A stretch of 63,235 nt of DNA, counting the filler, from Stramenopiles sp. TOSAG23-3 (taxonomy: Eukaryota), in the NCBI GenBank assembly GCA_900128585.1. It is 8 parts of 8 records of this genome, joined end to end, with 100 filler letters (N's around TTAATTAATTAA, not from the genome) between each part and the next. Parts side by side here need not be neighbours in the genome. Positions count along the whole stretch, not along the records: positions 1 to 9,923 come from LT642868.1; 7 more parts are not named here. One strand, written 5' to 3'. Under the pieces are notes generated by a model. The model was not told the origin of the DNA. It saw nothing but the letters and a program-made list of their open reading frames with translations, and did no database searches. Position numbers and translations under genes: made by a program. The stretch's first letter is position 1. Every line of letters starts with the position of its first letter. This document shows positions 1 to 63,235 of this stretch, piece after piece.

Positions 1-282
1 GCGTGTCTTTTTTTGATTGTTGAGATAGACGACCTACGAGCCTACTACGAGTTATTGTACACATTATTTATTATTGTACAAAGTAGATGATTGTTGTATA
101 GGAGGAGGGAACTTTGAAATGGCAATCAAGGATGACACCATTCGAATTTTACTAGGATTAAAATATTAGTAGAATCCAAGAATGATCTATCCATCTAAAA
201 AGACAACTATGTGCATTTATTTGTTCATTCATTCACGCCATTGAAATTTTTATAGTTTGAAAATTAGATTGGAGGGGAAACA

Positions 283-2690
283 ATGTTTTTTAGCGAGAAG
301 AGTCTTGTGAAAAGCAAGAAGCGAAAGAACGGCGGGCTTTCCCGGGTAAGGGCCGAGCGGGAGAAGCGAGAAGCCGCTCGTTTGAAAAGGCAGAAGGAGG
401 AGGCAGAAAAGCGTCTGAGGGAGCGGTCTTCTATCGCAATTCAGAGGGAGTACAGGGCGTACAGGAGCAATGCGGAGCTATGCCGATCGATGAAAGCGCG
501 GTTGGATGCCGTCGTGGAGGAAACGCTGAGGACAGTCCACGGGGTCGGGTTTCGCGGGTGCAGCACCGAGCAAGTGTCAAACATTTTTTCCCTTTTGTTT
601 TACTGGAGGCGACTGGCATCATCGCATTCGTCCACTGCAGACATTTCCGACGACATGCTGGAGAATTTATCGAAAATAATCGTCCACAGCAGTTTTTGTG
701 CTGACGTGGCCTCGCTGTCGGCGGCCGGGGGAGAGGCTTCCAGACGCCCCGCAATAGCGGCCCCGTCGAAGGCAAAGGAACAGTTGCGGTTTATGTTGGG
801 GCTGTGTCCACGGTACTTTTTATCCCGACAGTGGGAAAATGTGGAGATAGGCAGAACCTCACCCGTGATGGAGCTTATGACGAGCTGCACGTACGATCTA
901 CCGGTCACCACGCACCGCCTCGTCGCCCGGGACAACGCAGCGTTTTTGGTAAGCAAAGGATTGTTTCAAGGCCTTGACGGTTTGCAGCGGGCGAACGCTG
1001 GCACGCGCCTGTCCCTTTCACCGCTGCTTTCGGGGTTTGCAAAGATTGGAAGGATTGCGCTAAACGCAGAGTCGAAAGACGTGCTCGAGTCGTTTGTTGC
1101 GCACGTGGTCTCTAAAGAATATTACCCGACCCTGTTGAACGATCCCAACCTGTCTCATTTTCGAATTTCCAATTCCGACGAAGCCGGAATTTTGCAGGCC
1201 GTGCCCAGCCTGGCGCCTCGCCTGTCCCCGGAGCAAGCCACCACCCTGCTTCATTTTGTACTTGTCGAACGGGCGTTCCCATCTTTAGCGGAGGAGACGC
1301 ACCTGTTTGCAGACGTAGTCGGAGCCCTCTTTACACGGGTAAAGGTCAACCTCTTTTATGGGGAACGCCACAGCATGCCGACACTCTACCGGTCCAAGAG
1401 CAGCGACTCGTTGAACGATTCGTTCAACCAGTCCTCTGACGACGAGGACCAGCTTGGCGACGACGAAGACTGGGGCCAAGAAGTCGGGGATGACAGTAGA
1501 ATAGTGCAGCGAATATCGTCGCGGATGCGACAACTTGCAGGAAGCCCGCGCCGTTGCAGCGAGGTGGTCAAGGAAACTTTTGACCCCCTGACGATCGTCG
1601 ACTCCGTGCTCTCAAGCTTCGATGCTTTGGTGCTGCAGGGGGGGGGGACTTGACTGGGTGCATTCCTCTCGGCACATTTCTTGCGAGGTGGGGATCCCCG
1701 GACCTTCTCTTCCAGGAGGGTGGGAAAGGGAACGAATCGGCCGGGCTGAGAAAATTCAACATTCCTGAAACGGGCGCCCCCCTTCGCAATTTGGAAACGG
1801 CGTTCCCTTCGTTGGATCCATCAGTAATCGGTTTGGTATACGTCCAGTGCAACCGAGACGTTCAGAAAGCCGCCAAGGCATTGCATACAATGTCGGGCAG
1901 CAGCGACAGCGCAGAAGCGTCTGGGGAGATACCAGGAAGTAGTACTTACAGCGAAAATGCATTGGTGAACTCCGTATCCCAGTTCCTCTTGCAGCCGCCG
2001 CCGAAGGCACCAGCCTGCGTTGAGAAGGAAGCGTTGGATCTGGAATGCCCAAGGTACGCTGTCATGTGGAAGTTTTTGAAGAAGAATTACGACGTTACAA
2101 GTCTTGCTGGGAACCAGGAGATTGCTGATACGGTGAGCGGCGCGTCGGAAGCGTTCCTGGTTTTTGTAACAGGGCTCTACTTGCAGTTGAGGGGCCAGGA
2201 CGAGGAAGAATTTTTTACCCTGCAGAAACCTTTCAAACTGTTACAATTGTCAGAAATTGTCTTGTGGCTGCAGTCTTTGATGGCGCGCCTCGGAGAAAAA
2301 GAGAGGCACACCAGGTTTCAAGGAAAGCACCAGAACATTGTAGAGCTTGTGCTTCAGCTCGCTTGCTTGCGCTTGTTCACGCATTTGCACAGTCGCCACA
2401 AAACGCGGTCGTGGATACGGAACACGTCCTCTATAGACAGCGATGTTTTGGCCGCTTTGGACTTGGACCGACGACTGATGAGGGAACAGGACGAGGCCTT
2501 CACAGAGGCTCTGATGGCGGATCAGAAAAAAGGGTCGGCATCGAGCGCTGAGAACGATTTGGGGGAAGCGCAGACGGAAGAAGCTGAGGAGCGGAAAGAA
2601 GCTGTGCAGCCGGAACCTGCAAAGACCATGACACGCGAAGAAATTCGCGCTGCCAGGCTCGCAGCACTGGAGAAACGTTTGAACAAGTAG
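283..2690 (+). CDS. UBE3B/UBE3C-like N-terminus (IQ-like motif) plus CUE domain and charged C-terminal tail, no HECT domain; split by a frameshift at the G10 run 1638-1647
   Basis: ORFs 283-1653 and 1650-2690 abut at a G10 run, and G8 or G11 would fuse them. The N-terminus has RAEREKRE...SSIAIQREYRAYRS. A CUE-like motif reads LETAFPSLDPSVIGLVYVQCNRDVQKAAKAL. The C-terminus has LMREQDEAFTEALMADQKK...REEIRAARLAALEKR. Confidence 0.6.
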
Positions 2691-3273
2691 GATATATATA
2701 TAGTATATTAAAAAAAAATAATGGCTGTTATTTATTATTAAAATTACTTAAATAACAGCCAATTTTCTAGTTTTATTTATTAGTAGGTGTTTAAAATGTG
2801 TGAAAAATAAAATGTGATAGCGTATGGCTGGTGTAGACAATGGTGTGAGTATTATTATTCCGCGGTCACGTCTTCTCTAAACTTTTTTGTTTCAGCACAC
2901 AAAAAAAAAGATCCTTCCTTCTTCTATCTTTCCTCCTCCTTTCTTCTTATACTACTATTACTGGTAATATTATTACAGGTACGGTACAGGGTACCGGTAC
3001 CGGTACAACCTGGTATTATTAAATAGTCATTATTTTGGCAGCAAAAGAAGAAGCAGCAAAAACATTTAAAAAAAAAAGGGAATAAATCACATCGACAGGC
3101 ACCACGACGAAGAAGACGTGAGTGACGGAAGGCATGAATATAATTATTTGAAAAGAATTTCAGAAGTTCAGTTTGGAGTTGCGACACTGTGAACAGTAGC
3201 TTTTAATGTTAAGCGGTGGTCTTTTCCATTTCCCCTTTCCTTTTAAAGCTGTACCAGTGGCATTTGTCTGAAA

Positions 3274-4401
3274 ATGAGAAAGAGTATCTTCAGCTTTGCA
3301 GTGACCGTCTTGGTGTGCACGCTTGCTGTAGCAGACGCAAAGACGGTCTTGTATTTATTCGGTAGTGCATGACCCACATGCCAGGCGTTTGGGCGAGGTG
3401 ACTTTCAAAATTTGTACCAAAAGTATAACTCGAGCAATGACTTCGTTGTAAACCCTGCCGTGCCCGGTGGCACTTCAACACCTATTTGCACGGACGAGAC
3501 GTCATGTGATTGGGAAAAAATTACCCTTTGTGCCTTCCAGGCGGGCAGGAACGTTTTGGACGTGAAATTAAAGTACCTGGATTGCATGGACAGTTCAAAA
3601 CTCCCGCTGTTCTACGAACCTGCAATACCTGAAGCTTGTGCAAAAGACCAAGGCTTGCCGTGGGACCAAATTAGCAAATGTTTCGGTGGTCCGATGGGCG
3701 ACGCTCTGCTTAAGGAAGCCGGAAATGTAACAACTTCAGCAATGGGGCACGGGTCGTTTACGCTGCCCACCGTGTTGGTTGATGGCAAAGTTGCCTGCAC
3801 GGGCGCAAGGTGCGACTTTCAGGATGTTGCAAAGATGCTTGATGCAAAACCATCACAGTCTTACCTGCGCAAAAAGGATCAAGAGCCCCTCAGCAATGTG
3901 ACCATCTCGTACTTTTTTGCTAGTAAATGACCCTTATGCCGAAATTTTGGGAGTCAAGATTGGCCCCGAATATTTTCGGCATTTCAAAACGGTGTTACCA
4001 TAAACATTGTCCCCGGCATAAGAGTTCCCGAAGGAAAGTGCGTCGACTCTCAAAACTGTAACTACGAACGTGTGACGTTGTGCGCTTTTGATGGCCAGTC
4101 CGTCGCAATGAAAACGAAATTCTTGGATTGCATGGATGCTCCTTGGTACGACCCGTTGACCTGGGGAAAATCCCACAAGTGCGCTGATCAGTTAAGCCTC
4201 TCGTGGCCCAAGATATCTGACTGCTACAATGGAACTCGTGGCGATGTATTGGAAAAAGAAGCGAGTAAGCTTTTCGTCAAGGCGTTTCCAAAACCTGTAT
4301 ATTTTCCTCAAATAACAGTGGATGGGAAAGTAGTCGATGCAGACTACGATAGTGTCGTGAAAGCGGCATGCAACGATGGCGCATCATCAAGTGCCTGCTA
4401 A
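3274..4401 (+). CDS. Secreted or lysosomal tandem GILT-like (thioredoxin-fold) thiol reductase; predicted selenoprotein with two Sec residues (UGA at 3370-3372 and 3928-3930), 375 aa
   Basis: ATG at 3274 opens a signal peptide (MRKSIFSFAVTVLVCTLAVADA). The frame runs to TAA at 4399-4401, interrupted only by two TGAs, in GSA-U-PTC and ASK-U-PLC. Two homologous halves share the GILT-type pattern (TLCAF, LDCMD, CA..gL.W..IS.C..G..GD.L.KEA, P....DGK). A SECIS element lies downstream. Confidence 0.9.
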
Positions 4402-4451
4402 AGATTTTTTTCAACCGGCACAACAACAGTTTTCGAGCAAAGTAAACTTAG

Positions 4452-4506
4452 CTTTTGAATGACGATGGTTAGCAAAAATACATTAGTGCTAGCCTCTGAT
4501 GAAAAG
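4452..4506 (+). promoter_or_regulatory. Eukaryotic SECIS element in the 3' UTR of the GILT-like selenoprotein
   Basis: Helix I is CTTTT/AAAAG. The core is ATGAC (4459-4463) with TGAT (4497-4500). Helix II is GA(T)GGTTAGC/GCTAGCCTC. The apical AAAAA lies at 4474-4478. Spacing ATGA-N11-AA-N22-GA fits the canonical pattern. Confidence 0.88.
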
Positions 4507-4875
4507 AGAGAGACCAACGCGTGCCATGGGCGTTTGCGTGGTAAATGGTAACACCGATGCAAACGGTTTCATGGTTTTGGTACCTCTTTTTATTAGTTAA
4601 AATTTACACCTTTACAAAAATGGATCTGCTTGAGAAATAAATACTCAAAAACCACATAAATTAAATCGTGCAACACACACTGATAACAGCGCGTAATCAT
4701 ACTCTTACCAACAAATATTTTTTATTAGTGTTCTTAAAAACATTTTATTTTAATATTATAGAATATTGTGATTATATATAATTTGTTTTTTTTTATATAA
4801 TATGCATACTTATAATTTGTTTTTTGTACTTGTGTTCATGCAGGTACGGGAGCGCTTTGCTTTAACTCGCTCTTT

Positions 4876-6082
4876 TTACTTCTCCTTCTTCACAGGGATG
4901 TAGGCAATCTGATTTTTAATCCCAAAGACATCGTACACTAAATGCAACTCGATTAAAGTGGCGAGCTCCGCTGCAGTATTGCCGCTGTTAAAAACAACAG
5001 CCTTGCCGCTGCCTACAATTTCACGCACATTAAAGTCATAGCTCTGCCCAGTCAGCTTGGCATATATAATTTCGTTTGCAAGGTCGCCACTTCCCTGGAC
5101 AAGCACCAGCGGCCAGCCGAACCGTGTCGCTTGCAAAGCCTCTGTCCAAGCGGTGTGACCGTTGTTCATCATCACGCACACAACGCGGCAGTTCCCTGCC
5201 AAACGGCGAATCATGGCCATTTTGTGCTTTATGAACTCTTCCTGCCTGTCGTTCCAGCCCTTGAAGTCGGATATGACGAGCTGGTGGGTGTGGTAATTGG
5301 ACAATGGATCTTCGATGTCGTTCGGGGTAATGCCCAAGGTGCACACCTTCTTGCAGTAATCGGCATATTCTTCGCATGGGGAAGTGGCAGCAATGCCAGA
5401 TGCCAGCCCAGAATCGACAACAAGGGCGTCGTGGCACGCCGCCGCTTTCATAATCCCACGCTTGTAGTTTTCAAATTGTACTTGTTGGTCATCGTCTTCC
5501 AACGAGGCCAGGTCTCCAATCAACACAATTATTGGGGTTGGGGGAATCGACGGCGGCAGCTTCAGTCTACGCAAACAGCTCTTTTTGTGGAGCTCTTTTG
5601 AAGGGGCGAAGAGGACTCGTTGCCGGATCCGCGATTTTCCGTGGGATGCTTGCTCTAAGGTACGAGCTCGGTGCGTTGCGACGTAATCGTGGGATGCCTC
5701 GGGCTCAGGGCCTAGCGCGTTCTTCCCCTCTTCCGCTTGTTTAGTCGCCGCTTCTTCTTCTTCACGCTTGGCTTCCTCGGCATCCTGCTCGGCTTGCAGC
5801 GCATCTAGTTCGGCCTGAGCAGCTTTAGCTTCAGCTTCCAATTTCTCTTCAGCCGCTCTCTCCTCCGCCTCTTCAGCCGCTCTTTTTTCTGCCTCCTCCT
5901 CTTCCGCCTGCCGAGCAGCCTCCTCCTCTTCTGCCTTGGCCTTCGCTTCCTCTTCCGCTTTCTGCCGCGCTGCCTCTTCCTCCTCCGCTTTGGCCTTTGC
6001 TTCTGCCTTCTGCTGTGCTGCTTCCTCTTCGGCTTTGCGCTTTGCCTCCTCTGCCTCTGCCTCTGCGTCATCCTCCTCCTCT

Positions 6083-6127
<45 letters not shown>

Positions 6128-6549
6128 TCCTCCTCTTCCTCCCGTTTCTTCTCCTCTTCGCGCTTTTTCATTCGTTCCAACCTTGCCTTTTCTTGGTTTG
6201 CATGATAGACATCGAGTGGTTGCACACACTTTATCGGGAAGTGCCCAACCTTGTGCTTTGCATAGTAATCGCTGGGGTCATATTGTACAAGTTCACCTAT
6301 CCAGTAGTTCTCCATGGATGGGTCCCAAGCGGGGTAATTGTGATCCAAGATCTCGTCAATTCGCTTGTCTACCCTCGGAACGTCTTCGGTATTGTGGCCC
6401 TCCGGATCACACTCACCACAGACCAGAATCAGGTCTCCCTTCTTAATGCTAAGTTCCGTTTTCCCATGGTTTCCCTGCCAATCTTCAACACAATATACCT
6501 TGAACGGGAACTTGCAATCTTTCGGTTTGTAGTGAGACGTCCAATGCAT
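4876..6549 (-). CDS. SH3 domain, acidic/Ala-Glu-rich coiled coil, and SLOG (LSDAT/TRPM-type) domain protein
   Basis: SH3 motifs: VYCVEDWQG..TELSIKKGDLILV...YWIGE...VGHFPIKCV. SLOG-like motifs: PIIVLIG, ALVVDSG..SGI, TLGITP, NYHTHQLVI, GWPLVLVQGSGDLANEI. Confidence 0.7.
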
Positions 6550-7177
6550 CTTGTTGTGGTGATGGTTGTTACGGTCGGTGATGTACTTCTGTTCTTTTTT
6601 TTCCTTGCAGGTCGGTCGTTTACAGAAAACAATAAAACAAAACTAAATAAACTATGATCTTTAGTGCCTTTCCTTTCTTTCTTTCAATCCATCCATCCAC
6701 ATACACACACGTTCACAAATTCCTTTCATTGAATAATTCATTACGATCATGCAGATTTTACAATGTGCCTGTTTTTCATTTAATTATAAATATTTCTTCT
6801 TCTTTGCTATACAGTCTAGTTAATACCGGTATAGCTGTGTAGCGAGTATTAGGAGTAGTGCTTTAATTATTTCAGTTGTAATCACTTATATATCATATAT
6901 GAAAAGGAAGGAATTAAACCTCTTATTTATTGTATTATTCGTTATTCTATAATTGTAATACAGGTTCACAACAGTGTAATAGTACTTTTTTAATTCGGAA
7001 TAATAAATATTAGTATTTCTATTTCTATTTATAAAAAAGGAGTTTCAGATCGTCGAGCGGCGTCTTCTTCTTCTGGCTTCTGGCTGGATCTTAATAACCC
7101 TAATTTTAACATTATTTCAAAAAAAGAAAAGAAGAATCAAGAATCGGAGGAGGAGAAGGAGGAAAAGAAAGATAGAA

Positions 7178-7208
<31 letters not shown>

Positions 7209-7645
7209 AAAAAAAAAAAAGAAGACGACAATAACGGATCTTCTGTTCATTTGATGATGTGTTGGTGTAAAAAGAAGAGAAATATTAATATAATAGTAGT
7301 AGCAGCAGCAGTTTCGATATTATCTCTATTATTATTTATAATACAAAACAACAACACAACAACAACAACAACAACAACAAAAAAGAAAAAAACAAAAAGA
7401 AAAAAACAACCAACAGGAATAATATATATAGTGGTGAAGGAAATAATAAAATAATACCAGGTATTATAATAATTTAATATATATATATATATATGTTCAT
7501 TCGAAAGAAAGAAGAAGTAGATGATTATTCATCGTTAAGCAATTCCTTTAAAACGATTCATCGCAAGTAAGGTTAATTTTAAAAACGGTTATACCGCACT
7601 TCAAGGCACTCATACATAGGGAACGAACAGAACAAGCCAAGCAAG

Positions 7646-9541
7646 ATGGGGTTTCTGGGGCCACCGCCGAAACAGAAAAAGGCGGTCACGTACCGGAAGG
7701 CCGGCAAAACGTTAGATGCCGCTCGCCGGCAAAAGTTAGTCACCTTGTTGCGCACGGAGAAAAAGAAGCAAAGGGCACTGCAAGGGAAGTCACGCCCGAC
7801 GACTTCTCTTGGTTATGCAAGGGGTGACCAGAAAGCGCAGAAGAGCGGCACTTCAGTTCCACCGTTGAACATATCCCCGGCCGTTCGTAGTACAAACTCG
7901 TGGTCTCGCCCGAACTCGATCGCACGCAGCGATTCAGGCTTTAACGGAAATTCACTCAACAGCTCGAAGCGAAACCAGACACAGAATTCTGAGTGGACAG
8001 AACTGCTCAATACGGATGCCCAGGCGCATTTCAGAGAGCATTTGTACCTCAAGCGACTCAAAAAGACGAAACAGAAAGAATTCTACAAGTCGCTGTCAGA
8101 CCAAGTAGCCCTGAAGAATAATAGGAAACCAGTCATGTCCGAAGTTAACTTCAACCACCGCCTACAACTAGAGCAAGAGAACGCTAGGAAACGCCGGGCA
8201 GAGCAAGAGAAAATTAGACAGCGAAAACTCCAGGACGAGGAATTCCGGCGGGTTCAGGATTCACATTTGAAAATTAGACGGGAAAGAATCTCAAAGAAAG
8301 AGGCCTCGGATCGCAGAATTGAAAAGCAGATGGTCGACCAGGCCAAGGTAGAGTACCAGCGGCAGTCCCAACAGCACCGCTTGAAAATGAAAGAAAAAAT
8401 GGACTTTTTGGCGCAAGCAATGGAAGAGTCGCACAAGGACAAAGCATCCGCGGCCGCAGCAGCGAAAAAGCGCGAGGAGGAAGAGCAGAAAAACCGCCAG
8501 AAACACAACAAAATGATCGAGAAGGCATGGAAAGTGGGGGGAAACCATCGCCAGGCGGAAGCAGACCGAATCCGGAAGATTCAAGATCGCCTGTACAACT
8601 TGGGCAAAATCTGGATGCCAGAGAAGAAGCCCGAAACAAACGGCAACGGAGAAAATTCTGTCAGTTTTGAAGAAATCAAAAGGATGGACAAGATGGTCAA
8701 ATCGTTGGAGAGACGAAAGAAGCGCGAGGCGATTAGAGAGCAGCGGCGTTCCCTAGAGGAGCAAATAAAGCAAAAAAGGGAAAGGGAGAAGATGTTAAAG
8801 AAAGAGGAAGAGGTTTTTGCACGGGACTGCCAAAACGCAAAGTACCTGGCCGACAAGCTTACCGTGCTTCACAGGGAACGAAAAAGCCTGAATCGCGAGC
8901 GGTATGCCTCTGGCCTTAGAACGCAGCTGTTGGAAAATGAAAAATTACGCGCCGAGAAGTACGACGGTGCAAACGCACCGATGACCGCCATGGAGCGGCA
9001 AATGAATGCGTCTCTTTTGAAGACTTTGCCGTCGCGCAGCGGGATGACGAAGCTAATCACCCAGCCATCAAGATCATTGCCAAAGTCTGCAAGCAGTGGA
9101 GGCTTCTTGAATATGACTGGGCGCTCTGCAATGTTGAACCGTACTCCAGACACCAACCGTTCGGCCACCAAAATCGGGAGATTAGTGCCCGACTCCGTAG
9201 TTCCTCCCTGGCAAGTAGAACAGACAAGAACAGGGGAGCTTCCGTTTAAAGAGTTTCGAAAGAACATGGTAAACCCGCACGAAAACGTTCTGAATGGCAC
9301 GTACGTATTGCCTCATCCTAATTCAAAGACAGGGCATTGGGGCGAGAAGGGTTCCATAGTGAACAGCGCCAATAATAAATTTCTGTCAAGTTCGCGCAAT
9401 TCGACGGGAAGAAGGCCGGGAACTTCTTCCTCGTACGCTTCCAGCCAATACTCGTACAGGACGGAAGCAGGAAACGGAGCTTACAGCGTTTTGAGGGAAT
9501 CCTTTCATCCGCGGAAGAAATCGAATTGGTTCGACGATTAA
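7646..9541 (+). CDS. Long charged coiled-coil protein of unknown function, possibly ciliary or cytoskeletal
   Basis: 631-aa uninterrupted ORF with a K/E/R/Q-rich helical core and Ser-rich termini; no recognised domain. Confidence 0.7.
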   Translation: MGFLGPPPKQKKAVTYRKAGKTLDAARRQKLVTLLRTEKKKQRALQGKSRPTTSLGYARGDQKAQKSGTSVPPLNISPAVRSTNSWSRPNSIARSDSGFNGNSLNSSKRNQTQNSEWTELLNTDAQAHFREHLYLKRLKKTKQKEFYKSLSDQVALKNNRKPVMSEVNFNHRLQLEQENARKRRAEQEKIRQRKLQDEEFRRVQDSHLKIRRERISKKEASDRRIEKQMVDQAKVEYQRQSQQHRLKMKEKMDFLAQAMEESHKDKASAAAAAKKREEEEQKNRQKHNKMIEKAWKVGGNHRQAEADRIRKIQDRLYNLGKIWMPEKKPETNGNGENSVSFEEIKRMDKMVKSLERRKKREAIREQRRSLEEQIKQKREREKMLKKEEEVFARDCQNAKYLADKLTVLHRERKSLNRERYASGLRTQLLENEKLRAEKYDGANAPMTAMERQMNASLLKTLPSRSGMTKLITQPSRSLPKSASSGGFLNMTGRSAMLNRTPDTNRSATKIGRLVPDSVVPPWQVEQTRTGELPFKEFRKNMVNPHENVLNGTYVLPHPNSKTGHWGEKGSIVNSANNKFLSSSRNSTGRRPGTSSSYASSQYSYRTEAGNGAYSVLRESFHPRKKSNWFDD

Positions 9542-9923
9542 ACTCAAAAAAGTGTTAAAAAGAGGAAAAGTATTACGAAGTGTCGTATAAATAATGTATA
9601 TTTTAACAGAATTGATTGTGATTTTAGAAGTTATACTTTTATGTACGTCAGTATAATGTAAAAAACAAATTATAAAAAAAAAAAAACTAATGATATATCT
9701 TAGTATGTTTTAAGACTCTCAAGATTATCCCAAAACTGATCTAATTTTGCAACTGCTAAAATTCAGATCACTTAAAGTCGGTCGGAACCTCCTTTGTCGT
9801 TCCTACGATATCGTATCATTTGACCCAGTTCCCAATCATAACCTTCAAAACTTCGTACCATCTCGTCTGGTGGTGTTCCATAATTGACTTGATCAAGTGG
9901 TTGAGAACTATGCTGTGACTCCG

Positions 9924-10023
9924 NNNNNNNNNNNNNNNNNNNNNNNNNNNNNNNNNNNNNNNNNNNNTTAATTAATTAANNNNNNNNNNNNNNNNNNNNN
10001 NNNNNNNNNNNNNNNNNNNNNNN
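9924..10023. other. Artificial contig spacer (N44-TTAATTAATTAA-N44)
   Basis: The identical 100-bp spacer, which has stops in all six frames, occurs seven times. Confidence 0.98.
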
Positions 10024-11424
10024 GACCTCGCGGACGCGAAAGGGATGACGGAGCCTAACGAGCAGAAGCGTGTCAGCGATGCGACCCTGAAGGTGGGCTC
10101 CAAGCAGCACGGCGACGAGGAGGTCGTGCGGTACTACCAGTTCAGCGCGGACCGGAAGGACCTGCGGGGCTTGGTCGGCCTGGGCCAGCTGTACTACTAC
10201 GGCTTGCGGGGGCTCGACCAGGACTTTGGCCGGGCCTTTGACCTGTTCCAGGAGGCGGCGAAGCACCACGCGTCGTCGGGGGGGAACGCGTTCGCGAACT
10301 TGGGCCACATGTACCTCCACGGCTTCGCGCGCCCCGGACCGGGCGAGGCGGCGGCGGGGGCGGGCGCGCGCACCCCGGACTACGCCAAAGCGCTCGAAAT
10401 GTTCGAGGTTGCGAAGAAGAACGGCAACTCCCACGGGTTTGCCGGCCTTGGAGTCATGTACTTGTGGGGGATGGGGGTCGAGCAGGATGTCACAGAGGCG
10501 CTGAAGAACCTGAAGAAGGGCGCGGAGGCGGGGAACGCCATCGCGCACTACAACCTGGGCGTGCTCTACCTCGGTGCAGGGGTGAAGGGGACCGAGGCGC
10601 ACCGAAATTTTCGGGCTGCCGCGCAGCACTTCACCGTGGCATCGCAGGCGGGCCACCTGCACTCGAAGCACAAGCTAGCCAACATGTACCTCCACGGCAT
10701 CGGCACGGACGAGAACTGCGACAACGCGGCCAAGCTGTTCAAGCAGGTCGCAGAGGCGGGCGTCCACGCCGACGCGCAGCGGTCGGCGCACCAGCTGGTC
10801 GAGGCCGGGAAGCTGCTGAAGGCGCTCGCGAAGTACGCCACGAATGCCGAGATGGGGTACCAGGTCGCGCAGGAGAACGCAGCGTGGGTATACGAGGAGA
10901 TGCTCGCAGACCACGACGCGGAGTTTATGGGGCTTCTCCCCAGCTCGGCGACGCGGGACGCCGACGGCGAAAAGCGAAGCCTTCGAGAGCCGTTTGGCCT
11001 TCGAATGTGGGAGCACGCGTCGGGCCAAGGGAACATTTTTGCGAGCTTGCGCGTGGGGGACATTTACTTCTACGGGCGGCAGGGCGCCGACGTCGACTAC
11101 GGGCGGGCCTCGGTCCATTACCAAAAGGCGGCGAGCCTTGGGAGTGCGCAGGCCATGTTCAACCTCGGCTTCCTGCACCATTTTGGCCACGGGACGAAGG
11201 ACTACCACTTGGCGAAGCGGTGGTACGACACTGCGATGACGAAGGACCGGAACGCTTTCTACCCGTGCATCTTCGCCCTGCACCACTTGTACGTTCGGAG
11301 CGCGTGGGAGTCGTCGACGGACTGGAAAGAGTTCTTGTCTGCAATGTACTCGACCCTGACGGCGCGCTGGGTGAAGGGAAAGCAGTTCGAACTGTTCCTC
11401 GGGTCGAAGCCGTTGCACCCGTGA
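10024..11424 (+). CDS. SEL1-repeat protein (SEL1L/Hrd3 ERAD component-like), 5'-truncated at the contig edge
   Basis: Multiple SEL1 repeats (LGQLYYYGLRGLDQDFGRAFDLF, LGVMYLWGMGVEQDVTEA, AEMGYQVAQENAAW, AQAMFNLGFLHHFG..KDYHLAKRWYD). Confidence 0.85.
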   Translation, partial: DLADAKGMTEPNEQKRVSDATLKVGSKQHGDEEVVRYYQFSADRKDLRGLVGLGQLYYYGLRGLDQDFGRAFDLFQEAAKHHASSGGNAFANLGHMYLHGFARPGPGEAAAGAGARTPDYAKALEMFEVAKKNGNSHGFAGLGVMYLWGMGVEQDVTEALKNLKKGAEAGNAIAHYNLGVLYLGAGVKGTEAHRNFRAAAQHFTVASQAGHLHSKHKLANMYLHGIGTDENCDNAAKLFKQVAEAGVHADAQRSAHQLVEAGKLLKALAKYATNAEMGYQVAQENAAWVYEEMLADHDAEFMGLLPSSATRDADGEKRSLREPFGLRMWEHASGQGNIFASLRVGDIYFYGRQGADVDYGRASVHYQKAASLGSAQAMFNLGFLHHFGHGTKDYHLAKRWYDTAMTKDRNAFYPCIFALHHLYVRSAWESSTDWKEFLSAMYSTLTARWVKGKQFELFLGSKPLHP

Positions 11425-11575
11425 ACGGGGGGCGTGCTATTCTTCACTGTGCGTTAAAACAGTATTGCTGTTGGCAGTTGGTCTTACCTTACCAGCTTAA
11501 GCTTCTTAAAAAGTTAAAATGAAGAACGGGGTGTTTTTCCTTTCGTTGAATATAAAAAAACAATTAGTATCATAT

Positions 11576-11625
11576 TTGATTTAAAATGAGAGTCTTAAAA
11601 CATACTATATAATTTGTTTTTTTTT
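11576..11625 (-). repeat. Dispersed repeat family A copy (core AGTATGTTTTAAGACTCTCATTTTAAATCAA)
   Basis: Related copies at about 9702-9720 (+), 27641-27749 (+), 32955-32999 (-) and 57864-57905 (+). Confidence 0.8.
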
Positions 11626-11740
11626 AAAAACAAATTAAAAAACACTAATTATATAGTATTGTAAGCACAAATATAAACTATTTTTTATTTAACGTAAATA
11701 AGAATGTGTACAGTGCTGCCCTGGGATAACTTGAGGGCCT

Positions 11741-12490
11741 CTATTCCGACGACTGGAGGGTTGCGACGTGGGCCTCGTGGACCTTGGCCAGCACCTGCTT
11801 CAACGATTCGGTGCACTTTCTCGCAAGGTCCCGCTCGTCCTCGAGGCTTTGCTTGAGTTCCCCGAGCCTGGTCTGCTCTCGCTCCAGCATGGCCTTCAGA
11901 CGGTCCCTGTCCTTCGTTTTCTCCCTCAAGCGCTCGGCCCTGAGGAGGGCGTCGGGAGACTCCGCCATGGAGGGCGGCACGCGCTCCCCGGCCCCGGGAA
12001 GCTCCGGCTGTTCGTTCACTAACTTGTCCAAACGGTTCAGCTTGTCCGTGAGCTGCCGCCGCGCGGCGACCTCCTCGAAGGAGACCATGGTCCTCTCCTT
12101 GACCCGCTGCATCATTCGCTCGACCCACTCCTCAGACACAAGGTCCCTGCACGCTGGGACGTCGTCGAGGGTGAGCTCTTCCGGGTTCTTTCGTTTCCGC
12201 TTCTTTTCGCTGACCTGACCGTGGAGCCGTTCGGGGGCCCGCCCTTCCCGGAGGATCTTCCTGAACCAGGTCTGGCGGACCTCGGCCTTTCCCCTCTCGA
12301 GCGCTTTGTCAAGCACCCCCCTTAGCCGCCTCATCCTCGGGCCTTCCCCGTTGACGTACGTCAAACCCTGAACGGGGGACGCGGGCCGAGGACGGGTCGG
12401 CGCCCGTCCACTTTCGGACGCCCCGTTGTTCCTGCCGCCCGCACTCCCTCCCCCCGCCGCGGCGGTCGTCCCGGTCGCCAAGGACGCCAT
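11741..12490 (-). CDS. Nnf1/PMF1-like kinetochore (MIS12 complex) subunit
   Basis: GPRMRRLRGVLDKALE and FEEVAARRQLTDKLNRLDKLV...SPDALLRAE followed by a coiled coil resemble the Nnf1 family pattern. Confidence 0.55.
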   Translation of the reverse strand: MASLATGTTAAAGGGSAGGRNNGASESGRAPTRPRPASPVQGLTYVNGEGPRMRRLRGVLDKALERGKAEVRQTWFRKILREGRAPERLHGQVSEKKRKRKNPEELTLDDVPACRDLVSEEWVERMMQRVKERTMVSFEEVAARRQLTDKLNRLDKLVNEQPELPGAGERVPPSMAESPDALLRAERLREKTKDRDRLKAMLEREQTRLGELKQSLEDERDLARKCTESLKQVLAKVHEAHVATLQSSE

Positions 12491-13555
12491 GTACGCGATA
12501 GAGAGGGAGAACGGAAGCAGCTAAGGAAGGAATCAAGGAAGAAACCTACACCAATTTAAACCAACGATCCTGTTAAAATCATGCAATGGTTGATGAATTT
12601 TTTCATTCTTATAATTTCAATTTCATTACATATTTATATAATTTAGAAGTATTTCAATTATCTCCTCCCCTAACTTATTAATAACTCTGTATACACAAAT
12701 TGTTGAATTACTTTTTTTTTCTTCAACAAAAAAAAAAGAAAAAAGAAAAAAAGTTTAAATTTTGTTGTGTAAAACAAATAAGGAAAGTTAGTTAATAAAT
12801 GTAAACATATTAATGTGTAATAGGGAAGGTTTTCATCTTTTCTATTTCATTTTTTATTAAGTTAATAATGGCTCAATAATAAGTAATTATAAAATAAGGA
12901 TACTTATACTTAGACTACGAATTATTCATTCGATATTTTAAATTATCCATCGATTCAAATTAAGTATAAATTAATTATATTCTAATATATAAATATTACC
13001 TATTTAAAATGGTCCATGTCATTTCGCGCCTTTCTTTCTTTCTTCTTCTCTTCTTCTTCTTTTCTTTCTTTCTTTCTTTCTTTTTCTATTTCGTTCTTCT
13101 TCTTCTCTTCTTCTTCTTTCGTTTTCTTTCTTCTTCTTCTTCTTCTTCTTCTTGTATTTTAAATTAAAGAAAAAGATTTTTATTTCATTATTATAGATTA
13201 CAATTAAACTATACTTAATTAAATAGTACTCCTATTTAAATTTCATCAAAAAAATAAATAAAAAAAATAATAATAAAAAAAATATTATTATTATTATTAT
13301 TATTATTATTGGACTAAAGTAAATAATGAAGAAGAAGTTAAACTGAGAAGATTGAAGAATGTTTTGTGCATAGTGTAATTTATCGCTTTTGCCAGTATTT
13401 AGTTTGGTTGTATTCAATTTAAGCAAGTTTTGTAGTATTTGCCTTCGTGTGCGTTGCGCGTAACTGACAGAGAGAACGAGAGAGCCAACCCTCACCTCAC
13501 CTCGCCTTCCCACCGGCGCCTAGTAGCCTGTACTCCCCCACCTTCTCTTCCGGCC

Positions 13556-15703
13556 ATGTCCTCCCAAGACGACTTTCAGTCTCCCAAGCAACCAACGGCC
13601 CCGGCCCGAACGGTCCGCCCACCGATACTGGACGAATCCGACAGCTCCGACGACGACGTCCCGCTGTCCACCTTCAAACGGAACACGTCCCCGCAGAAGG
13701 CCGCCCCCGCCGCCTCCTCCAAGCCCCCCAAAAAGGTCAAGAAGGAGAAGAAGCACAAGAAGGACAAGAAGAGCAAGAAGAGCAAGAAGCGAAAGAAGGA
13801 CGTCAAGCGGGAACGCTCGGCCCCGCCCAAGAAGCGGGCGCGGGCGTCCTCCGCCAAGAAGGCCCCGGCCAAGAAGAAAGGGCCGAAGGAGAAGACCCTT
13901 ACGGACACGATGCAGCTCGACCGGGCCATGAAGGCCTACCGGTGGTGGGAGGCGACGCCGCTCCCGGACGGCCAGATGTGGCAGACCCTCGAGCACTACG
14001 GGGTCAACTTTCCCCCAAAGTACGTCCCGCACGGCGTCAAGATGGGGTACGACGGGGCTGCCATAGACCTCACCTCGGCCCAAGAGGAGGTCGCCACGTT
14101 CTACGCGGAGATGCCCTTGGACGGCCCGCAGCTGGGCAACCCGAAGACGAAGAAGGTCTTCGACAAGAACTTCTTCAAGGACTTCAAGGGCGTCCTCGGC
14201 CGGGGGCACGCCATCCAGAAGTTCGACCTCTGCGACTTTGGCCCCATCCGAAAGCACGTCGAGAAGCGCCGGAAAGTTCGAAAGGAGCGGACGAAGGAAG
14301 AGAAGGAGGTCGAGAAGAAGGAGCGGATGGCCGTGGCCCAGAAGTACGCGTACGCCATGGTCGACGACCACATCGAGAAGCTCGGGAACTACACGATCGA
14401 GCCCTCCGGCCTCTTCCGGGGCCGCGGGGCCCACCCGAAGACGGGGACCCTGAAGACCCGGGTCATGCCCGAGCAGGTCATCCTCAACGTCGGGGACGGG
14501 CAGATAGTCCCCCGCTGCCACGTCCCGGGCCACGCCTGGGGCTCCCTGATCGAGAAGAACGACGTGACGTGGCTCGCGTACTGGCACGAGAACGTCATGA
14601 ACGGGACCAAGTACGTCTGGCTGGCCGCCTCGTCGAGCTTCAAGGGGAAGAGCGACGTGTCCAAGTACGAGAAGGCCCGGAAGCTGAAGAAGTGCATCGG
14701 GAAGATCCGGGGGGACTACGAGAAGAACCTCAAGGCGAAGAATCAGGCCAAGGCCCAGCGGGCGACGGCCATGTGGATTATCGACCGCCTTGCCCTGCGC
14801 GCCGGGAACGAGAAGGGGGAGGACGAGGCCGACACCGTCGGGACCTGCTCCCTGCGGAAGGAGCACCTGGCCTTTGACGAGTCGGGCAAGGGGGGGAACA
14901 GCAAGCACGTCGTCGTGCTGGACTTTTTGGGAAAGGACTCGATGCGCCACTTTCAGACCATCGACCTCGGGAAGCGCTACGGGGACGTCGGGGTCCGCGT
15001 GTTCAACAACTTGCAGAAGTTCTGCAAGAAGAAGAAGGGGTCTGAGGACATCTTCGACCAGCTGAGCGTGTCGGACCTGAACGACCATTTGAAGACCCTC
15101 ATGCCCGGGCTCTCGGCCAAGGTCTTCCGTACCTTCAACGCCTCGGCCACCCTGGAGGCGGAACTGCCCGACAACGTGGCGGCGAAGTCCATCGCGGAGA
15201 AGGTCATCCTGTACAACGAGGCCAACCGGAAGGTCGCCATCCTGTGCAACCACCAGAAGACCGTGTCCAACGCGTTCGAGGCAGGCTACGAGAAATTAGA
15301 GGCTAGAGCGAAGCTGCTCCGGGAGCAGATCGAGGAGATCAAGTCGGACTTCAAGCGGGTCAAGAAGGGGAAGGACATCAAGCTGTCCACCGTCCAGCCC
15401 GGGGATTCAAAGGAGGAGAGGGCCAAACAGGCCCACCGCTTCAAGCGCCAACCCTCCCAGGACCAGGTCAAGAAGCGCTTCCTGACCTTCAAGCAGCGGC
15501 TCACGGCTCTCGAGCTGAACATGAAGAACAAGGACGACAACAAGTCGGTTGCGCTCGGGACCAGCAAGATCAACTACATGGACCCGAGGATCACCGTCGC
15601 CTGGTGCAAGCGCAACGAGTGCCCCATCGACAAGGTCTTTGCCCGCGCACTCCGGGACAAATTCCCATGGGCCTGCAGCGCCAAGACGGGGTACAAATTT
15701 TAG
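13556..15703 (+). CDS. TOP1: DNA topoisomerase I (type IB)
   Basis: W.TLEH.GV.FPP.Y, IEPSGLFRGRGAHPKTG, LRAGNEK..DEADTVGTCSLR, DFLGKDSMR, AKVFRTFNAS, VAILCNHQ and catalytic SKINYMDPRI. The first in-frame ATG is at 13556. Confidence 0.97.
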   Translation: MSSQDDFQSPKQPTAPARTVRPPILDESDSSDDDVPLSTFKRNTSPQKAAPAASSKPPKKVKKEKKHKKDKKSKKSKKRKKDVKRERSAPPKKRARASSAKKAPAKKKGPKEKTLTDTMQLDRAMKAYRWWEATPLPDGQMWQTLEHYGVNFPPKYVPHGVKMGYDGAAIDLTSAQEEVATFYAEMPLDGPQLGNPKTKKVFDKNFFKDFKGVLGRGHAIQKFDLCDFGPIRKHVEKRRKVRKERTKEEKEVEKKERMAVAQKYAYAMVDDHIEKLGNYTIEPSGLFRGRGAHPKTGTLKTRVMPEQVILNVGDGQIVPRCHVPGHAWGSLIEKNDVTWLAYWHENVMNGTKYVWLAASSSFKGKSDVSKYEKARKLKKCIGKIRGDYEKNLKAKNQAKAQRATAMWIIDRLALRAGNEKGEDEADTVGTCSLRKEHLAFDESGKGGNSKHVVVLDFLGKDSMRHFQTIDLGKRYGDVGVRVFNNLQKFCKKKKGSEDIFDQLSVSDLNDHLKTLMPGLSAKVFRTFNASATLEAELPDNVAAKSIAEKVILYNEANRKVAILCNHQKTVSNAFEAGYEKLEARAKLLREQIEEIKSDFKRVKKGKDIKLSTVQPGDSKEERAKQAHRFKRQPSQDQVKKRFLTFKQRLTALELNMKNKDDNKSVALGTSKINYMDPRITVAWCKRNECPIDKVFARALRDKFPWACSAKTGYKF

Positions 15704-16024
15704 GGGTTTGCGATCAACATGTAAGCAGAAAGCGGGATTCAAGCAATGTGCTTTTAATGATTAATTTCTTTTTGGTTGCAAGAACTACGAACGAGTTCGT
15801 AACATTTTACTGTGAATCTTACTTTGTGTTGATTAAAAGATGAGTTACACCGTAGTATGATATAGTGTAAAATTAATTAACTTTTTGAGACTTATAAAAT
15901 AACATATTCTGTTCACAAAGATTCAATTAAAAATAGTCGAAATTTATGTGCGGGGCGGCGCGCCCGCCTGTACAGTTCTATTTTATAAAAAGTCTTTTAA
16001 ATGTTACGCGCCGTTTCATTTTCT

Positions 16025-17359
16025 CTACGCGGAGGAGAACGAGACCCGCCGCTTGCTCCGCGGCTGGTCCCCGTTCCCGTTTCCACCCGTGTTCTCGTCG
16101 TTGCCCGCGCCGTGAGCGCCGCCTTTTCCCGTCCTCGCGCTCACCACCCGCTTTAGGGCCCCGACCGGGAGCGCGGGGACCGCGTACTTGGACGGTTTGA
16201 CTGCCCGCGGGACTTTCAGGATGCCCCCAGCCGCCTGCCCCCGTGGGGCCGTGGACCGAAAGTCCTGCGGCATGAATCCTACCGTCCCGCCGTTGCCACC
16301 AACGAGCGCCTTGGCGACCTTTTTCTTGCCCTTGTGCCCCCGATTGCGCACCATTTTCTGCATCAAGGTCGCGTCCGCCATCGCGGCACTGAACTCTTGC
16401 TTTAGCCTCGAGCGGCGGCTCTTCGGGGCAACGCCTTCGTTGCCCGGCGCCCGGTTCCGCCGGCCCTGCGGCGGCCAGTGCTTTGGCCTAGAGTTGAAAC
16501 TGCTACTGGCGCGCGTCCTGGCGCTCTTACTATTGTCCGGCGTGTCCGTGCTGCCGCCACCCTCTCGTTTTCCCCTCCGCTCCACTGGGGCGCTCTCGCT
16601 GTCGTAGTACTGCTTTTGGCTGCCCATGAAATTGTCTATTCGGCTCTTGAAGGCCCCGGTCGGCTGGAGGCTCGGCCGGAACGAGTTGTTGAAGGACTTG
16701 CTCTTCTTCCTGCGGCGTGCCCGCCCCGTGGGCGCCTTCCCCCGGTGCTTTCGTACCCCGACCATACCGGACGATGCCTTGTTCCGGTGCCTCATCGACA
16801 TCTCCACAATATCCACATTGTCCAGGGTGTGCCTGCCCCCGACCGCGGCGCTGCCCGCCGCCGCGACACTCTTCCCGCCCCCCCCTGCTGCCTTCTCCCC
16901 GCCCCCCAGCACTTTCTTGGACTTGTCCAGGAGCTTCTGCGTCTCGTCGATTTCCTGCATAAGGCGACGCCGGCGCTTACCCGTCCCGAACTTCTTTGCC
17001 ACCCAAAGCCCGAAACGGTACGGGGGGAACCACCCGAGGGTTTTCAGCCAGAACCGCGAGATGGACTCTGGGTCGATGCTCTCTAAGTTTTGAACCATGC
17101 ACTTGAACTCTTCGTAGCAGAGGTCGCCGCTTCCGTCCGTGTCGTACAGGACGAGCATGCCCTTGGACTCTTCCTTTGTCAGTTTGATCCCAAAGTACCG
17201 GAACATGCACGTTTTGATCTCTCCAAAATCTATTACCCCGTTTCCGTCCAAGTCAAATTTTGCGAACGCTTCCCTCAGGTTTTTCTCAGAGGGGGGCCGC
17301 CAGTGCTCGAAGTTCCGCGTGGCCAAGTCTTTGGCGGTGACACCCTCCGGAACGTACAT
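16025..17359 (-). CDS. EF-hand pair protein with a long basic, disordered C-terminus
   Basis: EF-hand loops FDLDGNGVIDFGE and YDTDGSGDLCYEE. Confidence 0.75.
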   Translation of the reverse strand: MYVPEGVTAKDLATRNFEHWRPPSEKNLREAFAKFDLDGNGVIDFGEIKTCMFRYFGIKLTKEESKGMLVLYDTDGSGDLCYEEFKCMVQNLESIDPESISRFWLKTLGWFPPYRFGLWVAKKFGTGKRRRRLMQEIDETQKLLDKSKKVLGGGEKAAGGGGKSVAAAGSAAVGGRHTLDNVDIVEMSMRHRNKASSGMVGVRKHRGKAPTGRARRRKKSKSFNNSFRPSLQPTGAFKSRIDNFMGSQKQYYDSESAPVERRGKREGGGSTDTPDNSKSARTRASSSFNSRPKHWPPQGRRNRAPGNEGVAPKSRRSRLKQEFSAAMADATLMQKMVRNRGHKGKKKVAKALVGGNGGTVGFMPQDFRSTAPRGQAAGGILKVPRAVKPSKYAVPALPVGALKRVVSARTGKGGAHGAGNDENTGGNGNGDQPRSKRRVSFSSA

Positions 17360-18229
17360 TGCGTGGTCGTTGCGGCTGTTTGGCTGTAGGTTGCAATTGT
17401 ATTGGACAATGGAATGGTGTTTTTCTGGAAGTACATGGGCTGAAAAAATGGTACGTTGGGATTGGGTCGGGTTGAGGATGGAGTTGGTTGATGGAAGTTG
17501 GTGGGTGCGAGGGTGCGAGGGTGGTGTGGAGGGGGCAAAATAACGTTCTGAAGATTGTTACCCAGATTGATGAAGAAAGGGGGAGGTAGTTAATGCTGTG
17601 TGGTAGTACCGTAGTAGATTACGGTGACTGTTGTTCGAATCAGCAGCGTCGTCTTTCTGATGATTTTCGTTTTGTTGTGGGTCGTCGTCTTCTCCTTCTT
17701 TCTTTCTCTATTTTTTAGTTCGTTGTTTCATTATATTATTTATTATATAAATATATAGGGAAGGGGAAAAGGTGATGAAGAGAAGAAAAGAAGAAGGGGA
17801 AAAGGTGAAGAGAGAGAAGAAGAAAAGAAGAACAAGAAGAAGAAACAGGAAAAAACTGGAGAGAGAAGAAGTAGTACAAGAAGAAGAAGAGGATCAGGTC
17901 AATCAAAACGAGCACAAAACAACATAACAACAATTATTGTCACAACTAAAACTATATAAAATAAAGCCAAAGCCAAATAACTAACTAACAAACTAACTAG
18001 ACTAACTTGTAAACTTCTATTAGGTAGAAAATAAGAAACCCTTCTTCGTTCTTCGTCCGTCCTTATATTGCTTTATTGCTTCACTGTTAAAGTATATTAT
18101 AGTTTTCTCTCTTTCTAAAAAAATGCACGAATAAATAATTAAATAAATAAATGGGATGAAACGGACTGGTCTCAGCTCAACTCTCAAAACCTCTCAGCTC
18201 TCAGCTCTCTCAGCCAACCCAACAAACAC

Positions 18230-18328
18230 AAACAACAACTCAATATATAGCAAGAAACAACTCAATATCAATATCATCAAACAACAACTCAATATATAGC
18301 AAGAAACAACTCAATATCAATATCATCA
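18230..18328. repeat. Perfect 49-bp tandem duplication (2 copies)
   Basis: AAACAACAACTCAATATATAGCAAGAAACAACTCAATATCAATATCATC starts at 18230 and again at 18279. Confidence 0.9.
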
Positions 18329-18805
18329 GGATAGAACCCCATCCAGAAGAAGAAAGAACCCAGAAGAATTGCTGAGGAGCCGGAGCCTTCTTTCTTGTTG
18401 GTTGGATCTCTCACTCTTCTTCTAACTTTGGATTATATTAAAATTGGGTTTTTAAAACCATATGTATAATAAGTACATACAATAATATAATAACTATATA
18501 ACTAATGTATTCATATACAATTAAATACCTAATTGTAATCCATATACTATATTAAGCCAGAACTATAAAAATATTATTATTTATTACAAAAAGTTGTTAT
18601 TTATTTATTATATAATTATTGTATTATTTGTACAGGAAAGACTTATCATGATGGAATTCCAATCGTTCACCGACCAAAGCGCACATGCATATGCCCCCGT
18701 GTAACCGAACCAGGACAGGCGCAGGTCCTTTGCCCGCCCCTACGCCGTCTTGCCACCCCACCCCACGCATCGCCGCCTTACCCTCTTACCGCAACCCGAT
18801 CCTTA

Positions 18806-19786
18806 TTATTGCACCATCATCGCGCCCTCCTCTTCCTCGAAGATCAAATTGAGGGTATTTGCCAACCGAATGCCCCCTTTCGCGAGCGCGTACTCGGCAA
18901 CGCAGCCGGGGCACATGTACGCGTCGTAGTAGCTGCGGGGGATAAGCAAGGAATCGTTCTTTGGCCGATGGGCCTCGTGCGGGATCTGCGTCCCGTTCGC
19001 AAAACGGTAGGCGTACTTGACGGCGAGGTCCAGGCCTTCCTGGACCCAGGCATTGTAGTCGGTGGGGTTCTCCAGCCACGCCCCGGCCGCTTCGTCCTTC
19101 CATTTCGTGGAGAGAAAGTGGTAGATCTCCGGCTCGACCGTGCCGCTGTAATTCCCCTCCACCCCTTCCCGGTTCACCAGGATGCCAAAGTCCCACACTT
19201 TGTGAAGGTTCCAGTACTCCCCCTGGCCTGGGACCCAGTACTTGACGTCGATGATGGCCCCCCCGCGGTCCCGCGCCAGCGCCGTGTGCAGGGGCTGGTG
19301 AATGTCGCCGACAAAGTGGATCACGAACTTCAACGCGTCGCTCGTTTCGTTGTTCGGGTTCGTCCCCTTGGCCCAGTTCGCTTTCAGGATGGACGTGTAG
19401 TTGGCGATTGCGCCTGACACGCAGTACCCTAAGGGACTCTTCCCGAACGTGCCCCGGCAGTCTCGCTCGTACACGAACGTGCAGTTCGTCAGCTCCTTCT
19501 CGCACTCGTCGCTCGGGTCCAGCACGTTGACAAAGTGGTGGCTCATTAACCAGTGGTACTTGTCCGTGTGCGTCATGTCGTCGGCCCACGAGGAGACAGA
19601 GGCAAGGCTTTGCCCACCGAGAAGTTTATCGCACGCCGCCTTTGCCTTCGGGGACAAGTGCCGGGCCGCAATGTCGCTGACAATGGCGTGGGCGTCCCTC
19701 CCCCACGCCCTGCAGGAGCAGGGGAGCAGAACTAGCAGGAGGAGCAGGAGAAGGGGGGGCGAGGAGAAGGCCCGGGCGGACGTCAT
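18806..19786 (-). CDS. Secreted S1/P1 nuclease
   Basis: Signal peptide followed by WGRDAH, WADD, HFVGDIHQPLH and NLHKVWD zinc-ligand motifs. Confidence 0.93.
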   Translation of the reverse strand: MTSARAFSSPPLLLLLLLVLLPCSCRAWGRDAHAIVSDIAARHLSPKAKAACDKLLGGQSLASVSSWADDMTHTDKYHWLMSHHFVNVLDPSDECEKELTNCTFVYERDCRGTFGKSPLGYCVSGAIANYTSILKANWAKGTNPNNETSDALKFVIHFVGDIHQPLHTALARDRGGAIIDVKYWVPGQGEYWNLHKVWDFGILVNREGVEGNYSGTVEPEIYHFLSTKWKDEAAGAWLENPTDYNAWVQEGLDLAVKYAYRFANGTQIPHEAHRPKNDSLLIPRSYYDAYMCPGCVAEYALAKGGIRLANTLNLIFEEEEGAMMVQ

Positions 19787-19938
19787 GGCGGTAGTGGTGG
19801 TGGTAACGTTGTAACGACGAACTTGTATTGAAATGTACGTTCGTTTAGTGAATCTATGGAATATGTGCGATAGGTGAATGTACAGTTCTTTCTTTCTTTC
19901 TTTATATATTCTATTATTGTAGAGGAATTGGAAGTATT

Positions 19939-20038
19939 NNNNNNNNNNNNNNNNNNNNNNNNNNNNNNNNNNNNNNNNNNNNTTAATTAATTAANNNNNN
20001 NNNNNNNNNNNNNNNNNNNNNNNNNNNNNNNNNNNNNN
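19939..20038. other. Artificial contig spacer
   Basis: N44-TTAATTAATTAA-N44. Confidence 0.98.
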
Positions 20039-20668
20039 ATTCCCTGTTAGTTGTTGTGGGTGTTGAATAATGATGAAACGGTTATTTATTAAATTATTAT
20101 TTTTTTTTTAAATTTCTTTTTTCTCAATTATTATTACTGTATTAATTTTAAATTAAATTTAATAGTCGGTCTAGCAGGTTATTAGCTTGTAAAAAAAAAC
20201 ATTTAACCCTCTCCTTTTTTATTAATAAATACGGAGGAGGAGGACTGACAACAATTAAACTAATAATAATAAAAAAAATAAAAAAAATAATATGGTTCAG
20301 AGAAATACGAAGTAGAGTATATGGTATTATTATATTATATAATAATAATAAAAAGAAGAAGAAAGAGAAGAAGAAGAGAAGAAGAAAGAAGAAGAGAAGA
20401 AAAAAAAATGAATGATAGAAGAAATATAATTTGGCGCATTTTTTTTGAAGATGACCAAATATGAAACATTAAAGTAGGTTGTGAGTTCGATTAAAAAGTA
20501 GAATTGGGTGCATTTTTCTGAGACAGAGAGTGCACAAGGAAAGTTTGAAAGAAGTTGCTCTGTAGTTCAACGAACGGTCTGAGACAATACGAGTCAAGGG
20601 AAATAGGCTGCTTTTGAAGAGTTTGGTAAGGAGCAGCAGTTTCACCTCCTTTACTACCCCGCGCGTCC

Positions 20669-21991
20669 ATGTCCACTCAGCACGTTCCGCAGAAACCGCC
20701 CGGTAAACCAAAGCCCGGTGTAGGGTTAGCAGGAGGAAATAAGGGTAATCGGGCGACGGTTAAAGCGGGGGGGGCAAAGAATACGAGTCATCACGCACAT
20801 ATAGCAAAAAAGCCATCATTGGACGACACGATCGACCACGTCTTTTCGATACTCAAGGACAGGAGTGAAGAGTCAGGTGGCACCCCAATACCCCCAAAGT
20901 TTTTCTATTTCTATGACTCTGACATGTTCAGACATTTCCTTGCCTGCGTGGTATATTATTTTTATGGGTTCACAAACGTAAGGAATTTAGAGGCCGACTA
21001 TGCATCGGAGGCGTCCGAAGGCCTAAAGAAACAGATCGCCTCAGCGCAGCGTGTCCTGAAACACCGCCTTCAAATGTTTGCCGAAGCATATTCTCGATTG
21101 TTGTTGCACTGCAGTAATTTTGAAAATACTATTGAGGATCAAAGCTTCTTTGAATTTCTGTTCGAGTTTACAATGACAACTTGCCGCATGGCTGTTGCGG
21201 AAGACCAGTGGGACACTATCAACGAGGCACTAGGCCATGTTTTTAGAGGGCACATGTTCAACACCGACGCATTGAGATCCCCGCGGGATGGGAGTTCAAA
21301 ATCCAAGCAAAAAACATTCTTGGAGAAATCGAAGAACCAAGAACAACAGAAGGACGGCCGGGAGGACGGCGAAAATAGCACTGCCGAAGAACACCAGTTG
21401 CAGTTGTACGAAAAACCAAAAACAACGACTGTAGAAAGAAGAGCTGGAAAAGGTCCACCGGACCAGGTAAAGGCTATTTTGAGGGAATACAGCCGGAAGA
21501 CGCACGACGAATTCCACAAAGTAGCAACGAGGCTGAAGAAAAACACTAGTAAAGCCCAATCTGTCATCGAGAACGCGCGGGCGCTTATCGCGAAGCACAA
21601 GCTCAGAGTGACACGTGTTCCGCGTGCAAAGCGTGTTCGTGAAAAACATAGAGAAATGTCAAAACTTGAAAATTTGTCAAAACAAAACGAAACGCGAATG
21701 GGCCTCGCGAGCGAGGTTGTTTCCAGCAGGGACAGGGACTTTTCTGTTCAACGGGCATTTCACGCACGGTCTCCCATGATATCGCTGCTCCTCCCCACAG
21801 CAATTGAGCGGTTGGAAATCAGTCAGGTCAAACGATCCCATGCACTGCGCCAACGAAAACGGCGAAAATTAGAGCGAATGAAAATCGACAAATCTGTTGA
21901 ACCAGAAAGCGGTAGCGACGCAACCGCAAAAAAGGCAGGCAAGGCCCAGCAACGAACGAAAAACCGATACAATGGGGTGTTGTCGAGCTGA
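20669..21991 (+). CDS. PPP1R36-like (PP1 regulatory family) protein
   Basis: AYSRLLL...EDQSFFEFLFEF...INEALGHVFRGHMFN and RSPMISLLLP resemble the PPP1R36 family pattern. Confidence 0.5.
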   Translation: MSTQHVPQKPPGKPKPGVGLAGGNKGNRATVKAGGAKNTSHHAHIAKKPSLDDTIDHVFSILKDRSEESGGTPIPPKFFYFYDSDMFRHFLACVVYYFYGFTNVRNLEADYASEASEGLKKQIASAQRVLKHRLQMFAEAYSRLLLHCSNFENTIEDQSFFEFLFEFTMTTCRMAVAEDQWDTINEALGHVFRGHMFNTDALRSPRDGSSKSKQKTFLEKSKNQEQQKDGREDGENSTAEEHQLQLYEKPKTTTVERRAGKGPPDQVKAILREYSRKTHDEFHKVATRLKKNTSKAQSVIENARALIAKHKLRVTRVPRAKRVREKHREMSKLENLSKQNETRMGLASEVVSSRDRDFSVQRAFHARSPMISLLLPTAIERLEISQVKRSHALRQRKRRKLERMKIDKSVEPESGSDATAKKAGKAQQRTKNRYNGVLSS

Positions 21992-22271
21992 CCAGGTTAC
22001 CCCAAACTCCCATCCTTGTGGAACGAGAACAGAAGATTGGGGGGGGATGAATTACAGGAGTAGAGTAGAGGATAATCAGTGTTGCAAATTCTTAAGATTC
22101 TTACGAATTATTACAGAGTCTTTATCTAAACTGCTTGGAAAGAAGAAAATTTTTTCAATTACGTAAAACAATTTTAAAATTAAAACATTCACGCAACAAA
22201 AAGAAAGCGAAAGCAAAGAAGGGTGCGTGCACTTTCGGTGGGGTTTAAAATCAACCGGACACACCGCGCGC

Positions 22272-23882
22272 TTACTCTTCTTTCTTTGTCGCTGGTGATG
22301 GAGCACCTTCGTTGCTGTCGTTTACGGGTTCTCCCGCATCGTTTACGATAGCAACATCAGGGTCCAAGGCCTGCTCAAGTTCTTGCTTTCGCGCATTTGC
22401 CGATTCAATACTAGAATTCAAAAGGCCAAGTTCCAATAGAATTTGGTCTTTATCGACAGCATCTTCCTCGTCTTCCTCGTCTTCGGGCACTTCCCAGTAG
22501 TGTTCGTCCTTGTACCAGTAGCCCCTGTTGTTCGATTCGCCAATCGTGCAGCAACCCGATTTTTTCGCTTCCGGGGGGAGAAAACATGGCATTTTGATGA
22601 TAAGCCCGGTAAGAATACCACCAACAATGGCAAAACACAATGTTATGCCGAGGGCGGCGAATTGAACTCCCGCCTGCTCGCCTGCAGTGAACGCTTTGCC
22701 GGCAGGGTCGCGATTGGGAAATACAGTCGCAATGGATTGGCCGTACAGGTTCTCGGAGGCTTGCCCAGCGCTGATTCCGCCCATCACGGCGCCTAAAATT
22801 CCTGGCATACCGTGCAAATTGTGCACACCGCATGTGTCATCTATCCCCCAGATACGGGCCAATTTTGGCTGCACGTAAACGTACCCAATGACACTGAGAA
22901 CCCCCGCAGCAATGCCAATTAAAATAGCACCATACGGTTCAATAACAAGGTCACTGGAGCTCCCGACGGCGACGCCTCCTGCGAGTGTAGCGTTTTGAAT
23001 CGAGACCATGTCGAACTTGTTGCCTTCTCGCAAGAGCGCATCCATAAAGAACGCAGTAATGCAGCACGAGCAAAGGGCAAGGACTGTGTTGATAATAACA
23101 CGATGTTGCTGGGATTCTTCTGCCAATGCACCGTTAAAGCTGGGCCAGTACATCCAAAGAAAGATGGTTCCCACCATTGCGAACGTGTCAGATGTGTAGT
23201 TACTGCCATTCAAAGGGTGGTCTTTCACGGACCCGTCTTTGTTCAGTTTCGATCGGCTGATAGTTCTGCTCAGTGCCAAACCAAAGTATGCACCGAAGGT
23301 ATGAACGAAAATGGATCCTCCCATGTCGACAGCGCCCAAAATAACCGCACCGATCAATTCATTGCAAGCGTATACAAGCAATTCAAATATAACCACGATC
23401 AACATTTGAAGGGGTGTTGTCTTTCCCAACACCGCTCCAAAGCTTACCAAAACGGCGCCGGCAGCGAAGTCGGAGGTAATTAAATTAGTAATTCCCAGGG
23501 AAATTTTTTGGCTTGCGTGGCCCTCGTAAATATTGTGGATGACACCATTTACAATCATGCTCCATTGGATCGCAAAGGCAGCAATAATGAAATTCAGACC
23601 AACGCTACTGAACGTGTATTTCTTCAGAAAGGTCATCAAGAAACCAAAGCCGATGAATATCATCACATGAACATCTTGGTAGAACGGGTAGTAATGGTCA
23701 ACTTCACTTTGCACGGAGTTTTGCAGAGTTCCGTTCACAATAATCCCAGTTGCGGCGTTTGCACTATCTCCATACTTCGTGGAAACCGCAAAGATAAGTG
23801 CCAGGGCGAATTGGAATGCGGCGGCGTACCCCACAAACTGTTTTCGGTGGGAAAGCATTTGCTCTTCATTTGCAGCTGCCAT
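22272..23882 (-). CDS. Rhesus (Rh)-type ammonium/CO2 channel
   Basis: YPFYQDVHVMIFIGFGFLMTFLKKY, DMGGSIFVHTFGAYFGL, LWMYWPSFN, QNATLAGGVAVG and DTCGVHNLHGMPG. Confidence 0.95.
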   Translation of the reverse strand: MAAANEEQMLSHRKQFVGYAAAFQFALALIFAVSTKYGDSANAATGIIVNGTLQNSVQSEVDHYYPFYQDVHVMIFIGFGFLMTFLKKYTFSSVGLNFIIAAFAIQWSMIVNGVIHNIYEGHASQKISLGITNLITSDFAAGAVLVSFGAVLGKTTPLQMLIVVIFELLVYACNELIGAVILGAVDMGGSIFVHTFGAYFGLALSRTISRSKLNKDGSVKDHPLNGSNYTSDTFAMVGTIFLWMYWPSFNGALAEESQQHRVIINTVLALCSCCITAFFMDALLREGNKFDMVSIQNATLAGGVAVGSSSDLVIEPYGAILIGIAAGVLSVIGYVYVQPKLARIWGIDDTCGVHNLHGMPGILGAVMGGISAGQASENLYGQSIATVFPNRDPAGKAFTAGEQAGVQFAALGITLCFAIVGGILTGLIIKMPCFLPPEAKKSGCCTIGESNNRGYWYKDEHYWEVPEDEEDEEDAVDKDQILLELGLLNSSIESANARKQELEQALDPDVAIVNDAGEPVNDSNEGAPSPATKKEE

Positions 23883-24778
23883 AGTGAAGTAGGTAAATTG
23901 AATGAGGACGTACTTGGATCGGTCAGATAAATATTATTAATCTATTGTGTTACAATATGTATTGTGTTCAAAATAACTTTGATTTATTCAATTAAGACTT
24001 CCCTACATTCTCATAATTGCAATTTCTTTACACCGTACCAAGACAACAGAACCAAACCGCCACACTCATATACAAGTCAAGTCCACCAGATACAAGGGTG
24101 TACAAGGTCACTTCTTCAAGTTTTTTTTTTGCCTTTCTCTTCCGCTTCTTCTTGTGTTTTTCGTGGCTGCTGTTTGCTGTTGTCGTTTGGTATCCAACAC
24201 ATTTGTTTTTCAAGTGGGAAAGATATTATAATATACACACAGCATTGAATACCATTGGAATTTTTTTATCCTCCTTGTGAGTCCGGTACCGTACCAGTGT
24301 GTGTATGACCCAATCGACAAAAATACGAAGCAATTTATACCGTACAGGTTGTCAACGTGTAGGGGGCAAAGAGCAAGTAGTGGAATTATCGTGATAAAAT
24401 CCTATAATCTAAAATGAAGTTAAATAGGCATATACGGTGCGGTAGATATTTATTAATAATATTACGGATTTTAAATAGGTACCAGGCACGATACTGGAAT
24501 TCGAGTTTGCGTTTGGCTAGTAGCAATAGTATGAGGAATAGTAAAAATGACGCTGACTTGATGATGATGATGATATTGATGGATTATTATTATTTGTTTT
24601 TTTTGTGGTGTTGTATTTTTTATTTTTAATAAAAATATTGGTAATCAGATCTACACCCAAAGTCTAGAAATGAATCATATATAAACAAACGAGAAAAAAA
24701 TCGTAAAGGTTCAATACGAGAGTGTGGGTACAAAAAGAGAAGACCAAACTCTATAAGCTGCGTGATAACAACAACCCC

Positions 24779-27607
24779 ATGGGCGTTTTATTCAAGTTTG
24801 TTCTTGTGTGTACCCTGGCCACCGTCGAGGCCGTAAAAGGTGGTGGACCGTTTGCTGGTCGGGAAAAGGTAAATTTTGATTTCGGGTGGAGGCATAAGCT
24901 TGGCATGGTGAACGCGGGCTTTGTCTGCCCAAAAATGATTCCAGGAAAGAATATAGGAGAGGGAGGGTACCTTACGAAAAATGTTGACAGCCCCAGCGCA
25001 TGCTGTGAACTCTGCTCCTTGGATCACGGTGGGTGCTGGGATTACAACTTAGACACTGGTGACTGTTGGGTGAAGACGGACTGCAAATCCGAAACTGCCA
25101 ACAGCCGACGTATCACTGGGAGTATCACTGCCTTGCCCGGACCAGCACAGGAAAGCTTTGACGATTTTGCATGGGAGCTTGTGGACGCACCGCACGATAT
25201 GTTAATCGTTCAAAAATTTGAACAAAACGCTAGTAAAAAACAAGGTTTTATTCCTCGATCCTCGGGGTGGTACCGAAAACATTTTTATTTGCCTAAAGAC
25301 TGGGATGGTTCGACTATATGGTGGAGGTGCGAAGGCTCGTTTCACAAAACATTCGTGTATTTCAATGGCGTCTTTATGAAAGTGCACAAGGCTGGGTATA
25401 CCTCCTTTTCCGTTCGCCTCGACAACCACTCAGCCGTCCGGTACGGCCAAGGGTCACCGAACGTCCTTGCCCTTTTTGTTGACGCTAGCTCTGGAACAGG
25501 GTGGTGGTACGAAGGTGGGGGTCTGATGAGGCACAACTATATCATGAAAGCAAACCAGGCACATATAACTGAAGACACGGCGTGGGTTTCAGCAGCACCA
25601 AAGCTCGATGGCAGCAAGGAATCAGTATTCACAGTGAAATCGCAAGTCTCATCGCCGGGGGAGACGGAAGGTCTGGAAGAGGGGGCTTTGACTCTGTCGG
25701 TTACGGTTACCGATCCAGACGGGCAGCGTGCTGGCTCGTCGTCTGCAGCGGTAATTCCTGGGAAGGAAATTGCAATGGACATAGTGGTAGGTAACACGCA
25801 ACTGTGGTCTGTTCAGACCCCGAAATTGTATATGGTTTCCTTCCACCTGCTGAGTGAAACTGGAGCAAGTCTTGACACTTTAAATATTTCAACGGGGTCG
25901 CGCAGGGTTCAGTTTTCGCCAAGCGTTGGGTTGCGCATTAACGACGAAAGGGTGAAACTTCGCGGTTTTTGCGATCATTCGTCCTTTGCCATTGTTGGAG
26001 GCGCCGTGCCAGACAGGATCAACCTTTTTAGGGCACAAACGCTCCGCAGCGTCGGCGGAAACTCGTGGCGAATGGCCCACAACCCTCCAATCCCTATCCG
26101 CCTGGACTTCATGGATGCGTTGGGAATGCTGGCAGTTGATGAAAACCGAGATTATGGTGGGCGCACGGGACAGGGCGGGAATACCGAAGAAAGCATCAAC
26201 GACGAGATCAACGATATGGCAGATCTTGTGAAACGGGATCGATCCCACCCTTCCGTTATTATTTGGAGCTTTTGCAACGAAGTCGGGTGCAACAACGGAT
26301 CTTCTGCAAAACCATTTCGGGAGGTGTCAAAGCGTTACGACCCCACTCGAGACGTTACTCAGAACCACCTGGGAAAAAATGTCTCCACGTTTTATTTGGA
26401 TGTCCAAGGGTTTTCTCACAAAAAATCCGTTGTTTTCCACGAATTTCACAAACAAAACCCCAACAAACCGATGCTGGCGACAGAGTGCTGCAGCTGCATG
26501 TCGCAGAGGGGAATAGACAAGGACGTCTGCCCAGAACCCGAAGATGGTGGCTGCGAGGGCCGTCCCGGCCCCATCTTTTACAACAACGAGATTGGGAAGT
26601 GCACAGCCGATCAGGTCATCATGTCAGATCTTCCCGATTTTATGGCAGGGACCTTTGTTTGGAGTGGGTTTGATTATCTGGGTGAGAGCAGGGGGTGGCC
26701 GCAAAACATAAAATGCCGCGGGACTATTTCAGATGCTACAGGATTTCGAAAGGAGTCCGCGTATTGGTTCCGCTCATGGTGGCTTTCAAACATCTCCCGT
26801 ACGGATGCGGGGCGCCCATGTCATGTAGATGATGGTAGAGCCGCATACACCATCTTTATTGTGGACTCGTGGGTCCCGCCCCCGCACGGAAACTTTCCTA
26901 GAAACATCACCGTGTATACGAACGCGCCTTCTGTTCGAATGCTGTTGAACGGAAAATTCGTGAGCAGAGCCTCTGTCCCATACTTTGGACTGGCATCGTT
27001 TGAAATTCCCTACGTACCAGGGAATCTTACGGCAATTGCCGAAGACCCGAACGGAAAAGAAGTTGCCCGCTTCAGCAAGCACACACCCGGTGAGTGCGTG
27101 AAGATCAGACTTTCCGTCAACATTCCGTCAGAGGCGACTGGGACAGGATCGAAAGTTGTCCTTGATGGCGAGGACGTCGCAATGTTGAAAGCAGAGCTGC
27201 TAGATGCAAATGATAATTTGGTCAACTCAGACACGAGAAATATCTCGTTTGCGGTTGTTTCTGGGCCGGGAAAATTGTGGGGCACGCATAATGGGAACCC
27301 TGCCAACTTGTCACCAAACCACTCTCCGTGGACCCTGGCTTATGGGGGGTTGGCAAGTGCAATTGTTCGAACCACGGTCGATGCCGCATCAGCGGCATCG
27401 CATCGAGAGAGGCTTTTGCAAACCACCCCGTTGAGCGAAAGAACCGTGAAGGTGGTCAACCCAAACCAGGCATACTCGGCTGAGAAAATAGTTGTTCGAG
27501 CTGTTGCTGACGGCATCGCATTGCCCGCCGAGGTGGGTATAATCACGTCTGTGGATGCTGAGAACAACCTCCCATTAGCCATTGCAAAGAAGATGACGAG
27601 ATTGTGA
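24779..27607 (+). CDS. Secreted glycoside hydrolase family 2 (beta-galactosidase-like) with an inserted PAN/apple-like Cys module
   Basis: Signal peptide from ATG 24779. Motifs: FDFGWR, GWYRKHF, GYTSF, GWWYEGGGL.R, WRMAHNPP, RDRSHPSVIIWSFCNE (acid/base) and GTFVWSGFDYLGE. A Cys module reads SACCELC...CWVK. Confidence 0.92.
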   Translation: MGVLFKFVLVCTLATVEAVKGGGPFAGREKVNFDFGWRHKLGMVNAGFVCPKMIPGKNIGEGGYLTKNVDSPSACCELCSLDHGGCWDYNLDTGDCWVKTDCKSETANSRRITGSITALPGPAQESFDDFAWELVDAPHDMLIVQKFEQNASKKQGFIPRSSGWYRKHFYLPKDWDGSTIWWRCEGSFHKTFVYFNGVFMKVHKAGYTSFSVRLDNHSAVRYGQGSPNVLALFVDASSGTGWWYEGGGLMRHNYIMKANQAHITEDTAWVSAAPKLDGSKESVFTVKSQVSSPGETEGLEEGALTLSVTVTDPDGQRAGSSSAAVIPGKEIAMDIVVGNTQLWSVQTPKLYMVSFHLLSETGASLDTLNISTGSRRVQFSPSVGLRINDERVKLRGFCDHSSFAIVGGAVPDRINLFRAQTLRSVGGNSWRMAHNPPIPIRLDFMDALGMLAVDENRDYGGRTGQGGNTEESINDEINDMADLVKRDRSHPSVIIWSFCNEVGCNNGSSAKPFREVSKRYDPTRDVTQNHLGKNVSTFYLDVQGFSHKKSVVFHEFHKQNPNKPMLATECCSCMSQRGIDKDVCPEPEDGGCEGRPGPIFYNNEIGKCTADQVIMSDLPDFMAGTFVWSGFDYLGESRGWPQNIKCRGTISDATGFRKESAYWFRSWWLSNISRTDAGRPCHVDDGRAAYTIFIVDSWVPPPHGNFPRNITVYTNAPSVRMLLNGKFVSRASVPYFGLASFEIPYVPGNLTAIAEDPNGKEVARFSKHTPGECVKIRLSVNIPSEATGTGSKVVLDGEDVAMLKAELLDANDNLVNSDTRNISFAVVSGPGKLWGTHNGNPANLSPNHSPWTLAYGGLASAIVRTTVDAASAASHRERLLQTTPLSERTVKVVNPNQAYSAEKIVVRAVADGIALPAEVGIITSVDAENNLPLAIAKKMTRL

Positions 27608-27640
27608 AATATTTCGATGTTTTAATTTTCTTGTTATTTA

Positions 27641-27749
27641 TATAAAAAAACAAATTATATAGTCTATAAAAAAACAAATTAATATATATAGTATGATATG
27701 TTTTAAGACTCTCATTTTAAATCAATTACTATTTCAGTTCCAACCCTAA
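27641..27749 (+). repeat. Dispersed repeat family A, longest copy
   Basis: AAAAAAACAAATTATATAGT...ATGTTTTAAGACTCTCATTTTAAATCAATTACTATTTCA..TCCAACCCTAA, matching the reverse complement of 32955-32999. Confidence 0.8.
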
Positions 27750-27927
27750 ATATTTTTTTTTTTATATTATCAATAGTAAAAAATGTCATTGAAGGCGTAC
27801 TAAACATCTAGAGGCTACTGGTCGCTCGCTCTCCGAACACTGCTCGCTTATTGATTTTTACAAGAGACACTTAAAAAAAAATGCTCTGATGCGCTGTTAT
27901 TTTTTTCAGTTCTTATTAACTCCTCAC

Positions 27928-29112
27928 TCACGGGTACAGAAAGAACAACCCAGGCCGTTTGCTACTTCCAAACAACGTTCCCCCGGGATTCTTGAACTGC
28001 GAGTTTACTTGCCGACACAAGGTTGTTTTTGCCGCACCATCTGCATAGAATCCAGGGTCTGGGAGCTTTGATTTTGCCCGCATGAGGTCATGCGCGTGGT
28101 ACTTCCTTTTAACGTCTCCAAATTTGACGCCAGAACATACCCGTTTGTTGTGGGATAAGACGGCCTCTTTGCCAGCTGTCCGGTACTTGGGCCCCGGGCC
28201 TTTTTTTACCACGATCCAGTCGCTTCGAGATCCCCCACTGTTACCAAACGATGCTGCCGATGCGGACCTTTTTATCGATTCTATTTGTTTCCCTAAAGCA
28301 ATTGTCGATTTGTACTGGGCGGGGCCAGGAACAAAACGTTTGCTTTTTTCAATTTGGTTGTACGGGTTCAATGTTCCGATCGAGAAACTCTTCTCGTACC
28401 TTGATTTCGGGAGGGGTGGGTAATAAAGGGCCGGCCCGGGCGAATCCCGTCCGACAAACGGTCTATTCAACGCTTCTCCCATCTTTTTATAATCGCTTTC
28501 TTTTTTGGCCCCGTCATAGGCAAGCACCTTTGCGGCAACGTCCCGAGATGTCTGCGAGATATGGACCCCGTTTTTCCGCAGGCTACTGAACGCAACGTCG
28601 TAGCTCCCTGGCCCTGGAACCGCACCGCTTCTTGAATCAGTTTTGAAGCGGCTTCTCCCGCCGCTGGTCGTATGCGGTCTACGTGGTGGTTTCCCGAACG
28701 AAATACCTTTTACTCTTCGTTTTGTCTGTTTGTTATCCACTTGGTAACTTCCAGGCGCGGGGTTTATCCTCTGTAGGACCCGTCTCTCTCTCTGGCCGGG
28801 GCACTGGTGATTTAACTTCTTGGACTTCCCACACTTAACTTTCCACGCTTCTGGTATTCCAATGGCACCTTTGCCTCTCTTTCTTCGAGCCTCTGAACGC
28901 ATATTGAGCATTTCTATCATAGAGTCAATGTCGTCCTCGTCTAATCCCTTTGAGACAAGGAACTCGACACGTTCAGAAATGGGGGTATTGCTGGCATTGG
29001 CGATGCGCCAATACAATATCGCCTGCTGCAGCGTTTCTTCCCTGTCTTCGCCAGGACTCTCGGGTGCATTGCTTGAAGCACCACTACTTTCCGGGACCAA
29101 GTCTTCTTCCAT
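27928..29112 (-). CDS. SHIPPO/ODF3-like PGP-repeat axonemal protein with an N-terminal Pex14N-like helical domain
   Basis: Repeats PAPGSY, PGPGSY, SPGPALY, PGPAQY, GPGPKY and PDPGFY. The N-terminus has NTPISERVEFLVSKGLDEDDID. Confidence 0.75.
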   Translation of the reverse strand: MEEDLVPESSGASSNAPESPGEDREETLQQAILYWRIANASNTPISERVEFLVSKGLDEDDIDSMIEMLNMRSEARRKRGKGAIGIPEAWKVKCGKSKKLNHQCPGQRERRVLQRINPAPGSYQVDNKQTKRRVKGISFGKPPRRPHTTSGGRSRFKTDSRSGAVPGPGSYDVAFSSLRKNGVHISQTSRDVAAKVLAYDGAKKESDYKKMGEALNRPFVGRDSPGPALYYPPLPKSRYEKSFSIGTLNPYNQIEKSKRFVPGPAQYKSTIALGKQIESIKRSASAASFGNSGGSRSDWIVVKKGPGPKYRTAGKEAVLSHNKRVCSGVKFGDVKRKYHAHDLMRAKSKLPDPGFYADGAAKTTLCRQVNSQFKNPGGTLFGSSKRPGLFFLYP

Positions 29113-29943
29113 ACTTGTTTTTAGTTACGAACTAGATTAAATTGTTTCCACCACGCCAATCAATGATTTTATATTGTCCTTTATTGTGCACCCAACTGCA
29201 ATGAGCCGAACCAACCGTTGTATGTATATCCGCGAATGTATTGACAATTTGTTTTTGGAACATGGGTATTATTTTTTTGTGTAGTAATAATAATAGTATA
29301 ATATATATATTTTTCAACAGGTCTATTATTATTGTAACAATTTTTTTATATATATAACGTACAGATCTCAAATCTGGGTTCATCATATTATTATGTCATT
29401 ATATCATTAGAGTTATTTAGTATAATAAAATAATAAAAAACATCAAAACGACTATGGGGTTTATATCCATTATGAATTACTCTTTCATCAGCTCTATTTG
29501 GACTATTGTTCCAATTGTGCCGGTACCAGTACTAATAATAGCTATGAGGAAATAAATAAATGTGGTCTTTCATTTGCTTTTGGTACGTACTTCATAGTCG
29601 TCTAATAATTTAAATAATACTATAATTAATATGTAATCTATAGTTATATAAATTACCTATTTATATTACTTTCAAATACGGTAGTTATATTACTCCTCGT
29701 CGTAGTTATTTATTAGTGTTTTCAAGTGGTTGGTCATAATCGATTGAGGAAGATTATAATAATATATTTTTTCTTTCTTCTTCTTCTTCTTCTTCTTTCT
29801 TCTTATTTTCTATCTTATTATTTTTTTATTTTTTTATTTATATTTTTTTATAGAGACGACTAATTAATTAATAAATATTAATAAAAAATAATAATGATGA
29901 TATAAATAATAACCTTTTTGTTTCTTTGTTTTTGTTTTCAAAG

Positions 29944-30043
29944 NNNNNNNNNNNNNNNNNNNNNNNNNNNNNNNNNNNNNNNNNNNNTTAATTAATTAAN
30001 NNNNNNNNNNNNNNNNNNNNNNNNNNNNNNNNNNNNNNNNNNN
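29944..30043. other. Artificial contig spacer
   Basis: N44-TTAATTAATTAA-N44. Confidence 0.98.
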
Positions 30044-30119
<76 letters not shown>

Positions 30120-30121
30120 TC
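30044..30121. repeat. (TCTT)n microsatellite at contig start
   Basis: Uninterrupted tetranucleotide array. Confidence 0.95.
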
Positions 30122-30480
30122 GGCTCCTCCGTCTGTCCTTACTTACACAAATTACATTTAAATAAAATGTAATTATTCAATAAATAACAATACTATAATT
30201 ACCTATATAAACAAACACACATTTCTTGTTTTTTGAAATAAAAAAAAGAAAGAAGAAGTATTTTAATATATAGAAATAGAATTCTATATAAACAAATAGG
30301 GACTATAATGTACATATAATAGGTCATACTGTATATTCTATAATTTAATTGTAATGGAATTTTTTTCTTCTTCTTTCAATATATTCTTTTTTTTGTTGTT
30401 GTTGCTGCACCCCCCCCCCTGGTCAACCAATGCTGCGTGCGTGTGGTTGGGCTTAATTCAGCTTTGTTGTCATATTTTTA

Positions 30481-30712
30481 GTCAAGGAGAAGGAAGAAAA
30501 AACAATTTTCGCGAGAGGTACCGAAAAGGGCTTCTCGCGAGGGGTCTCGCGGATTCGAACCCCTTTTCGACGCTTTTTGGCACTTTTCGCTTTTTGTCTT
30601 CTCCAGAGTGGGAGAAGCCCCATGGGAGACGCCAAAAAGCGGAAGGTGATATTAAAAATGAAATGTTTCAGGGTCCCAAAATCACTTTTGCTTGTCTTTC
30701 CTTCTCCTTGAC
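30481..30712 (+). other. Multi-helix non-coding element closed by 25-bp imperfect inverted repeats (candidate structured ncRNA or MITE-like element)
   Basis: GTCAAGGAGAAGGAA (30481) and TTCCTTCTCCTTGAC (ending 30712) form a perfect 15-bp inverted repeat. Internal hairpins lie at 30509-30540, 30541-30563 and 30581-30648. Confidence 0.6.
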
Positions 30713-31116
30713 ATAAACGAAGTCGAACAGAAGAAACAATTACTTATACAAAAATTCCCTGATGAGATAAAAAAAAGCAAGAAAAAAAAAAAAAAAAGAA
30801 GAAGAACAAAGAAAAAAAGAAGGAAGAATGGGAGACGTACAGTACTTAAATAACAGCCAATTTTCTTGTTTTAAATATTTTGCTTTATTTTTCCTCGGCA
30901 AAAAATAAATAGTGTCTAATAATGATGGTGGTGTATTATTATTTTAAATTAAACTAAAAATTATTTGCTCAAAGTTGGGCATCTAATGCTGTGCACGGCT
31001 TATTGACGGCTTGGGAAGGCTGATCTTATTATTTTGGCTCTGTCGTATATAATACTAATTCTTTAAATCAAACAATTTTTTGTTTGTTTATATATAATAT
31101 TAATAATGGCCAAAAA

Positions 31117-32547
31117 TTAGTGCAAATTTTTTTTTTCTTCTGGTATAATCTTAAACGGTGACGGGCGCTTCGAACGACGGAAATGACGACAACACCAAAA
31201 ACAGTCTCCATAGAACACAGCGCCATAGTGAAACGACAACCAGATCAGGCAAACCATCATTAATTGCATGAGTATGCCCCAAGCCTTATTAAGATCGAGG
31301 ATCAAGATCCTCATCTCCATATATTCCATCGTGTCCAAACTCAGTGCACCTATATACGTCATCAGACAAACATTGAGAACGATTATGAAACCGAGAAAAC
31401 CTTCGCAAAAAGTTATGTGCGGCGCATCTTCGATTACAAAACATCTTTTTGTGCTGCAACGGCGTCGGCACCCTCCCGATACACAGGTGAGCCAGTCCGA
31501 GACCTTCTTGCCACGAATGTTGACAAGTACCATGGTGCAAAAGAACAGAAAGGAAATTTCGGCCCCACCCAAGAACGACACTCTCCATTCGGTGTAATTG
31601 ATCGACTCGTCACCGAACGCCGCGTCGAGGTTGATCTCGTTCACGTTGCTTGGTACATCGGCAACAGCGATGCCCTTCACCATTGCGAGGCACGGTGGAC
31701 TGGTGTAGCATCCGTTACAGGAATTCACGTGCGCCATCGATTCGTTGTGGTGGGAAAGCCTGTACATGTCACATACCTTCTTCACGAGTCGGGGTTCAGC
31801 CCACGTTTTTTGCGCAACTTCCAAGACAAAGTAGTAAATTAACGGAAGTGTGCCCAGGTATTTTTTGCTAATATCTGACGCCATGTCTGTTAGACCGACC
31901 AACTGTTCAATTTTCGCTTGCTCTTGCTTCTGCATCGACAACCCATTGAATTTGCTCTGCCGACGGGCCATCACAGTTTCGTTGGGCGGGTCCACCTGTG
32001 TTTTGAGAAAATTTTCCATGGCCTTCACTCTCAGCGCAGCGGCGCCATATTGGAAACTGAAAAAGACGTTGATGGGGCTAACGATATCGACGGTTAATAT
32101 TGTTTGTAGGTCATGACGACCAGACAAACACTCTTTCCACCAAAATATATGGGCTAAGATCACTGCAAGAAGTTGTAGGAGTATGTCTTCGTGGGCCAGC
32201 AATAAAGCGAACACGAGGGCCGATGCCCACATGCTGAACACGAGACTAGCCATGAAGATATTTCTGGCGTCGGTGGTTCTGGTTTCGACTAAGACCCACG
32301 TAACCACATGTCCAATCACCACAACCCCAATCACAACCCACGCGGAATAATACTGGTGGTTCCATGTTGTCTCGACGTTCTTGAGCTTCTTTTTGAGCCT
32401 ATTCAGCTCCTCTTCGTCTGTCAACTGTGTTGTCTGCTCCTTCGTCCCGGCCGCCTCCTCATCGGACCCAGTGGCTATCATATCTCCAAGAATGCCACGT
32501 CCATCCTTACCGCTGCCCTCGTTCCCAAGTTGTAGCTGACTGGACAT
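31117..32547 (-). CDS. Multi-pass membrane protein of unknown function
   Basis: 476-aa ORF with several hydrophobic segments and a Cys-containing loop. Confidence 0.7.
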   Translation of the reverse strand: MSSQLQLGNEGSGKDGRGILGDMIATGSDEEAAGTKEQTTQLTDEEELNRLKKKLKNVETTWNHQYYSAWVVIGVVVIGHVVTWVLVETRTTDARNIFMASLVFSMWASALVFALLLAHEDILLQLLAVILAHIFWWKECLSGRHDLQTILTVDIVSPINVFFSFQYGAAALRVKAMENFLKTQVDPPNETVMARRQSKFNGLSMQKQEQAKIEQLVGLTDMASDISKKYLGTLPLIYYFVLEVAQKTWAEPRLVKKVCDMYRLSHHNESMAHVNSCNGCYTSPPCLAMVKGIAVADVPSNVNEINLDAAFGDESINYTEWRVSFLGGAEISFLFFCTMVLVNIRGKKVSDWLTCVSGGCRRRCSTKRCFVIEDAPHITFCEGFLGFIIVLNVCLMTYIGALSLDTMEYMEMRILILDLNKAWGILMQLMMVCLIWLSFHYGAVFYGDCFWCCRHFRRSKRPSPFKIIPEEKKNLH

Positions 32548-33210
32548 TTTATCACTTGAGAGTGCAACTTAGGTTTATCCAATGTCGTAAACCCTGGTTG
32601 CTCGCAAAAAATTATTGACTTTAAAACTAAAATGTGCTTTTATAAAGTAATACAGACATTTTTTTGTTTTTAAAAAGTAAATAACACTGAGATGATGCAG
32701 TAAAGAGTTTAACGCAAAAAAAAGATTGAGATTCGATCGATTTTTTTTTTTGAATTGATTGAAGAGTGCTGCGAAGACGACGTGAGAAGAGGACAAATGT
32801 AGAACAGGCACTAGTAGGCTAGTTACTAGTTAATAATATTTTGTATTGTACTTATAATATTAACCGGTTTTGTGTCCAGAGGGGTGTGTATGTGTGTGAA
32901 GTACACAACAAAACAAGAAATTATAAAAAATCAAATTAAAACATCAAGATAGGATTAGGGTTGGATTTGAAATAGTAATTGATTTAAAATGAGAGTCTTC
33001 AGCTCTTCCGATAGTTGTGGTCGGACCTCGTACATTACATTTCAAACGTATTTTATGACAGAAGAGAGAGAGGGAGAGATGTGAAATTTGTGATTGATGT
33101 TCATCCCCGTTTGTCTTTCATTGTTCTGTTCTGTTTTGGGCAATCGTCGTCTGACCTTTCCGGCCCGTCCATTCCACCGTGTGCGTTGCATGATACCTAC
33201 TTAGTGCGCG

Positions 33211-34815
33211 ATGGAAGGCTTTGCCCCGTCCACCCCGATGAGCGCCTCGGTCACCCTTGGCGCCGCCGCCGGGGTCGCCTCTCCGTCCAGGGCAAGAATC
33301 AAGCGGAAAAAGAAGAAGCGGAAGAGCAAGGTTCAAGAAGCGTGGAACTTTTCGAAGACGGGGCCCTTTGAGAAATTTTCGACGTTGCCCCCGTTGTGCG
33401 ACACGAAGGGTTTTGCGCGGTCGGCCCTGATGAAACGAAAGCTCCACGCGCTCTGCCGCCTGTTTCGGTGCGTCCCCGGAGATTCGGGGGACGACAAGGT
33501 GGAGGCAGACGCGAAGCGGCACACCTTAATGGAGGTCATAGAATTTGCGTTCGCGGAGTCCCATTTCTTTTCGGGGCCGAACACCGCGGCCTTGGTGCGC
33601 ATGGTCGCCGCAAACCTGTTTCGAACGGACCGAACTGCGTACCAGAGCAACCGGAACGCCAGCCTGAGCCACGGGAGCAGCCACCACCCCCACACGAACT
33701 CGGGGGCGCACGGCACGGACGATTTGAACGACGGCGCGGGGTTCAGCCGGGCCGGGGGGCTGTTTCAGAACAAGCTTGGGGAGTCTTCGGCGTCTTGGGG
33801 CGGGGGCGGCGGCATGGAAGCCCACCACGGGACCAACGGCGCCGCCGACATCCTGTGCAAGTGGTGGGCGCACCAGCAAATAGTCTACGAAATCCTCCTC
33901 CGGTTCATCGTGTCGCCCCACGTGGTCAGCAAAGTAGCAAAGCGGCACCTTCCGCGCCGCTTTGTCCGCGAACTAGTCGGGCTGATCCGGTCCGGGGACC
34001 CGCGCGAACGAAGTTACGTGAAGACCATCATTCACCGGCTGTACGAGAAGGCGGTGGTGCTCCGGTCGTTCGTCCGACGGTGCATAGAGCACGAGTTTTT
34101 GACGTTCATGGACTTGGAGCGCACCGCGGCGGCCAACCCCGCGTACCCTGGGCTGAACGACCTGTTGGAAATTTACTGCAGCATAATAGACGGCTACTGC
34201 GTTCCCCTTCGCGCCGAGAACATGGTTTTGCTAGACCGCATCTTGCTCCCCCTGCACAAGGTCCGCTCGTACCCCGCCATTTCGTCCCACGTGGCCGCGT
34301 GCTTGAAGGGTTACCTCGAGAAGGACCCCAGCGTCGCCGTGAAGTGGGCGAAGGCCTTGGCAAAGTGGTGGCCGAGGAGGGACAGTACGAAAACCCCGTG
34401 TTTCTTTCAAGAGCTGAACGCGCTGATGGAGCTTATCCCCCCCGGTCAGTTCAACCTCGTCGCCCAAGACGTCTTCGCCACCCTAAGCGCGTGCATGCTC
34501 GATCCGCATTTTCAAGTCGCGGAGCAGGCTTTGTTGTGTTGGCGGAGCGAGTACTTTGTCAGCCTGGTGGCGCAGCACCGCAGCGCCGTGCTCCCCCTCG
34601 TTTACCCGGCCCTTCACGAGAATGCGAAATCTCACTGGCACCCCCTCGTAAAATCGTTGAGTTCAAATGTCCTGCGCCTGTTTTCCGAAATAGACCCATA
34701 CCTGCTCCGAAAGTGCGGGGAAGAGTGGAAACGGGAGAGGAAGAACCGGAAAACTGTGGAACACGAGCGGAAGAAGAGGTGGGAGGATATCTCGATAAAA
34801 TTACAAAAAAATTAA
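33211..34815 (+). CDS. PP2A regulatory subunit B' (B56 family), divergent
   Basis: MVAANLFR, WAHQQIVYEILLRF, SGDPRERSYVKTIIHRLY, LLPLHKV, EKDP, HFQVAEQAL and HWH. Confidence 0.9.
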   Translation: MEGFAPSTPMSASVTLGAAAGVASPSRARIKRKKKKRKSKVQEAWNFSKTGPFEKFSTLPPLCDTKGFARSALMKRKLHALCRLFRCVPGDSGDDKVEADAKRHTLMEVIEFAFAESHFFSGPNTAALVRMVAANLFRTDRTAYQSNRNASLSHGSSHHPHTNSGAHGTDDLNDGAGFSRAGGLFQNKLGESSASWGGGGGMEAHHGTNGAADILCKWWAHQQIVYEILLRFIVSPHVVSKVAKRHLPRRFVRELVGLIRSGDPRERSYVKTIIHRLYEKAVVLRSFVRRCIEHEFLTFMDLERTAAANPAYPGLNDLLEIYCSIIDGYCVPLRAENMVLLDRILLPLHKVRSYPAISSHVAACLKGYLEKDPSVAVKWAKALAKWWPRRDSTKTPCFFQELNALMELIPPGQFNLVAQDVFATLSACMLDPHFQVAEQALLCWRSEYFVSLVAQHRSAVLPLVYPALHENAKSHWHPLVKSLSSNVLRLFSEIDPYLLRKCGEEWKRERKNRKTVEHERKKRWEDISIKLQKN

Positions 34816-35139
34816 AATTAAGTTTTATGGTAAAATTTAGAACGTTAAGAAAAAAACCTGTACTTAATTCAAAGTTTATAAAAATTTCAAGAGTGTTGGT
34901 CGTAAGTTCTAAGAAGTAAGTTAATCCGAATTGATAAAGGTGTGCTCCTCTTACTCTTTATAGATTTGCTTGTTGAATTCCTGTTTACGGTAAATAAATA
35001 GCCAATGCAGCGCAGCGGAGATGATAAATGTGAACGTGGCCATAAACCCCCCTACTGTTTTTTTTGATATAATATTATTGTGTTCGCCTAATTCTTCTTA
35101 TTATTTTTTAAACCATCACACACCATCGGAAAAAGCATC

Positions 35140-35142
35140 TCT

Positions 35143-35188
<46 letters not shown>

Positions 35189-35251
35189 GTTCTTCTTCTT
35201 GATCTTCTTCTTCTTCTTCTTTCTCTTCTTCTTCTTCTTCTTCTTCTTCTT

Positions 35252-35281
<30 letters not shown>
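35140..35281. repeat. (CTT)n imperfect microsatellite
   Basis: Trinucleotide array. Similar GAA/CTT tracts lie near 13030-13153, 39850-39939 and 47913-48010. Confidence 0.9.
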
Positions 35282-35282
<1 letters not shown>

Positions 35283-35668
35283 TTATTTGAGAAAATGGAG
35301 AGAAGAAAACCAATGCTATTGTTATATATTTAATAATTTAAAATAATAAAAATATTGTGATGATGATGAAGAAAAAAAAAAAGAAAAAAATATTTAAACC
35401 AACCAACACACAACACAGTCTCCTCCTGTTTTATGATCCGATCCACCACCTCCCATCTTTTCTTCTTCGCATTCCTTTTTTTCTTCTTCCATCGAACAAC
35501 AATTTAATAGATCCGGAACAAACATATTACATTATTAGAGAGAGAGAGTGGACGACGACTATATGGTTTAGAAGTCTTTCTATAAGGTTTAATAAGACAT
35601 ACTACCAACCTTTTAATTTTTGTTTCTGCGAGCAAAATTTATATTGAAGATATTAATTTTCTATAAAG

Positions 35669-36088
35669 ATGTGCAAAGGAAAGCCAACCCTTCGGGGAGT
35701 AGTGACCGGCATGGTAACTCCATGGATTTTGGCAGGGAGTGCATTCATATTTGGCGGGCTGGGGCTAATCGATCCTGGGCCGGGAGATTTTTCCAAGATG
35801 GTCAATTTTTGGTCTGGTGTTGTTGGATTTCAGATACCAATGATTGCCCTTACTGTGCTCGGGGCGTGCAAAGTTCTTTGCATAACTTCGTTGTACGGAT
35901 TCCTGGGGAAAGAAGTCAGGACTGTTGCGAACCTTCTCGCCCTGGCTCCGTGCACCGGAGCGTATTACATGCACGGCCAGTGGGGCGAGCCCATCGTGCC
36001 ACCGATTATTATGGGCTCCTTGTTTCTAGGTTTACTAGTTATGCCAGATGGGCCATTATGGGACTCCTCCTCCGCCAAAAAGGACTGA
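35669..36088 (+). CDS. Small membrane protein, DoxX-like
   Basis: 139 aa with about 4 hydrophobic segments, LGACKVL and GAYYMH...EPIVPP motifs. Confidence 0.5.
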   Translation: MCKGKPTLRGVVTGMVTPWILAGSAFIFGGLGLIDPGPGDFSKMVNFWSGVVGFQIPMIALTVLGACKVLCITSLYGFLGKEVRTVANLLALAPCTGAYYMHGQWGEPIVPPIIMGSLFLGLLVMPDGPLWDSSSAKKD

Positions 36089-36295
36089 ATCGATTGCATT
36101 AGCCCCCAAAGCATGGAAGAGGAGACCATGGAGCGAGAGAATATTTCTTAACGACCCGAGTCGAAAAGACGAGTAATAAAAAACGTTTTTGTATTTGATA
36201 AAATTATTGATGATAAGAAAAAATAAATCTTCGATCGTCGTCTGCGATGTGATACGAAAGAACATTGTAACAACTCTTTTATTGATAAAATCCTC

Positions 36296-37711
36296 TCAGC
36301 TGACCTTTAAGTTGCCAAAGTCTGACGACAGGGACGGTGGGTGATAGTAGAAACATCTATTCCTTCCTTCAAAGTCCAGCACTTTTTCCTTCACTTTCCC
36401 CCCGGGTGCAATGTTCAAAATGTATTCGCAATAATCTTCGTACGATCGTACCTCGCCACCATCGGGCTTTCGCCGATGTGGAAACTGCGATGGAAACACA
36501 CAGCAAGGGACAATGGCCCAGGGCTTTTGCTCACGTATTGCCACCTTCATGATCGGGTCCGTTGCCCCGTCCGGGTGCATGCCTACTATAATGGTACACT
36601 GCTCTAACAGCTCGGCTTCCTCCTCGTTCGAACTGTCCGTTCCGAAACTTTCATAAAACCAACCTTGCCGCTGCTTCAACTTCTTTGCGGGGTACCGAGT
36701 CTTTACAAGAAAGCGAGCCAGCGGGGAAAAGTGGATTGCGGGAGAAAGGCGCCTTTGTGACTCCTTACGGAACCGAAGAAGCTTTTCCTGCTTCGTCGTG
36801 ATCCGTACGGGCCGAGGGTCGATCACGACGGACGCGATCCCGCGGCGCACGCCGAGCTCGAACGACACTTCGCCTTTTCCCCCGGCAACGTCCAAGACCC
36901 CGACCTCTGTGCTGTTCAGCACGTCGTACCCAAACTCGTCTACCAAGAAGTTAACGAACTTTGCCGCCCGCCTGTCCTTCTTCAGTCGCTTCCATCCCTT
37001 GTTTTTCAATTTGGGGGCGGGAGGCGTGCCCACACTGGCTTTTGCCCTGAGCTCGGCGGGGACAGACGGCTTCCCCACTGTAGTGCTGGTCTCGTCAACG
37101 ACCGAAGAGGCGGACAAGTGCATCACCGGCGTCTTGGCCCTGTCCGGCCGTCGTTTCCAGCCCTTCGGGTTCGCCTTGGGGGCAGGCGGCGTGTCCGCCT
37201 TGGCTTTGGCCTTGGGCTCCGAGGGGACAAATATTTTCTCTATGGTAGTCCCGGCCTCGTCAACGATCGAATAGGCCTCCAAGTGTATCACTGGCGTCTT
37301 GGCCCCGTCCCGTAATATTTCTACACTGCCGCGGACCGTCAACGCCCGCGCGCCCTCGGCCACTTGAAGGTCCTCCTTTAGTATTTTCTTAAAGTCCCCT
37401 GACACGGACTTCCCTTTTACCAAGACGTCAATATACTTAATATTCTGTACAATCCCTTGACACTTCAATGTTATCATAAAAAACGTGTTCGATAGCTCTA
37501 CATGAAACGCACAGTCCCCCTGCACGGTTACCACCGTCCCCTCGTGTTTTCCCTCCGGAAGCCTTCGAGCCTCATCGAACACGTTCCCAACACCATCATC
37601 TCGAACTTTCCGAGTAACAAAGTTCATCCTCAAACACACACGCTGCACAAATCCAACAGGGGCGTCCACTGCTCTTACGTACGAAGTATCTGAAGATCTC
37701 TGTGCGTACAT
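36296..37711 (-). CDS. SAM-dependent methyltransferase-like protein with an internal 55-aa tandem duplication
   Basis: VLDVAGGKGEVSFEL, IDPR and GMHPDGATD...PWAIVPCCVFP. The duplication has a 165-bp period at 36986-37303. Confidence 0.75.
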   Translation of the reverse strand: MYAQRSSDTSYVRAVDAPVGFVQRVCLRMNFVTRKVRDDGVGNVFDEARRLPEGKHEGTVVTVQGDCAFHVELSNTFFMITLKCQGIVQNIKYIDVLVKGKSVSGDFKKILKEDLQVAEGARALTVRGSVEILRDGAKTPVIHLEAYSIVDEAGTTIEKIFVPSEPKAKAKADTPPAPKANPKGWKRRPDRAKTPVMHLSASSVVDETSTTVGKPSVPAELRAKASVGTPPAPKLKNKGWKRLKKDRRAAKFVNFLVDEFGYDVLNSTEVGVLDVAGGKGEVSFELGVRRGIASVVIDPRPVRITTKQEKLLRFRKESQRRLSPAIHFSPLARFLVKTRYPAKKLKQRQGWFYESFGTDSSNEEEAELLEQCTIIVGMHPDGATDPIMKVAIREQKPWAIVPCCVFPSQFPHRRKPDGGEVRSYEDYCEYILNIAPGGKVKEKVLDFEGRNRCFYYHPPSLSSDFGNLKVS

Positions 37712-38099
37712 ACATTTATGTACAATCCTTCATTTTTTGTTTTTAAATCTCTATCACCAAATTCAAAACTCAAAACTCAAAACCTAACTACTAAAAAAAG
37801 GAGGAGGTAGTAGGAGGGAGAGGACAATTTTATTAAATATCATCATGGTGTGTGGTATTATAATTCCAATATTTAATAATAGTGAATAGTAGTGTAGTTC
37901 GAATTATTATTTATTAATAATAAGATGATATAGAAGAAGAGGTTATTATTTTTTATTATTATTATTACTCTCTTCTTATTACTCTTCTTCTTCTTCTTCT
38001 TCTTAGGTTTTTTATTCGAGAGAGACTATAACTTAACAAACTAGATACATTTTATCAATTTATCAGATGACCTTCCCCCTCCTTGGTTTCTCTTCTTCC

Positions 38100-39617
38100 T
38101 CAAGTTTCACTTTTGATAATCCAAAATCCAAACAGCGACAGCAAAACGATCGCCGCCTGGCTGCCCATGTAAACGAGTTTGAACGTATCCGATTGGTTGT
38201 CGCTCGAACAGCTGTCGCCGCCACCGTTTGAAAACAATACGGGAAGAAAAAATGCGATCGCGCTGGCAATGTTCTGCAAAAATTGAAACGCTGTGAAAGC
38301 CCCCGCTGTACCCCTGCTGTGGAAAAGATCGCCCAGCTTTGTAAGGACGATCACGTTGAAAGTGCAATCGGCGACGCCGAACAAGGCGCCAGCCACGTAC
38401 GCCAATATAGATACGCCCTTGAACGTCCCCAGGGCGCGCGGGTCTTGGTGGAGCTGCCACACGATGGACAAGGCAACGAGGAAAAGAAAACTGCCCACGG
38501 TGAGCGTCAAACGCTTTCCGATGATCGACGATACCTTTCCCACGGTGTAGCTCGACACCACCTCTGCGATTGCCCAGACCACAAACACCAAGCTTATGGC
38601 AGCTTTCTGGTCCTTCCCAGGAGCAAAAATGATCGGAAATTCCCCAGAAACGAACGCGAGCTCGTAGCCCGTCAAAAACAGCAACGGGGACAGGCAGAGA
38701 AACTCCATCTTCTTCGCAGAGATCTCCGCCCACTCCTTCTTGAACTCCTCCACCGGCGCAAACGAGTTCGGCGAATCATCCAATATTGTTGAGCTCTCGT
38801 CCGTCTCGTACCCGTCCATCCGGTTCACTTCGATGCTCCCCGCTGTGGCTCTGGCCTGAGAACGAAGCAGACTGGCCTGCTCGTCGGCCTCCCAGCTCGC
38901 ATCCTTCACCAACGGGGTCAGGCAGAAGAACACCAAGGACGCAAAAACGCTCAGGGCAAGGCCGACGGCGTAAAGACCAGAGTTGTCATCGCCCCCTATG
39001 CTGTTCAGTACAAAGTAAGCCCCACCGTTCCCCATCACGCCGCTGCACTGGTATATGCTCCAAAACGTCCCGGCCAGCACACTACGGTTGGTAGAATCGC
39101 CGAAACTTGTCAAATAAGACCCTTGGGCGACCCACAAGATCGCCGCACCGAACCCAATCACTACGGACGCGCCAAGGACCAACCACTGGTTGTCCGCCCT
39201 CGTCAGCGACGCGATCCAAACGGCATAGCACAGGGATCCCAAGACCAGGGTGTAACGATCCCCGAGCTTTTTGCATATGGACGGGGCCAGCATGAGCGAG
39301 GGGCACACGGATACGTAGAGGACGCAGAGCGACGTGAATCCGAGGCACCCGGGCAGCAAGGACGTGACGTAGTTCTGGATAGTGTTGTACGCGGCGAACA
39401 GAAAGAAAAACCCGACGGCGAGGTGGACAACTTTCTGCATTCCCAGCTTTCTCCGCCGCTGAAGTTTGCTCACGTGCTCGTGGAAATCACCAGACTCGTC
39501 TAAATTATCAAGACTGTCGAACCGTATTTCGTTGCGAAGCGCCTGACCATTTTCAGACGCAAAGTAAGTCTCGTTCAACTCCCCAGGCGTCGCCATTACG
39601 TTCGTCCCATAGTCCAT
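38100..39617 (-). CDS. UNC-93-like MFS membrane protein
   Basis: GFFFLFAAYNTIQN, IGFGAAILWVAQGSYLT and G.FWSIYQ, with about 12 hydrophobic segments. The first ATG is at 39617. Confidence 0.85.
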   Translation of the reverse strand: MDYGTNVMATPGELNETYFASENGQALRNEIRFDSLDNLDESGDFHEHVSKLQRRRKLGMQKVVHLAVGFFFLFAAYNTIQNYVTSLLPGCLGFTSLCVLYVSVCPSLMLAPSICKKLGDRYTLVLGSLCYAVWIASLTRADNQWLVLGASVVIGFGAAILWVAQGSYLTSFGDSTNRSVLAGTFWSIYQCSGVMGNGGAYFVLNSIGGDDNSGLYAVGLALSVFASLVFFCLTPLVKDASWEADEQASLLRSQARATAGSIEVNRMDGYETDESSTILDDSPNSFAPVEEFKKEWAEISAKKMEFLCLSPLLFLTGYELAFVSGEFPIIFAPGKDQKAAISLVFVVWAIAEVVSSYTVGKVSSIIGKRLTLTVGSFLFLVALSIVWQLHQDPRALGTFKGVSILAYVAGALFGVADCTFNVIVLTKLGDLFHSRGTAGAFTAFQFLQNIASAIAFFLPVLFSNGGGDSCSSDNQSDTFKLVYMGSQAAIVLLSLFGFWIIKSET

Positions 39618-39939
39618 GCCAAATAGAACCAGGACCAAAACTATTCGACTCGAAAAATGGGATAGCGGTCTTTTTTTTAATGAATGAATAAATATCTTTT
39701 CGCTTACTTTGTAATTAATTTTCTACATTTTAAAGGTATTACATATTTAAAGGTGTTGTAACAATCGCAGAAAGGCCGGCAGAAAACGTGTGCCATCATC
39801 AATTTAATTCTAAAAAATACTACAACAACAATCATCATCGAATAATATAAGAAGAAGAAGAAGAAGAAGAGAGAAGAAGAAGAAGAAGAAGAAGAAGAAG
39901 AAGAAGAAGAAGAAGAAGAAGAAGAAGAAGAAGAAGAAG

Positions 39940-40039
39940 NNNNNNNNNNNNNNNNNNNNNNNNNNNNNNNNNNNNNNNNNNNNTTAATTAATTAANNNNN
40001 NNNNNNNNNNNNNNNNNNNNNNNNNNNNNNNNNNNNNNN
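39940..40039. other. Artificial contig spacer
   Basis: N44-TTAATTAATTAA-N44. Confidence 0.98.
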
Positions 40040-40775
40040 GGGTAACCAAGCATGTGAACAAACAAAAGTTTCGCGACATTCCGGTGGCGCAGGTTGGACT
40101 TTTCGTCCTTAAACGCCGCTGCTCCCAGACTTGTTCCAGCAACTGGACACTCCACTCGCTTGCCTTCAAAATAATCACGCCAGCATTCAAAAAATATGTC
40201 TGGTCTTCGGCAATGATGAGGTCGCGCCCCATGCTTTTCTGTACAATGTGCTCCAATGTTATGGATGTACTGTTCAAAAATATCGCATCTGCATCGACCC
40301 AGACCAAGTATCGAATGTCGCTTTGTTGCCCGTGCGCCTTCAAAAGCTTCAGCAGAAGCTTTATTTTGAACCACGTGCAATTTGTTCGCGGTGCTACTTC
40401 CTCCATCATGTCTTTGTACGACATGACAGCTTCCAAAAACCCATACCCACGGCCCTTGCAATACGTTTTGTTAATCGCCGCACAGAGCTCTCCAATTGTG
40501 TAGTTTGGCGTGTACGCCGTGACAACTTGAAAATTGTTTGGTAGCAAACGTTCTTCCACCCCACTTTTGGCGACCTGTGCTTGCATTGCTTTGTTCTGCC
40601 AATACAGATCTTTTTGCCCCGTGATAAACTTTCTGTCCTTTCTGTTCAGCTGCCTACCCAACTGCTCAGCAATTTTGGTACTTAATTCGGCCCAAGAAAT
40701 ATTTTCATTGTTCGCAAGCATGTCTTTCACTTGCAACGCAATTTCATCCTTATCCCCCGCGGCCAAAGTCGCCAT
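40040..40775 (-). CDS. Glycosyltransferase family 34-like (GMA12/MNN10 type), 3'-truncated or disrupted
   Basis: INKTYCKGRGY, WFKI, YLVWVDADAIF (DxD) and LNAGVIILKASEWS..LLEQVW. The ORF runs into the contig end. Confidence 0.75.
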
Positions 40776-41457
40776 CGCCCCGCAACAGTTTTTCCTCCAC
40801 TGTTCAAATCTTTTAGATCGCAAAAGCCACTCTGTTTCCTATGCACCCATTCCTTAAATTTTCGGATAAACAACTCCTTCATAATAGGTTAAAAAATTCA
40901 TAAATTTAAACGTCGAAGTTCGTTTAATTTTCGTTAGTTTTTTTTGTCTTTTTTTGTTGCCTCTTCTTGTATTTTTTTATTCGGAGTCAGTCCGATCTCC
41001 ACATTATTCCCTTCCTGAGTAACGTACCATATGATGGAAGAACGCACACAGCAGACAGCAGGAGGGGAGGTGAAATCATCAGGATATAAAATAGGATTAT
41101 TTGATGAAAAAAAGAAGAAAAGAAGAAGCTGAGAGAGAGGAGAGAGGAGAGAAGAAGAAATAATAATAATAAGACGACAGACGTCGTAGTACTACGGTAC
41201 CGGTACCAATATATTAGGTAATAAAAAAATATAAAAAAATCTTATATCATATACTTACTTCATTTTTTTAAAAAAAATTTATTTAGATAAAGTTGTGTTT
41301 ACACAATGGAAAGATATTGTTGAAAAGAGAAAGAAAGGGAGAAAGTAAAAGTCTTTCAATAGTTTATGCGGTTGTGCTTCCATCATTTTTTGTTGTACCA
41401 TTTTAGTGCATAGCATAGAACATTGCTCCCTTTGTGATTCATTCGTAGCAAGTCGTA

Positions 41458-41910
41458 ATGTCTGCACTTGCCAATAATAGTGCAGTGGTTGGTGGGAGTG
41501 CGGACACCGTCGCCGATACTAACGTTTCTAGTGATTCAAAGGAAAGTGCGATCACAGAACCGAGGAAGGCAGTTATTCCCGGTTCCAAAGATGATATGCA
41601 GCAAAAGACTTCGGATTTTTTCAATAGTGTACTCGAGTTGGCGAAAGAGGAAACCTCCCAGACGTCTCAAGAGTTGGGTGTGCTGGAACAAATGAACAAT
41701 TTAGCTACGTCAGAGTATGCGCAAATCGAGGATACCGTAAAATCGTTGAGCTCCTTTCAGAAAGACGTAAAGAAGAAACAAGATTTGTTGGCTAGCTACA
41801 TAGACGAGATCGAAAAGCTTGATAAAACTACGTTAGAACTTGAACACGTTGTAGGAATCTTGGACGAGTACACGAAACGAATAGAAGCTAAGGCAAAGCC
41901 CTTCATGTAA
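41458..41910 (+). CDS. BLOC1S2: BLOC-1/BORC subunit 2-like (BLOS2)
   Basis: LGVLEQMNNLATSEY...LASYIDEIEKLDKTTLELEHVVGILDEYTKRIEAK matches the BLOS2 coiled-coil pattern. Confidence 0.75.
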   Translation: MSALANNSAVVGGSADTVADTNVSSDSKESAITEPRKAVIPGSKDDMQQKTSDFFNSVLELAKEETSQTSQELGVLEQMNNLATSEYAQIEDTVKSLSSFQKDVKKKQDLLASYIDEIEKLDKTTLELEHVVGILDEYTKRIEAKAKPFM

Positions 41911-42210
41911 GTTATTCAAGTATCTTATGCATAATGGCTTTGGCAGAACGCTAATGGCGGCGGCGAGGAGTGTCGCCCCCGAAGGAACGGGAACACTGCG
42001 AGTTTATCAATGTGTAGGGACGTGGTATTATAAAACCATTTGGTCTTTATAAATTTTTACAAATAATCTTTATCTTGCTCTATATTAAGTGTACTTTTTC
42101 TAAGGGTACACCTTGGAACTCTCTAGCGGATCTATCGTACTCTTCTTTGGGAGTATCAAATTCTAAATGTGTCGTCTGTTTTTCATATCATGTAAATTGG
42201 TTTAATCATC

Positions 42211-43131
42211 TCACATCAAAATGTCAAACTTGTCTCTACTTGAAGCGTTTGTTTTCGGTCTCTTGTACCCCTTTTTGTGTTTTCCAGTTTTTACATCCAC
42301 ATAACCTGGTCCTATCCGTTCAATCAAGTCTATTGACAAAAGACGAAGGTATCCTTTTTCCTCCGCTAGCTCATCTTTCTTCTGTAACTCTTTGCGCAAG
42401 AGTCTGTTTTGTTCATCGAGTTCCGCTTGCAGCATTTGGTGCCTGGCCCGTAGCTCTCTCATTGGGAGGGCCCGGAGGGCAACTGGCGAGCAAGAGTACT
42501 TCTCTGCCATCATCTCTCTGTATATGTTGTGGAGGACTGTTTCTGCAACGGTCTTGGCACTGCGATTTGATTCATGGCCTTGATCTCGATCAAAGCTGCT
42601 ATTGTTACTTGAAGACAGGTCAAACACCGATGCCTTTACGTGCTCCTGACGACCTTGACTTGTATTGTCGCCACCGCCACGTTGCACCCTGCTCGATTCC
42701 CTCCACTTTCTATAATAGCGTTGTATTAAGGTAGCCTTATGGTTATTCACAGCGCACCGGTTCTTCCAGACAAGTTTTTCGTCCCGCATGCGTTGCTTTA
42801 TGACCACAGTGCGGAGCAGTGCCTCCCCCTCCTCGACTTGCAGCTGTTTCAAGCGTTCCCGCTCTCTTTCTTCTTTTTCGAATTTTTCAAACAGTATGTC
42901 AGCGTATATTTTTCTATGTACAAACCCGCGCGCAATCCTCTGGATAGTAATCGCGCTTCTCTCCACCAGCGTCCCGGAGTTGCCACTTAAAATTTTAGCT
43001 GCATCCACCACAGAAGACGCTAGGTGAGGGTCTATCTTTGCAAGGGCAGCGTATGTGCGCCGATTCCTGGCAAGCGCCAAGCGATTCTTCAACTCCTCAA
43101 ACTCCCCGTCTGGCAGCAAGTCTAAACTCAT
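42211..43131 (-). CDS. IQ-motif and coiled-coil protein (C-terminal coil SCHIP1/FEZ-like)
   Basis: IQ motifs AITIQRIARGF and ATLIQRYYRKWR, followed by ELDEQNRLLRKELQKKDELAEEK. Confidence 0.65.
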   Translation of the reverse strand: MSLDLLPDGEFEELKNRLALARNRRTYAALAKIDPHLASSVVDAAKILSGNSGTLVERSAITIQRIARGFVHRKIYADILFEKFEKEERERERLKQLQVEEGEALLRTVVIKQRMRDEKLVWKNRCAVNNHKATLIQRYYRKWRESSRVQRGGGDNTSQGRQEHVKASVFDLSSSNNSSFDRDQGHESNRSAKTVAETVLHNIYREMMAEKYSCSPVALRALPMRELRARHQMLQAELDEQNRLLRKELQKKDELAEEKGYLRLLSIDLIERIGPGYVDVKTGKHKKGYKRPKTNASSRDKFDILM

Positions 43132-43859
43132 GCCTCGAACAAATTGCGGTTCATATAAACACCAAAAAAAACCTATACCCAACCTTCAATTGAATAAATT
43201 TGAGCAGTTGAAAGGAGACTCTTATCAATCATATACATGATCTGATCAAAAAGTCATGAACAATGGTAATCTATCTCCAATTAAAAAACACACCACATTC
43301 TCCTCTAGTTTATGTTGCACGAGGTAATACTACACATCATTGTACAATATTTTTTGTTTTTACTACTACTTTTCTTCTTCTTAACTACTACTACTAACTA
43401 CCATACTATAATACTAAAAAAATACCAAAAAAAAAAAGAAGAAAGAGAGAAGAAGAAGAAAAGAAGAAGAGAAGAAGAGTGTAGACGACTAGTATTTAAA
43501 AAAAAAAAAATCTTCTTTCTTCTTCTTTCTTCTTCTTCTTCTTCTTCTCCTACCAAGTACGTACGGTACGGGGAACCGGAACCGTACTGTGATTTTAACA
43601 AAATATAATTGTGAAAAGTATAGTATATTATTTATAGTTTTCCTTTGTATTTAATTTTGCGGAAAGGACGGACAAACACGATTGTCATGCCAAAAGAGCG
43701 TTGACTTACAGTTTTGCATGTGTATAAACACCGGGCTGGTTGGATTTCGTCGTTCATTATCGTTGTAACTGCAGCAGCCGTATCTTGCTCGATGCTGCAC
43801 GACCCGGCGAGCACCTGACTGCATTCAACATTGTGCACGGTTAAAAATACTGTTTAGGC

Positions 43860-44832
43860 ATGTCGGGGGGGGGTGCCTCTGAAGACGTCCATGTCGGTCT
43901 TGCGCCGGCACGCTAGAAATTTCATAAAAGTAGTGCATCCAGATATTGTATCATTTCGAAATCCTGCCTACAAAAAGCAAAATGAAGTATCGCTCGGTGC
44001 ATTCAACAATTTTATGGACTTGACCTCTTCGGTGTGCTCTCCAAAAGCGCAAGTCCCAAAAGTCTTGGACCCCAGGTTTAAGTTTTCGTTTTTTGTCCCG
44101 AAGGGTGGTGACCATGACACCATTCGTAAAATTGATGTTTCCGTCCAGGTCCCGTCTGCATTTTCTACCGCCAACGCGGTGAATGCAATGCACCAGCGGC
44201 ATTGGGTGCGTGTGGCAGCAACCGGCGTTGCCCAACTTCTTGGTGGGGCCAACATTCCCATCCCAGACGACTTGGATGCTCTTTGCCGGCGGCCGCAGCC
44301 GGGGCGTGGGAAAGCTTTTCCTCGGGGAGGGAAGACAAGGAAGAAAAATCGTGCAGTTTACGGTTCTTTCGATAGCGCTGAGATTGAAACTGCGATGATG
44401 GATCACATCTACAAACACGGGGTCGACAATGACCTTTATTACAACCTCCATGGGGAGGCCGAACGGTCCCGCCGTGAGTTTAGTGCAGAATTTCGCGAAG
44501 AAACAATATTAGGGCTGGTCCGTGGCAGGTGCCTGTTCCTGTCGGAAGAGCTAAGTGACGCCGAGGCCGCCGAAACAGTGGAACAGTTTGTCGCATTCCT
44601 AGACAAACATTTTGTGGAGCTATCGTTGGACGATGAGCTCTGGGCAACGGCCGCTGTAATAGTAAGAAAAGAGGAAGGGAATGTTGGAAAGTTGTTACCG
44701 CGCCAAGTCGTCCTACCGTACAGTAAACGATGGGGGCAGAGCGAGCTGTCATTGCTAAAAGGGCATCTTGGGCGACTTTGGAAGAAGAAAACACATCGGC
44801 GTTTCGGTAGGCACAGCTCAAAAAAGCGGTAG
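43860..44832 (+). CDS. DUF4460 (TCAIM N-terminal-like) domain protein; start uncertain (ATG 43860 needs G8 instead of G9, otherwise ATG 43891)
   Basis: LRRHARNFIKVVHPD...KKQNEVSLGAFNNF followed by FSFFV. Confidence 0.65.
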
Positions 44833-45161
44833 CACACGTCCCGTAAAACGTAGAGGGAGGTGCAAGGTTTCATGCACAAAAAGTACGTATATGAATTCTA
44901 TTCTTTATTAATATGAAGAACGGGCCCGTCAACCAACAAATGTAACACAGGTGACACAGCATCTAGGACATTCTTTGGTGGCACGCTTCACCATAATATA
45001 CAAATTTCGTAAATATGGAGAATTGGTCAGGAAAGGGCGACTGTAAATTTAACTAAGCTTCTAGTAGAATTTTAAACACACGCGAGTACACTATATCATT
45101 CATTTACACTCGATACAAAATCCGTAATTCTACAAGTGCATAAACTGACCGGTGCAATGTT

Positions 45162-45539
45162 TTACAAAGAGACGATCAAAGGTCCAGCATTGTCGCTCCC
45201 ATCGTTAACGTGTGCATTGTGGCTGCCATCACAGTACGGGAAGGACTTGCTTTTCCAGCAGCGACACAGTACGAGTTTTTCTTTGCCCCCAAGGGAAACT
45301 TTGTGAACAACTTTTTTCTTGTCAAGGTCTTGGTAATGGTTTGCCCTCTTTGCCGCACCGCCAAAACCAAGAAATGCATTCGCAGTGTATACAATGACAA
45401 GTAGCGTAACAAAAAATGGCAACAGCTGAAGCCACTCATTCTGAGTTAGCTTCATGAACCCTGCAAACGTTTTCGGCAAAGGCAAAGCTACGAGAGCCGC
45501 CGGCAACGTGCTCGTTACAAAAGTTGTTACAGCCTCCAT
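45162..45539 (-). CDS. CDGSH iron-sulfur (NEET family, CISD1/2-like) protein
   Basis: An N-terminal TM helix followed by LCRCWKSKSFPYCDGSHNAH and NAGPL. Confidence 0.93.
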   Translation of the reverse strand: MEAVTTFVTSTLPAALVALPLPKTFAGFMKLTQNEWLQLLPFFVTLLVIVYTANAFLGFGGAAKRANHYQDLDKKKVVHKVSLGGKEKLVLCRCWKSKSFPYCDGSHNAHVNDGSDNAGPLIVSL

Positions 45540-46439
45540 TCTTCACTCGTACGGGATTTCCTTTTTGTTCTTGTTGTTGATAACCAAAAATCAATTTTAT
45601 TCTAACTTGCCTTACATCTGTTTATTGTGAAGCCCACAACTCCCATTATTCGTAACAACAAGTATAGGTCACATGATTCACAAAAGATACAGAACTGTAT
45701 AAAAGTTCAAAAATTATTATCCTCGTTTATTTTACTCTTCTTCTTCTTCTTCTTCTTCTTCTTCTTTTTTTTTTTCTACTTGAGAGGTGGTCCGGTCCGT
45801 CCGTCCGTCCGTCCGTCATCGTCCATCCATGGAGTTTGCTTTTATGAATAGAGTTATGAATAGGGTTTAAATATATGAAGGAAGAAAGAAAAGGTAGAAA
45901 AAAACAGAAAAAATGATTGAATAACAGGTAAATAGTATAGGTTGATATATTGGGAATTGTGAAATCGCTTCTTAGAACAAACCAACTCTCAATACTTCCA
46001 TATTTGATAGTTTATTTCTATACTATTTCTATATTATAAATGTTTAAAAAATAATTACTGTAGGAGTACATTTAATAATGTTTTAGTATATGCTATTTAC
46101 CTGTAGTACATTTTTTAATTTATTACCCCTGCCCTTCTTCTTCTTTTTTTTTTTTGAGAGAGAAGAAGAAGATGATATATATTATGACGATGCTGTGTGA
46201 TAATAATAATAGTGAAGTAGTCGTCTTCTTCTTCTTCTTTCAACCGGCCATCCACCCATGTACGCTTTCTACGTTTGCCTTCGTGCGTGGATAAAAGAAA
46301 AGGTTTCGTAAAAGCAAATGTATGAAATATATTCTTCACAAATACAAAAGGTATGAAACGAAAAACTGATTTAAATCCGAATCAGACGCACACCAACACC
46401 AGCAAACGACCCAAACAACAACTCAAAACACTGAACGAT

Positions 46440-47375
46440 ATGAGCGCTATGATGGACACCGACGAAAAGCAAGCGGAGGAGATGGACATACAAAACCCCT
46501 TGGTGTATGTAAAACACTTGACGTTCAACTACTTTGAGAAGAAAGTTCTTTACGATATCAATTTGAAAGTCATGCCTGGGCAACGGTGCCTTGTCGTGGG
46601 AGCGAATGGGGCCGGGAAGAGTACCCTTCTCCGTGTTCTTGCTGGCCGCCATATGCCTCCCTCGAGCTGCGAGTTTAGTGTCTTGGGCACCCGTGCCCCA
46701 CAGGACCAAATTGGCGGACTTGCCTTCTTGGGGAACAACTGGTCCCGAACGGTCGCGTTCGCCGCGAGCAACGTTGCATACCAGTGCGACATGCCCGTCC
46801 GTGACATGATGTCCAAGCTACAGAGGGACTACCCTGAAAGGCGGGATATGCTGGTCAAGCTTCTTGGAGTTGACTTGAACTGGCGCATGCACCAGGTTTC
46901 TGACGGCCAACGCCGTCGCGTTCAAATCATGCTGGGGTTGATCAAGCCGTTCCGAGTCCTATTGATGGACGAAATCACCGTCGATTTGGACTTGGTGGCC
47001 AGGCAAGATCTGCTGAACTTTCTGAAATCGGAGTGCGAAACTCGAGGGGCATGTATCCTGTATGCAACTCACATTTTTGATGGCCTCGACGATTGGACGA
47101 CGCACGTGATGTACCTGAAGGCCGGGAAGACGTACGGAGTAAGAAAGTTGTCGGAATTCGACGGGTGGTCGGCGCGCAAGAATGCAGGCGAGCACAACCC
47201 CCTTCTCAGAACTGTCGAAGCACGAATGCGCGCGGAGAGAAAAGAAGAGCAGAATTTCGAAGAAGCCGAAATGTTGGTTCATGAAAAGGCGCACAAGGCA
47301 ATGGGACCTCAGGGAGGATTTGCCTCTGGCAGGGCAAGTATGTTCGCTGCTGGTCGTATGGACGCTTATCGATAG
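46440..47375 (+). CDS. Soluble ABC ATPase, CAF16/ABCI20-like
   Basis: Walker A GANGAGKST, signature VSDGQRRRVQI, LLMDEITVDLD and YATHIFDGL. An alternative ATG lies at 46353. Confidence 0.9.
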   Translation: MSAMMDTDEKQAEEMDIQNPLVYVKHLTFNYFEKKVLYDINLKVMPGQRCLVVGANGAGKSTLLRVLAGRHMPPSSCEFSVLGTRAPQDQIGGLAFLGNNWSRTVAFAASNVAYQCDMPVRDMMSKLQRDYPERRDMLVKLLGVDLNWRMHQVSDGQRRRVQIMLGLIKPFRVLLMDEITVDLDLVARQDLLNFLKSECETRGACILYATHIFDGLDDWTTHVMYLKAGKTYGVRKLSEFDGWSARKNAGEHNPLLRTVEARMRAERKEEQNFEEAEMLVHEKAHKAMGPQGGFASGRASMFAAGRMDAYR

Positions 47376-47911
47376 AAATTGATGATGAAAATGATTTTCT
47401 ATTATAGCTCTTCAGCACACGAAAGAAAGAAAAGATTTTTTGCAAAAATACCCTAGACTATGTGTAATTAGTATATAAATACAAACACATATTTTAATTC
47501 ATTTGATGATTATTCCCGTGTATTGTAATGATAACAAGGGGGGAGTGTTCTAGTACCATGATTTAAAAACCAGTAGTTCGGTGTGATTGCAAATTACTTG
47601 ATATAATAATTATAAATATAAAAAAAATACCAAAAAAAGACACTATCATACGGTACTTGGACTACCTTGGTACTACTGTATGAATTATTCGTCTAACTAA
47701 AATTGAATAAGAAGAGAATAGAATAGCTAGAATAAGCAGAAGGTAGGATGTACTTCCTTCCAGCTCAGGGAAGAAGATAGAAATAAATAATATATAAGAA
47801 TAGCTACACATCATAGACCTAATATTAATATAGTAATAATTAGACTAGAGAAGAAAAGATATAAAAAAATAATAATAAAAGAAAAGTTAGAAAATAAGTT
47901 AGGCGAAATAT

Positions 47912-47942
<31 letters not shown>

Positions 47943-48252
47943 AAGAAGAAAGAAGAAGAAAGAAGAAAGAAGAAGAAAGAAGAAGAAGAAGATGAAGAAG
48001 AAGAGAAGAAGCGCGGCGGGGGAAGAAAAAACTTCTAATTTTTGGTATATATATATTAATACAATATGTTGATAAATGAGGTAGGTATGTATGAGAAAAA
48101 AGGTTGATTTGGAAATAAAGGAATTGCACACGAACATGAAAAGCAATTTATACACACACACGCAGTACTTACTCACTTACATACATACGTATTTTTGGTT
48201 GGAGACTTTCGCCTTCATCCACCAACGCAGTTAGCAAAACAAAACGTCGACA

Positions 48253-49488
48253 ATGTCCGCGTTTGCATCCGTGCCAAAGGCCCCAGAGAATAAGATATTC
48301 AACTTGAATACCCTGTTCAAAGCAGACACATTCCCCCAAAAACTGAATCTAGGAGTTGGGGCTTACCGTGATCATTTGGGCAGGCCATACGTATTCAATG
48401 TGGTAAAGAACGCAGAGACGCACCTTTACAACGCGACAATGGGTGGGGACTTGAACAAAGAGTATTTGCCAATTCGTGGCGACGACGGTTTTACGCGTGC
48501 CTGTGGAGAGCTCTTGTACGGGGCTGACAGCGTTGTATTCAAAGAAAAGCGAATAGCATCGGTTCAAAGCATTTCTGGGACCGGGGCGTTAAGGCTTGCA
48601 GCCGATTTTCTCTCAAAGTGGGGGGGGAAACCGAAAGTCTATATTTCTACCCCCACTTGGTCCAACCACAAGACTATCTTTGGAGCTGCTGGGCTTGAGG
48701 TTGCCAGCTACGACTACTACTCCCCAAGCCTTCTGGGTGTTGACATGGATGCTATGCTTGCATCGCTTTCGGGGGCTGCCAAAGGTTCCGTTGTTGTGCT
48801 GCACATGTGCTGCCACAACCCGACTGGTGCGGACTTTACGGAAGACCAGTGGCGACGCCTAGCAGATGTCATGGAAGAGAAAGGACTGATCCCGCTCTTT
48901 GATTGCGCTTACCAGGGCTTTGCCACTGGCCTCGTCGACGAGGACGCCTTTCCCATTCGGCACTTTGTCTCCAAAGGGTTCGAAGTGTTTAGCGCCCAAA
49001 GTTTCAGCAAAAACCTGGGACTCTACAACGAGCGCGCAGGCGCAGTGTCCTTGATCACCAAAACGACAAGCGCAGCAGTGGCGGCCAAGAGCCAGTTCGA
49101 AATAATCATCCGGCATGCCTTTAGTAATCCACCATCGCACGGCGCGTGGATTGCGGCCCACGTGCTCACGAAACAGAACAAAGAATGGCGCGACGAGCTG
49201 TACCAAGTCACCCAACGAATTATCAAAATGAGAGAGTTGTTGCAAGCGGAAATTCTACGACTTAAGACCCCTGGGTCATGGTCTCACATTACTCAGCAAC
49301 GAGGAATGTTCTGCTTCTCGGGTCTCTCTGCCTTGCAGAGTAAGCGCATGATCAGCGAGCATCACATTTACATGCTAGAGAATGGGAGGATCAACTGTGC
49401 TGCTTTACGGGAAGGCGACATTGGGTACTTGGCTGCATGCATCAAAAATGTAATTACGACTAACCCAACTGCCAGCAGCAACCTGTAG
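48253..49488 (+). CDS. Aspartate aminotransferase (no N-terminal presequence; C-terminal SNL)
   Basis: NLGVGAYRD, QSISGTGAL, HNPTG, FDCAYQGFATG, SFSKNLGLYNERAG (PLP lysine) and GRIN. Confidence 0.95.
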   Translation: MSAFASVPKAPENKIFNLNTLFKADTFPQKLNLGVGAYRDHLGRPYVFNVVKNAETHLYNATMGGDLNKEYLPIRGDDGFTRACGELLYGADSVVFKEKRIASVQSISGTGALRLAADFLSKWGGKPKVYISTPTWSNHKTIFGAAGLEVASYDYYSPSLLGVDMDAMLASLSGAAKGSVVVLHMCCHNPTGADFTEDQWRRLADVMEEKGLIPLFDCAYQGFATGLVDEDAFPIRHFVSKGFEVFSAQSFSKNLGLYNERAGAVSLITKTTSAAVAAKSQFEIIIRHAFSNPPSHGAWIAAHVLTKQNKEWRDELYQVTQRIIKMRELLQAEILRLKTPGSWSHITQQRGMFCFSGLSALQSKRMISEHHIYMLENGRINCAALREGDIGYLAACIKNVITTNPTASSNL

Positions 49489-49934
49489 ATACTGCAACAA
49501 TGTGTGCACGCTTTGTATCGGATTACGTCGATACTTTTGTTGTTTTTTAAATTTTGTGAAAAACGTTTTTTTAAGTGAAAGGTTTTTAAAGATAGTTTGA
49601 GATGAGAGAGTGACGAGAGTTAGTGTGAAGATGTATGTTTTTAGTATAGAGAGTGTAAGAGAGATGGACCGCAACGCGGAAAGTTATAAAAATGCCGAAA
49701 CGGAGGGTCCAGGGAAAGGAAAAGGCATCTCTTGCAAGAGTCCAGACGTGAGTAAGTTAATTTATGTAAATTTGAGGTTTCCTACACTACAAAGTACGTA
49801 CACGTAATTCGTACGAGTACGAGTATACCCCCTGAGATTTTTACGTGAATTTATTATATCGCTCCGGATAGTTCATGGTCTCCACTATAAAAAAAAATGA
49901 TGATTGACAACCATCAATGAGACGAAATTACAGA

Positions 49935-50034
49935 NNNNNNNNNNNNNNNNNNNNNNNNNNNNNNNNNNNNNNNNNNNNTTAATTAATTAANNNNNNNNNN
50001 NNNNNNNNNNNNNNNNNNNNNNNNNNNNNNNNNN
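49935..50034. other. Artificial contig spacer
   Basis: N44-TTAATTAATTAA-N44. Confidence 0.98.
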
Positions 50035-51235
50035 CGCCCGGGACCCCACCCTCGTTGAACGAGTCAACCAAGGCCCCGATTTTGGGATCGACCAACAAAG
50101 GCACCCTTCGGTACGGGATCGTCAATGACACCCTCGTCTTCAACGGCGACAGCACCGGCGCGATGCCGTTGCGAGCATTGCAAAGCTTTAGCGCGGGCGT
50201 CACGGTAGGCGTGGATCTTATCAAGAGCGACCGTTGCTCAAGCCATTACATAGTTTTTAGTACAAACCCAAACTACGTCTTTCCTGGGTGGGGAAAACAG
50301 AGAAAGCAAGGGGAAGACGTTTCCCTTTTGTTCGGCTTTAACTGCAACGCAAAATACGCGTACGGGATGGAGCAGACGGTCGGGGACTCGTGCATGGCAA
50401 AGCGAAACGCCAGCAACGCGACGGCAGCCTTTGGGGGAGAATCGGGTGTCGGCGCCGCAGGCAACGCCAGCGACACCAACGCCACGGACCTTATGGACAA
50501 CCACTTCGGTGAAAACAGTCTGGAATTTGTCGTAAGCGGAGACAAGATTGTGTTCAAAGATGCCCGGTGCGAAAAGACGCTGGTGCTTAACGAAAGCATC
50601 CCCTTCGGTCGCCGATTTTACATGTTCATTCCGTCTTGCTGTCCGTTGCTGCTCAAAAACAGGAGAACGGGTTTCTCATTCTAAGTACGGCTGCAATAAC
50701 AAAAAAACATTCTTGGAAGCCAAAGATATCTGCGAAAACAAAGGACTCCGGTTATGTACGGTGGAAGAGGTAGAGAAATGCGTTACTTGTGGCACCGGCT
50801 GCGGCTATGATGAGCAGAGAATATGGACTTCAACAAAGTCCAAGTCAGCTGTGGAGCCGAAAAAGATCATTGGCCTTGCAAAAAAAATTGCCAGTAAAAC
50901 AACTGCTGCTTTGTATAAAACTGTTACCGCGGATGGCGCAGAAGATTCTGTAAAGGAAATTTCCACATCAGAAAAGGCAGCGGTCATATGCTGTAAACTC
51001 GGAGCTAACGACTTCAAACTTGAAAACCAGGGTGAGCCAGAATATGGGTGCCAGAAAGAAAAGACATATCCTCAAGCGAGAATTGTTTGTCAGGTCAATG
51101 GTAAACGATTGTGTGCTGCAAAGGAACTGATTGGCCACGCAGACTGGTCCGGCTGTAACTTTGATGCATCGGTAAGAGTATGGTCGTCCTCTGGTCGCAT
51201 TCCCACGAAATCTAAAAAGGACGAGCTTCCAGCAG
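50035..51235 (+). CDS. Fragmented extracellular protein: a beta-rich segment, then (after a frame break near 50630) two Cys-rich repeats AVRCC...GLRLC...GCGYD..IW
   Basis: ORFs 50055-50684 and 50548-51339 are in different frames. Two homologous Cys modules read AVRCCSK...KTFLEAKDICENKGLRLC and AVICCKL...KTYPQARIVCQVNGKRLC. The 3' boundary is approximate. Confidence 0.5.
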
Positions 51236-51703
51236 AAATGAGGCGCCCACCCCTTCCAGTTGTCGAGATGTCAATACGCCGCCCGCGACAAAGTTGTGGA
51301 CCGCTCCCCAGATTAACAGTTCGATGTAGGACGGTATGATGGCGACCAGGTCGATCCAATTGAGTGGGTCAGACCAGAAGTCCCCCGTCGTTGCGATCGT
51401 ATCGTGCTTGTACACGTAGAGCCTGACAACGAACTCTACAGTAAAGATGGCCACAAAGACTAAATCTAGCGCGAGGAAACATTCGTACCCGCAGACCGAC
51501 TCAACCGTCTTCTCGGTACTAAGGCAGAAAACAACAATGCTCAAAATAACAGATGCAGTGAGAAAATCCGCGATACGGTGCGCTTTCGTCGACGAGGTAG
51601 GGTCTTCTACAAGCAAGAACATAGAAGAATGCAACTCCTCCACACCATCCTTCTCGCCGCCGTCGCCAGATTTGCCGTTCGGAGTCACCTTGTACTGACT
51701 CAT
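51212..51703 (-). pseudogene. Voltage-gated (Kv-like) channel N-terminal part (S1-S3), truncated before S4 and the pore; pseudogene or misassembly
   Basis: LLVEDPTSS..A, IFTVEFVVRL and PLNWIDLVAIIPSYIEL are present, but the ORF stops without an Arg-rich S4 or a GYG filter. Confidence 0.6.
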
Positions 51704-52227
51704 GATTACGTTGCTGCTGTGAATGGACTAGAATCTCTCTTTCTCTTTCTACAGTTCAAAATCGACCAACGAAAAATATATCTTAACGTTCTTCACTTTC
51801 ATTCAAAGCCGACCAACGAACAAGTTCTAAACGTTCTTTAGTTTTATTCATGTCCCGACCGGACCAACGTGTACTACACTATACTGTATGTATAAGATCC
51901 TATAATACTACTTTCCTCTTTTTCGGCGAATTATTGTGGTCTTTTTTATAGCGAATGGTCATAATGTACACATATATGTCAGAAAATAATAAAACACTCT
52001 AGCATCATCATGTGAAGGAGAAAAAATAAATAAAAAATATCTAAATACAGCATCACAGTTACTACTATTTCTGGTACATTTATTCTCACACATATGTACG
52101 TTAAGCATATGTATTAAACAGAGAAATACCATTGAATTTTAGTATTAAATCTCATTTATCATTCGAGTCTTTCATTTATTCGTTACGTTAATACTATTTC
52201 CATATGCATAATACGATAGCTAGACAC

Positions 52228-52284
52228 AAAGAAAGAAAGAAAGACAGAAAGAAAGAAAGAAAGAAAGAAACAAACAAACAAACA

Positions 52285-52320
<36 letters not shown>

Positions 52321-52363
52321 ATGAATGAAAGAAAGAAAGAAAGAATGAAAGAAAGAAAGAAAA
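52228..52363. repeat. Compound (GAAA/CAAA/GAAT)n microsatellite
   Basis: Direct reading of the sequence. Confidence 0.9.
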
Positions 52364-53204
52364 GAATAAGATAATGAGAGAGGTTATTTTATTATAAATA
52401 ATCAGTCGTCTCGTCGTCTATATTTGTTTATGGGGAAAAGATAACCATCATTAACTACACTAATTGTCAATATAAACTATACAATTGTGATAAATATGAC
52501 TTCAACTGAATTTATTCTTTTAGAGATCATCTTGTTTTTAAACCCTAATAATTAACACTAGTCAACGTCACAAAAATAAATAAAACGACTATAATAATAG
52601 ATCTCTACGAAATCATTAATTTAATATTTTAGAAAAATAGAAATAGAAATACAGTTTAATTTAAAATTAAATATAACGATTTGATCTATATTTAGCGTCT
52701 TTTTATTATATTGGTAATTTAATCATCAGTCGGTCTGTTGTCTGCTGTCTATGAGGAATGAGGAGTAATAATAGTCGATTCCAATAATAATATGAAGAGG
52801 CTGATGATAAATATTATGTCGTACCTATTAGAATACGATAAAATCCCCCTATCTATTTAATATTATTTTTTTATTCCGTACCTGGTACGGGTACCGAATC
52901 CGTTCGGTCTATTTTTTATACCTGGTACGGTATGTATGTACCTCTTCTTCCCCCATTTGTTTCTCTATTTTTTACATTCTTTATACTTTTATAAAGTTTG
53001 ATGCAAACTGTAAAATATTTAAATGAGTTCCTTGAAGAAATGGAGTGTGGGAGAGTTTTGTATCTATGAAATTTTTTGTCTTTTGTGGAGGGTTTGTTGG
53101 ATTGCTCTTCCTTCTGTTTCCTTCTTTGTTCTCTTTTGTGGCGCGGCAAGTGCGAAAGAGGTGCACGCCGGGGCAGTAACGGTCGCAAGCAACAATACGC
53201 TGTG

Positions 53205-56200
53205 ATGGACGGTCACCACCATCATCACCACGATCACAGGCAACATGAACACCACAAGTTGAAATTTTCAGTAATACAGTGCACGGGGGAAGAGCAGTCT
53301 CGCCCGGCCACGGAACTGCAAAAATACAGCGACCATACGAAAGGGTGGATTTCTCCAAGGTTTTCGGACTACCCGCAAGAAATTGTCGCACAGTTTCACC
53401 ATCATATCAGCATTTCCCAGCTGCAAGTTCTGTCGCACGAGTCCAAGATTGCGAATAAAATAGAGATATTTGTGTCCGACCAACGAAACCAGGACCCCGA
53501 CACCTTAGAGTGGACCCGGTTGGGATTTTTTACCTTGGGCGATAACGAAGAAACGAAGTGGCAGGCGAGGGAACTGAAGACCGTCGATCTGAACGCCCAA
53601 GCCCGGTACCTAAAACTAAAATTGGCCGGGTGCCATATCAACCGAGAAAACCTGTTCAACCAGGTCGGTATCGTAGCCTTGTCAATATTTGGGAAAAAAA
53701 TATCTGGTGGGGGGGGGCAAACATAAAATAGAGAAGCAGAAGAATGACCCAGAGAAAGCGAAGGAAGCCGAGGTCATGCTGCCCCCGGAGCTGGACGAAA
53801 AATCCAAAAAGATGATCATGGACATTGTGACATTGAAGAAAACGGCAGTGAACAAGGAGGACTTCGCGGGCGCGAAAGGGCTGAGGGACGCGGAACTTGC
53901 TCTGAGGCGAGATGCCGTTCGTTTGGTTCAGATGAGGCACGAGAAGTACGCGTGCGTGGAGGCAGAAAATTACGAGCGGGCCCACCATTGCAAGGAAGAG
54001 ATCGAGAAAATATTAGAGGGCATGCTCGCCGTTGCGAGGTCAAAGCGCGAGTACCGTCTGCTAGAGAAAATACGGATCACAAAGCGTGCGGCGAAAGCAG
54101 CGAAGCTGGGCGCTTCCATGTCGAACGGGCGGTGGGATTTCTTCTCTGCAAAAGCAAACGTCGAAGCAGCGGAGGGGCAGACGAACTCAGAGACAAAATC
54201 GGACGACCAGGGCAAGGAACAGGAGCAAGCGCCTCGACCCAAGAAGAAGGCGTCGTCGTTGGAGCAAATGCTTCGAATGGGGATTTTAATGAAGCCCGGC
54301 AACCCAGAGCAAACCGCTACCCCCGCATCACTAGACAGGTTAGAGCTGTACCAGTACAGGGTAGAGTTTCCCGCAGGCCCCTTAGGACTGGGCCTTGCTC
54401 CGCCCCCAAATAGAGACAAAGGGAACGTTGTCACCGTGGTAACACCCGGGAGCTACGCGAGCAATTCGAAAAAAATTAAAGTCGGGGATACCCTCGTGGG
54501 CGTTGGCACGGAGAGTGCAATTAACAGGACCCACGAAGAGACGGTGGAGCTCATCAAGGGCGCAGAGAGGCCCGTACTGTTCAGTTTTGCGCGCCTGATT
54601 GTGCACGAGAGTGTCAAGCGAGAGAAGATCGTGATGACCGCCGAACAGGAGTTAAAACTGAAAGCAATGTGGGACAAGATGGACACAGACGGTTCCGGCC
54701 ATCTTTCTAAGGAAGAGCTGATCCAGGGGGTGTCCACCGCGGGCATCAAACTGAGCGAAAAGCAGGCCGCCAAGGTGGTAAAAATGGTAGACAAAGACAA
54801 TTCTGGGCACATAACATACGACGAGTTTCGGGTGTACATCCTTTCAAGAGGAAGGAAAAGGAAGCAGAAGCGCCCTATGTCAAGACCGGAACCGTTGCCG
54901 GAGTTGGACGCAAACGTAGAGAAAACGAGCAAAGAAATGGTGCAAGGGCCGAAAAGCGACGACCCGGAAAGAAAAACACCAAAGACCCCGTCCAGAAAGG
55001 ACAGAAAAGCCAGGCCAGGATCTCGACCACTTCCCACGAAGAAAGAAGGCCGGCCAAAGTCGAGGGCCCTTCCTACGTTGCAGAAGCAGAACAGCATACA
55101 CAGCGACGATTCCGGGTTCAGCAACCCACCAGGAGACGACCAAAGACTGCCATCACCAGAGCCCTTGCCTTCCACGGTCGTCGATGCATGCGAGCCGTTG
55201 ATCGCGCTATTTGGCAATCGAGCTGTGCGGTGCTTTTACAGCAAGACCTGGCAGTTGAGACACTCTGCAGTCGCTAAAATGAGAAAAGATTTGAAAGAGC
55301 TCGTGAAATCCAAATCTGGGGACAGCTTAATGCAATTCGTATTTTTGCCGTGTACCCAAGCCTTGAAAGACGGTGCGGCAGAGAAAGTTGCAAAAGTTTT
55401 CCGACAAGAATTGAAGTTTGCAATCGAGTTGCTAAATGCGGTGGATGAAACGTTGCCCCCTGGCAATTCAATATCGTACCCGAGATCATTGCGCCCTCAT
55501 CTCGACGATTTCATCGCAAAATTATCGGAAAGGATGGGGGACAACAACAAAAAAATATCGGCCGAAGCAATTGAAGCAATGTGCAGCATCTCGGGAACGC
55601 GCGGGTATGGCCCGACTGTAATAAACATTGCGCTGAGGCTTCCCTCAAACGCAAAGGCTTCAGCGTTTCGGCCAATATTGGGGAAGCTGGACTTCTTTGT
55701 AAAGATTTTGGGAATGTATTCTTTTCGGTTTCAGGAACTGCAGGAAGGTCACATTTTAAGCGCCATGAAATCCATGGATTCCGCTCACCATCAAAACAAA
55801 CAAGTGCGGAGCAAAACGCTTGATGTGATCGAAAAGATAGCGGAGATACAAGGGCGGTCCCAGCAAATAGACGACTACCTGAACAGTCTAAAAGATGCGC
55901 AGCGGGACGAGTTCCACAGTCGTTTGGAGTCACACGGGTTTGGCGCTACCAACGTGTACAATGGGGAGAGCCGAAAGCCCAAAAATTTACGAAATCAAAG
56001 AGTGGCGATAGCGAGGCCAAAGAAAGAAGCAAACGACCCCGATGCCCAGTTGAAGATGTGGTGGAAAAGTATAGACAGTGACGGGTCAGGGCATATCTCT
56101 ACCGATGAGCTGAAGGTGGGGTTGGGAAAAGTTGGCTATAAACTTTCCGATGCACAAGTGCAAAAAATCGTTCAAAAATTTGATCACGATAGCTCTGGCC

Positions 56201-57624
56201 ACATGAGTTTCAGCGAATTCAAAGCGCTGATCGATTTCATGCGGAAGGAAAGGCAAAAGCAGCAGAAACGTTCGAACGAACTGGCGGGAAAGCGCCCAAC
56301 TAGTCAACCAGTAAAGCTATCCAAACCATTTGCCATCTCCTTCCCGCCAGGGTCCTTGGGCATTGCACTGCAGTCGACGGATCACCTTGCACTGGAAGTT
56401 AGCAAAGTCGCTGCAGCAAGTGTTGCGAAAAAAGGAGGTGTAGTCGTTGGGGACCATTTACTGTCCGTCAACGACAAAGACTGCACGAAAATTTCCGTTA
56501 CTGCAGCACTGAAACTGGTAAAAAATTCACCGCGCCCGATAGTAATAAAGTTTGCGCACGTCATGACAGGCACCGACGCTCCACCGCCGACCAAAAGAAA
56601 AGAAGTTCGGCTGTCCGAACCGTTCACCGTCTCCTTCCCGCCTGGGTCCTTGGGCATTGGGCTGCAGTCGACGGATCACCTTGCACTGGAAGTTAGCAAA
56701 GTCGCTGCAGCAAGTGTTGCGAAAAAAGGCGGTGTAGTCGTTGGGGACCATTTACTGTCCGTCAACGACAAAGACTGCACGAACATTTCCGTTACTGCAG
56801 CACTGAAACTGGTAAAAAATTCACCGCGCCCGATAGTAATAAAGTTTGCGCACGTCGTGACAGGTACCGACGCTCCACCGCCGCAACAACCAGAACCGAA
56901 GCCGGCCGAAACGAAAGAGAAGCCCAAGGCGGCACCGCAAGGAAAAACCAAGGCTGCTCCAAAGGAGGCGACCGCAAAGAAGAAGGGTAGCAACCGATTT
57001 ATGGTTGAGTTCCCTGACGGCTCGCTCGGGTTCAACCTAAGAAAGAGCAGTGACCAATCCGTTAAGCAGCTCGAGGTCAGCAAAATTGTTCCTGGCAGTG
57101 CTGCAAGCGAACATAGACTTGCTGTAGGCGACAGGTTAGTGCGCATTAATGACAAGGACAGCACCGACGACATGGCCCCTCGTCACATTTTAATGCTCCT
57201 GAAAAAAACGCCGCGGCCAATAAAGTTGTGGTTTGAGCGTTCAGAACAGCCCGGGAAAAAGGATGCAGAGACTCGACCAAGCGAAGCAACAAGCGGTGAA
57301 AAACGCGCCAGAGCGAAGAAAGATACAGCCAAAAACAAGGGCGAGGATGGAGTAAGTCCGATGTTTGAAGTCACCATAGGCAAAGGTAATCTTGGACTAA
57401 AACTAGGAAAAAACAAGAATCCGAAAGACTCTGGTGTGTTGGTCATAACCGAAATCTCACCCTCTGGCTTAATCGCACAGAACAACCCAGGCATTGCCGT
57501 TGGGTTCATCCTCGCATTTGTCAACATCGTTGATTGCAGAAAACTCCCACCCACCCAAATCATGAAAACATTAAAGTCGGCAAAAAGACCAATGACCTTG
57601 AAATTTATGAAACCATCATTATAG
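53205..57624 (+). CDS. CEP104-like ciliary protein: N-terminal jelly-roll, coil, PDZ, 2 EF-hands, TOG, 2 EF-hands, 4 PDZ; frameshift at the G9 run 53709-53717
   Basis: CEP104-type N-domain: GWISPRFSDYPQEI...QVLSHESKIANKIEIF...RLGFFTLGDNEETKWQARELKTV...NLFNQVGIVAL. TOG start: FGNRAVRCFYSKTWQLR. G8 fuses ORF 53076-53726 with ORF 53689-57624. Confidence 0.8.
56317..56884 (+). repeat. Near-identical 294-bp intragenic tandem duplication (two PDZ domains)
   Basis: Units start at 56317 and 56611 and share long stretches of identical nucleotides. Confidence 0.9.
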
Positions 57625-58121
57625 ATCATATGATAGAGCTTATACTCATTACTCTTGTTTTTGAAACGCATTCAGTGATACCGCGGTCAAAGTTGCGCTC
57701 TACAATTTAGTCCCATACAAGAGAAGTATGGTTTTTTTCTTGGTACAATTCATACCTACTGTATACATACATATCTCAAAGCTCGAAATCAACCTCCAAA
57801 ATCTGCTGTGTATGAAGAAACAGAAGAATGAAATAGAACACCAAAAATGATCGATTGGTTAATAAAAAAAACAAATTATAATAGTATGTTTTAAGACTCT
57901 CATTTGATGTAATAAATAACAGCCAATTTTCTTGTGTTTTTAAAAAAACGAAGGAGGGTGTTTTCTTTCTTTCTTTCTTTCTTCGCCCTGCCTGCCTCCT
58001 TCCTAATAGAGAAAGAAAGAAGGAGAAGGAAGAAGATGGTTACATCATACATAATAATACAACAACAACGGTCTCCTATCTCTGTTTACCAGGCTGTGGC
58101 ATTTGTTTAAAACCCTAGACC

Positions 58122-58961
58122 CTACAAACAGATTGGAGGCAGCTGGCATCTTGCGACCTGCCATGGATTAGCAAACTTTTGCGGCAATCTTCGATAAGGC
58201 AAATCGACTTCTTTCCATCCCATATCTTTTTTTACTCGGCCAAGTACACATGAGATCTCGAACTCGGGGCAACTCGCGCTTGCATAGCCTTTGTTTAATA
58301 AGAATGTAAAGGGCTTTGTTACTAGAACTTTCTGCCCCTTTGAATTTACCATAGTGTATTCTTTTTTGTTCCTATGCATTTGAAGCGTTTTCCGGAAGTA
58401 ATAACCGTAGTCATCCTCAAACATACCCTGCGGCTCCTTGCCCATAGCAAACATTTTTTGCCATTTGTATTTCGTGACAAGCCTTGCCTTCGCCGAACGT
58501 AGTCTTCGACTATCAACACACATTGCAGGCTCCTGGCAGCTTGCTGACTGCCATGGATTACGAAACTTTTGCGGCAATCTTTGATAAGGCAAATTGACCC
58601 CTTTCGTAATGCCTTCTTTTTTTACTTGGCCAGGTGGACAAAAGATCTCGAACTCGGGGCAACTCGCGCTTGCATAGCCTTTGTTGAAATGCAATTTACC
58701 GAATGTAAAGGGCTTTGTTACTAGAACTTCCTGCCCCAATCGATTTTCCATGGTGTATCCTTTTTTGTTCTTATGCATTTGAAGCGTTTTCCGGAAGTAA
58801 TAACCGTAGTCGTCCTCATACTCATCCCGCGGCTCCTTGCCCCTAGCAAACATCTTGTGCCATTTGTTTTTCGTGACAAGCCTTGTCCTCTTTGCCTCCG
58901 AAAAGGCGCTTATTGCCAATAGGACAAGGCAACCAAGCAATATTTGTTTTGAAAAAAACAT
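58122..58961 (-). CDS. Secreted basic protein made of two homologous Cys-containing domains (133-aa period) linked by an RRLR motif; family unknown
   Basis: Signal peptide MFFSKQILLGCLVLLAISAFSEA. The unit RLVTK.KW.KMFA.GKEP...EDDYGYYFRKTLQMH...NKGYASASCPEFEI.C...LPY.RLPQKF.NPWQ.A.CQ.P..C occurs twice. Confidence 0.8.
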   Translation of the reverse strand: MFFSKQILLGCLVLLAISAFSEAKRTRLVTKNKWHKMFARGKEPRDEYEDDYGYYFRKTLQMHKNKKGYTMENRLGQEVLVTKPFTFGKLHFNKGYASASCPEFEIFCPPGQVKKEGITKGVNLPYQRLPQKFRNPWQSASCQEPAMCVDSRRLRSAKARLVTKYKWQKMFAMGKEPQGMFEDDYGYYFRKTLQMHRNKKEYTMVNSKGQKVLVTKPFTFLLNKGYASASCPEFEISCVLGRVKKDMGWKEVDLPYRRLPQKFANPWQVARCQLPPICL

Positions 58962-59820
58962 AGTATCTTTTACTTTGCGTGTTGTTTTGTGTTCTGTGCG
59001 TGATCTTTAGTGTTCTTTGAGATGTTGAACTAATTACCATAGTTGTCGCTTACGTAGAACATTTGGAACTAGTACTTCGGTGAGACATAACAATGTAATT
59101 CGAGTAGATCTTTAATGAATGATATTAATAATAAAATAAATACCATTACTACTACTGGTATAACCAACTCTAAAACTACTGCCAACCCAACCAACTACGA
59201 AGACAAAGAAGAGAAGAAAAGGAATTTCCTTTTTTTCTTCTTTTTTATCATAGAACATACTATACATAGTTAATACCATTGGTATAATATTATTCCAATT
59301 ATTAAAAAGAATAGTGGGTGTGGATGGATGGATTATCTTTTTTCTCACTAATAATAAATTGGATAGCATTGGGAGAAGCAAAGCATTTCAAAAGAGAATG
59401 ATCACATTTGTGCAACACCTTAAAAGCTTATTCTTCTTTTGTCATTTGGCGTGGTTATGTATTATAATATTTATTTATCCAAAAAAAGAAAAAAAAGAAC
59501 AAAAACAAAAAAAACTTTTTGAGTTGTTTTTGATGAACCTTCGAGCTGAAACTATTTTTATTTATTTATTATTATTAAGGTATTAATATGAATGAAATCC
59601 CACCATTTTTTTAATTATTTTTTTATTATAACTATAAAATCTTGTGTTAAAAAAATCACGAAGGAGGCCTTCATTGTTTTACTATTGTTTTGTTGTTCGA
59701 TATATTGGCTGTTTGTATCAAACTTAAATACAAAGATGGGTACTAAAATCTGCATAATGCTGTGTCCATTGCACTTCATTCTTCTAGTCTAGTCTACCAT
59801 TTTGTTTTATTATTATTCTC

Positions 59821-59897
59821 TTTGTTTGTTTGTTTGTTTGTTTGTTTGTTTGTTTGTTTGTTTGTTTGTTTGTTTGTTTGTTTGTTTGTTTGTTTGT
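59821..59897. repeat. (TTTG)n microsatellite at contig end
   Basis: Direct reading of the sequence. Confidence 0.95.
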
Positions 59898-59997
59898 NNN
59901 NNNNNNNNNNNNNNNNNNNNNNNNNNNNNNNNNNNNNNNNNTTAATTAATTAANNNNNNNNNNNNNNNNNNNNNNNNNNNNNNNNNNNNNNNNNNNN
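59898..59997. other. Artificial contig spacer
   Basis: N44-TTAATTAATTAA-N44. Confidence 0.98.
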
Positions 59998-60148
59998 GGG
60001 AGACAGAAGAAGAAAGTGAGGGTGACGAGAAGGATAGTGAGGAGGACGATGGCGACAATGAAGAGGGGGATAGTGGCAAGGAAGACAGTGACGAAGACGA
60101 AGTACTGCGTCTTTTGTTTCTGATCAAGGGGGCGACTGCACCGACGTT

Positions 60149-61420
60149 GTGCTGTTTTTTAGCGCAGCGAAGGTCGTTATCTTTGGTGCGGTGGCTGTAG
60201 TTTCTGTGTTTAATGTTATCATTCAAGTAAGCGCATACACATTTGTGAAGTTGGAAAAACACGGGGATGTAAGTCTATTTACAGATTCGCAAGTTCAAAA
60301 AACTTTTCTGGGGCTGTTTATTAATACAGTCTTTGTAATTCTCTTCGCAAATTCGAAAATTAGTGACGGCAGCAGCCCCGGTAATGCAGGGGACGGAAAA
60401 TTCCATGGGTTTGAAGCTGGTTGGTATCCAAAGGTAGGTTTGAGTTTGTCCTTGACAATTCTCGTAGACTGCTTTGCGCCCCACATTGCACCCCTGATTT
60501 CTTACTTAATTCTTCAACCAGCAAAGCAGCATAAAGCAAGGGAATCGATTAAGAAATCCCGTGTTGGGATGTGCATGCGCCATCCAATTGCGACCCAGGC
60601 GCAGTTGAACACGGAGTTTGAAGGCTTTGAATTCGAATTACCAGTGAGACTGGCAACAGTATTAAATACTTTGGGGACGGTGCTCTGCTACGCTGGCGCC
60701 CTACCGGCAATGATCCCAATAGCGTGTGTCAGTTTCTTCATTTCGTACCATTTGGACAAGTTCTTCTTGCTGAAATTGTACAAACGCCCGCCTCGTTATC
60801 AACTTGGTATCATGACAACAGTCATGAAAGTGGTCCCAGTATTAGTATGCTTGCATCTAGTCTTTTCCGCGTTGGTGTACACAGAAAAATCAGTGTTGAC
60901 ACAGGTATCGTTTAGTGAAATGACCTCCATCCTGGGCACATCTTCGGATGACATTGAGTCGAAAACTTCAACGGTGAAGAGCGGAAATCGTCTTGGAGAA
61001 GGTCATGTCTTCCCTTTGTGGTTGATTTTTGCAGCGGTTTCCAGTTTTAGCATTATCACCTATGCTGTAGAGACCATTATACCGCATCAAGTTGTCTTGA
61101 GCTTGCTACAAATATGTTCGTGTTGCAAAAGAAAACAAAAAGATAACCATAAACCGCCATTTAGTGAGCTATACTCCATTCCATTCCCACCGAGTTGGAG
61201 TTTGGAAGAGGCCAAAGATTCTATTACTGATTTAGACCGGGCCGTTGGCTTTGAAATGAGGTTTATCGATGGTAAAATGACAAAGGTTAGAACCGAAAAG
61301 AACCCTTTGAACGGTAAAAAGACCTTGCTGCGAACTTGGGAAGTCATACGTAACTCCACTGGCGCTTACAGCTATGACATTCGTCACAATCCTACATACG
61401 GTGCGCATGTGGAAAAGTAA
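60149..61420 (+). CDS. C-terminal part of an OSCA/TMEM63/TMC-superfamily-like multi-pass channel (5' incomplete)
   Basis: F..GWYPKVG, TQAQLNTEFEGFEFELPVRLA..L, YAGALP and YHLDKFFLLKLYKRPPRY. Confidence 0.7.
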   Translation: MLFFSAAKVVIFGAVAVVSVFNVIIQVSAYTFVKLEKHGDVSLFTDSQVQKTFLGLFINTVFVILFANSKISDGSSPGNAGDGKFHGFEAGWYPKVGLSLSLTILVDCFAPHIAPLISYLILQPAKQHKARESIKKSRVGMCMRHPIATQAQLNTEFEGFEFELPVRLATVLNTLGTVLCYAGALPAMIPIACVSFFISYHLDKFFLLKLYKRPPRYQLGIMTTVMKVVPVLVCLHLVFSALVYTEKSVLTQVSFSEMTSILGTSSDDIESKTSTVKSGNRLGEGHVFPLWLIFAAVSSFSIITYAVETIIPHQVVLSLLQICSCCKRKQKDNHKPPFSELYSIPFPPSWSLEEAKDSITDLDRAVGFEMRFIDGKMTKVRTEKNPLNGKKTLLRTWEVIRNSTGAYSYDIRHNPTYGAHVEK

Positions 61421-61566
61421 AACATAAGCTTGTTCATATGATATATGATATTAAAAACAAGAAAATTGGCTTTTAAGTATCATAAGATAATTAAAATTAA
61501 TGTACTGCGAACTGAACTCTAAATTTAGACATTCGAGGTTTACATTCCTTCATGAACTGCGAACTT

Positions 61567-61666
61567 NNNNNNNNNNNNNNNNNNNNNNNNNNNNNNNNNN
61601 NNNNNNNNNNTTAATTAATTAANNNNNNNNNNNNNNNNNNNNNNNNNNNNNNNNNNNNNNNNNNNN
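61567..61666. other. Artificial contig spacer
   Basis: N44-TTAATTAATTAA-N44. Confidence 0.98.
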
Positions 61667-61667
61667 A

Positions 61668-61946
61668 GTGCCGAAACCATTGCACGATCAGTCCGCTACC
61701 AAATTCTACTATGCTTCAATGGAACCAAACACCATCTATAAATCCGCCCAAAGTGCGCAATGGATGGGTGGAGATCGGCGAGTCGTCGAATACGAAGACA
61801 AGCTCTTGTTCGTCACTGGTGACAGCTGTACAGTGGATGGGAAAGATGGTGTGTCCATAGTTTTACCAGAACGAGAATTTGACAGTGACATTGCCACTCG
61901 ATACCAAGCACTACTCAAGACTATACTAAAAACAATAGACTTATAA
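61668..61946 (+). CDS. 3' part of an unknown protein, truncated at the contig edge
   Basis: Open from the contig start to TAA at 61944-61946; no motif recognised. Confidence 0.5.
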   Translation: MPKPLHDQSATKFYYASMEPNTIYKSAQSAQWMGGDRRVVEYEDKLLFVTGDSCTVDGKDGVSIVLPEREFDSDIATRYQALLKTILKTIDL

Positions 61947-61963
61947 GAATTACTTTAATTCTC

Positions 61964-61975
61964 TATATATATAAA
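61964..61975 (+). promoter_or_regulatory. TATA-like element
   Basis: TATATATATAAA lies in the 44-bp intergenic gap, 15 nt before ATG 61991. Confidence 0.45.
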
Positions 61976-61990
61976 TGAATACTTAACTAA

Positions 61991-63235
61991 ATGAACAGAG
62001 ACCTTAACTCTACCGTACAAATTATTGCATCACAAGCACAACCAGCCTTTTCACGGATGGTTGCGGGAACTGGATGGTTTCCCAATGCAGACGTCCCAGA
62101 AGGGACCATTGTTACCAACGCACACGTAGTCAATGGAGCCACCAACGTTTACATTCGTCTACCGTGTGCCCATAGTACAGACATATCCGTTCAAGTGAAG
62201 GGTATTTCCACCGACCTCGACATTGCAGTGTTGCAACTGCCTCCCTTATCATTGGAACGTGTAAAGGCAAAATTAGGAGAAATGTACGATGATACCCGCA
62301 TCCCAACCCTAGAGATCGGGGATTCGGACAAATTCCAAACTCAAAAAGATAGAACGGTTGTTGATAGGGGCTATCCATTGGGAACGGAATACCAACAGTT
62401 CACTAGGGGGACTTTTTCTGGACTTAAACACGCCAAAGAACAGGTTTACATGGTCTCCGACGCTGCAATTAACCCAGGGAATTCGGGGGGACCTCAATTG
62501 AACATTCAGGGCCAGGTGGTTGGAATGAACACCATGAAAGTCAGGGGAGCGACGGAAATCAACATGCAAATTCCCATCAACCGCATTATGAGAGTATTGC
62601 CAGAGCTACTCGACAATACCGAAAATGAAAAGCAAGTCCAAAAATGGTTGAAGTTTGCTCAAATGGCATTCAAACGGTCCAACGCCGAACCCACACAAAA
62701 ACAATTGGAACACGTTGCAAGTATGATTCATGGATCAGATCCAGACCTCATTAAGTTGAAATCAACGTGGGAAACACACAATTTGGGAGGTTACAAGAAG
62801 ACATCCGCGGGTATTCAACCAGTCACCTTTAGCGATTGGTACTCCAAACACATATACGACAAACAAGGATCGCACGCCCTGCTGACCTCCGTTATGGAAC
62901 ACATCGAAGCGGGTAACGTAGAAGAAGTTCATAAAATGAGAGCAAATGGCTTCAAATCCTTTTCATGTGACATGTGCGCTGCTGGACACTGTGCCATAAG
63001 TCCGAAAACTGCCATGGGGAACATACCACCCAGGGTACTACACTATCCTAGACTCGCATTCAGGACATCCAATTCAACTGGAATACCAACACTTACACAC
63101 TACGGCAACCAAGAGGGCATTCGGTCGGGGGTTATCGTATCCGATGTTGTCAAAGGAGGCCTTATGCACCGATCTGGACTCCAAAAGTACGACTTTATTC
63201 ACAATGTCACCACACCTGAAGGGTCATTCGATATA
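61991..63235 (+). CDS. HtrA/DegP-like trypsin-family serine protease with a large insertion and the start of a PDZ-like domain; 3'-truncated, absent from the ORF track
   Basis: Manual translation is open for 415 codons: MNRDLNSTVQII...GTGW...IVTNAHVV (His)...TDLDIAVL (Asp)...IGDSD...GYPLG...DAAINPGNSGGP (Ser)...GVIVSDVVKGG...GLQKYDFI. Confidence 0.88.
   Translation, partial: MNRDLNSTVQIIASQAQPAFSRMVAGTGWFPNADVPEGTIVTNAHVVNGATNVYIRLPCAHSTDISVQVKGISTDLDIAVLQLPPLSLERVKAKLGEMYDDTRIPTLEIGDSDKFQTQKDRTVVDRGYPLGTEYQQFTRGTFSGLKHAKEQVYMVSDAAINPGNSGGPQLNIQGQVVGMNTMKVRGATEINMQIPINRIMRVLPELLDNTENEKQVQKWLKFAQMAFKRSNAEPTQKQLEHVASMIHGSDPDLIKLKSTWETHNLGGYKKTSAGIQPVTFSDWYSKHIYDKQGSHALLTSVMEHIEAGNVEEVHKMRANGFKSFSCDMCAAGHCAISPKTAMGNIPPRVLHYPRLAFRTSNSTGIPTLTHYGNQEGIRSGVIVSDVVKGGLMHRSGLQKYDFIHNVTTPEGSFDI

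Follow-up and report, generated by a model that had tools for sequence, protein, structure and literature searches.

A probable tandem GILT-family selenoprotein gene with two selenocysteine codons from an uncultured marine stramenopile

The window analyzed here, a stretch of 63,235 nt of DNA from Stramenopiles sp. TOSAG23-3, carries a single reading frame that runs from an ATG at 3274 to a TAA ending at 4401 (+ strand, as for all features described below). The frame comprises 375 codons plus the TAA, and its only internal stops are TGA triplets at codon 33 (3370..3372) and codon 219 (3928..3930). The table-11 ORF list contains 3412-3930 as an ORF of its own, and 4072-4401 is the tail of the same frame. 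An earlier note on this DNA had claimed that these two ORFs share one frame, ATG 3274 to TAA 4401, and that the frame is interrupted solely by the two TGAs; translation bore out both statements. The nearest in-frame stop 5' of ATG 3274 is a TAA at 3244-3246, and ATG 3274 is therefore the first ATG of the frame. A short upstream ORF in another frame (3206..3271, 21 codons plus TGA, seen by translation) stops 2 nt 5' of the main ATG. Orthologous frames in the lineages L001-L004 support the annotation of 3274..4401 as a coding sequence in which codons 33 and 219 would specify selenocysteine (Sec, U).

The product begins with a probable signal peptide, residues 1-22 (3274..3339), which was recognized from hydropathy and from a reading of the sequence as MRK, a hydrophobic core and ADA. 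Of all 15-residue stretches in the protein, MRKSIFSFAVTVLVCTLAVADA, which starts at residue 5 and ends in A-x-A, scores highest for hydrophobicity (Kyte-Doolittle 2.56), in agreement with the N-terminal signal peptide that had been proposed. Comparable hydrophobic N-terminal leaders are present in the related sequences L002 and L003, and the protein contains four N-x-S/T sequons. Judging by its hydrophobic leader, the protein is probably an enzyme of the secretory pathway.

Behind the leader lie two homologous GILT-like domains, residues 23-189 (3340..3840) and 208-375 (3895..4398), joined by a variable linker (residues 190-207, 3841..3894) whose length varies, and whose sequence is not conserved, across the four lineages. 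The boundaries of domain 1 come from the alignment of the two halves, the clade profile and hhalign. The halves of the protein align over 156 positions with 35% identity (E 2e-27), and the two TGAs share one column of that alignment. They head the motifs SAUPTC in domain 1 (U-P-T-C, 3370-3381) and SKUPLC in domain 2 (U-P-L-C, 3928-3939), one per duplicated domain and 186 residues apart, which confirms the proposal that both TGAs fall at the equivalent site of homologous domains. The two motifs correspond to the N-terminal CxxC redox motif: they align to the CGAC of mouse GILT and to CPxC in homologues, the predicted Sec of codon 33 falling on the first Cys of the mouse CxxC.

Each domain also carries a C-x5-C motif, CTDETSC in domain 1 (codons 72-78, 3487..3507) and CVDSQNC in domain 2 (codons 256-262, 4039..4059, located by alignment), at the place that the signature CQHGxxEC takes in canonical GILTs. 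As had been noted from the sequence, these motifs replace the signature; they align with a one-residue deletion to mouse and canonical GILTs, and the window protein, which has C-x5-C without Q-H-G, does not match CQHGxxEC. The signature was found in nine of the 16 sequences scanned, namely eight canonical outgroups of the tree and the tandem protein P0160. Domain 2 ends in a conserved C-x2-G-x5-C tail.

By their sequence, both domains belong to the GILT superfamily. The Pfam GILT model (PF03227) matches the whole protein in two stretches (E 1e-7, 32.6 bits against a cut-off of 22.4), with the best stretch in domain 2 at residues 211-305; domain 1 taken alone scores 18.4 bits, which is under the cut-off. 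At E<=0.01 the model matches six of the eight domain copies of the four lineages (best 5.2e-9). A profile built from the eight tandem-clade domains only (A3) found mouse GILT, 6NWX, as its top match in the PDB (E 2.2e-7); in that alignment U falls on the first Cys of CGAC. A broader profile (A2) matched the same structure with E 6.1e-39. An hhalign comparison of A3 with 11 canonical GILTs gave a probability of 99.65% (E 3.6e-25, 161 columns). When the single protein sequence was searched against PDB sequences, no solved structure was matched. Pfam, the profile match to 6NWX and hhalign agree on the GILT identity that had been assigned to the domains, and since C-x5-C stands in place of CQHGxxEC, the protein is classed within the GILT superfamily as a divergent subfamily.

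The stretch with the gene is contained in 17 runs recorded as RNA, from 10 studies. In all four of the runs examined, each from a different study, contigs bridge both TGAs and a SECIS-like hairpin downstream of the stop codon, with no joints and no indels. These contigs cover 3198-4643 (X1), 3201-4313 and 4297-4690 (X3), 3216-4703 (X5) and 3225-4740 (X7). Their sole difference from the genome is T>C at 4305, present in all four runs, and the X7 contig runs on past 4740 as an A-run without genomic template. The colinear RNA-contig span, 3198..4740, is likely to represent an unspliced mRNA of about 1.5 kb, with an approximate 5' end and a poly(A) site near 4736-4740. The upstream ORF is contained only in the two longest contigs (starts at 3198 and 3201, as against 3216 and 3225). 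Neither the level of expression nor the exact ends can be read from contigs of this kind, and some DNA may be present in an RNA library. The expected unspliced transcript across both TGAs was thus recovered as colinear contigs in four of four RNA libraries, and contig cover of 3225-4643 or more places the UGAs and the SECIS-like element together on unspliced RNA. On the evidence of the contigs from these four libraries, the gene is real and expressed. The flanking bins 2777-3161 and 4856-5000 had essentially zero depth in all four examined runs, which is not taken as evidence either way.

Both TGAs recur in environmental relatives. L002, L003 and L004, which are 47, 49 and 44% identical to the window protein and have GC contents of 0.30, 0.54 and 0.64, carry colinear frames in which both sites are TGA and the sequence on either side is strongly conserved. 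Their motifs are SAUPTC and SRUPLC in L002, SAUPTC and SKUPAC in L003, and SAUPGC and SVUPEC in L004. Across the orthologous frames of L001-L004 both TGAs are kept and invariant columns flank both sites; the first TGA is unchanged in the RNA contigs, and the intron-bearing relative L005 has a TGA at the second site, in its domain-2 exon. Conservation does not stop at either TGA: it continues across both and into the sequence 5' of them, where it takes in the leader and the YLFGSA stretch. Among 150 listed representatives, 36 have an alignment that covers a Sec site; 32 of these carry Cys there (24 as CxxC, six as CxxS, two other), two carry W and two are uninformative. Homologues with Cys or TGA, which the earlier note had proposed to look for, were found, with Cys at a Sec site in 32 of 36 and paired TGAs in L002-L004. 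Domain-profile scans of the viral contigs and genome contigs collections found no relatives.

Database entries for the family show how such genes are processed. The copies P0002 and P0003 are full-length with W printed at both sites, which means that the caller read through the TGAs. Other members of the database cluster are fragments of 62-172 aa, and one EukProt gene model omits both Sec stretches. It had been anticipated that standard gene callers would break this gene up, and the fragments, the W read-throughs and the EukProt model without the Sec stretches bear this out.

In the tree, the domain-1 copies form a clade (100/100) and the domain-2 copies another (94/92), and the two are joined at 91/72. 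The tandem domains lie inside a subfamily (100/100) that also contains the single-domain WPGC forms P0067 and P0078 and that stands well apart from canonical GILTs. This nesting with single-domain forms points to a single duplication of a domain that would already have been Sec-bearing.

The 3' UTR contains a putative type-1 SECIS-like element at 4452..4506, recognized by its MFE fold, by a strict descriptor and by a UGAN/KGAW core. Helix I pairs 4452-4456 with 4502-4506. The core sets AUGA (4459-4462) opposite UGAU (4497-4500), giving UGAC/UGAU, and fits the UGAN/KGAW consensus given in PMC3753652. Helix II, of 9-10 bp, pairs 4464-4473 with 4488-4496 with U4466 bulged, and the A-rich apical loop (4474-4487) begins with AAAAA 11 nt past the core. 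The ATGA of the hairpin lies 57 nt 3' of the stop codon. The MFE structure of 4450-4508 has exactly this SECIS-like shape (-13.2 kcal/mol, z -2.2, with six of 200 shuffles as good), and the stability of the longer fold 4430-4520 is no better than that of shuffles (z -0.59, 45 of 200).

The descriptors used, strict and relaxed, were home-made. Over both strands of the complete window (126,470 nt) the strict descriptor finds two sites, and 40 first-order Markov resamplings with the same dinucleotide statistics contained a mean of 1.3; from this chance rate, a right-strand match within the 340-nt 3' UTR is therefore expected at about 0.3%. The second strict site, 45913-45955, was set aside: it lies in AT-rich intergenic sequence with no TGA-containing ORF upstream and fits the chance rate. 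When composition-matched Markov resamplings were scanned with the relaxed descriptor, 18 of 400 matched for the UTR of the window and 68 of 400 for that of L002, in which a similar AUGA-N12-A-rich hairpin is found 131 nt past the stop. Neither descriptor nor the UGAN/KGAW filter gave a site in the 185 nt downstream of L003 or the 232 nt downstream of L004, an absence that is not counted against the element because these contigs end early. Candidates picked by hand in L003 and L004 had non-consensus cores or long bulges and were counted neither for nor against.

The SECIS models of Rfam release 15 gave no match at gathering level in the whole window, none at E<=10 in 3000-5200 and 4420-4530, and none at E<=10 in L002-L005. 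The only Rfam matches at E<=10 were snoRNA, miRNA and lncRNA models at chance level. Of the canonical SECIS that had been claimed to follow the stop codon, the hairpin shape, the consensus core and the position, 57 nt downstream, stand, but the Rfam SECIS models do not recognize it, and we call it SECIS-like.

Only one SECIS-like element was seen in the 340-nt 3' UTR. The two UGAs lie 1087 and 529 nt 5' of it, and both Sec appear to be read through this single 3'-UTR signal. Elsewhere in the window TGA serves as a terminator: it closes nine of the 26 other long ORFs and is absent internally from their 12,488 codons, indicating that TGA is not generally a sense codon. Other TGA-interrupted frames of the window were considered, and they yielded no Pfam family attributable to a selenoprotein. 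Bacterial promoter and terminator models, which are not applicable to a eukaryote, matched no more often than in shuffled sequence. A tRNA search of the window with ARAGORN found none, and no Pfam families of the Sec machinery (SPS2, PSTK, SEPSECS, eEFSec, SBP2) occur among the 27 window ORFs. As far as can be judged from comparative sequence data, each of the two UGAs very probably encodes Sec.

These observations support the core reading of a single gene with two homologous GILT domains, a Sec heading each CxxC-type motif, a probable SECIS in the 3' UTR and a coding region that callers fragment. We hold with considerable confidence that a single genuine gene lies at this locus and that it encodes a GILT-family selenoprotein with two Sec; it is best explained as an intron-free gene belonging to an uncultured marine stramenopile. 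The Topo I encoded in the window has its best named relatives among stramenopiles, and the host looks like an uncultured stramenopile of heterotrophic type.

Instead of one gene, the locus might contain two or three short ones (3412-3930, 4072-4401), or it might be a pseudogene. The standard ORF list does divide it and the database contains many fragmentary entries of 62-172 aa, but this explanation is already contradicted by conservation through and upstream of both TGAs, leader and YLFGSA included, by single RNA-library contigs that bridge the whole locus, and by the identical pair of TGAs in lineages that are 44-49% identical; we find it barely credible. It is also very improbable that the UGAs are decoded as something other than Sec, whether by near-cognate read-through (Trp, Cys, Arg) or by a lineage-specific reassignment. 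Both UGAs coincide exactly with the position of the catalytic Cys, filled by Cys in 32 of 36 homologues, and a Trp there would therefore destroy the CxxC site. Such decoding would suit the W stored at both sites in P0002 and P0003 and the Rfam SECIS models that remained unmatched; against it stand the nine other ORFs that stop at TGA with no internal TGA in 12,488 codons, the SECIS-shaped hairpin with its consensus core, and the precedent, in the searchable text of PMC2398784, of a Sec-GILT with a SECIS.

Given Sec at both sites, termination at UGA219 or UGA33 could still make the main product a single-domain or truncated protein, with the full two-Sec form as a minor species. Sec insertion generally competes with termination, and one SECIS-like element would here have to serve two UGAs, 1087 and 529 nt away. 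Weighing against this, clear purifying selection in four to five lineages has conserved domain 2 together with the UGA that it contains, and domain 2 must therefore be translated; both UGAs are moreover followed by C (TGA CCC), and a UGA followed by C is a weak termination context. We judge predominantly truncated products to be quite unlikely. A further alternative accepts the Sec protein as real and denies that it is a lysosomal or vacuolar reductase: its function might be that of an oxidase or isomerase resembling DsbA or PDI, or the handling of peroxide or metals, and its place the ER, the cell surface or the medium. The altered GILT signature motif, the wide separation of the subfamily from canonical GILTs and a protein without any localisation signal past the leader peptide are all compatible with this, as is the similarity that the profiles pick up, near the active site, to DsbA, BdbD and tryparedoxin. 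These DsbA-type matches, however, span only about 30-45 residues around the CxxC, whereas GILT is the best and the only full-domain match (6NWX, E 2.2e-7; hhalign, 99.65%). The members of the GILT family are, in addition, known secretory or lysosomal reductases, and the accessible text of a preprint ties them to phagotrophy, listing GILT among the phagotrophy-linked functions of chrysophytes. A non-reductase function is thus unlikely, though it deserves some weight.

By analogy with characterized GILTs, we lean, with moderate confidence, toward a lysosome-like reductase role for the two-Sec protein. In the mechanism that we envisage, a polyadenylated mRNA of about 1.5 kb would give rise to a 375-residue secretory-pathway protein made up of a signal peptide and two GILT-type thioredoxin-like domains with a variable linker. 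The UGA of each U-P-x-C would be read as Sec, aided by the single type-1 SECIS hairpin (4452-4506). By analogy with GILT, Sec would act as the attacking nucleophile and form a selenenylsulfide with the substrate disulfide, the neighbouring Cys (C36, C222) would resolve the selenenylsulfide, and small thiols would then re-reduce the enzyme. The enzyme would most likely act in an acidic compartment of digestive or lysosome-like type, or outside the cell. The pKa of a selenol is low, and this low pKa would keep the nucleophile active in an acidic compartment. Actual Sec insertion, SECIS function, the compartment, the reductase direction and the substrates are the parts of this scheme that we infer.

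Sec-containing GILT is not in itself new. According to the searchable text of PMC2398784, it was described in 2008 as a new eukaryotic selenoprotein family, represented by three read-length Global Ocean Sampling sequences. The searchable text of PMC5917014 includes GILT among the selenoproteins of Aureococcus, and that of PMC7539508 places it among the least widely distributed algal selenoprotein families; these three sources substantiate the earlier note's statement that Sec-containing GILT had been reported in algae. The protein described here resembles the published Sec-GILT in being a probable GILT-family thiol reductase of a marine protist, with predicted UGA-encoded Sec, Cys homologues and a putative 3'-UTR SECIS of eukaryotic type. 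It differs in its two GILT domains and two Sec, neither of which occurs in the Sec-GILT texts that could be searched. A tandem or two-Sec GILT was not found in searchable literature text, although figures or supplements may contain an earlier record. The Sec-GILT family has been known since 2008 and the doubled, two-Sec form appears to be new, an extension and not the discovery of a principle.

Compared with mammalian GILT/IFI30 (6NWX), the domains are alignable end to end (profile 3-154 against chain 13-165) and have the active-site motif in the same position. They share the CM[DE] block, a cis-Pro-type (V/L)P, the C-terminal Cys pair (in domain 2) and the N-terminal leader, whereas U-P-x-C replaces C-G-A-C, C-x5-C replaces CQHGxxEC and the domains are in tandem. 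Tandem GILTs of the Cys type also exist. P0160 (437 aa) has two GILT domains per chain after a leader, but its active sites are CGGC and CPDC, it contains no Sec, and it has a canonical CQHGxxEC in both halves and therefore belongs to the canonical branch. From these motifs, P0160 being a sequence outside the tree, we infer an origin separate from that of the two-Sec tandem form.

Selenoproteins with more than one Sec are also known, SelL being one of them. Others named in the searchable text of PMC7539508 are SELENOP, the UxxU-type SELENOW, the two-Sec SELENOJ and the three-Sec PDI_e. The present protein would resemble these in having more than one UGA per mRNA decoded as Sec by way of a 3'-UTR SECIS, which is here a prediction. 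It differs from them in that its Sec are 186 residues apart, in duplicated catalytic domains, and not in one motif or a Sec-rich tail.

The locus is a clean case, supported by RNA, of a catalytic domain that was duplicated and whose two copies have very probably both retained selenocysteine. Public gene sets mishandle the family as fragments, Trp read-throughs and models with skipped active sites, and selenoprotein counts and GILT annotations of marine protists are therefore underestimated. The locus provides, besides, a natural test of whether an acid-pH reductase is well served by a selenol nucleophile. Occurring in the RNA libraries of 10 studies, the gene can be used as a marker when asking if selenium is important to digestion in ocean grazers. 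A broader proposal, which we advance tentatively and think more likely wrong than right as a whole, is that a widely expressed clade of two-Sec tandem GILTs, with C-x5-C and a duplicated Sec-bearing domain, may be the main disulfide-breaker in acidic food vacuoles, both in the bacterivorous, uncultured stramenopiles of the sea and in several further protist lineages, with selenium as a low-pH adaptation and one SECIS efficiently serving two distant UGAs. If this food-vacuole reading were true, the digestion of prey by these grazers would depend on selenium supply.

The plus-strand sequence from 3274 to 4401 translates as a single frame of 375 codons ending in TAA, interrupted just twice, by TGA at codon 33 (3370-3372) and at codon 219 (3928-3930). 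The ATG at 3274 is the first start in the frame, because the nearest in-frame stop upstream lies at 3244-3246. Over 156 aligned positions the two halves of the protein are 35% identical (E 2e-27), and the TGA codons occupy one column of that alignment, giving SAUPTC in domain 1 (the N-terminal half) and SKUPLC in domain 2, where U is selenocysteine (Sec). Translation and the half-against-half alignment thus agree with the earlier note, which had described one frame with two TGAs at equivalent positions of homologous halves and had expected gene callers to break it up; translation table 11 does split the locus, into an ORF at 3412-3930 and a shorter tail. An upstream ORF of 21 codons (3206-3271, plus strand), ended by TGA, stops 2 nt before the main ATG and is contained only in the two longest RNA-library contigs (starting at 3198 and 3201).

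Four lines of evidence argue that the TGAs are recoded, and against decay of the gene. Elsewhere in this genome TGA serves as an ordinary stop: in the window it terminates 9 of 26 further long ORFs, and no internal TGA occurs in the 12,488 codons of these 26. A scan of metagenome contigs returned 209 pattern matches, from which five loci (L001-L005) were confirmed. L001 is the same organism as the window (99%). The proteins of L002, L003 and L004 are 47%, 49% and 44% identical to the window protein, at GC contents of 0.30, 0.54 and 0.64; in all three loci the frame is colinear and carries both TGAs, with highly conserved sequence on either side of each. L005 (2363-4027 of its contig) is an intron-bearing orthologue with TGA in the domain-2 active-site exon (nt 3138). 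A possible domain-1 site of L005, reading VGAUPWC, lies near nt 1802; this locus and L001 come from the same metagenome assembly.

In a collection of 5.8 billion proteins, 2845 candidates were reduced to two hits, both full-length clusters that print W at both TGA sites, so some gene caller translated through TGA; the rest of the clusters' members are only 62-172 aa long, as fragments. An exhaustive HMMER search found 183 homologues at E<=0.001. Among the 150 representatives listed, the alignment covers a Sec site in 36, and the residue there is Cys in 32 (CxxC in 24, CxxS in 6, other in 2), W in two and uninformative in two. A profile search also returned P0302, a EukProt gene model of 307 aa from a published genome, which is a tandem relative with 36% identity. 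What the model leaves out is precisely the stretch around each Sec site, as though both were introns. The relative is probably a further GILT with two Sec residues, and its model illustrates how such genes become mis-annotated.

The gene stretch is present in 20 of the 24 sequencing runs listed (17 on record as RNA; 10 studies). Contigs were mapped for four RNA runs from four studies; they give neither expression levels nor exact ends, and RNA libraries may carry DNA. A single colinear contig spans the gene in runs X1 (3198-4643), X5 (3216-4703) and X7 (3225-4740), and in X3 two overlapping contigs (3201-4313 and 4297-4690) cover it colinearly. These RNA-library contigs carry the gene as one piece across both TGAs, which are unaltered, with no joints and no indels; the sole difference from the genome is T>C at 4305. 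Past 4740 the X7 contig runs into a stretch of A absent from the genome, which indicates a poly(A) tail and speaks for mRNA. Elsewhere, about 30 nt past the stop of the upstream neighbouring ORF, the stretch 2720-2765 holds an inverted repeat of 12 nt without mismatch (GGCTGTTATTTA...TAAATAACAGCC), and exactly there (2742-2775) all four RNA runs have many contigs of 31-37 nt at very high depth. This could be a short motif shared by many sequences, or a hairpin at a 3' end.

The 3' UTR contains a hairpin of type-1 SECIS shape. In the predicted plus-strand fold, helix I pairs 4452-4456 with 4502-4506, the SECIS-like core sets AUGA (4459-4462) opposite UGAU (4497-4500), helix II pairs 4464-4473 with 4488-4496 with one U bulged, and an apical loop of 12-14 nt, beginning AAAAA, starts 11 nt past the core. 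Minimum free energy folding of 4450-4508 yields precisely this structure (-13.2 kcal/mol, z -2.2; 6 of 200 shuffles equally stable), and the core of the 4452-4506 hairpin matches the UGAN/KGAW consensus as quoted in the text of the SECISearch3 paper (PMC3753652). A home-made strict descriptor, run on both strands of the whole window, matched two sites, against a mean of 1.3 in 40 first-order Markov resamplings that keep dinucleotide statistics. The second site (45913-45955, plus strand) lies between genes in AT-rich DNA, and no ORF interrupted by TGA precedes it, so chance most likely explains the match; about 1.3 are expected per window. The remaining results weigh against the SECIS reading. 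A relaxed descriptor also matches 18 of 400 Markov resamplings that keep the composition of the window UTR. Among the relatives it supports L002 alone, for which 68 of 400 resamplings also match, and it finds no site in the 3' flanks of L003 and L004, which are short. Rfam gave no SECIS match for the window or L002-L005 at any threshold tried, and a longer fold around the hairpin is not unusually stable. The call of the SECIS that had been placed 3' of the stop is therefore based on the structure in one organism and on the consensus, not on covariation.

The whole protein matches Pfam GILT at 32.6 bits (cut-off 22.4; E 1e-7), as do six of eight tandem-clade domain copies at E<=0.01; window domain 1 on its own falls below the threshold. 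The window protein as a single sequence matched no PDB entry. A profile of the eight tandem-clade domains only had as its best PDB match mouse GILT (6NWX, E 2.2e-7, positions 3-154 against chain 13-165), with U aligned to the first Cys of CGAC, and hhalign against 11 canonical GILTs gave a probability of 99.65%. The proposed GILT homology of both domains is upheld by these matches, and a motif scan of 16 sequences confirms their divergence: CQHGxxEC occurs in nine (eight canonical tree outgroups and the tandem P0160), and C-x5-C replaces it in both window domains and in the single-domain relatives P0067 and P0078. In the tree, the domain-1 clade (100/100) and domain-2 clade (94/92) unite at 91/72, within a subfamily (100/100) that includes single-domain forms with WPGC as well as Cys forms with GANCPxC and is separate from canonical GILTs. 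The simplest history suggested by this tree would be that a domain already carrying Sec was duplicated once, before the lineages diverged. P0160 (437 aa) differs in having a Cys-type CxxC and canonical CQHGxxEC in both halves; judged by these motifs, P0160 not being part of the tree, tandem duplication of GILT domains may have occurred more than once. The window protein has a hydrophobic N-terminal leader with an A-x-A end, four N-x-S/T sequons and a variable inter-domain linker.

The window is eukaryotic nuclear DNA densely packed with genes, among them those for Topo I, PP2A-B56, Nnf1, CEP104 and an ammonium transporter, and the host genome looks intron-poor and gene-dense. Among named relatives, those closest to the window's Topo I (13439-15703, plus strand) belong to stramenopile groups (oomycetes 55-58%, a labyrinthulomycete 56%, diatoms about 50%), and environmental proteins reach 63-77% identity; from such comparisons we infer that the host is probably an uncultured marine stramenopile. 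The CEP104 parts, an N-terminal domain (53001-53726, E 6e-43) and CEP104-like TOG, EF-hand and PDZ domains (53689-57624), both on the plus strand, occupy two overlapping ORFs in different frames and probably belong to a single gene that has a small intron or a frameshift. CEP104 together with a SHIPPO repeat protein (27928-29112) suggests a flagellated organism. A small mitoNEET/CDGSH iron-sulfur protein lies at 45162-45539 on the minus strand (MitoNEET_N E 5.9e-15, zf-CDGSH E 9.5e-11).

The Sec-GILT family is already known: GOS reads yielded it in 2008, when it was described as a new family of eukaryotic selenoproteins on the strength of three sequences, one having a SECIS (PMC2398784), and the texts on Aureococcus selenoproteins (PMC5917014) and on algal selenoproteomes (PMC7539508) include it. 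No mention of a two-domain or two-Sec GILT was found in the passages of literature text consulted. We hold with considerable confidence that the gene is genuine and very probably encodes a two-Sec selenoprotein. GILT is a lysosomal disulfide reductase. A recent preprint places PF03227 among chrysophyte functions linked to phagotrophy. Given that lysosomal role and that link, we favour a digestive-vacuole or secreted reductase in which Sec would be the attacking nucleophile; a lysosome-like reductase function is plausible for this protein, at somewhat better than even odds.
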